IMG/VR virus record: IMGVR_UViG_2541047739_000001
DNA from: a virus
Lineage: Duplodnaviria > Heunggongvirae > Uroviricota > Caudoviricetes
Length of the DNA: 20,412 nucleotides
Strand: one strand, 5' to 3'
Under the pieces are notes generated by a model. The model was not told the origin of the DNA and did not search any database. It saw nothing but the letters and a program-made list of their open reading frames with translations. This document shows, one piece after another, positions 1 to 20,412 of the stretch. Position 1 is the stretch's first letter. Each line of letters begins with the position of its first letter. Made by a program: the position numbers and the translations under genes.

Positions 1-183
1 GTCCGTAAACTCATAACGGTATTTCACGTTAATCCCGTTCAGATTATCGCTGCCGGGAGCGTTCGTACGGGCATGAAGATACCCCGCGCTCAGTGTGGAC
101 TGATGTTCAGACGCCCATGCAGGCGCACCGGATACGGACAGACAGATGGCTGCGGACAAAATGGCTGCACATAATTTACGCAT
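1..183 (-). CDS. lom: Lom-like outer membrane protein (Ail/Lom/PagC/OmpX family), 5' part only; runs off the window start
   Basis: Minus-strand ATG at 181-183 preceded by GAGAGG. Hand translation gives MRKLCAAILSAAICLSVSGAPAWASEHQSTLSAGYLHARTNAPGSDNLNGINVKYRYEFTD, a signal peptide followed by the GINVKYRYE motif as in lambda Lom (from memory). Position immediately downstream of J matches lambda. Confidence 0.8.
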   Translation of the reverse strand, partial: MRKLCAAILSAAICLSVSGAPAWASEHQSTLSAGYLHARTNAPGSDNLNGINVKYRYEFTD

Positions 184-206
184 AATTACCTCTCGCTTTT
201 CTGCAA

Positions 207-231
207 TAAAAAAGGCGCCATTTCTGGCGCC
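207..231 (-). terminator. Intrinsic terminator-like hairpin between J and lom
   Basis: Minus strand reads GGCGCC-AGAAAT-GGCGCC followed by TTTTTTT, about 20 nt after the J stop. Confidence 0.6.
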
Positions 232-250
232 CGTATTGGGGTTATAAAAT

Positions 251-3200
251 TCAGCTAATCGTGATGCCTGCAGTGGCTTTCTTCATCACAACAACCAGCA
301 AATCGCTGATACTTGCTGTGGGATACCAGCCATTTACCCACCATGCTGATACAGAAAACTCCAGCGTCATGTCGCCGCGACCAGCAGGCATATCAATAAC
401 ACCACTGTAAACCAGCGTATTATCCAGCGCGGTACGGTTATAAATTTCAGCACCGTTTTTCTTCACTATCAGGCGGCATGACGAATAAGTATCGCTGTTC
501 TCCCGCTCATGTCTGGCACCGCTGAAAGCCACCGCCGGAATAACAATCTGCCGGTTAAACGGCTGATCGTCATAAACCCTGACGGTAATGGTTCCTGATG
601 GCCAACGCTCCGGTGCACGGGAGTCACGGGGGAAAGCCTTACCCACTGTTTTAACGAGATCGCCTTCAATCTGGTTTGCAGACAGTTTCCCTCTGATGAC
701 ACAGTTCTTGTTAATGGTGACATTATTGAGCGTCCCGGAGTTCGCATTCACGTTACCGCTGATATCGGCATTTTTCGCCGTCAGCCGCCCGTCCGGTGTC
801 AGGGAAAATGCCGGAGGATTACCGCCGCTGGTAATGGTGGGAGCCGTCAGGTATTTCAGGAACACTTCGTTCATGAATATCTGATCGCCCTGACCAACAA
901 ACATCGGCTTTGTGTTGCCATTCGCAGGATTAATCATCGCAATCCGGTCAGCAGCCAGAAGCACCTGACTCTGCATACCTGCTGGCGTATTCTCAATACC
1001 GGCTCCGATACCCGCAATATAAAGGCGTCCGTCCTTCATCTGCTGCAGTTTCACGGCCCACATGCTGTTCAGGTTATTATTTGTATCAACCTGAACTTTC
1101 TGTATCTGCTGGATTGCCGCGCTCTGATTTTCCAGTTTTTTATTGACGGTCTGCGTGATTTCATTGCTGACATTCGTAATGGACGTCCTGATTTCAGCCA
1201 GATCAGGCGCAAGCTGACCGTTATCAATCTGCGTCCACAACTCCTGAGCCAGATGGGTTTTCCCTATCTCTCCTTTGAAAAAATCCAGATAGCCGGATGC
1301 ATCATCACTCGGCTGGCCAACAGCCTCCACAAATGCCGATTTGCCAACAGTATTCACACTGCGGATATAAAAATAATAATCATGGCCCGGTTTGATATTG
1401 ATACTGGCAGCTATCCAGTACAGCGCCGAGCCAAGATAGCGGGCTGCGGTTTCAACCTGCCTGATATCCGCAATCCGCTTTTCCGAGAACCAGAACTCAA
1501 ACTGTACAGTCGGATCATAAACCGCAAGATGCGGCGTGGCGGTTATCTGAAAATAGCCAGGCGTCAGCTCAATCCGCGATGGCGCTGCCGGTGCGGCAAT
1601 CCGGAACGATACCGATGCCGGATCGCCCTGCTGTCCCCACGCATTTACCGCCCGGACTGTCAGCCTGTAGTTCCCCAGAGCCAGTTGTGTGAAGCGGTAT
1701 GTGGTTTCCGTCGTCCTGGCCGTGCTGACCAGCCGCTCACTGCCATCGTCCGCTGCCACGGTCAGGCGAAGCAGGAAGCTCACGCCCTTCACCACCTTCG
1801 GCGTGTCCCAGCGCGCCAGCACCTGATATTCCCCGCTGTCTGCAGTGACTTCGGCGGTCAGATGCTGCACTGCTGGCGGCGTGACACCATTCACCGTGCC
1901 GCTCTGGTCACCGTCAAAGTGCGCCCCGTTATCCACGATGGCTTCTTTTTCCGGTACATGCTGCACGGCGGTGATGGCATACGTGCCGTCATCGTTCTCA
2001 CGGATACTCACGCAGCGGAACAGGCGCTGGCGCAGCGTCGGCAGCTTCAGCCCCCACACGCTGTATCCGGCAACGCCGTCAGGAACACGGCTCACTTTTA
2101 CCTTCACGCCGTCGGTGACGGACTGGACCTCCACGCTGACCGGATTACCACTTCCGTCAACCAGGCTTATCAGCGTGGTACCGGAGGATGGCAGCGTGAT
2201 TTCACGGTCGAGCGTCAGCGTCCGGGTCTGGCTGTTCACCGCCAGCACGCGCCCGCCGATGCTGATACCCGCATAGTCATCATCGCAGATTTCAATGACA
2301 TCCCCCGGTACATGGCGAAGCCCTTCTGCGCCCACGCTGAAGTCCACGGTCTGCGTTTCCAGCAGTTCTGTTTTAATCAGCCACAGCCCGGCGCGGTGTG
2401 CCTGCCCCCGGCTGGTACAGCCAAAAGCATCCATCTTCGTGACGTTACGACCGTAACGGGCAATGGCCCGCGTGTCCTCCACAAGCTCTGTCGCCGTCTC
2501 CCAGCCGTTATCCGGATCAATCCAGTTCACCTCAACGGCATTATGACGGTCCTTCAGGGCGCTGAAGCTGTAGCGGAACGGCGCGCCATCATCCGGCATC
2601 ACCACATTACTGCGGTTATAGGTCCACACCTTATCTGATGGTCGGTCCTGCACGAACGTAAGCGTCTGCCCGTTCCATACCGGCATACAGCGCATCGCCG
2701 AGCAGAAATCACTGAGCACATCCCACGCCTTACGCTGTGTGGTCAGGTACGCATTACAGGTGATGCGCGGCTCCGTACCGCCAAAACCGTCCGGCACCGA
2801 CTGGTCGCAATACTGGCCGATGACATACAGCGCCCATTTATCCACATCCGCCGCACCAAGACGTTTCCCCATGCCGTAGCGCGGGTGGGTCAGCATATCC
2901 CACAGACACCATGCCATGTTGTTGCTGTATGCTGGCTTAAACGTTCCGTCCCAGATACCGCTGTATTGCCGCGTCTGCGGGTTATAGTTCGACGGCACCT
3001 GCAGAATGCGCCCGCGAAGATGATAATTACGGCTCACCTGCTGGCTGCCGAACTGCTCCGAGTCCACCTGCACGCCGACCAGTGCCGTGTTCGGGTAGCA
3101 CTGTTTCACATCGATGATTTCGGTGTATGACGACCAGAGCGTTTTGTTCTGCAGCTGGTCTGTGGTGCTGTCCGGCGTCATCCTGCGCATCCGGATATTA

Positions 3201-3730
3201 AACGGGCGCGGCGGCAGGTTACCCACCACCACCGAGGCCAGATACTGTGAGGTGGTTTTGCCTTTAATGGTGATGTCTTTTTCCGTCACCCAGCCACCGT
3301 TACGTTGTATCTGAACCAGCAGGCGGACTTCCGACGGATTCCTGTCCCCCTTTGAGGTGGTTTCCACCAGTGCCTGCACGCCGAAGGTAAAACGCAGTCG
3401 GTCAATGTTTGCCGACGTGATGGCCCGGGTGATCGGCGTGTCATATTTCACTTCCGTACCCAGCACCGTCTCGGAGCCGGAGGATTCAAATCCCTCCGGC
3501 GGAGTCTGCTCCTGCTCACCTGCCCGGAACACCACCGTGACACCGGAGATGTTGGTATTCCCCTCAGTGTCCAGCACCGGCGTACTGTTCAGCAGCACGC
3601 TTTTTAATCCATCCACCGGACCTTCAATCGGCCCTTCACTGATGGCATCAATCACACTCAGCAACTGCGTAGATTTCAGGTTGTCCTTCGCTTCGCGCGG
3701 GGTATGCCCCTTACTGCTTCCTTTACCCAT
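251..3730 (-). CDS. J: Tail tip / central tail fiber host specificity protein J
   Basis: 1159 aa ORF with ATG start. N-terminus [58 protein letters not shown] and most of the length match lambda J as recalled; the C-terminal part diverges. Confidence 0.95.
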
Positions 3731-3752
3731 TCCTCACGCTCCATAAATGACA

Positions 3753-3772
3753 AAACCGCCTGCAGGCGGTTT
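3753..3772. other. Perfect palindrome / stem-loop in the I-J intergenic spacer
   Basis: AAACCGCC-TGCA-GGCGGTTT, with a U-rich run after it on the minus strand, then the J ribosome-binding site. Confidence 0.45.
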
Positions 3773-3790
3773 CACATAAAATATTTTGCA

Positions 3791-4462
3791 TCAGCGACCA
3801 ATCACCACAACCTGACCACCGTCCCCTTCGTCTGCCGTGCTGATCTCCTGAGAAACCACGCGTGACCCCACGCGCATTTCCCCGTACAGAACAGGCAGAA
3901 CATTGCCCTGGGCAACCATGTTATCCAGTGAGGAGAAATAGGTGTTCTGCTTACCGTTATCCGTTGTCTGTGTACGGGGAGTTCTGGCTTTCGGTGCCAG
4001 CATCTGCGCCACACCACCGAGCACCATACTGGCACCGAGAGAAAACAGGATGCCGGTCATACCACCGGCCCCAATGGCTGCCCCCCATGCTGCAAGGGTG
4101 GCTCCGGCAGTAAAGAATGATCCGGCAATGGCGGCAGCTCCCAGGACAATCTGGAATACGCCACCTGACTTGGCCCCGGCGACTCTGGGAACAATATGAA
4201 TCACAGCGCCATCAGGCAGAGTCTCATGTAACTGCGCCGTTAATCCGGACGTGCTGACATCCTGCCCGGCAATACGCACCTGATACCAGCCGTCGCTCAG
4301 TTTCTGACGAAACGCCGGGAGCTGTGTGGCCAGCGCCCGGATGGCTTCGGCCCCCGTTTTCACACGAAGGTCGATGCGGCGGCCAAATCGTTGCAAATCC
4401 CCGTAAAGGCAGATGCGTGCCATTCCCGGTGACGCCAGAGGGAGTGTGTGCGTCGCTGCCAT
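3791..4462 (-). CDS. I: Tail assembly protein I
   Basis: 223 aa, ATG start, MAATHTLPLASPGMARICLYGDLQRFGRRIDLRVKTGAEAIRALATQLPAFRQ is near-identical to lambda I as recalled. Its 5' end overlaps the 3' end of K by about 100 nt, as in lambda. Confidence 0.93.
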   Translation of the reverse strand: MAATHTLPLASPGMARICLYGDLQRFGRRIDLRVKTGAEAIRALATQLPAFRQKLSDGWYQVRIAGQDVSTSGLTAQLHETLPDGAVIHIVPRVAGAKSGGVFQIVLGAAAIAGSFFTAGATLAAWGAAIGAGGMTGILFSLGASMVLGGVAQMLAPKARTPRTQTTDNGKQNTYFSSLDNMVAQGNVLPVLYGEMRVGSRVVSQEISTADEGDGGQVVVIGR

Positions 4463-5103
4463 TTGTCGGTATACCTCTCTCGTTTGCTCAGTTGTTCAGG
4501 AATATGGTGCAGCAGCTCGCCATCACCACAGTAAATGGCGGCATGATTCGGCACCGATGAACCAAAACAGCACAGCAGCACATCGCCCGGTTGTGCTGAT
4601 GACAACGGCACCTGATACAGCCCCGTCGCCTCCAGATTATCCAGATAGAGATTCTGACCGTGACGCCACCAGTCATCCTCGCGATGAAAATCCGGCATCT
4701 CAATCCCCGCCAGATGATAAGCATCCCGGAACAGCGTGTAACAGTCCGTCACCCCGTGCTCAAAGCGCCGCCCGGTGAGATGCGGCACACAGCGGAACTT
4801 ATGAATCGTCCCCCGGCAGACCAGCCACCACGGCAAATCACTCTGCACCTGCAGCCGCCGGTCGGCCTCACTCAGCCAGGGCAGACCACCGGGGTGGCTG
4901 TGGACCAGCGCCACAATCTCACCCTGCATTTCTGCCTGCAGCCAGTCTTCCGGCGACATACGGAAATACGCCTCCGGCTCACCGGAGATATTCACGCAGG
5001 GAAAATATCTTTCCCCCTCCGGCGTTCTCACTACGAAGCCGCACGACTCCGCTGGCGCACATCGCCGGGCGTGCGCCAGAATCGCTGATTCTGTCTCTGT
5101 CAT
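4360..5103 (-). CDS. K: Tail tip assembly protein K (JAB/MPN plus NlpC/P60 domains)
   Basis: Homologous to lambda K (HSHPGG JAMM-like motif, NlpC/P60-like C-terminal half). I place the start at ATG 5101-5103 (MTETESAILAHARRCAPAE), 4 nt after the L stop. The supplied ORF extends further upstream, and lambda is classically annotated from the internal ATG near 4959 (MSPEDWLQAEMQGE). Confidence 0.85.
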   Translation of the reverse strand: MTETESAILAHARRCAPAESCGFVVRTPEGERYFPCVNISGEPEAYFRMSPEDWLQAEMQGEIVALVHSHPGGLPWLSEADRRLQVQSDLPWWLVCRGTIHKFRCVPHLTGRRFEHGVTDCYTLFRDAYHLAGIEMPDFHREDDWWRHGQNLYLDNLEATGLYQVPLSSAQPGDVLLCCFGSSVPNHAAIYCGDGELLHHIPEQLSKRERYTDKWQRRTHSLWRHREWHASAFTGICNDLAAASTFV

Positions 5104-5107
5104 GGGA

Positions 5108-5806
5108 TTACTGCGAAAGTTTGTTAATAGAAAGGAAGCCGCCAAAGTTGCCGACATTATTGCGAAACTTACAACCACTCAGGCATTTGCTGCATTTATC
5201 CTTCGTGATATCGGACGTCGGCTGGTCATATTCATCCGCGACCGCCGGACCGCTATAACCGCACTCATCGCCGCGATAGGTCCAGGTGCAGGTGTTGGCC
5301 AGCATGATACGTCCCGGAAAAACAGCGCCATCCGTTTCAGTCGGCGTGGACAGTACAAAGGAGGCACTCACCGCGCTCAGTTCGCTGCACTGCTCGATGC
5401 GCCAGCGGCTGATCACCTCCTGCTCCGGATCGGCGTCACTGTTTCCGTTGACGAAGTTCACCGCATCCAGAAAACGGGCGTAAACCTTACGCCGGACCAC
5501 CGTTCCGCCGACCAGACTCTGCAGATCTTCCGCCATCCCGGTGACCATGCCGTACAGGTTAGAAACCGTCAGCGTGGGGCGCGTACTGGTGCCTTTGCCA
5601 TTCAGTTCGAAACCACTCCCCTGAATGGGATATGCCTGATACTGTCGCCCCTGCCAGGTGACCGGCTCACCTTTTTCGTTCTGCTCATTACAGAAAAAAT
5701 AACGTTCTCCACCAACCTCTGTCAGATCGATTTCCCAGAGCACCACGCTGGCAGACTGCTCCGCACGGGTGCATTCATTCAGTGTTTCCTGTCGGATATC
5801 CTGCAT
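5108..5806 (-). CDS. L: Tail tip protein L
   Basis: 232 aa, ATG start overlapping the M stop (ATGA). Sequence matches lambda L as recalled, including the C-terminal Cys cluster CSKCLSGC. Confidence 0.93.
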   Translation of the reverse strand: MQDIRQETLNECTRAEQSASVVLWEIDLTEVGGERYFFCNEQNEKGEPVTWQGRQYQAYPIQGSGFELNGKGTSTRPTLTVSNLYGMVTGMAEDLQSLVGGTVVRRKVYARFLDAVNFVNGNSDADPEQEVISRWRIEQCSELSAVSASFVLSTPTETDGAVFPGRIMLANTCTWTYRGDECGYSGPAVADEYDQPTSDITKDKCSKCLSGCKFRNNVGNFGGFLSINKLSQ

Positions 5807-6135
5807 CAGTTCACCACCTGCTTAAACTCCGCGCTGAACTCAACGCGCAACATACTGACCCGCGACGACCATTTTGCGCAGGTCACCTTTATCTGCCGGT
5901 AGCCATAAGGCGGCGTCCACAGAAAGGCCTTCCAGCCCCCGTGCTCAGCCAGAAACGACTCCAGCGCCGTGGCCTCCCAACGGGGAACAGAAAGCGTCAC
6001 GCTGTACGTTTTCAGGTCAGTGTTCAGCCCGGCAGGCGCTCGCTGGGAATAGCCATCACCAAAGCGCACCTTTCTTACGGAAGGGGCCGAAGCCACATCC
6101 ATACCGGGTTTCACTTTCCAGCGGAAGGTTTTCAT
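5806..6135 (-). CDS. M: Tail tip protein M
   Basis: 109 aa, MKTFRWKVKPGMDVASAPSVRKVRFGDGYSQRAPAGLN matches lambda M as recalled. ATGA overlap with the H stop. Confidence 0.93.
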   Translation of the reverse strand: MKTFRWKVKPGMDVASAPSVRKVRFGDGYSQRAPAGLNTDLKTYSVTLSVPRWEATALESFLAEHGGWKAFLWTPPYGYRQIKVTCAKWSSRVSMLRVEFSAEFKQVVN

Positions 6136-8738
6136 CGTCCACCTCCGGAGAACAGACCACCATCGCGCATCTGTGCCTGGATTTCATCACGGGCACCCTT
6201 GCGGGCCATGTCATACACCGCTTTCATCAGCTGCGGCCCGGCCTGTCCGTTGATACCGTCGTTCTGAATCACCACGTGATTTTTCTGATTAAAATTAATG
6301 CCTTCGGCCCGCCGCATCTGCGCCGGACTTCCGGCAGCACCCACATACCCCCCTTCCGCATAGCCCCGCATCAGGCGGTACAGGTTCCCGACACCAATCC
6401 GGCTGGTTGCCTCCTTCGTGAAGACAAATTCACCACGGTGAACAATCCCCGCTGGCTCATATTTGCCGCCGGTTCCCGTAAATCCTCCGGTCGCAAAATG
6501 GAAGTTCGCCGCCGCAGCCTGAATGGCTGTACCGCCTGACGCGGATGCGCCACCACCAACAGCCCCGCCAATGGCGCTGCCGATACTTCCGACAATCCCC
6601 ACCATTGCCTGCTTCAGAAAAATCTCTGTCAGCATGGAGAGCACGGAACGGGTGAAACCACGCCAGTTCTGCTCACTGCCGGTCAGCATCGCCGCCATAT
6701 TCTGTGCAATACCGTCAAAGGTCTGCGTGGCCGCGTTTTTAACCTGCGAAAAACTGTCCGTCGCACTTTCCGCCCACTCGCCCCAGCCGGACTTCATCCC
6801 GGCCATCCAGCTTCCACGAAGCTGCTCCTCCGCAGACCAGGTGTTCTTCAGTGCAGATGTGGCCTTCGCCAGCGCAGCCGGATTATCACCGTACACCTCA
6901 CGAAGGCGCTGCTCTTCCGACTCCCGCTGCGCCTGACGGTCGGTGAGTCCGCGGGCTTTTGCGCTGATTGCCGCCTGCTTCGCGCTCTGCTGCTGTTCAA
7001 ACCGCGCCGCCTGCTGTGCCAGCTCATTCAGCCGCTTCTGGTGTTCAATCTTGTCGCCCAGCTCAGCCAGCTGGCGTTTGTACTCCAGCGTCTCTTTCTC
7101 ATGAGCCAGCAGGGATTTTTCCTGCTCAGATAACTGCCGTTTCGTGGCGGCCTCTTTCAGGACCACATACTGATTTTCCGCTTCCCATAAATCCCGGCGC
7201 TGCTGGCTGATTTTCTCATTCACACCGCTGTGTTTTTCCAGCGTCCTGAGCTCGGTTTCAAGCGCCAGCATGGCTGCATGCGCCCGGTCTTCCTGGCGCT
7301 CACCGGCAGACACCTTCACACCTGACGGCTTTTTCAGCGTCGATTCATAATCCTTTTTTGCCGACGCCATCAGCGTGTTGTAATCCGCCTGCAGGATTTT
7401 TCCGTCTTTCAGGGCCTTATTCAGCTCTTTCTGACGGGCGGTATATTTATCCAGCGGCGTCTGCAGGCGCTCATACGCCTTCTGCGCCTCTCCGGTATAC
7501 TTCAGCTGTGACGCCTCACGCTCAGCCCGGTCCCTTGCCGCCAGTTCACCGGCTTTTTCCATATCCGACTGCAGCGTGGCCGCTGCCAGACCCAGACGGG
7601 CATTTTCCCGGTCATCCCATGCCCCCTGAAGGTTCGCACGAAAAGAGGAGGTCTTTCCCCGGCGCTGGCTCCGGCTCTGGTACCACTGCCATTTTTTATC
7701 CGCCTCATCAAATGCCTTCTGCGCACTGGCGAGCATATCCGCTGAGGATTCCGGACGACCGATATCCAGAATGGCATCCCACATCGATTTGAATGCCTTC
7801 CCTGTTTTATCCGCCCAGGTCTCCAGTGTTCCCATGTTTTCTTTCAGGCGACGGGTCTGCTCATCAAAGCCTTTCGTGGCGATATCGTTCGCCGCCTGCA
7901 ATGCCCCGGCCTCGTCTCCGGAACGCTGCAGCTGTGCAACATACGCAATCTGCTCTGCCGTCACGTTACGGAACTGGCGCGCCATCGCCATCAGTCCCGA
8001 CGTCGGGTCAGTGGTCAGCTTCCCGAAGGCTTCAGCGACTTTATCCACCTCCACACCGGATGCAGACGCAAAACGCGCGACACTCTGGTTGATGGCATCA
8101 AACTGTTCACCACCACGCACACCGGCATTCACCAGGGCTGCCAGTGACTCTCTCGCCTGGTTAAACGTCAGCCCTGCTGCCTGCCCGGCTCTTGAGAGAG
8201 TCAGCATACGATCGGCAGTCAGTCCGGACTGATTACCGGAAAGAACCAGGGTTTTATTAAACGCTGAAAGCGTGGAATCTCCCTGGTACCAGGCGTACAC
8301 CAGCGCACCTGTCGCCACCGCCAGCGAGGTGACCCCGACCATCGGCAGGGTGATCGCACCGGCAAGCCCCCGGAACATGGGGATCATCCCGCCGAAGGAG
8401 TCCTTCACCTGACCGCCCTGTTGCAGCAGGATGAGCCAGGGATTCTGACCACCGGCAAGCTGCGTGGCGATATCCGTAAACTGTGCGGGCAGGGTTCGCA
8501 TGGCCGCTTTATACTGCCCGACGGAAATCCCGGCTTTTTGTGCAGCCAGCGCCTGGCGGCTCAGGCCCTGCTCAACAGCAGCGGCCTGTTTCTTAAAAGA
8601 CTGGCTGACACGCCCGGCCATCAAATCCGCAAGGTCACTGGTTTCACCCAGTTCTTTCTTTACCCGTGCAGCCTCTTCAGAAAAACGGGTTGAATCCAGT
8701 GTAAGAACAGCTGTCAGATCGGCAAAATTACCCGCCAT
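6132..8738 (-). CDS. H: Tail tape measure protein H
   Basis: Long ORF rich in A/Q/E/K coiled-coil sequence with a Gly-rich C-terminal region, matching lambda H as recalled. The supplied start at 8747 is a GTG sitting inside the Shine-Dalgarno AGGAGGTG; I take ATG 8736-8738 (MAGNFADL...) as the start. Confidence 0.92.
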   Translation of the reverse strand: MAGNFADLTAVLTLDSTRFSEEAARVKKELGETSDLADLMAGRVSQSFKKQAAAVEQGLSRQALAAQKAGISVGQYKAAMRTLPAQFTDIATQLAGGQNPWLILLQQGGQVKDSFGGMIPMFRGLAGAITLPMVGVTSLAVATGALVYAWYQGDSTLSAFNKTLVLSGNQSGLTADRMLTLSRAGQAAGLTFNQARESLAALVNAGVRGGEQFDAINQSVARFASASGVEVDKVAEAFGKLTTDPTSGLMAMARQFRNVTAEQIAYVAQLQRSGDEAGALQAANDIATKGFDEQTRRLKENMGTLETWADKTGKAFKSMWDAILDIGRPESSADMLASAQKAFDEADKKWQWYQSRSQRRGKTSSFRANLQGAWDDRENARLGLAAATLQSDMEKAGELAARDRAEREASQLKYTGEAQKAYERLQTPLDKYTARQKELNKALKDGKILQADYNTLMASAKKDYESTLKKPSGVKVSAGERQEDRAHAAMLALETELRTLEKHSGVNEKISQQRRDLWEAENQYVVLKEAATKRQLSEQEKSLLAHEKETLEYKRQLAELGDKIEHQKRLNELAQQAARFEQQQSAKQAAISAKARGLTDRQAQRESEEQRLREVYGDNPAALAKATSALKNTWSAEEQLRGSWMAGMKSGWGEWAESATDSFSQVKNAATQTFDGIAQNMAAMLTGSEQNWRGFTRSVLSMLTEIFLKQAMVGIVGSIGSAIGGAVGGGASASGGTAIQAAAANFHFATGGFTGTGGKYEPAGIVHRGEFVFTKEATSRIGVGNLYRLMRGYAEGGYVGAAGSPAQMRRAEGINFNQKNHVVIQNDGINGQAGPQLMKAVYDMARKGARDEIQAQMRDGGLFSGGGR

Positions 8739-9590
8739 AGCGTACACCTCCTGGAATTCCCTCAGACACCATCATCAGCATGGCTTCATCCTCTGTACTG
8801 CTCCGCATGTCATCACTGACCATAACGATTTCCTTCCCGTCAGCCCCAAAGCGGACACCACCAGAAAGACCTGCCGCTTTCCGCATCAGCATATCGTCCT
8901 CATCCGGCATCTCCGTCTGCTCATCATCACGTCGGGGTGCCAGCAGACTGAAATCAGAGGGATGCATATCCGGATCGCAAAAAAACAGGCTGAGTACAGC
9001 GTACGTCAGCCCGGAAAAATGCATATCCAGCTGGGTATCCTGAAAATAATGCGTGCGGTAAAAACGGTGCCAGTCGGCATATTCGGTGGATGTCATCCCG
9101 GCAAGCATGGCGCGCCAGTCGGGTCTCCCCATCTCACGCGCCAGTCTGAGGGCAAAGTTCAGCTCACCGTCGAAGACTTTCCCGCAGAAAAATCATCATC
9201 AGTCAGCGTGTTATTTTTCGCCACTTCAGTAATATCAGTATCCGGACGAACAGCTTCGATCATCCCGGACAGGCACAACACCACGTCTTCCGCCCGGGCA
9301 ATGGCATCGGCAGGCCAGGTGGTGAGCACTTCCTGCTCTATCTTCATCACGGCCTCATTCATTGACGGTGACTGCGTTTTCTGTGGATGGTTATGCCACA
9401 GGGACATCGCCACCAGAAACGCGCCGGTTCTGACAAGATCTTCCACACTCACCTGCAGGTTGCCGGTGGCTTCAGCCTCTTCTGCCCGCCGTTTCAGGAG
9501 GGCAAGATGCTCAATACGCTGCAGCGCAGACAGCTCAGAAAGCGTGACGGATACACCGTTATATTCAAATTGTTCTGTTTTCAGGAACAT
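8728..9590 (-). CDS. T: G-T tail assembly chaperone fusion, made by -1 programmed ribosomal frameshift
   Basis: Slippery heptamer G GGA AAG (minus strand, + coordinates 9177-9183) in the G frame. The -1 frame is open from there and reads ...AGK/VFDGELNFALRLAREMGRPDWRAMLAGMTSTEYADWHRFY, matching lambda G-T as recalled. Confidence 0.88.
9159..9590 (-). CDS. G: Tail assembly chaperone G
   Basis: 143 aa, MFLKTEQFEYNGVSVTLSELSALQRIEHLALLKR matches lambda G as recalled; ends ...SAGKSSTVS with the slippery site near the 3' end. Confidence 0.92.
   Translation of the reverse strand: MFLKTEQFEYNGVSVTLSELSALQRIEHLALLKRRAEEAEATGNLQVSVEDLVRTGAFLVAMSLWHNHPQKTQSPSMNEAVMKIEQEVLTTWPADAIARAEDVVLCLSGMIEAVRPDTDITEVAKNNTLTDDDFSAGKSSTVS
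9177..9183 (-). other. -1 frameshift slippery site GGGAAAG for G-T
   Basis: Heptamer read directly on the minus strand (gcGGGAAAGtct) in the G reading frame, 18 nt upstream of the G stop. Confidence 0.85.
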
Positions 9591-9608
9591 CGCTTATCTC
9601 TCAGCTCT

Positions 9609-10355
9609 TTAGCCACCCGGCACATTATTAACGGTAATTTCAGCCACCGCAGCAAACTGACCATTACCGGAAATCACAGGGATGCTGACTTTTCCATCCT
9701 TAACCCCCGTCACAGTAATCGTCATATCTTTCACGCTAATGGTGGCTTTCGATGGATCGGCGGAAATCGCCCTGAATGTCTTATCCGTTGCATTTTCCGG
9801 TTCCACAGTAACGGTCAGGGTGGTTGTTTTCCCTTTTTCAACCGTACCTGTCGGCGTTACCTTAATCGCAGTGACCGGCGTAATTTTGCTGCGTTCTTCC
9901 GCTACAGAAGGTTTACCCACGTTAGTGACTTTCACCGTGCGGGTGATCACTTCTTTCGCCGTCACGGCCTTACCGATACTGCTGACCCAGCCACGAAACA
10001 CATCCACCGTGCCATTCGGAAAACGGATTTTATAGGCCCGGACATCGCCGCTTTCAAACCAGCCTATAAGCCCTTTCTGACCTTCCTCTCCCGGTTTCCA
10101 GGCCAGCGTAAAACTGGTATCACCTGCAGATTTCTGTCCCTGCCCGGTCGCGGTCCAGTCCGCGTCTTCATCATCCAGGTAGTTATCATCGTAGGGTTCA
10201 GCCGTCATCTCGCCCGGCGTCAGATCCTTCACCTTAGCCAGTCGCTGCCAGTCATCGTCTGACAACGGGTTTGCATAAGCATCAGCCTTGCCGTTGTAAA
10301 CCCACAGAGTGGTACCGGCACCTTTTACCGGCTCCAGGGGATTTGGTGTTGCCAT
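9609..10355 (-). CDS. V: Major tail tube protein V with C-terminal Ig-like domain
   Basis: 248 aa, ATG start with GAGGA upstream. [14 protein letters not shown]...[18 protein letters not shown] and [37 protein letters not shown] match lambda V as recalled. Confidence 0.93.
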
Positions 10356-10362
10356 ATCGTCC

Positions 10363-10761
10363 TCACATCTCGTAGGTAATTTTCCACAGGAGATCTGCCG
10401 ATCCCCACATCATAAACTCATCATCCCGGCGGTAGTCATACCCCTGAAGATTCATCTTCAGCAGTAACGCACTGAGGCCGGGAACCGCCTCCAGCGCAGG
10501 AAGGATTTTCTCTTCCATCCACATATCCAGTGCCGAGTCCGGTTCTTTTGCCCTGAGAAAAACTTCAATATGCAGTGTCGCCTCCCAGGTCCCCTCATCA
10601 ACGAACTCGTCAGCAGCAGACGCATCAGTCAGGTAAACAGCAACAGCAGGCAGTTCCTGTTCATCAATAAAAACCGGGCGGCCGTCAAACCAGCTCACCC
10701 GCTCAGAAATATTGTCTTTCAGGGCAGACAGAACTGCCGCCCGTATTTCACGGTGTTTCAT
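10363..10761 (-). CDS. U: Tail terminator protein U
   Basis: 132 aa, [14 protein letters not shown]...GYDYRRDD...ITYEM matches lambda U as recalled. ATG with GGAGG upstream. Confidence 0.9.
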
Positions 10762-10773
10762 ACACCCTCCCTG

Positions 10774-11403
10774 TCATTTTCTTTTCAGCACCAGGCGTAA
10801 CTGATGCGTCATGGCTTTCATCATCTGCACTGGTAATTTTTCCCGGTACATCCGGTCCCGTTCACGTTCAAAGGTTTCTGCCAGCGGTCCGGCAGTCGGA
10901 ATTTTCACCACTTCAATTGGCAGACGGTGGCGTTTCGGCCTCCCTTTGCTGTCAGCGCCGGTGGACGATGGTGCCCACGGCATACGCTGCATCACATGCC
11001 AGCGTCCGTTAGCCAGCCGGGTGATAAAGGCGTCCGGGATCCGTCTTTTCCCCACAATCAGCACACTGCCTCCCCCTTTCAGGGCCGCACGCTGTCCTTT
11101 CTTTCTCCGTTTTCTGCGGGAAAGTCGAACGCGGGCCTCCCCCAGTTTGATGGCAGGCAGGTTGCCGGTATTGATGTAAACCTTTGCATAAACCTTATCC
11201 GGTCGTGCCGGACTTAACCGGATGCGGGCACGGATAAGACGGCGGGGAACGGCCAGCTCCCTGGCAACTGAAGTGGCCGTTTTCGCAATGATGGCCCCCG
11301 CCACGCGGTTCAGTGTCGTGGCAGAGGCCCGGGGAACGGCACGGCGGTCAATTGCATCCAGATTTTTCATGGCCTGCGCCAGACCTTTTATTGCCATGCT
11401 CAT
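10774..11403 (-). CDS. Z: Tail completion protein Z
   Basis: 209 aa, MSMAIKGL...SRRKRRKKGQR..LKGGGSVL.VG.RRIP.AFI..L.NGRWHVMQR matches lambda Z as recalled. ATGA overlap with the upstream gene. Confidence 0.9.
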   Translation of the reverse strand: MSMAIKGLAQAMKNLDAIDRRAVPRASATTLNRVAGAIIAKTATSVARELAVPRRLIRARIRLSPARPDKVYAKVYINTGNLPAIKLGEARVRLSRRKRRKKGQRAALKGGGSVLIVGKRRIPDAFITRLANGRWHVMQRMPWAPSSTGADSKGRPKRHRLPIEVVKIPTAGPLAETFERERDRMYREKLPVQMMKAMTHQLRLVLKRK

Positions 11404-11681
11404 TCCTGTTCGACAAAAATCCGGGGTTTACCGTTGTACGTGTCATAACGGGTCACCGTCAGTGTACGGCCCTCAAACACAACAACATCATGACGGGCCG
11501 GACGGTACCGGGCTGAAAACACCACCAGTGACAACTGGCTGCCCGAAAGCGCCCCCATCTCCGCGGACTCTTCCTCAGGCATCACGTCATACACGACGCC
11601 GTTAATCTCCGCTTGTTTGCCCATCACCCGAACGGTCGCCCCGTCCATCCGGCAACACATTCGCGTAAACAGATCAGACAT
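11400..11681 (-). CDS. Putative head-tail adaptor / head completion protein (at the FII position, not clearly an FII homolog)
   Basis: 93 aa ORF with ATG start, translationally coupled on both sides, sitting between the capsid module and Z. Assignment is by position and size only. Confidence 0.5.
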   Translation of the reverse strand: MSDLFTRMCCRMDGATVRVMGKQAEINGVVYDVMPEEESAEMGALSGSQLSLVVFSARYRPARHDVVVFEGRTLTVTRYDTYNGKPRIFVEQE

Positions 11682-12000
11682 TGATTTTTACCGCCACAGT
11701 GGCGCTGTTTGCAGGAGCATTTTCCCAGGCTACCCCCGCGGCCACCGCACCCTCTGCAGCCAGCTGCACAACCCCGTCCTTCAGATAAACCACCGCGCCG
11801 GACTGAATGTCGTCAGCAGACTGTTTGGGCAGAAGGAACACGCCTTCGGCAAAACCGTCACCGGCATCACCGGCAGGAATATCGGTAATGGCCACGGCCA
11901 CCATACTGCCGACCACCACCGCCGCACCGCTCAGGATGGTCTGATCTCCGGCATTCACCAGTTCAATGGTGGTACCGTCCTGTACAAAATTTTTCGCCAT
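11674..12000 (-). CDS. DUF2190-like small head protein (Gly/Ala/Val-rich), function unknown
   Basis: 108 aa, ATG start with GGAGAAA upstream, lying just downstream of the major capsid gene. Composition is typical of small head-associated proteins found beside protease-capsid fusions. Confidence 0.6.
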   Translation of the reverse strand: MAKNFVQDGTTIELVNAGDQTILSGAAVVVGSMVAVAITDIPAGDAGDGFAEGVFLLPKQSADDIQSGAVVYLKDGVVQLAAEGAVAAGVAWENAPANSATVAVKINV

Positions 12001-12043
12001 AATGCTGTTTCTCCGGACAGCCCCTGTGGGGCTGTTTTTCAGG

Positions 12044-12065
12044 CATAAAAAAAGCCCTTTCGGGC
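12044..12065 (-). terminator. Terminator-like GNRA hairpin after the capsid gene
   Basis: Minus strand reads GCCC-GAAA-GGGC followed by TTTTTTT, in the 87 nt gap after the capsid stop. A second stem-loop CAGCCCC-aca-GGGGCTG lies at about 12018-12034. Confidence 0.5.
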
Positions 12066-12087
12066 AGTGATTGTGATAACTCGGTTA

Positions 12088-14067
12088 TCAGGCCACCGAC
12101 GAACGCACCAGCCCGCGCCAGTCAAGTGGTGCCACTCCGGCATCAATACGGATTTTTGTGGCAATGCCGTCAGTGGTGAAACCTTCCTGCTGATCAATGT
12201 ATGGAGTGTCCACACCATCCAGCCAGGCCACTTCAATGGTGTCAGTGCCCTGTGCCGCCGCCAGATACCAGGTTTTCGGATCTGCCGCATCAAGACGCGC
12301 TTCTGCAATCACCTCAGCAAAGTTCTGGATGGGGTTAATGACACCGGCGTTTGCATCCGCCCCTTTCACACTGGCCGATTTGATGGTCTGGTTCGCCACC
12401 GTCTCCAGTGCCACCGGTACCAGCATAAAGGCCGGACGGATATTCAGGGCGCGATCGCCTTCTTTCTGCAGGCGCATCATCTGACGGGCCGCATCCAGTC
12501 CGGAAACGGAAATCCCACCGGTGGCAATATTTTTGTGATCGGCATGGAACAGCGCCTTACCGTCTGACAGTTTCGGGTTATCCGTCAGCACCTTGTAAAC
12601 CAGGTCACCAATCGTTGCCTTCGCCGCACGCCCCATCTTCATCGGCACGTCCACCAGCATATTCAGATCATCATTGATAATGGCCTGGCGGGTGATGGAG
12701 AAAATCTCCCCGTAAGTGGCCAGTGCAATGGTCTCCTTGCGATCTGAGGTGGTGATGTATTTATACTCCGCCCCCTCACGAACCTGGCGCAGAGAACCAA
12801 AACCGCCCATCCCCACGCGATACGCTGTTTTGAAGTCTGACAGGCGTCCCTTACGGGTCCACTTCTGGAAGGTTTCTTCTGATTCCTCCCAGCCCTGGAT
12901 CAGCCCCTTGTTCGACACATCCAGCAGAATATTGCCAAAATCAGAGGTGCTGTGCGTCAGCGCCAGCCCGACCATCTGCATGGGGTTATAACTGGCCACC
13001 CCAATACCGCGCTCCGTCAGTGACATGCGAGCCCATTCACGCAGGGTCATCCCGTTATAGGCGTTATCCTTCTCGACATTTTCAAATCCGGCACGGGCCA
13101 GCATCGCCTGGCGGATCCCGTCCCCCACAAAATTGCCGTTTCCGGCATAAATATGGGCCGGTGTGTTTTTGTTGGTCGGCGATGACTCCTTGCCCATTTC
13201 ATTCAGCAGACGTTCACGGGCCATTTCCAGCGAACAGTCAGGATCAGCCACACACTGCGCCTGAAGCGCCTGATAGCGACCGCCAAACATGGCAAACAGA
13301 TCGTTAATGCCTGACATGCGGGCTTTCTGCTCAGCCATAACGCGGGCGCGAATGGTCGCCTCATCAGACACTGCCGGTACCGGTGATGGTTCTGTTACCG
13401 CCGGTGCAGGGATTGTCACTGTGGTATCACGCGGGGCACTGTTGTATGGCTGCGTGATCATATTTCGGATGGATTCCGGCATCTTTTTAAATTCCTCTGT
13501 ACGTTTTGACTGAATACATGCCATTGCCTTAACGGCTGGCGTCACCTGGTCTGCAAATCCGTGTGCCAGACACTCGGCACCGGACATCCAGGTCTCATCC
13601 GCCAGCATGGCGGCAATTTCATCGGTAGTTTTTCCGGTTTTCTGCGCATATACCGGCACCATAACCGACTCAAGTTTGTCCAGACGTTCGGCATAAGTGC
13701 GCATTTTCTCCGCATCACCACCGCTGATCCCCCAGGGTTTATGGATCATCATGAAGGCATTTTCCGGCATAATGACCGTGTCACCGGCCATCGCAATCAG
13801 GGATGCCATCGAGGCGGCAACGCCATCCACATACACGGTAATGGCCGCACCGTGATTTTTCAGGGCATTAAAAATGGCGATGCCTTCAAAAACATCGCCA
13901 CCCGGTGAGTTGATGTGGAGATTAATGTGGGTGATATCACCCATGGCATTCATATCGCTGACAAACTGCTTCGCGGTAACTCCCCAGAAACCAATCTCGT
14001 CATAAATATAAATATCCGCCTCACCCTGACCACCCGCCTGCATCCTGAACCAGGATTTATTCTTCAT
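12088..14067 (-). CDS. Prohead protease (ClpP/S49-like) fused to major capsid protein
   Basis: Single open frame. The N-terminal domain has protease motifs (DIYIYDEIG, HINLHINSPGG, VDGVAASMASLIAMAG); the C-terminal ~350 aa look like an HK97-fold capsid domain. The supplied ORF begins at a GTG (14259) deep inside the portal gene. I take ATG 14065-14067 (MKNKSWFRMQAGG); ATG 14041-14043 is an alternative. Confidence 0.8.
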   Translation of the reverse strand: MKNKSWFRMQAGGQGEADIYIYDEIGFWGVTAKQFVSDMNAMGDITHINLHINSPGGDVFEGIAIFNALKNHGAAITVYVDGVAASMASLIAMAGDTVIMPENAFMMIHKPWGISGGDAEKMRTYAERLDKLESVMVPVYAQKTGKTTDEIAAMLADETWMSGAECLAHGFADQVTPAVKAMACIQSKRTEEFKKMPESIRNMITQPYNSAPRDTTVTIPAPAVTEPSPVPAVSDEATIRARVMAEQKARMSGINDLFAMFGGRYQALQAQCVADPDCSLEMARERLLNEMGKESSPTNKNTPAHIYAGNGNFVGDGIRQAMLARAGFENVEKDNAYNGMTLREWARMSLTERGIGVASYNPMQMVGLALTHSTSDFGNILLDVSNKGLIQGWEESEETFQKWTRKGRLSDFKTAYRVGMGGFGSLRQVREGAEYKYITTSDRKETIALATYGEIFSITRQAIINDDLNMLVDVPMKMGRAAKATIGDLVYKVLTDNPKLSDGKALFHADHKNIATGGISVSGLDAARQMMRLQKEGDRALNIRPAFMLVPVALETVANQTIKSASVKGADANAGVINPIQNFAEVIAEARLDAADPKTWYLAAAQGTDTIEVAWLDGVDTPYIDQQEGFTTDGIATKIRIDAGVAPLDWRGLVRSSVA

Positions 14068-15559
14068 GCTGGCTGTCGGTGGCCTGCTGACGCTGTTGTT
14101 CAGTTCCGGCACTGTTGCCTCCTTTGTCGTTGACGGGGTCAGTATCAAAGACCAGCCCCAGTCTGCTGTTTTCATCAATTTCAGCCTTGCGGCGACGTTT
14201 GACCTCATCCGGATTGCGCCCGCCGGCACGCACCCAGTCAGATTCTGTCGCTGCACCACCCCGGATCTGAATTCTCCAGGCTTCAGCTTCCTTAACCGGG
14301 TCGATCCACGGCATCACCGGACCGGAATACGTCGCGTTATATAGCGTTTTCATCTCCACATCCGCCGGAATTTTCAGCAGACCTGCCGCAACCACCATAT
14401 TCAGCCATGTCCGGTACACCGGGCGGGTTACCGCGCCAATAAAACAGTCCTGCAGGATCAGGTAACCATCCGTGGACTCGACCAGCTCCTGCCGCTGGGC
14501 ACTGTAGGTGCCGTTATAGTTACGCGCCGCACTGGAAAAACTCAGACGACTGCCCGCTGCCACTGCACGCAACTGGCCGTTGCGGAAAGTTTCAAGGTTG
14601 GGATTGGGACGGTCTGATTTGACCATGCCGATATCCTCGCCCTTGCGCAAATCGTCATAAATAATACCCGGGGTGATATGGACTTCCCGGTCGGTATCTT
14701 TGATCCCCGGATCTTCATAGTCCTGTCCGTCCCCTTTACGGATATACAGTCCCAGCGCCGCGGCAATACGCGCAGCCGTCAGTTCCGCATCCTCATATTC
14801 CTTAAGGGCACTGATCCGCATCAGCACCCCCGATAACATGGATGAGCCTCGCGTCTGATGCAGACGGCGTATGAACTTCAGGTGGATCATTTTTCCGGCA
14901 GCGATTTCTTTCGTATCACTCTGCCGACCGCTGACCGGATAATTTTTATAAACCAGATATTTTTTCGGTCTTCCCCACTCATCAAGAAAAACCCCCTGAT
15001 TCAGCCCGGCGGATTCATCAGTGCGCATGGGAACAAAATCCGGCTCCATCGCCTCAAGCCAGAATGGCACTCCCGCCGTCCGTTCCAGACCGTTTCCCGC
15101 ACCACTGACCATCTGCGCAAACACTTCACCATCCCGCAGCCAGGTCCGCAGCAGTAAACGTTCAAGCACGGGACGGGTATACTGCCCTGTCACATCCGGA
15201 CTCACGGACCATTCAGCCCACAACCGGCGGATATCCGCAGCCAGCTCTGCCGCCATTTCCCCGTTTTTTCGTAATGGCTGAGGCTCCACAATAATTCCCC
15301 TGGCACCAATCACCCGCTCTTCCAGCTTGTCAAACACACCAATCACCAGGTCATGATTGATATCCAGAAAACGGGCCTGCTCCCGCAGGGAAACCGCACC
15401 GTATTTACTGAGCTGATCAGCAGAGCGATTTTCCCGCCGGGCTTTATGTGTCCGGGTCGGTTTCACCGCCTCATAGGCCATGATTAACGCCCTTGAACGC
15501 AGTCTGGCTGCTTTCCACCCGGGGGAAAACACGCCTATCACATCATCAATAATTGCCAT
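14057..15559 (-). CDS. Portal protein, lambda B-like family
   Basis: 500 aa, ATG start overlapping the W stop (TAATG). Located between W and the protease-capsid gene; the LSFSSAARNYNGTYSAQRQELVES region resembles a lambda B motif as recalled. Confidence 0.85.
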   Translation of the reverse strand: MAIIDDVIGVFSPGWKAARLRSRALIMAYEAVKPTRTHKARRENRSADQLSKYGAVSLREQARFLDINHDLVIGVFDKLEERVIGARGIIVEPQPLRKNGEMAAELAADIRRLWAEWSVSPDVTGQYTRPVLERLLLRTWLRDGEVFAQMVSGAGNGLERTAGVPFWLEAMEPDFVPMRTDESAGLNQGVFLDEWGRPKKYLVYKNYPVSGRQSDTKEIAAGKMIHLKFIRRLHQTRGSSMLSGVLMRISALKEYEDAELTAARIAAALGLYIRKGDGQDYEDPGIKDTDREVHITPGIIYDDLRKGEDIGMVKSDRPNPNLETFRNGQLRAVAAGSRLSFSSAARNYNGTYSAQRQELVESTDGYLILQDCFIGAVTRPVYRTWLNMVVAAGLLKIPADVEMKTLYNATYSGPVMPWIDPVKEAEAWRIQIRGGAATESDWVRAGGRNPDEVKRRRKAEIDENSRLGLVFDTDPVNDKGGNSAGTEQQRQQATDSQHEE

Positions 15560-15795
15560 TAAAACCTCGCCAGTTTAAATCCTGGTTTTCCCCGCCTGCG
15601 GCTCACCATCGCGGCAAGCCTGCGTTCCCACTCCTGACGTCCGGCGCGGATCTGAGAAAGGCTTTCCAGCGTCAGTTGCTGTCCGTTGAAGGTGACAGAC
15701 TTCCCCTCCAGTACGGCCATTTCCGCTTCACGGTACCGCTGTATCATTTCTCTGGCTTCTTCTGTGCTCACAACCAGCCTCCTGATGTTATCCAT
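15559..15795 (-). CDS. W: Head-tail joining protein W-like
   Basis: 78 aa between terminase large subunit and portal. C-terminus RRRGKPGF resembles lambda W (…RRRGPAGF) as recalled. Confidence 0.75.
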   Translation of the reverse strand: MDNIRRLVVSTEEAREMIQRYREAEMAVLEGKSVTFNGQQLTLESLSQIRAGRQEWERRLAAMVSRRRGKPGFKLARF

Positions 15796-17891
15796 GGATT
15801 ATCTTCCGCACGCTCCGTCCGCAGTTTTTTCTTCCGGCGACGGCGTTTTTCTGCCCCGGCCGTCAGTTCCGGGGATACCGTTTCACCAGAACGCTCCTGC
15901 GGGAAGACGAGCCACGTTTCCCGCTGTGCCCAGTCCGGTGCGGAGGGCCAGCGGATCTTTTCGTAACCATGCAGAACGGCAAGCGCATCCGCATAAACCA
16001 GCAGGTCAAACGCCTCGTTAGCTCCCCTGCCCGGTTTTCGCCATTTTCCGTCACTGCCGCGCTCTTCATAGGTCAGCTCATCGTAAAACCATCGCCCCAG
16101 CCAGTCGGGAAAGTGGATATAGTTCGGCCCTGGTGTGTCACGCCACAGGGCATTATTTACACGGTCCTTAAACGCATCCGTCTGAACCAGCCACAGCGCG
16201 ACATCGCCACTGGCTCTGGCACGGCGGGCACTTCTGCCGGTATTATCCGGGAAGGTACGGTTAATCAGCCTGTCACGGCGAAGTCCATCCCCCTTGAACA
16301 GAAACACCCTGTTGCCCAGTCCGTCACTCCGGCAACGACGCCAGAAACGATAGGCGTTATCTGTCACCCCGGCTTCCCCTCCCGTATCCACCGCCATGGC
16401 CATCAGACGCATGCGCACATCCGGATCAGAAGCCAGCGGCCATGTTTTATGGAACACATCCGTCAGCAACAAATCCCAGTCCTCCGGATATGCCGCCGGA
16501 TCAACCGGCAGACTTTCACCGTTGGGACTGCAGCGCAGTGAATGCCGGATGTTATAGCGATCAACAATCCAGCGTTCCCCCTGCTCTCCGTATCCGGTGA
16601 TCTGCACAACAAAACGGCGATTTTTACCGCCCTGTACGTCAACCGTTGCCTCAATAAAACGCACACCATCCGGCACAGATCGCCGGGGAAACGGCTCGGC
16701 ACGCTGTTCAAGCAGTTCACTTTTACGCTGTTCCGTGGCTGAACGGGGCAGATAGGGGCGTCCGATATCGGTGTTCACCACCGCTTTCAGGGTCTCTTCA
16801 CTGCCGGTTCGCTCATACTCTTCTTCTGCCGCCAGCAGTTTAAAAATCAGTTGTTCCCAGGTCTGAAACGCCGCAGCCGGCCCCTCCATCCAGAATGACG
16901 CAATCCGGGAATTTCGTGGCGTTCCGGTGATACTGCCGTCCGCCACCGCCCGTTCACCTTCACGAAGCCAGATCCCTTTGTTATTCAGTTCGCGTTTCTG
17001 CTCAGGGGCAATCAGCCCGCGACAATGCGGACACATCAGACGGGCAGCCTGACCGGCAGCCACAAAATCCGGGTTATTCCGGTATCCGGTCATGTTATCC
17101 ATCACCGGCTGAAAATATTCCCCGCAGTGCGGACACGGCCAGTACCACCGGCGGCGGTCTCCCCGGTTATACAGTGACAGGATCCCCGTTGTTGGCGGTG
17201 CCTCATGTGCGCCGCCACAGCGCCATTTGGTGTCAGTGATATCCCGCCCCGGCGAACTCTCGACCAGGGTCATCCCCGAGGACATAAAGGTGGTGGTACG
17301 CTTTGATGCCAGGGTGAAGGCATCCCCTTCCCCGTCCACGTTTTCAGGGAAACGGTCATAATCCGTCAGCGCCACACGACGGTAATCCGAAGAAGAAAAT
17401 ACAGTGATCGACGGCCAGCCAATCTTCAGGAAGGAGCCGTCAAGAAACATTTTATCGTGGACGTTGTTGTCATTACGGGAAGGACTGAGACGCTTACTGA
17501 CCTCCGGGCTGTGACGAAACGTTCTGGAAAGACGCGTTCTGGAGTGTTCCCGCGCCTTCGTCTCGGTCATTTGCACCACCAGCATATCCGCCGGATCACA
17601 GATGATGCCGTACACAATCCAGCCGTCAATCAGCCCTTCGGTTTTCCCGGTTCGCGCAGGTCCCACAAACACCACCGCGTCATATTCACGGGCTGATAAT
17701 GTATTAATAGGGTCAATCATATAGGGCGTCAGCGATGACTCCCACGGACCGGAAGTATTGGCTCCCCGTGGTACCCGCATATAACGCCTGATGGCTTCCG
17801 CTACTGGTAACCGGCTGGGCGGGCGAAACAGCGAGGCCACTTCGCGCCAGATATCGGATGCGCGGCTATGGCTCTCGTTCACCTGATTCAC
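15768..17891 (-). CDS. A: Terminase large subunit (lambda gpA family)
   Basis: 707 aa. SLFRPPSRLPVAEAIRRYMRVP aligns with the lambda A N-terminus as recalled; a Walker A-like motif VGPARTGKTE is present. Start is GTG at 17889-17891 overlapping the small-subunit stop (ATGTGA), with GAGG 7 nt upstream. There is no in-frame ATG nearby. Confidence 0.92.
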   Translation of the reverse strand: MNQVNESHSRASDIWREVASLFRPPSRLPVAEAIRRYMRVPRGANTSGPWESSLTPYMIDPINTLSAREYDAVVFVGPARTGKTEGLIDGWIVYGIICDPADMLVVQMTETKAREHSRTRLSRTFRHSPEVSKRLSPSRNDNNVHDKMFLDGSFLKIGWPSITVFSSSDYRRVALTDYDRFPENVDGEGDAFTLASKRTTTFMSSGMTLVESSPGRDITDTKWRCGGAHEAPPTTGILSLYNRGDRRRWYWPCPHCGEYFQPVMDNMTGYRNNPDFVAAGQAARLMCPHCRGLIAPEQKRELNNKGIWLREGERAVADGSITGTPRNSRIASFWMEGPAAAFQTWEQLIFKLLAAEEEYERTGSEETLKAVVNTDIGRPYLPRSATEQRKSELLEQRAEPFPRRSVPDGVRFIEATVDVQGGKNRRFVVQITGYGEQGERWIVDRYNIRHSLRCSPNGESLPVDPAAYPEDWDLLLTDVFHKTWPLASDPDVRMRLMAMAVDTGGEAGVTDNAYRFWRRCRSDGLGNRVFLFKGDGLRRDRLINRTFPDNTGRSARRARASGDVALWLVQTDAFKDRVNNALWRDTPGPNYIHFPDWLGRWFYDELTYEERGSDGKWRKPGRGANEAFDLLVYADALAVLHGYEKIRWPSAPDWAQRETWLVFPQERSGETVSPELTAGAEKRRRRKKKLRTERAEDNPWITSGGWL

Positions 17892-18364
17892 ATATCGGCC
17901 TCATCACAACAGTCAATGACTGCCTTTTCCAGTGTGTCGCGGATCTCATCAACCACAATCTGTACTTCATTCAGTTGTGATGCGGTCCACCCTCTGTCCC
18001 TTTCCAGCCGGTCAGGCCAGGTTTCCAGTACCTGAACTATCGCTTTCACCACGACAGAAAAGGACCGCCTGACATCACTGACAGGCACAAGCTGAACAGT
18101 TTCATGCTGAAATTTAAGACGCTCGCGCTCGGACTGATACCATGCCTTCCGATCATGTGGGTTCATCTCTTCATCTTCGGAAGTCGGTGGTTTTTCCAGC
18201 AACGAAATAATCAAATCCGTCAGGAGATACAGTTTTTTCTTTTCATTACTGCCTGGTGCAAGAGGAACATCCGCCATTCTGGCGGCAACAGTCTGCCGGT
18301 GCAGACCTGAAAGGGCTGCCAGTTGATTAATATTTAACTTCATATTTTTCAGCTCGCCGTCCAT
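17888..18364 (-). CDS. nu1: Terminase small subunit (Nu1-like, N-terminal HTH)
   Basis: 158 aa. ATG at 18362-18364 with strong GGAGGG upstream. KLNINQLAALSGLHRQTV resembles the lambda Nu1 N-terminal HTH (…VNKKQLADIFGASIRTI) as recalled. Sits directly upstream of the large subunit and downstream of the cos-like region. Confidence 0.85.
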   Translation of the reverse strand: MDGELKNMKLNINQLAALSGLHRQTVAARMADVPLAPGSNEKKKLYLLTDLIISLLEKPPTSEDEEMNPHDRKAWYQSERERLKFQHETVQLVPVSDVRRSFSVVVKAIVQVLETWPDRLERDRGWTASQLNEVQIVVDEIRDTLEKAVIDCCDEADM

Positions 18365-18600
18365 TTACATCCCTCCACATAAACCGCTGAACAAAAGTGG
18401 CTCTTTTTTTGTAAAGAAATGCCGCCATATAAAGATGTCGAACAAAAATCAACCGCAATCATCATCTTTTTAATGCTAAACACATTAAAAACAATAAGTT
18501 ACCATTATGATGATGATGACGATAAAATCACAAAAATGCGCCTTTTTCCGCGCCGCCCGCCCCGTGTACAGCCCCACCCCACCGGGAGGACCCGTCAGCC
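18365..18600. other. cos packaging region (cosQ-like, cosN-like and cosB-like parts)
   Basis: Minus strand reads GACGGGTCCTCCCGGTG...ACACG GGGCGGGCGGCG CGGAAAAAGG, resembling the lambda sequence around cosN as recalled. It is followed towards Nu1 by an AT-rich stretch with inverted ATCATCATC / GATGATGATGATG repeats. Confidence 0.6.
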
Positions 18601-18605
18601 AGACA

Positions 18606-18633
18606 TAAAAAAACCGCCATGATGAGGCGGTTT
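18606..18633 (-). terminator. Intrinsic terminator-like hairpin downstream of the 70 aa gene
   Basis: Minus strand reads CCGCC-TCATCAT-GGCGG followed by TTTTTTTA, about 20 nt after the stop at 18653. Confidence 0.6.
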
Positions 18634-18652
18634 AATAATCACAGGTATCAGG

Positions 18653-18865
18653 TTACTGCTCACTCCATACAAAATCATCGCTTCCCTTTCGATAAGAGCC
18701 GTAATGCACTTCATATCCATCGCCAACCATTTTTGCTTTTGTCTCGGCAACCTCTTTTGTTGCATAGACGCCTACAAGATGCCATGGCGATCCTTTAACA
18801 ACAGCCCATCCTTTAACCCAACCTTTGTTGATTGGATCTGGCTCTAATCCTTCCGCAATAAACAT
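18653..18865 (-). CDS. Hypothetical 70 aa protein (late-region moron candidate)
   Basis: ATG start with strong AAGGAGA 6 nt upstream. AT-rich compared with the structural genes. No family recognised by eye. Confidence 0.6.
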   Translation of the reverse strand: MFIAEGLEPDPINKGWVKGWAVVKGSPWHLVGVYATKEVAETKAKMVGDGYEVHYGSYRKGSDDFVWSEQ

Positions 18866-18906
18866 AATTATCTCCTTTTTGGGTACCCGGAGACATTCTA
18901 TGTCAT

Positions 18907-19131
18907 TCAGGAAACAGGCAACAATGTCGCTGATACAATCCCCGCCATATTTGCATTCAGATCACATTCAACAGAGATTTCTTCATCCGTGGCATCCACT
19001 TCATATGTTCGTGAATAACATTCCGTGCATTTACCACTGAATGTGCCTTCAGCCAGAACACGCCCACGCTGTAAAACCCGGAACGGAATTGTTCCGTTAA
19101 AGGGCTTTACGGTTACCAGTAATTTCTTCAT
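18907..19131 (-). CDS. Hypothetical 74 aa protein (late-region moron candidate)
   Basis: ATG start with GGAGGA 4 nt upstream, 23 nt after the Rz stop. Contains a CxxC pair and a third Cys. No family recognised. Confidence 0.6.
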   Translation of the reverse strand: MKKLLVTVKPFNGTIPFRVLQRGRVLAEGTFSGKCTECYSRTYEVDATDEEISVECDLNANMAGIVSATLLPVS

Positions 19132-19154
19132 ACATCCTCCGGATAATAAAAAGA

Positions 19155-19619
19155 CTACTTAATGCACTGGGTGCGGATATATTCCTGCAATCCCCGAATC
19201 ATTCTGTCGCTGGTTGCGATTCGCTCTCTGAGGGTGAAATAATCCCGTTGAGCGGCGTCAGTAAGTCCGGGGCGGGCTGCATCATCCACGCCGGTGGTGC
19301 CGGTGGCTTCACGCACGGCTGGACAGACTGCTCTGATGCGCAACCGACGACGACCAGCGGCAATATCATCACGCAGAGCATCATTTTCAGCTTTCGCATC
19401 AGCTAACTCCCTTGAGTATTTTTCATCGAGTGCAGCAACATCACGCTGGCGCTGCTGCATATCAGTAATGGTTGCATTTGCCTGCTCCAGCTCACTGACT
19501 TTTTTATCGCGCTGCTCTTTGTAGGTTATGGCGTTATCACGGTAATGATTCAGCCCCAGACTAAGCGCACCACAGGCCACCAGCAGGGCAATGATGACCA
19601 CGCACAGTACGCGGTTCAT
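19155..19619 (-). CDS. Rz: Rz i-spanin (inner membrane spanin subunit)
   Basis: 154 aa with N-terminal transmembrane segment. NHYRDNAITYK.QRDK and RQRDVAALD.KY..ELADAKAENDALRDD.AAGRRRL match lambda Rz as recalled. Confidence 0.92.
   Translation of the reverse strand: MNRVLCVVIIALLVACGALSLGLNHYRDNAITYKEQRDKKVSELEQANATITDMQQRQRDVAALDEKYSRELADAKAENDALRDDIAAGRRRLRIRAVCPAVREATGTTGVDDAARPGLTDAAQRDYFTLRERIATSDRMIRGLQEYIRTQCIK
19199..19399 (-). CDS. Rz1: Rz1 o-spanin lipoprotein, nested in the +1 frame of Rz
   Basis: 66 aa, MRKLKMMLCVMILPLVVVGCASEQ with lipobox VVGC and proline-rich mature part; near-identical to the lambda Rz1 N-terminus as recalled. Lies entirely inside Rz. Confidence 0.88.
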   Translation of the reverse strand: MRKLKMMLCVMILPLVVVGCASEQSVQPCVKPPAPPAWMMQPAPDLLTPLNGIISPSESESQPATE

Positions 19620-19620
19620 T

Positions 19621-19758
19621 TCACCACCAGCGTATCTGACCGATGAAATAACCGGAGGCCATAATCACAAACACCAGCCAGATAAGAATGAACTTCCAGG
19701 TGGATAATTTTTCAGCCATCACTCGAATCTCCCGAATCAGTTTGCTAAAATCAAACAC
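19621..19758 (-). CDS. Small single-pass membrane protein, 32 aa from ATG 19719 or 46 aa from GTG 19758; absent from the supplied ORF track
   Basis: Hand translation: (MFDFSKLIREIRV)MAEKLSTWKFILIWLVFVIMASGYFIGQIRWW. The GTG has AAAGGAGAAA 2 nt upstream; the ATG has GGGAGA 8 nt upstream. The stop TGA lies 1 nt before the Rz ATG (TGGTGGTGAaATG). Confidence 0.5.
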   Translation of the reverse strand: MFDFSKLIREIRVMAEKLSTWKFILIWLVFVIMASGYFIGQIRWW

Positions 19759-19794
19759 ACTTTCTCCTTTGACTTTTCCAGAGTCAGGAAACAC

Positions 19795-19828
19795 AAAACC
19801 CCGCTTGCAGCCAACAAACGGGGTTTTT
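19795..19828 (-). terminator. Terminator-like hairpin between endolysin and the small ORF / Rz
   Basis: Minus strand reads CCCCGTTTG-TTGGCTG-CAAGCGGGG (9 bp stem with one G-U pair) followed by TTTTGTGTTT. It is also flanked by T-runs on the + strand, so it may act in both directions. Confidence 0.5.
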
Positions 19829-19917
19829 ACTTTTATTCACTTAGGTTTTGCCAGTTCTCAGGATTTCGTGTTATCCGTCCGCATTAGCCAACGTCATTTT
19901 TCAACAAAATATTCTGC

Positions 19918-20412
19918 TTATTTGTCAATTCCCCAGCACGCCAGCGCGCTCTCCTGGTCACGCCGTGAGACCTGTCCATAGCAGTTATTTGAACGAATAC
20001 GGCAGTCTCTGCCACCGTCCTTAATCCACCAGCGAATCGCCTCACATGCTCCCCTGCGATCGCCTGCATTAATTCGTTTATAAAACGTCGACGGGAAACA
20101 CTTACCGGGGCCAATGTTATACGGGCAGAATGACGCAATACCCGCTTTCTGTGGTTCAGTCAGTGGCACTTTGATGTTTTTCGCCACCCATGCCAGCGCC
20201 TTATCACGCTCAATGGCGTTAACCTGGTCGCATTTTTCCTTCGACAACTTCATGCCGGGGAGGACAGGCTTACCATCCACCCGGGTGGCTCCACGGCAGA
20301 TGGTCCAGATACCCGCGCCATCACGGTATGCCGTGGTGTGGTTACCTTCCTTTTCATCCAGAAACTGGTCGAGAATGTCAGGCGCAGGCGCACCAGCGGC
20401 AATCAGCGCCAG
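19918..20412 (-). CDS. Endolysin, T4-lysozyme-like (GH24), probably SAR-type; 5' end is beyond the window
   Basis: Frame is open to the window edge. Hand translation upstream of the supplied ORF gives ...LALIAAGAPAPDILDQFLDEKEGNHTTAYRDGAGIWTICRGATRVDGKPV..., i.e. a Gly/Ala-rich SAR-like segment then E...D...T catalytic spacing as in phage 21 R-type lysozymes (from memory). Stop is TAA at 19918-19920. Confidence 0.8.
   Translation of the reverse strand: MALIAAGAPAPDILDQFLDEKEGNHTTAYRDGAGIWTICRGATRVDGKPVLPGMKLSKEKCDQVNAIERDKALAWVAKNIKVPLTEPQKAGIASFCPYNIGPGKCFPSTFYKRINAGDRRGACEAIRWWIKDGGRDCRIRSNNCYGQVSRRDQESALACWGIDK

Follow-up and report, generated by a model that had tools for sequence, protein, structure and literature searches.

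A probable lambda-type cos site with a variant cohesive-end core next to DUF1441-family terminase genes in an E. coli lambdoid prophage

The viral DNA analysed here, referred to as the window, is 20,412 nt long, and its gene orientation corresponds to the minus strand. It contains a cos region that sits, as in lambda, between the lysis cassette and the genes for the small (TerS) and large (TerL) terminase subunits, upstream of and co-oriented with the latter (Table 1). The two small ORFs that separate it from the Rz gene gave no match in a Pfam search and belong to PHROGs 4280 and 2571, for which no function is assigned. The rest of the window is a block of head and tail genes in lambda order, with uninterrupted ORFs. 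One of these, a 723-aa ORF (12088-14259, minus strand), fuses the head maturation protease and the major head protein (PHROG 133 and 4523), whereas C, Nu3 and E are separate genes in lambda.

Table 1. Genes and predicted cos elements, by position in the window (slashes in the cosN sequence mark putative nicks).
Feature	Position	Strand	Remarks
Large terminase TerL, 707 aa, gpA family	15768..17891	-	ATPase and nuclease domains
Small terminase TerS, 158 aa	17888..18364	-	N-terminal winged helix-turn-helix; C-terminal "W-type" TerL-binding region
R1-like site GACATCTTTATATGG	18425..18439	-	Orientation as R3; inverted-repeat pair with R2
R2-like site ATCATCATCTTTTTAATG	18458..18475	+	Inverted relative to R3 and R1; inverted-repeat pairs
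I1-like predicted IHF site TAACTTATTGTTT	18489..18501	-	Between the inverted R3 and R2 arms
R3-like predicted small-terminase site CATCATCATCAT	18507..18518	-	Start about 44-45 bp from the left nick
Putative cosN CG/GGGCGGGCGGCG/CG	18549..18564	-	Favoured 12-nt 5' overhang 18551-18562, plus 2-bp flanks
cosQ-like heptamer GGGTCCT	18587..18593	-	Identical to lambda's
Terminator-like hairpin AAACCGCCTCATCATGGCGGTTT and T run	18611..18633	-	Just upstream of cosQ
Small ORF, 70 aa	18653-18865	-	Between Rz and cos; moron-like position
Small ORF, 74 aa	18907-19131	-	Between Rz and cos; moron-like position
Rz lysis gene	19155-19619	-	Pfam Phage_lysis; upstream of cos

A 4-kb stretch spanning the cos region is present at 100% identity in three complete E. 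coli genomes, those of AR_0013, CEA601S and MSB1_4I, and related sequence was found in 5194 of 5426 such genomes. The nearest phage records are VT1-Sakai (Sp15 of O157 Sakai), CP-1639, 1720a-02, ASU11 and a series of Stx2 phages. The cos type is common among E. coli prophages of the Sp/Stx type.

Read along the minus strand from 18640 to 18360, the region opens with the terminator-like hairpin and continues as GACGGGTCCTCCCGGTGGGGTGGGGCTGTACACG GGGCGGGCGGCG CGGAAAAAGGCGCATTTTTGTGATTTTATCGT CATCATCATCAT AATGG TAACTTATTGTTTTTAATGTG...AAAAAGATGATGATTGCGG...TTCGACATCTTTATATGG, up to the start of the TerS ORF at 18364. Reduced to its elements, this is GGGTCCT, 21 nt, ACG/GGGCGGGCGGCG, an A+T-rich stretch with CATCATCAT/GATGATGAT repeats, and the terminase genes. 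The first-pass annotation had proposed a cos region resembling that of lambda, and this was borne out: all the strings it quoted are present on the minus strand, the cosQ, cosN and cosB layout is complete, and position and anatomy correspond to lambda element by element. On that strand, GACGGGTCCTCCCGGTG lies at approximately 18580-18596 and the ACG at 18563-18565.

The cosQ-like heptamer is separated from the ACG by 21 nt, compared with 20 nt in lambda, and is almost invariant among 33 distinct relatives; the 7-bp cosQ is highly conserved across lambda-like phages (PMC4669245). A scan of the 20.4-kb window for the composite pattern GGGTCCT-N18-24-ACGGGGCGG gave a single match, and none of 100 shuffles contained it. 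To its right, the ACG flank and the left half of the core, GGGCGG (bp 1-6), match lambda exactly. In the fetched lambda sequence the junction reads ...GGGTCCT-20 nt-ACG/GGGCGGCGACCT, locally ...ACGGGTCCTTTCCGGTGATCCGACAGGTTACG / GGGCGGCGACCT CGCGGG..., with the right end as ...CTTTACGGGTCCTTTCCGGTGATCCGACAGGTTACG and the left end as GGGCGGCGACCTCGCGGGTTTTCGC..., so that the lambda cos sequence given in the first-pass annotation proves correct. The two cores are indeed not identical, since GGGCGG is followed by GCGGCG in the window and by CGACCT in lambda, and bp 7, 8, 9, 10 and 12 differ. The claim of a sticky-end sequence unlike that of lambda is upheld, while the exact 12-nt boundary given for the core is not fully supported, because the spacing to the right flank is 10 and the 12-mer includes the first two bases of the CGCGG flank.

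[quoted passage not shown] Lambda-like phages possess 12-base 5' ends that resemble those of lambda, and differences at bp 7-12 are common among them, N15 and gifsy-1 being examples (PMC4669245). A literature search with the exact core strings returned only unrelated eukaryotic or primer matches, and no paper giving the core was found. In the definition of the Feiss group, cosN comprises the 12 bp and two bp on each side, and is symmetric at 10 of 16 positions (PMC4669245, PMC9026076). The two-fold symmetry of the corresponding 16-mer in the window, CGGGGCGGGCGGCGCG, is likewise 10/16, the lambda control giving 10/16 as published; if the ends were 10 nt long, the value would be 8/14. Within lambda cosN, bp 2 and bp 11 are important. 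Both were considered as markers of the overhang, but the ends of mEp460, Tritos and the Gifsy type do not preserve bp 11, which is therefore not diagnostic.

To the right of cosN lies a complex cosB, with three CATC(A/T)T-type repeats in the order forward-inverted-forward and an IHF-like site between the first two. The order R3-I1-R2-R1 with R2 inverted is that of lambda, phi80, 21 and Gifsy-1 (PMC9026076, PMC4669245). The first two repeats form an inverted repeat, ATCATCATC (18458-18466) and GATGATGAT (18509-18517), which is 100% complementary over 9 nt and extends to 21-nt arms (18459-18479 and 18499-18519) with 81% complementarity. The IHF consensus is WATCAANNNNTTR, and the I1-like site agrees with its reverse complement, YAANNNNTTGATW, at 8 of 9 specified positions; perfect consensus matches stand at the equivalent place in other cosB classes. 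In a by-eye comparison, the IHF element TAACTTATTGTTTTTAA matched lambda I1, TAACTTAATGTTTTTAT, at 15 of 17 positions. The cosB is therefore only partly unlike that of lambda, since the two have the IHF element in common but not the R sites, and the earlier statement that the cosB side is different holds for the R sites alone.

Alignment of the 33 distinct relatives of the same class reveals islands of conservation at cosQ, at the left half of cosN, over a segment comprising the right flank and R3, and at I1, R2 and R1, with variable spacers between them. Within these islands R3, CATCATCATCAT, is invariant and forms an inverted repeat with R2, while the R2 block AAAAAGATGATG and the R1 block TTTTTGTTCGACATCTTT are conserved. 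Furthermore, across approximately 136 distinct combinations of cos and TerS, collected from phage records and IMG/VR, a change in the R repeats is accompanied by a change in the first 50 residues of TerS. The TerS wing APGSNxKxKLY pairs with CATCATCAT, and GGHESNLKLY pairs with CACCATCACCAC and CACTGGTG. At the level of whole sites, TerS ...HRQTVAARMADVPLAPGSNEKKKLY, along with the Fels-1 and Eeyore versions that carry the APGSN wing, is paired with CATCATCATCAT; TerS ...ARVKNISPAGGHESNLKLY with CACCATCACCACCAGTG / CACTGGTG; and TerS ...ARLQNLPVAGGHESNLKLY with CATCACCACTACTG. Where the wing and helix of TerS differ, R3 is replaced by CACCATCACCAC-type repeats, and another cosB class has CACCATCACC-type sites. 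One cosN type is common to at least five TerS/R-site classes of this sort. It thus appears, from the conservation islands and from the covariation with the TerS N-terminus, that the R repeats are terminase sites, which agrees with the earlier suggestion that the inverted repeats could be binding sites matching the DNA-binding domain of the small terminase; these CATCATC-type repeats lie at the R3 and R2 positions around the IHF site.

The TerS ORF overlaps the start of the TerL gene by 4 nt and lies directly upstream of it. By Pfam, TerS matches only DUF1441 (PF07278; E = 6.5e-49, residues 10-150) and not Phage_Nu1 (PF07471), and it belongs to PHROG 141, terminase small subunit. BLASTP gave no match between TerS and lambda Nu1, a sequence comparison with PDB chains gave no usable match, and hhalign against Nu1 aligned the HTH region only, with a probability of 2.8% and E = 0.016. 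The hhalign result being no more than suggestive, a comparison of folds was needed for the similarity to be seen. An AlphaFold model of TerS, built from a 32-sequence alignment, has a mean pLDDT of 77.6, with 82-85 over residues 11-50. In Foldseek, this model matched 7lw0_A, residues 1-55 of lambda TerS (the gpNu1 DNA-binding domain), with a probability of 1.00, a TM-score of 0.67 and an rmsd of 2.6 Å over 53 columns, at weak E-values (0.04); MerR-family winged-helix proteins came next in the list. As modelled, TerS shares the winged-helix fold of the gpNu1 DNA-binding domain and is a member of a different sequence family, so that the earlier label "Nu1-like HTH" is right as to fold and wrong as to family.

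TerL contains both domains of the gpA family (Pfam GpA_ATPase, E = 2.3e-81; GpA_nuclease, E = 6.2e-84). With lambda gpA it shares 24% identity (E = 6e-19), and with the large terminases of VT1-Sakai, CP-1639, several Stx2 phages and ASU11 99.3-99.6%. The DUF1441 small terminases are themselves mosaic: N-terminal DNA-binding classes recombine independently of two C-terminal types, WPDRLERDRGW and LPDILERDC, an example being P0018, which combines an mEp460-type N-terminus with a C-terminus as in the window.

By its sequence features, the site belongs to the published lambda-like cos group, within the Gifsy/Fels-1/cdtI branch that has a DUF1441 terminase. With lambda it shares the location between lysis and terminase genes, the cosQ heptamer, ACG and GGGCGG, the 10/16 symmetry, the R3-I1-R2-R1 order with R2 inverted, a nearly identical IHF element and a TerL of the gpA family. 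It differs from lambda in its R sites (CATCATC-type, as opposed to CGTTTCC-type), in the placement of R3 and I1, which are approximately 5 bp and 12 bp closer to cosN in the window, and in its TerS, which is DUF1441 rather than Phage_Nu1. A comparable relationship has been described for phage 21 and lambda, in which cosQ and cosN are common to both or similar, but the R sites differ, each with a TerS recognition helix to match (PMC4669245). Phage 21 is unlike the window in having a Nu1 homologue as TerS and a cosN identical to that of lambda, whereas the family of the window has DUF1441 and a variant cosN. The putative cos sites of Sp4 and Sp14 of EHEC O157 Sakai have already been aligned with that of lambda (PMC2669165).

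Among closer systems, the TerL proteins of the Gifsy-1/Fels-1/Gifsy-2 type, which are Salmonella lambdoid prophages, are approximately 70% identical to that of the window, and Gifsy-1 is known to have 12-nt ends that resemble those of lambda except in the right half (PMC4669245) and a tripartite cosB (PMC9026076). Fels-1 shares with the window a DUF1441 TerS (57% identity), R3 CATCATCATCAT, R2 GATGATGAT, a similar I1 and a distance of 44 nt from the left nick to R3. Its core, GGGCGGCAGCGG, occupies 12 nt before CGCGG, whereas the window has 10 nt there and 2 extra nt between the flank and R3. In cdtI, Tritos, mEp460, PhiR40_1 and phi458, cosQ, ACG/GGGCGGG, the right flank CGCGGAAAAAGG, a DUF1441 TerS and a TerL of approximately 71% identity are shared, while the 12-nt cores (GGGCGGGAGCGT or GGGCGGGAGCGG), the L-type TerS C-terminus and the R repeats are different. 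The closest systems are VT1-Sakai and Stx2 phages of O145:H28, which have the same cosB, a TerS of 97-99% identity and a TerL of 99.6% identity. VT1-Sakai and Stx2_12E129_yecE nevertheless carry one more G, giving the core GGGCGGGCGGG with 11 nt before CGCGG, and they have the TGATAACCATTATCA palindrome to the left of cosQ, where the window has its terminator-like hairpin.

That hairpin occupies the position at which lambda and most relatives carry the TGATAACCATTATCA palindrome. In the form (A)TGATAA(T/C)CATTATCA followed by TTT, the palindrome is conserved directly upstream of cosQ in lambda and in most EHEC-type relatives; it is absent from the window (18596-18640), mEp460, PhiR40_1 and Tritos.

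Taken as a whole, the region is most probably a working cos site of an E. coli lambdoid prophage with head genes of the Sp/Stx-phage type, a reading to which we would give a probability of roughly three in four. In 40 distinct sequence contexts the core of the window adjoins an intact TerS; it is the commonest form with that TerS type and is common to two cosB/TerS classes. After induction, Sp15, which is VT1-Sakai, yields DNase-resistant packaged DNA, in a strain in which many prophages are able to complement one another (PMC2669165), and DNase-resistant packaged DNA was likewise found for Stx2_12E129_yecE and the Stx2a phages of strain 12E129 (PMC8112680). The TerL proteins of the packaged VT1-Sakai and Stx2_12E129_yecE are 99.6% identical to that of the window, and their cos has one extra G.

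The anatomy of the sequence, its conservation, the covariation of repeat and protein class, and the protein families and fold were observed directly; binding, bending, exact nick positions and overhang length are put forward by analogy with lambda. Dimers of the DUF1441 TerS, through their winged helix-turn-helix, would bind the CATCATC-type R3 and the inverted R2 across an IHF bend at I1, with R1 as an accessory TerS site. The bound TerS would anchor the gpA-family TerL on cosN, where it would nick the gene-sense strand after ACG (putatively at 18563/18562) and the other strand approximately 12 nt away (at 18551/18550), leaving a 5' overhang that is most likely GGGCGGGCGGCG. The upstream GGGTCCT would be used as cosQ when packaging ends at the next cos.

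The principal difficulty concerns the right-hand nick. The spacing from ACG to CGCGG in the window is 10 bp instead of the canonical 12, and alignment of the relatives shows CGCGG(A/G) on the right to be conserved to the same degree as ACG on the left. A spacing of 12 is found in lambda, cdtI, Tritos, mEp460, PhiR40_1, phi458, Eeyore, mEp213 and Fels-1; VT1-Sakai and the GGGCGGGTCGG group have 11; the window, CP-1639 and Stx2_14040 have 10; and one contig has 7. In a comparison of 166 distinct contexts, the spacings 10 and 11 were confined to those in which TerS has the W-type C-terminus that accompanies this TerL clade, while the L-type is associated with a spacing of 12 in 43 of 43. Polymorphic spacing (at 18549-18564 in the window, and in loci L003, L010-L089, L096 and L100-L221) is seen within the lineage whose TerL proteins are at least 99% identical, with 10, 11 and occasionally 12 across prophages and satellite elements; relatives with a TerL of approximately 70% identity all have 12. 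Since the flank spacing varies between 10, 11 and 12 among relatives, the sequence does not fix the exact overhang.

These observations raise the possibility that the cos is functional and that the nicks fall at the flanks themselves, after ACG and before CGCGG, which would place the bottom-strand nick at 18553/18552 and produce a 10-nt end, GGGCGGGCGG, in the window and an 11-nt end in relatives of the VT1-Sakai type, with an overhang length that varies within one terminase lineage. CGCGG(A/G) is conserved from lambda to Fels-1 and begins at bp 13 in every relative of canonical spacing, and after a 10-nt cut the bottom strand would read TTTTTCCGCG/CCGC around the nick, just as in mEp460; the restriction of spacings 10 and 11 to the W-type TerS and its TerL clade also fits. 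However, the characterised lambda-like terminases of the gpA family all make 12-nt ends (PMC4669245), the symmetry would be lower, and the 10- and 11-spacing variants are served by essentially one enzyme, for which reason an enzyme that measures a distance fits better than one that recognises the flank. Moreover, TerL has little sequence specificity and is placed by TerS at R3 (PMC9026076). Nicking at the flanks is therefore the strongest of the alternatives, yet a rather improbable one.

An overhang of 12 nt, GGGCGGGCGGCG, is accordingly favoured over one of 10 nt, GGGCGGGCGG, as far as sequence comparison allows. In addition to the precedent of the characterised terminases, the weak sequence specificity of TerL and its positioning by TerS, a 12-nt cut restores the 10/16 symmetry and makes the distance from the right nick to R3 32 nt, equal to that in Fels-1, the nearest relative with canonical spacing whose R repeats and TerS C-terminus are of the window's types. 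The 44 nt from the left nick to R3 are kept in both by compensating 2-nt indels. By manual count, nick-to-R3 distances among relatives are 32-35 nt, a range into which both the 10- and the 12-nt readings fall, so that this distance speaks for 12 nt but does not decide the matter, and the 11-spacing variants have poor symmetry with a 12-nt cut, no reading of them being clean. It is offered only as a tentative suggestion that the enzyme either measures its nicks from one side instead of reading the two half-sites or makes ends of 10-13 nt in nearly identical phages. If ends of variable length were real, prophages that reside in the same cell and are served by a single packaging enzyme would have sticky ends that do not match one another.

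Several phage records bear on where virion DNA ends. The breakpoint of the cdtI and Tritos records is exactly ACG/GGGCGGGAGCGT. Besides these two, only yong2 and mEp460_4F5 in the phage collection have records that break close to cos, and none of the four has the 10-spacing core. All the contigs found with the cosB-side pattern, 35 from IMG/VR and 6 from metagenomes, read through cos, none ending there. In ASU11 (ON416862.2), obtained by mitomycin C induction, approximately 43 bp (TGAACACG GGGCGGGCGGCGCGGAAAAAGGCGCATTTTTTGAT) that are present in CP-1639 and span cosN exactly are missing (locus L222, positions about 320-330). This gap looks like the joined, end-trimmed contig ends of a linear virion DNA and, if so, hints that a cos of 10 spacing is cut in virions. 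The record of mEp460_4F5 (LR595868.1), which begins 5 nt before the expected nick, has a 9-nt core (GGGCGGGAG before CGCGG) where mEp460 has 12 nt (GGGCGGGAGCGG), reflecting either an artefact of end assembly or a real 3-nt deletion in cosN. The record of the Hafnia phage yong2 (MZ516527.1) begins exactly at the right flank, CGCGGGAAACGG, and ends ...GAGGGGGCAGCGACA; its depositors apparently assigned the cohesive end in full to the right terminus, as would fit a phage whose right nick falls directly in front of CGCGG.

The first-pass annotation had also raised the alternative of a degenerate cos. On this reading, a 2-bp loss from cosN would render the site uncuttable or poorly cut and leave the prophage incapable of packaging itself unless helped. 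No relative that was isolated or propagated as a phage has so short a spacing as the window; all those fetched, including cdtI and Tritos, have 12. One relative has 7 bp only, many lambdoid prophages of the EHEC type are defective (PMC2669165), and in lambda even a 3-bp change in the spacing between cosN and cosB is severe (PMC9026076). Against this, a spacing of 10 is the majority form in this terminase clade, found in 46 of the 67 distinct contexts whose W-type TerS is intact, and with another core sequence it also occurs in satellite-like elements that would depend on packaging. Together with a core common to two cosB/TerS classes, the conserved subsites, the intact terminase genes, the 44-nt distance kept as in Fels-1 through compensating indels, and the packaging of 11-spacing relatives with essentially the same TerL, this makes degeneration quite unlikely.

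That the resemblance to cos is fortuitous, the region being in reality a promoter or regulatory region or part of an ORF (18419-18622, plus strand), is scarcely credible: although this 67-aa ORF spans the region, hypothetical proteins are annotated across it in some phage records and there are two weak promoter-like matches, the composite motif has zero chance expectation and the whole multi-part lambda architecture is reproduced. Moreover, indels of 1, 2 and 3 nt distinguish the relatives within the ORF and would shift its frame, and the promoter-like matches are no commoner than in shuffles, and both the coding and the promoter readings were rejected.

As a working cos, the site would mark the point at which the prophage DNA is cut and packaged, and hence the true genome ends for annotation. 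It also indicates a terminase/cosB specificity class, and so bears on cross-packaging among EHEC prophages and satellites, Stx phages included. With the spacings of 10, 11 and 12, nature offers an inexpensive way of testing how the second nick of a gpA-type terminase is positioned, and this spacing polymorphism, tied to one terminase clade, is the sole part of the findings that could teach something new.

Complete cos architectures, with a class A or class B cosB, were additionally found in small integrative satellite-like elements (loci L107, with cos at approximately 10860-11030, L110, L211, L114, L121, L161, L188, L190, L209, L239 and L243), each of which is without a DUF1441 TerS gene just downstream. 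They are probably PICI-type elements packaged by these terminases. One of them, L110, carries an integrase, a D5-type primase, an SSB, capsid and decoration genes like E and D of lambda, and a protein of the Phage_Nu1 family. The cores in these elements include GGGCGGGAAG, GGGCGGGAGG and GGGCGGAGGGG, among others.

What the first reader, a model, noticed from the sequence alone, without database searches (positions are those of the whole stretch)
19621..19758. Untracked small transmembrane ORF wedged between the endolysin and Rz
A 32 aa (ATG) or 46 aa (GTG, strong Shine-Dalgarno) reading frame encodes a single hydrophobic helix (WKFILIWLVFVIMASGYFIG) and ends 1 nt before the Rz start codon. 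It is too short for the supplied ORF track and lies just after a terminator-like hairpin. Lambda itself has R running straight into Rz, so this is an insertion in the lysis cassette. The endolysin looks SAR-type, whose holin would normally lie upstream of R, so this is unlikely to be the canonical holin. It could be a lysis modulator (antiholin-like or spanin-associated), a small toxic membrane peptide, or a chance ORF.
Basis: seen in the sequence. Interest (0 to 1): 0.55.

Follow-up and report, generated by a model that had tools for sequence, protein, structure and literature searches.

The report
Portable phage small membrane-peptide cassette
The small reading frame between the phage cell-wall enzyme gene and the Rz gene is a real, conserved gene for a 45-residue membrane peptide; it belongs to a roughly 215-base cassette (hairpin, ribosome site, gene) found in the late genes of many unrelated phages, and its function has never been tested.

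Summary
On the minus strand, a GTG-initiated 45-codon ORF (19758..19621) follows a terminator-like hairpin and ends 1 nt before the Rz ATG.

It is not a chance ORF.
- It matches PHROG 6632 (unknown function) and RefSeq WP_000459345.1 ("hypothetical protein", called inconsistently).
- This allele is in 924 of 5,426 complete E. coli genomes.
- Homologues occur across Enterobacterales and in Pseudomonas and Azoarcus phages.
- dN/dS is 0.23 in this frame against 0.42-2.1 in the other five.

Homology across contexts starts at the hairpin and stops at the stop codon. The unit is therefore a portable cassette of about 215 bp. It usually sits between endolysin and i-spanin, in lysis cassettes built from unrelated holin, endolysin and spanin families. 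It also occurs among baseplate, tail and virion genes, and once standing alone among toxin-antitoxin genes.

Codons 3-12 show almost no synonymous change. They coincide with a strong extended -10 promoter on the opposite strand. This predicts a 75-80 nt antisense RNA that covers the ribosome-binding site and ends at the hairpin.

My best reading is a late-expressed, silenced-in-lysogen, membrane-active accessory peptide (N-in/C-out). It is not a holin or a spanin. Function and antisense RNA are inferred, not shown.

The parts
19621..19758 (-). Small gene: GTG start, 45 aa plus TGA. Predicted N-terminal amphipathic helix (residues 4-17), a kink, then a transmembrane helix (residues 20-43), ending in RWW.
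   Evidence: ORF; PHROG 6632, E=1.4e-29, full length; RefSeq CDS WP_000459345.1; dN/dS 0.23; AlphaFold pLDDT 82.7, helices 4-17 and 20-43; hydropathy, charge bias.
19764..19769 (-). Shine-Dalgarno sequence AAGGAG, 5 nt upstream of the GTG.
   Evidence: A GGAG-type SD is present in 38 of the 40 distinct units and in the four further loci examined; L116 and L118 lack a clear one.
19795..19828 (.). Hairpin 1: a GC-rich stem-loop flanked by an A-run and a T-run, so it looks like a terminator on both strands. It marks the 5' edge of the conserved cassette.
   Evidence: terminator scan, minus strand; folds in all 40 distinct units on both strands; 11 pairs, 96% paired, 5 pairs with compensatory changes, 0/500 shuffles reach the covariation score; cross-context homology begins here.
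19770..19786 (-). Spacer with a possible small second hairpin (TGACT..AGTCA here; CCTTG..CAAGG, CCTG..CAGG, CATG..CATG or CCTTCTG..CAGAAGG elsewhere). Its 3' arm abuts or overlaps the SD.
   Evidence: Support is weak: 88% paired and only 1 of 5 pairs with a compensatory change.
19717..19719 (-). Met14 ATG, invariant within the close family (22/22), preceded by GGGAG 9 nt upstream. It is a possible second start that would give the 32-aa form.
   Evidence: Not invariant in remote homologues.
19723..19751 (+). Predicted antisense sigma-70 promoter inside codons 3-12: -35 TCGAAT (19723-19728), 17-bp spacer, extended -10 TGCTAAAAT (19743-19751).
   Evidence: second-best score of 40,752 positions in the window; same position is the best antisense site in most homologous units; top site of the whole 5.1-kb Pseudomonas phage locus; codons AGC 22/22, CGA 22/22, GAT 21/21, TTT 17/17 invariant at synonymous sites; TGCTAAAAT or TGCTAGAAT kept in remote homologues at 40% and 55% GC. 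No RNA data.
19757..19837 (+). Predicted cis-antisense RNA of about 75-80 nt. It would start at or near the complement of the GTG, cover the SD and spacer, and end at hairpin 1 plus TTTTTACTTTTATT.
   Evidence: coordinates and fold, -21.9 kcal/mol. Inference only. No Rfam family reached its gathering score; best match E=0.023.
19617..19629 (-). Coupling junction TGG TGG TGA A ATG: the ORF stop lies 1 nt before the Rz start. GGTGGTGA resembles an SD for the downstream gene.
   Evidence: The same 1-nt spacing occurs before unrelated downstream genes: Phage_lysis, DUF2514 and DUF2570 spanins, a methyltransferase, and a 117-aa baseplate-region protein with no Pfam hit on record.
19155..19619 (-). 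Rz i-spanin (154 aa), with the Rz1 o-spanin embedded at 19199..19399. This is the downstream neighbour, not part of the cassette.
   Evidence: PF03245 E=8e-47; phrog_13.
19918..20412 (-). 3' part of the GH24 lysozyme R, which runs off the window end. This is the upstream neighbour, not part of the cassette.
   Evidence: full-length sequence with a SAR-like N-terminus in the identical locus L001.

Best explanation
This is a genuine gene for a 45-residue, GTG-initiated inner-membrane peptide. It has a cytoplasmic amphipathic helix, one transmembrane helix and a three-residue RWW tail, with N-in/C-out topology.

It is carried on a self-contained cassette of about 215 bp with these parts:
- a bidirectional terminator hairpin;
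- a spacer with a strong ribosome-binding site;
- the ORF;
- a 3' end (TGGTGGTGA-N-ATG) that hands ribosomes on to the next gene.

The cassette has spread by recombination into late operons of many unrelated tailed phages. Its commonest position is between the endolysin and the i-spanin.

Shown here: the gene is conserved and under purifying selection, the hairpin is kept by compensatory changes, the cassette has sharp boundaries, and it recurs in different contexts.

Inferred:
1. The peptide is made only when late transcription reads through the hairpin. In lambdoid phages that would be Q-antiterminated transcription.
2. In lysogens, leaky expression is blocked by the terminator. A 75-80 nt cis-antisense RNA adds a second block. 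It would start from an extended -10 promoter inside codons 3-12, cover the ribosome-binding site, and stop at the same hairpin.
3. Such tight silencing, the non-ATG start and the hydrophobic product imply a peptide that acts on the membrane and harms the host.
4. Its most likely use to the phage is as an accessory late or lysis factor that perturbs the energised membrane and so tunes lysis timing. It is not a holin, antiholin or spanin with a dedicated partner.
For: Real gene:
- PHROG 6632, E=1.4e-29 over the full length.
- RefSeq CDS in some genomes.
- 79 clusters at 90% identity with E<=10 and 55 clusters at 50% identity with E<=0.001.
- dN/dS 0.23 overall and 0.11 in codons 21-45, against 0.42-2.1 in the other five frames.
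- The allele is in 924 of 5,426 complete E. coli genomes.

Cassette boundaries: cross-context homology starts at the hairpin and ends at the stop codon.

Hairpin: present in all 40 distinct units. 5 of 11 pairs show compensatory changes, and no shuffle of 500 reaches the observed covariation score.

Contexts:
- After an endolysin (GH24, GH19, or the 137/138-aa P2-type protein of L018 and L116) or, in L107-L110, after a 93-aa ORF that follows an M15 peptidase, and before a Phage_lysis, DUF2514 or DUF2570/LysC spanin; in L118 after an M15 peptidase with no recognisable spanin downstream.
- Baseplate genes.
- Tail genes.
- Podovirus-like virion genes.
- Standing alone between opposite-strand toxin-antitoxin genes.

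Coupling: 1-nt stop-to-start spacing before unrelated downstream genes.

Start codon: GTG in 21 of 22 distinct 45-codon ORFs, and TTG in three other variants.

Antisense element:
- Synonymous divergence pS is 0.175 in codons 3-12 against 0.67-0.72 in codons 15-45.
- The invariant third positions are those that build TG-n-TAAAAT and the T-x-G of a -35 at 17 bp.
- This is the second-best promoter score in the 20-kb window.
- It is the best score in the Pseudomonas phage locus.
- It is retained in remote homologues at 40% and 55% GC.
- The hairpin is followed by a T-run on that strand.

Topology and fold: two helices, pLDDT 82.7; 5 K/R on the N side against 1 on the C side; amphipathic moment 0.66.
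Against: - There is no expression, RNA or phenotype data for any family member. Two literature searches aimed at this ORF, one supplement search and an sRNA review turned up nothing.
- I devised the promoter scoring scheme, including the TG bonus, after seeing the candidate site. The -35 matches only 3 of 6 positions, and it is lost in the Azoarcus and L123 copies.
- The synonymous constraint could instead reflect an unstructured, AT-rich start of the coding region, an internal ribosome site for Met14 (GGGAG 9 nt upstream), or mRNA structure.
- Strand-specific wobble pairs in the hairpin do not favour either strand consistently.
- A terminator inside baseplate operons of phages not known to use antitermination is awkward for the read-through model.
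- No sense-strand promoter was found in the cassette. It is therefore unclear how the stand-alone copies (L123, L124) are transcribed.
- Some genomes carry frameshifted copies (P0026, P0027, P0031, P0036).
- The recurrent endolysin-spanin position may reflect a recombination hot spot rather than function. That junction also holds ant, methylase and other small ORFs; LT-II toxin genes lie further upstream in the L107/L109 cassettes, between two endolysin genes.
Confidence: 0.5

Rival explanations
1. Selfish type I toxin-antitoxin-like module. The peptide is a membrane toxin and the antisense RNA is its antitoxin. The cassette persists because it stabilises itself or its prophage (addiction or abortive infection), not because it helps lysis.
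For: - The product is small and hydrophobic, with a weak start codon.
- A predicted antisense promoter and terminator cover the ribosome-binding site.
- The cassette is mobile and present in 1-6 copies per genome.
- One lineage sits alone among ParE, RelB/YafQ and HicB toxin-antitoxin genes.
- A hok/gef gene lies about 2.7 kb downstream in the same baseplate region in L117.
Against: - No toxin promoter was found in the cassette.
- In the phage-operon contexts examined the ORF is co-directional with the flanking late genes and often translationally coupled to the next one. This suggests operon-dependent expression.
- There is no match to any Rfam antitoxin RNA or known toxin family.
- Toxicity has not been tested.
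Confidence: 0.2
2. Dedicated lysis regulator. In this reading the peptide is an antiholin-like or releasin-like factor, or a partner of the spanin transmembrane domain, and it acts on a specific lysis protein.
For: - In roughly 10 of about 16 sampled lineages the ORF is in a lysis cassette. Wherever a recognisable spanin is present (most of them) it lies after the endolysin (directly, or after one further ORF) and before that spanin, and it is often coupled to it.
- It has the same N-in/C-out single-pass topology as the i-spanin anchor.
- A possible dual start (GTG and Met14) recalls holin/antiholin pairs.
Against: - The holin, endolysin and spanin families next to it are unrelated from one cassette to another.
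- The cassette also sits in baseplate, tail and virion modules and stands alone.
- Many lysis cassettes with the same R and Rz lack it.
Confidence: 0.15
3. Lysogenic-conversion moron. The peptide would be an inner-membrane protein expressed from the prophage that protects the host, for example by superinfection exclusion at the DNA-entry step, as HK97 gp15 does.
For: - It behaves like a moron: an extra gene between genes that are adjacent in relatives.
- It is a small inner-membrane protein.
- It lies next to envelope-penetrating virion genes in several phages.
Against: - There is no promoter for expression in the lysogen.
- The terminator lies upstream rather than downstream of the gene.
- The predicted antisense RNA would silence it rather than express it.
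- There is no PADLOC match.
Confidence: 0.1
4. Mainly an RNA or translation device. The hairpin plus ORF would serve as an insulator and leader that re-starts translation of the downstream gene after a terminator, and the peptide itself would be dispensable. IsrK-orf45-anrP in Gifsy-1 works this way.
For: - The 1-nt stop-start junction and the SD-like TGGTGGTGA.
- Nucleotide-level constraint in the 5' third of the ORF.
- A published precedent for a terminator read-through transcript with a coupled small ORF (PMC4825925).
Against: - The amino-acid sequence is under clear purifying selection, with plentiful synonymous change in codons 15-45 (dN/dS 0.11-0.16). For orf45 the authors report a conserved nucleotide sequence but a variable protein.
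- Several copies are not coupled to any downstream gene.
Confidence: 0.05

Closest known systems
PHROG 6632 / RefSeq WP_000459345.1 / UniRef A0A0K3FG97 ("hypothetical" or "phage protein")
   Same: It is the same protein family, with a full-length match at E=1.4e-29. The exact sequence is already in public databases.
   Different: These entries carry no function, no note of the hairpin or cassette, and no note of the context. PGAP calls the gene in some genomes and omits it in identical DNA elsewhere.
Phage P22 sar RNA / ant, and E. coli SymR / SymE (a cis-antisense RNA whose promoter lies in the first codons of its target gene and covers the ribosome-binding site; from my own knowledge of these systems)
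   Same: The predicted layout is the same: a promoter inside the 5' codons of the target on the opposite strand, a short RNA of about 70-80 nt complementary to the SD and start codon, and a Rho-independent terminator just upstream of the target gene.
   Different: The RNA here is only predicted. The target is a 45-aa membrane peptide, not an antirepressor or an endonuclease-like toxin. There is no sequence or Rfam relationship.
Type I toxin-antitoxin systems (Hok/Sok, Ibs/Sib, TisB/IstR, ZorO/OrzO)
   Same: A hydrophobic single-helix peptide of under 60 aa, a predicted antisense RNA over the translation start, and multiple copies in mobile DNA.
   Different: No toxin promoter was found. The ORF is embedded co-directionally in phage late operons and coupled to the next gene. 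There is no homology to known toxin or antitoxin families. Toxicity is untested.
Morons of lambdoid phages (HK97 gp15, lambda bor/lom; defined by Juhala et al. 2000; from my own knowledge)
   Same: An extra gene sitting between two genes that are adjacent in related phages, and a small envelope protein. The R-Rz junction also hosts other insertions such as ant and a methylase.
   Different: Classic morons carry their own promoter upstream and a terminator downstream. This cassette has the terminator upstream, no sense promoter, and a built-in hand-over to the downstream gene.
Accessory lysis membrane proteins: lambda S107 antiholin, P2 LysA, Mu gp25 releasin (PMC9239132 was listed; the details are from my own knowledge)
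   Same: A small membrane protein encoded in a lysis cassette next to a (probably SAR) endolysin, with possibly two start codons.
   Different: There is no sequence relationship to any annotated holin or lysis PHROG or Pfam family. It is not tied to any one holin or endolysin type, and it also occurs outside lysis cassettes.
IsrK-orf45-anrP of Gifsy-1 (PMC4825925)
   Same: A terminator that is partly read through, followed by a ~45-codon ORF (named orf45) whose stop overlaps the next gene's start so that the two are translationally coupled. It lies in a prophage late region.
   Different: The authors report that orf45 has a conserved nucleotide sequence but a variable protein. Here the protein is conserved (dN/dS 0.23). 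No upstream sRNA promoter is part of this cassette.

Membership tests
PHROG 6632 (phage protein family, unknown function) | Full-length profile match | tested here: met
   E=1.4e-29; residues 13-57 of the 57-aa frame align to profile positions 1-45 of 45.
Holin | Sequence membership of a described holin family (Pfam, PHROG or NCBIfam) | tested here: not met
   No Pfam or NCBIfam hit, and the only PHROG is of unknown function. A class II holin already lies upstream of R in identical loci.
Holin | Small membrane protein with at least one transmembrane domain, encoded in a lysis cassette | tested here: met
   One transmembrane helix, located between R and Rz. The family also occurs outside lysis cassettes.
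Holin | Forms lethal membrane lesions at a programmed time and releases or activates the endolysin | not testable with these tools
   This needs induction and lysis-curve genetics.
Spanin (i-, o- or u-spanin) | i-spanin: an N-terminal transmembrane domain plus a long periplasmic coiled coil. o- and u-spanins: a lipobox lipoprotein signal. | tested here: not met
   Only 3 residues (RWW) follow the transmembrane helix, and there is no lipobox. Rz and Rz1 lie immediately downstream and are intact.
Type I toxin-antitoxin system | Hydrophobic toxin peptide of under about 60 aa | tested here: met
   45 aa, transmembrane helix at residues 24-42, Kyte-Doolittle mean 2.13.
Type I toxin-antitoxin system | Antisense RNA antitoxin that pairs with the toxin mRNA | tested here: inconclusive
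   A conserved extended -10 promoter and terminator predict a 75-80 nt RNA over the SD and start codon. There is no transcript evidence and no Rfam match.
Type I toxin-antitoxin system | Toxin gene has its own promoter and is toxic when overexpressed | tested here: inconclusive
   No sense-strand promoter lies in the cassette. Toxicity cannot be tested with these tools.
Moron (as defined by Juhala et al. 2000) | An extra gene between two genes that are adjacent in related phages | tested here: met
   rrrQ and rzpQ overlap in K-12 Qin. The cassette boundaries are sharp.
Moron (as defined by Juhala et al. 2000) | Own sigma-70 promoter upstream and a factor-independent terminator downstream of the gene | tested here: not met
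   The terminator lies upstream, no sense promoter was found, and the stop codon abuts the next gene.

The most novel reading that the evidence does not exclude
The cassette is a new kind of mobile "plug-in" gene for phage late operons. It carries three things of its own: an insulating bidirectional terminator, an antisense RNA silencer whose promoter is written into the first codons of the gene, and a 3' end that restores translation of whatever gene it lands in front of. Its 45-aa peptide is a membrane-depolarising effector. Phages of all three tail types use it to set lysis timing, and it doubles as a type I toxin in lysogens.
Probability: 0.2. Interest if true: 0.75.

Novelty: new variant of a known kind. 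Interest (0 to 1): 0.55.

Why it matters
Phage lysis cassettes are usually described as holin, endolysin and spanin. Here a fourth conserved small gene sits in that cassette in about one in six complete E. coli genomes. It is present in Shiga-toxin phages, including the classic H-19B, where it is unannotated, and it has never been studied.

If the peptide tunes lysis timing or membrane integrity, it would affect phage burst size and toxin release from Stx lysogens.

The cassette design is also of interest: terminator, gene with an embedded antisense promoter, and hand-over to the next gene. It would show how a very small gene can move between unrelated phage operons without harming them. It also illustrates a class of genes that annotation pipelines miss or call inconsistently.

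Tried and rejected
- **Known family searches.** Pfam, NCBIfam and PADLOC gave nothing for this ORF or for the other small ORFs in the same slot. A lenient Rfam search gave only sub-threshold noise.
- **Literature.** Searches on accession and PHROG numbers, and on type I toxin-antitoxin plus lysis cassette, found nothing on this ORF, and neither did a review of phage sRNAs. A peptide and DNA string search of the supplements of the Sakai small-gene Ribo-seq paper found no hit. One search was wasted because prefix matching returned unrelated papers.
- **Promoter flagged by the scan.** The + strand site at 19636-19665 (CTGACC-18-CATAAT) falls in the variable 3' part of the ORF and is not conserved in homologues. 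I rejected it as the antisense promoter.
- **A sense promoter in the hairpin or spacer.** None was found by scan or by eye.
- **A superfamily joining this ORF with the other small transmembrane ORFs of the R-Rz slot.** hhalign aligns only the last 14 residues with the "...AIRWW" ORF of phage 705R7 (probability 57%) and nothing with the phrog_1115 type. I make no such claim.
- **Using hairpin wobble pairs to choose the functional strand.** Results were inconsistent between lineages.
- **K-12 and Sakai Sp15 as sources of experimental data.** Both lack the cassette.
- **The structure model.** It shows two helices and was too simple for a meaningful fold search, so none was run.
Full report
**1. 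The observation**

The feature is on the minus strand. The window ends with the 3' part of a GH24 lysozyme gene (R, stop at 19918). It is followed by 159 nt of spacer, a small ORF (19758..19621), Rz (19619..19155) with Rz1 embedded (19399..19199), two small unknown ORFs, and then terminase genes.

The small ORF starts with GTG, 5 nt after AAGGAG (19769..19764). It encodes 45 residues: VFDFSKLIREIRVMAEKLSTWKFILIWLVFVIMASGYFIGQIRWW. It ends with TGA one base before the Rz ATG. An in-frame ATG at codon 14 would give the 32-aa form.

A 34-nt hairpin at 19828..19795 was reported by the terminator scan.

ORFs of this size are common in the region. Reality of the gene has to be judged from comparison with other sequences.

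**2. It is a real, conserved gene**

- The frame matches PHROG 6632, a 45-position profile of unknown function, at E=1.4e-29.
- RefSeq annotates it as WP_000459345.1 "hypothetical protein" in some E. coli genomes and leaves identical DNA unannotated in others.
- The exact protein is on at least 1,000 public contigs.
- The 215-nt allele occurs in 924 of 5,426 complete E. coli genomes, in 1-6 copies.
- It is present, mostly unannotated, in Stx1, Stx2a and Stx2c phages, including H-19B, in TL-2011c and in Salmonella phage SPN3UB.
- Profile searches find 79 clusters at 90% identity with E<=10 and 55 clusters at 50% identity with E<=0.001. They come from Escherichia, Salmonella, Citrobacter, Enterobacter, Klebsiella, Yersinia, Providencia, Brenneria and an Azoarcus genome assembled from a metagenome; genome scans add Symbiopectobacterium and a tblastn search adds Pseudomonas phages.
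- The shared motif is x-D-[FI]-S-K-L-I-R-E-[LI]-R-x-M-x-E-K-L-x-x-W-[KR]-F-x-L-I-W...I-x-x-[IV]-[RK]-W-W.
- Over 22 distinct 45-codon alleles, dN/dS is 0.23 in the annotated frame (0.11 in codons 21-45) and 0.42-2.1 in the other five frames.
- The residues before Met14 are conserved in distant homologues, so the long GTG form is translated.
- A few frameshifted copies exist.

**3. The protein**

- AlphaFold with the family alignment gives helix 4-17, a break at residues 18-19 (Pro19 in most members) and helix 20-43, with mean pLDDT 82.7.
- Residues 24-42 form a transmembrane segment with Kyte-Doolittle mean 2.13.
- Residues 4-17 are amphipathic (moment 0.66).
- Five Lys/Arg precede the helix and one follows it, so N-in/C-out topology is expected, with only RWW outside.
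- There is no lipobox and no periplasmic domain, so it is not a spanin.
- It matches no holin family.

**4. It travels as a cassette**

Aligning loci from different contexts shows that similarity begins exactly at the hairpin and ends at the stop codon.

All 40 distinct units examined have the hairpin about 40 nt upstream of the start. So do four further homologues: loci L119 and L122-L124.

The stem sequence differs between lineages while pairing is kept. Of 11 pairs, 96% of cells are paired and 5 pairs show compensatory changes. No shuffle of 500 reaches the observed covariation score, and shifted-partner controls collapse.

The hairpin is flanked by an A-run and a T-run, so it looks like a terminator in both directions. 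A second small stem next to the ribosome-binding site is only weakly supported.

**5. Contexts**

Most lineages have the cassette in a lysis cassette, directly after an endolysin (or, in L107-L110, after one further ORF) and before an i-spanin. The neighbouring genes are unrelated from case to case:
- Holins: class II, Phage_holin_2_3, holin_8/3_7 and holin_3_1.
- Endolysins: GH24, GH19, M15 peptidase (separated from the cassette by a 93-aa ORF in L107-L110, directly adjacent in L118) and a P2-type enzyme.
- Spanins: Phage_lysis, DUF2514 and DUF2570/LysC.

In many of these lineages the stop codon lies 1 nt before the next start.

The same cassette also lies in other places:
- between baseplate spike and wedge/sheath-initiator genes in SEN34-like myophage prophages;
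- among tail genes in Yersinia ruckeri and in Pseudomonas phage YMC11/02/R656;
- next to large virion proteins in podovirus-like elements;
- alone between opposite-strand ParE, RelB and HicB genes near a terminase.

Related lysis cassettes lack it altogether. In K-12 Qin, R abuts Rz. VT2-Sakai and Sakai Sp15 carry ant plus a different small membrane ORF.

This pattern argues against a dedicated partner among lysis proteins. It fits a moron-like accessory gene of late operons.

**6. A nucleotide-level signal in the first third of the gene**

Synonymous variation is almost absent in codons 3-12:
- AGC 22/22
- CGA 22/22
- GAT 21/21
- TTT 17/17
- AAA 21/22

It is plentiful in codons 22-43. Synonymous divergence pS is 0.175 in the first region against about 0.7 in the second.

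On the opposite strand these codons read TCGAAT, then 17 bp, then TGCTAAAAT. That is an extended -10 promoter pointing at the hairpin.

- With a simple sigma-70 weight matrix this site ranks second of 40,752 positions in the window.
- The equivalent site is the best in the whole 5.1-kb Pseudomonas phage locus.
- The motif persists as TGCTAAAAT or TGCTAGAAT in remote homologues at 40% and 55% GC, even where the amino acids changed.
- The invariant third positions are the ones the promoter needs. The C of AGC gives the G of the TG element. CGA gives the T-x-G of the -35.

Transcription from this site would start opposite the GTG, cover the ribosome-binding site, and stop at the hairpin plus TTTTTACTTTTATT. 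The product would be a 75-80 nt antisense RNA. This layout is that of P22 sar/ant and SymR/SymE (my own knowledge).

Caveats:
- I chose the scoring scheme after seeing the site.
- The -35 is weak and not universal.
- Selection for an unstructured 5' coding region, or an internal ribosome site for Met14, could contribute to the constraint.
- There is no transcript evidence and no Rfam match.

**7. Most likely mechanism**

Shown:
- a conserved membrane-peptide gene;
- a structurally conserved hairpin;
- sharp cassette boundaries;
- repeated placement in late operons;
- a tight junction with the next gene.

Inferred:
- The peptide is made only when late transcription passes the hairpin.
- In lysogens, the terminator and the antisense RNA keep it off.
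- The non-ATG start (GTG in 21 of 22 distinct 45-codon ORFs, TTG in three other variants) and this double lock suggest a product harmful to the membrane.
- Its benefit to the phage is probably an accessory effect late in infection, most plausibly on the energised membrane and so on lysis timing.

The rival readings cannot be excluded without experiments. They are a type I toxin-antitoxin-like selfish module, a dedicated lysis regulator, a superinfection-exclusion moron, and a mere coupling leader as in IsrK-orf45-anrP (PMC4825925). The last is the weakest, because the protein sequence itself is under selection.

**8. Novelty**

The protein is already catalogued as hypothetical, so its existence is not new. 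I found no description of the following:
- the cassette;
- its spread across phage types;
- its recurrent place between endolysin and spanin;
- the embedded antisense promoter.

It is best filed as a new variant of known kinds (morons, antisense-controlled small membrane peptides). It is not a member of any defined holin, spanin or type I toxin-antitoxin family.

Noticed in passing
L007 (VT2-Sakai NC_000902.1) 3380-3529; L121 (Sakai Sp15) 5749-5895: A different small single-helix ORF (MISDKLITLVKSLCVLVGISFLVMLVAIFFSTAWRVLTLSGLVG, PHROG 4906, unknown function) ends 7 nt upstream of the Rz ATG in 933W-type Stx phages, after the ant gene. It is unannotated in the VT2-Sakai phage record but is called ECs_5741 in the Sakai chromosome.
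   Followed up: partly
L005 (phage vB_EcoS-705R7) 690-1175; L008 (PhiR12_2) 2166-2527: Phage 705R7 has four small transmembrane ORFs in tandem between R and Rz: a PHROG 6632 variant ending IKG, a PHROG 4906 type, a PHROG 1115 type, and an ORF matching PHROG 4493 that ends AIRWW 1 nt before Rz. PhiR12_2 has two. The R-Rz junction appears to collect small membrane ORFs.
   Followed up: partly
L107 977-2117; L109 260-1478: In L107, LT-II-type enterotoxin A and B subunit genes (Enterotoxin_a, LT-IIB) lie inside an E. coli prophage lysis cassette, between two endolysin genes. In L109, an ADP-ribosylating toxin A-subunit-like gene (Enterotoxin_a weak, Pertussis_S1) and a 141-aa ORF with no Pfam hit lie upstream of the holin genes. 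In both loci these genes are upstream of the small-ORF cassette.
   Followed up: no
L117 3543-5961: In an Enterobacter kobei baseplate gene cluster, a block containing a pRha-domain gene and a hok/gef toxin gene begins about 400 nt downstream of the small-ORF cassette, after one intervening 117-aa gene. The spot seems to accumulate accessory genes.
   Followed up: no
L124 2126-2250: A good sigma-70 promoter (TTTACA-17-TATCAT) is followed about 70-100 nt later by terminator-like hairpins, upstream of the stand-alone cassette copy. This may be a small RNA gene, or the promoter that feeds that cassette.
   Followed up: no
L119 (Pseudomonas phage YMC11/02/R656) 2674-2790: A second small hydrophobic ORF (MNAKDAGIVGKRLANAALILATGVAIASIIAAIGVVLG) starts 26 nt downstream of the Pseudomonas homologue, mirroring the tandem arrangement in E. 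coli phage 705R7.
   Followed up: no
window 18907-19131 (-) and 18653-18865 (-): Two conserved small ORFs of unknown function lie between Rz and the DUF1441/terminase genes. One is 74 aa (PHROG 2571, matching only the middle of a 291-position profile) and the other is 70 aa (PHROG 4280).
   Followed up: no
window about 10032 (-): The highest sigma-70-like score in the whole window (TTGAAA ... TATAAA/TAAAAT) lies inside the structural-gene region on the minus strand.
   Followed up: no
L001/L002 1251-2381 (outside the window, same prophage type): Between the class II holin and R lie a truncated YdfR-family pseudogene and a 104-aa opposite-strand ORF. The holin and endolysin genes are therefore about 1.3 kb apart in this prophage type.
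   Followed up: no
several loci: window 19617-19623; L009, L013, L107 and L116 4138/4140 or 3138/3140: I cannot explain why the cassette's stop codon lies exactly 1 nt before the start codon of unrelated downstream genes (three spanin families, a methyltransferase, a baseplate-region gene). This hints at a precise insertion or recombination mechanism at start codons.
   Followed up: partly
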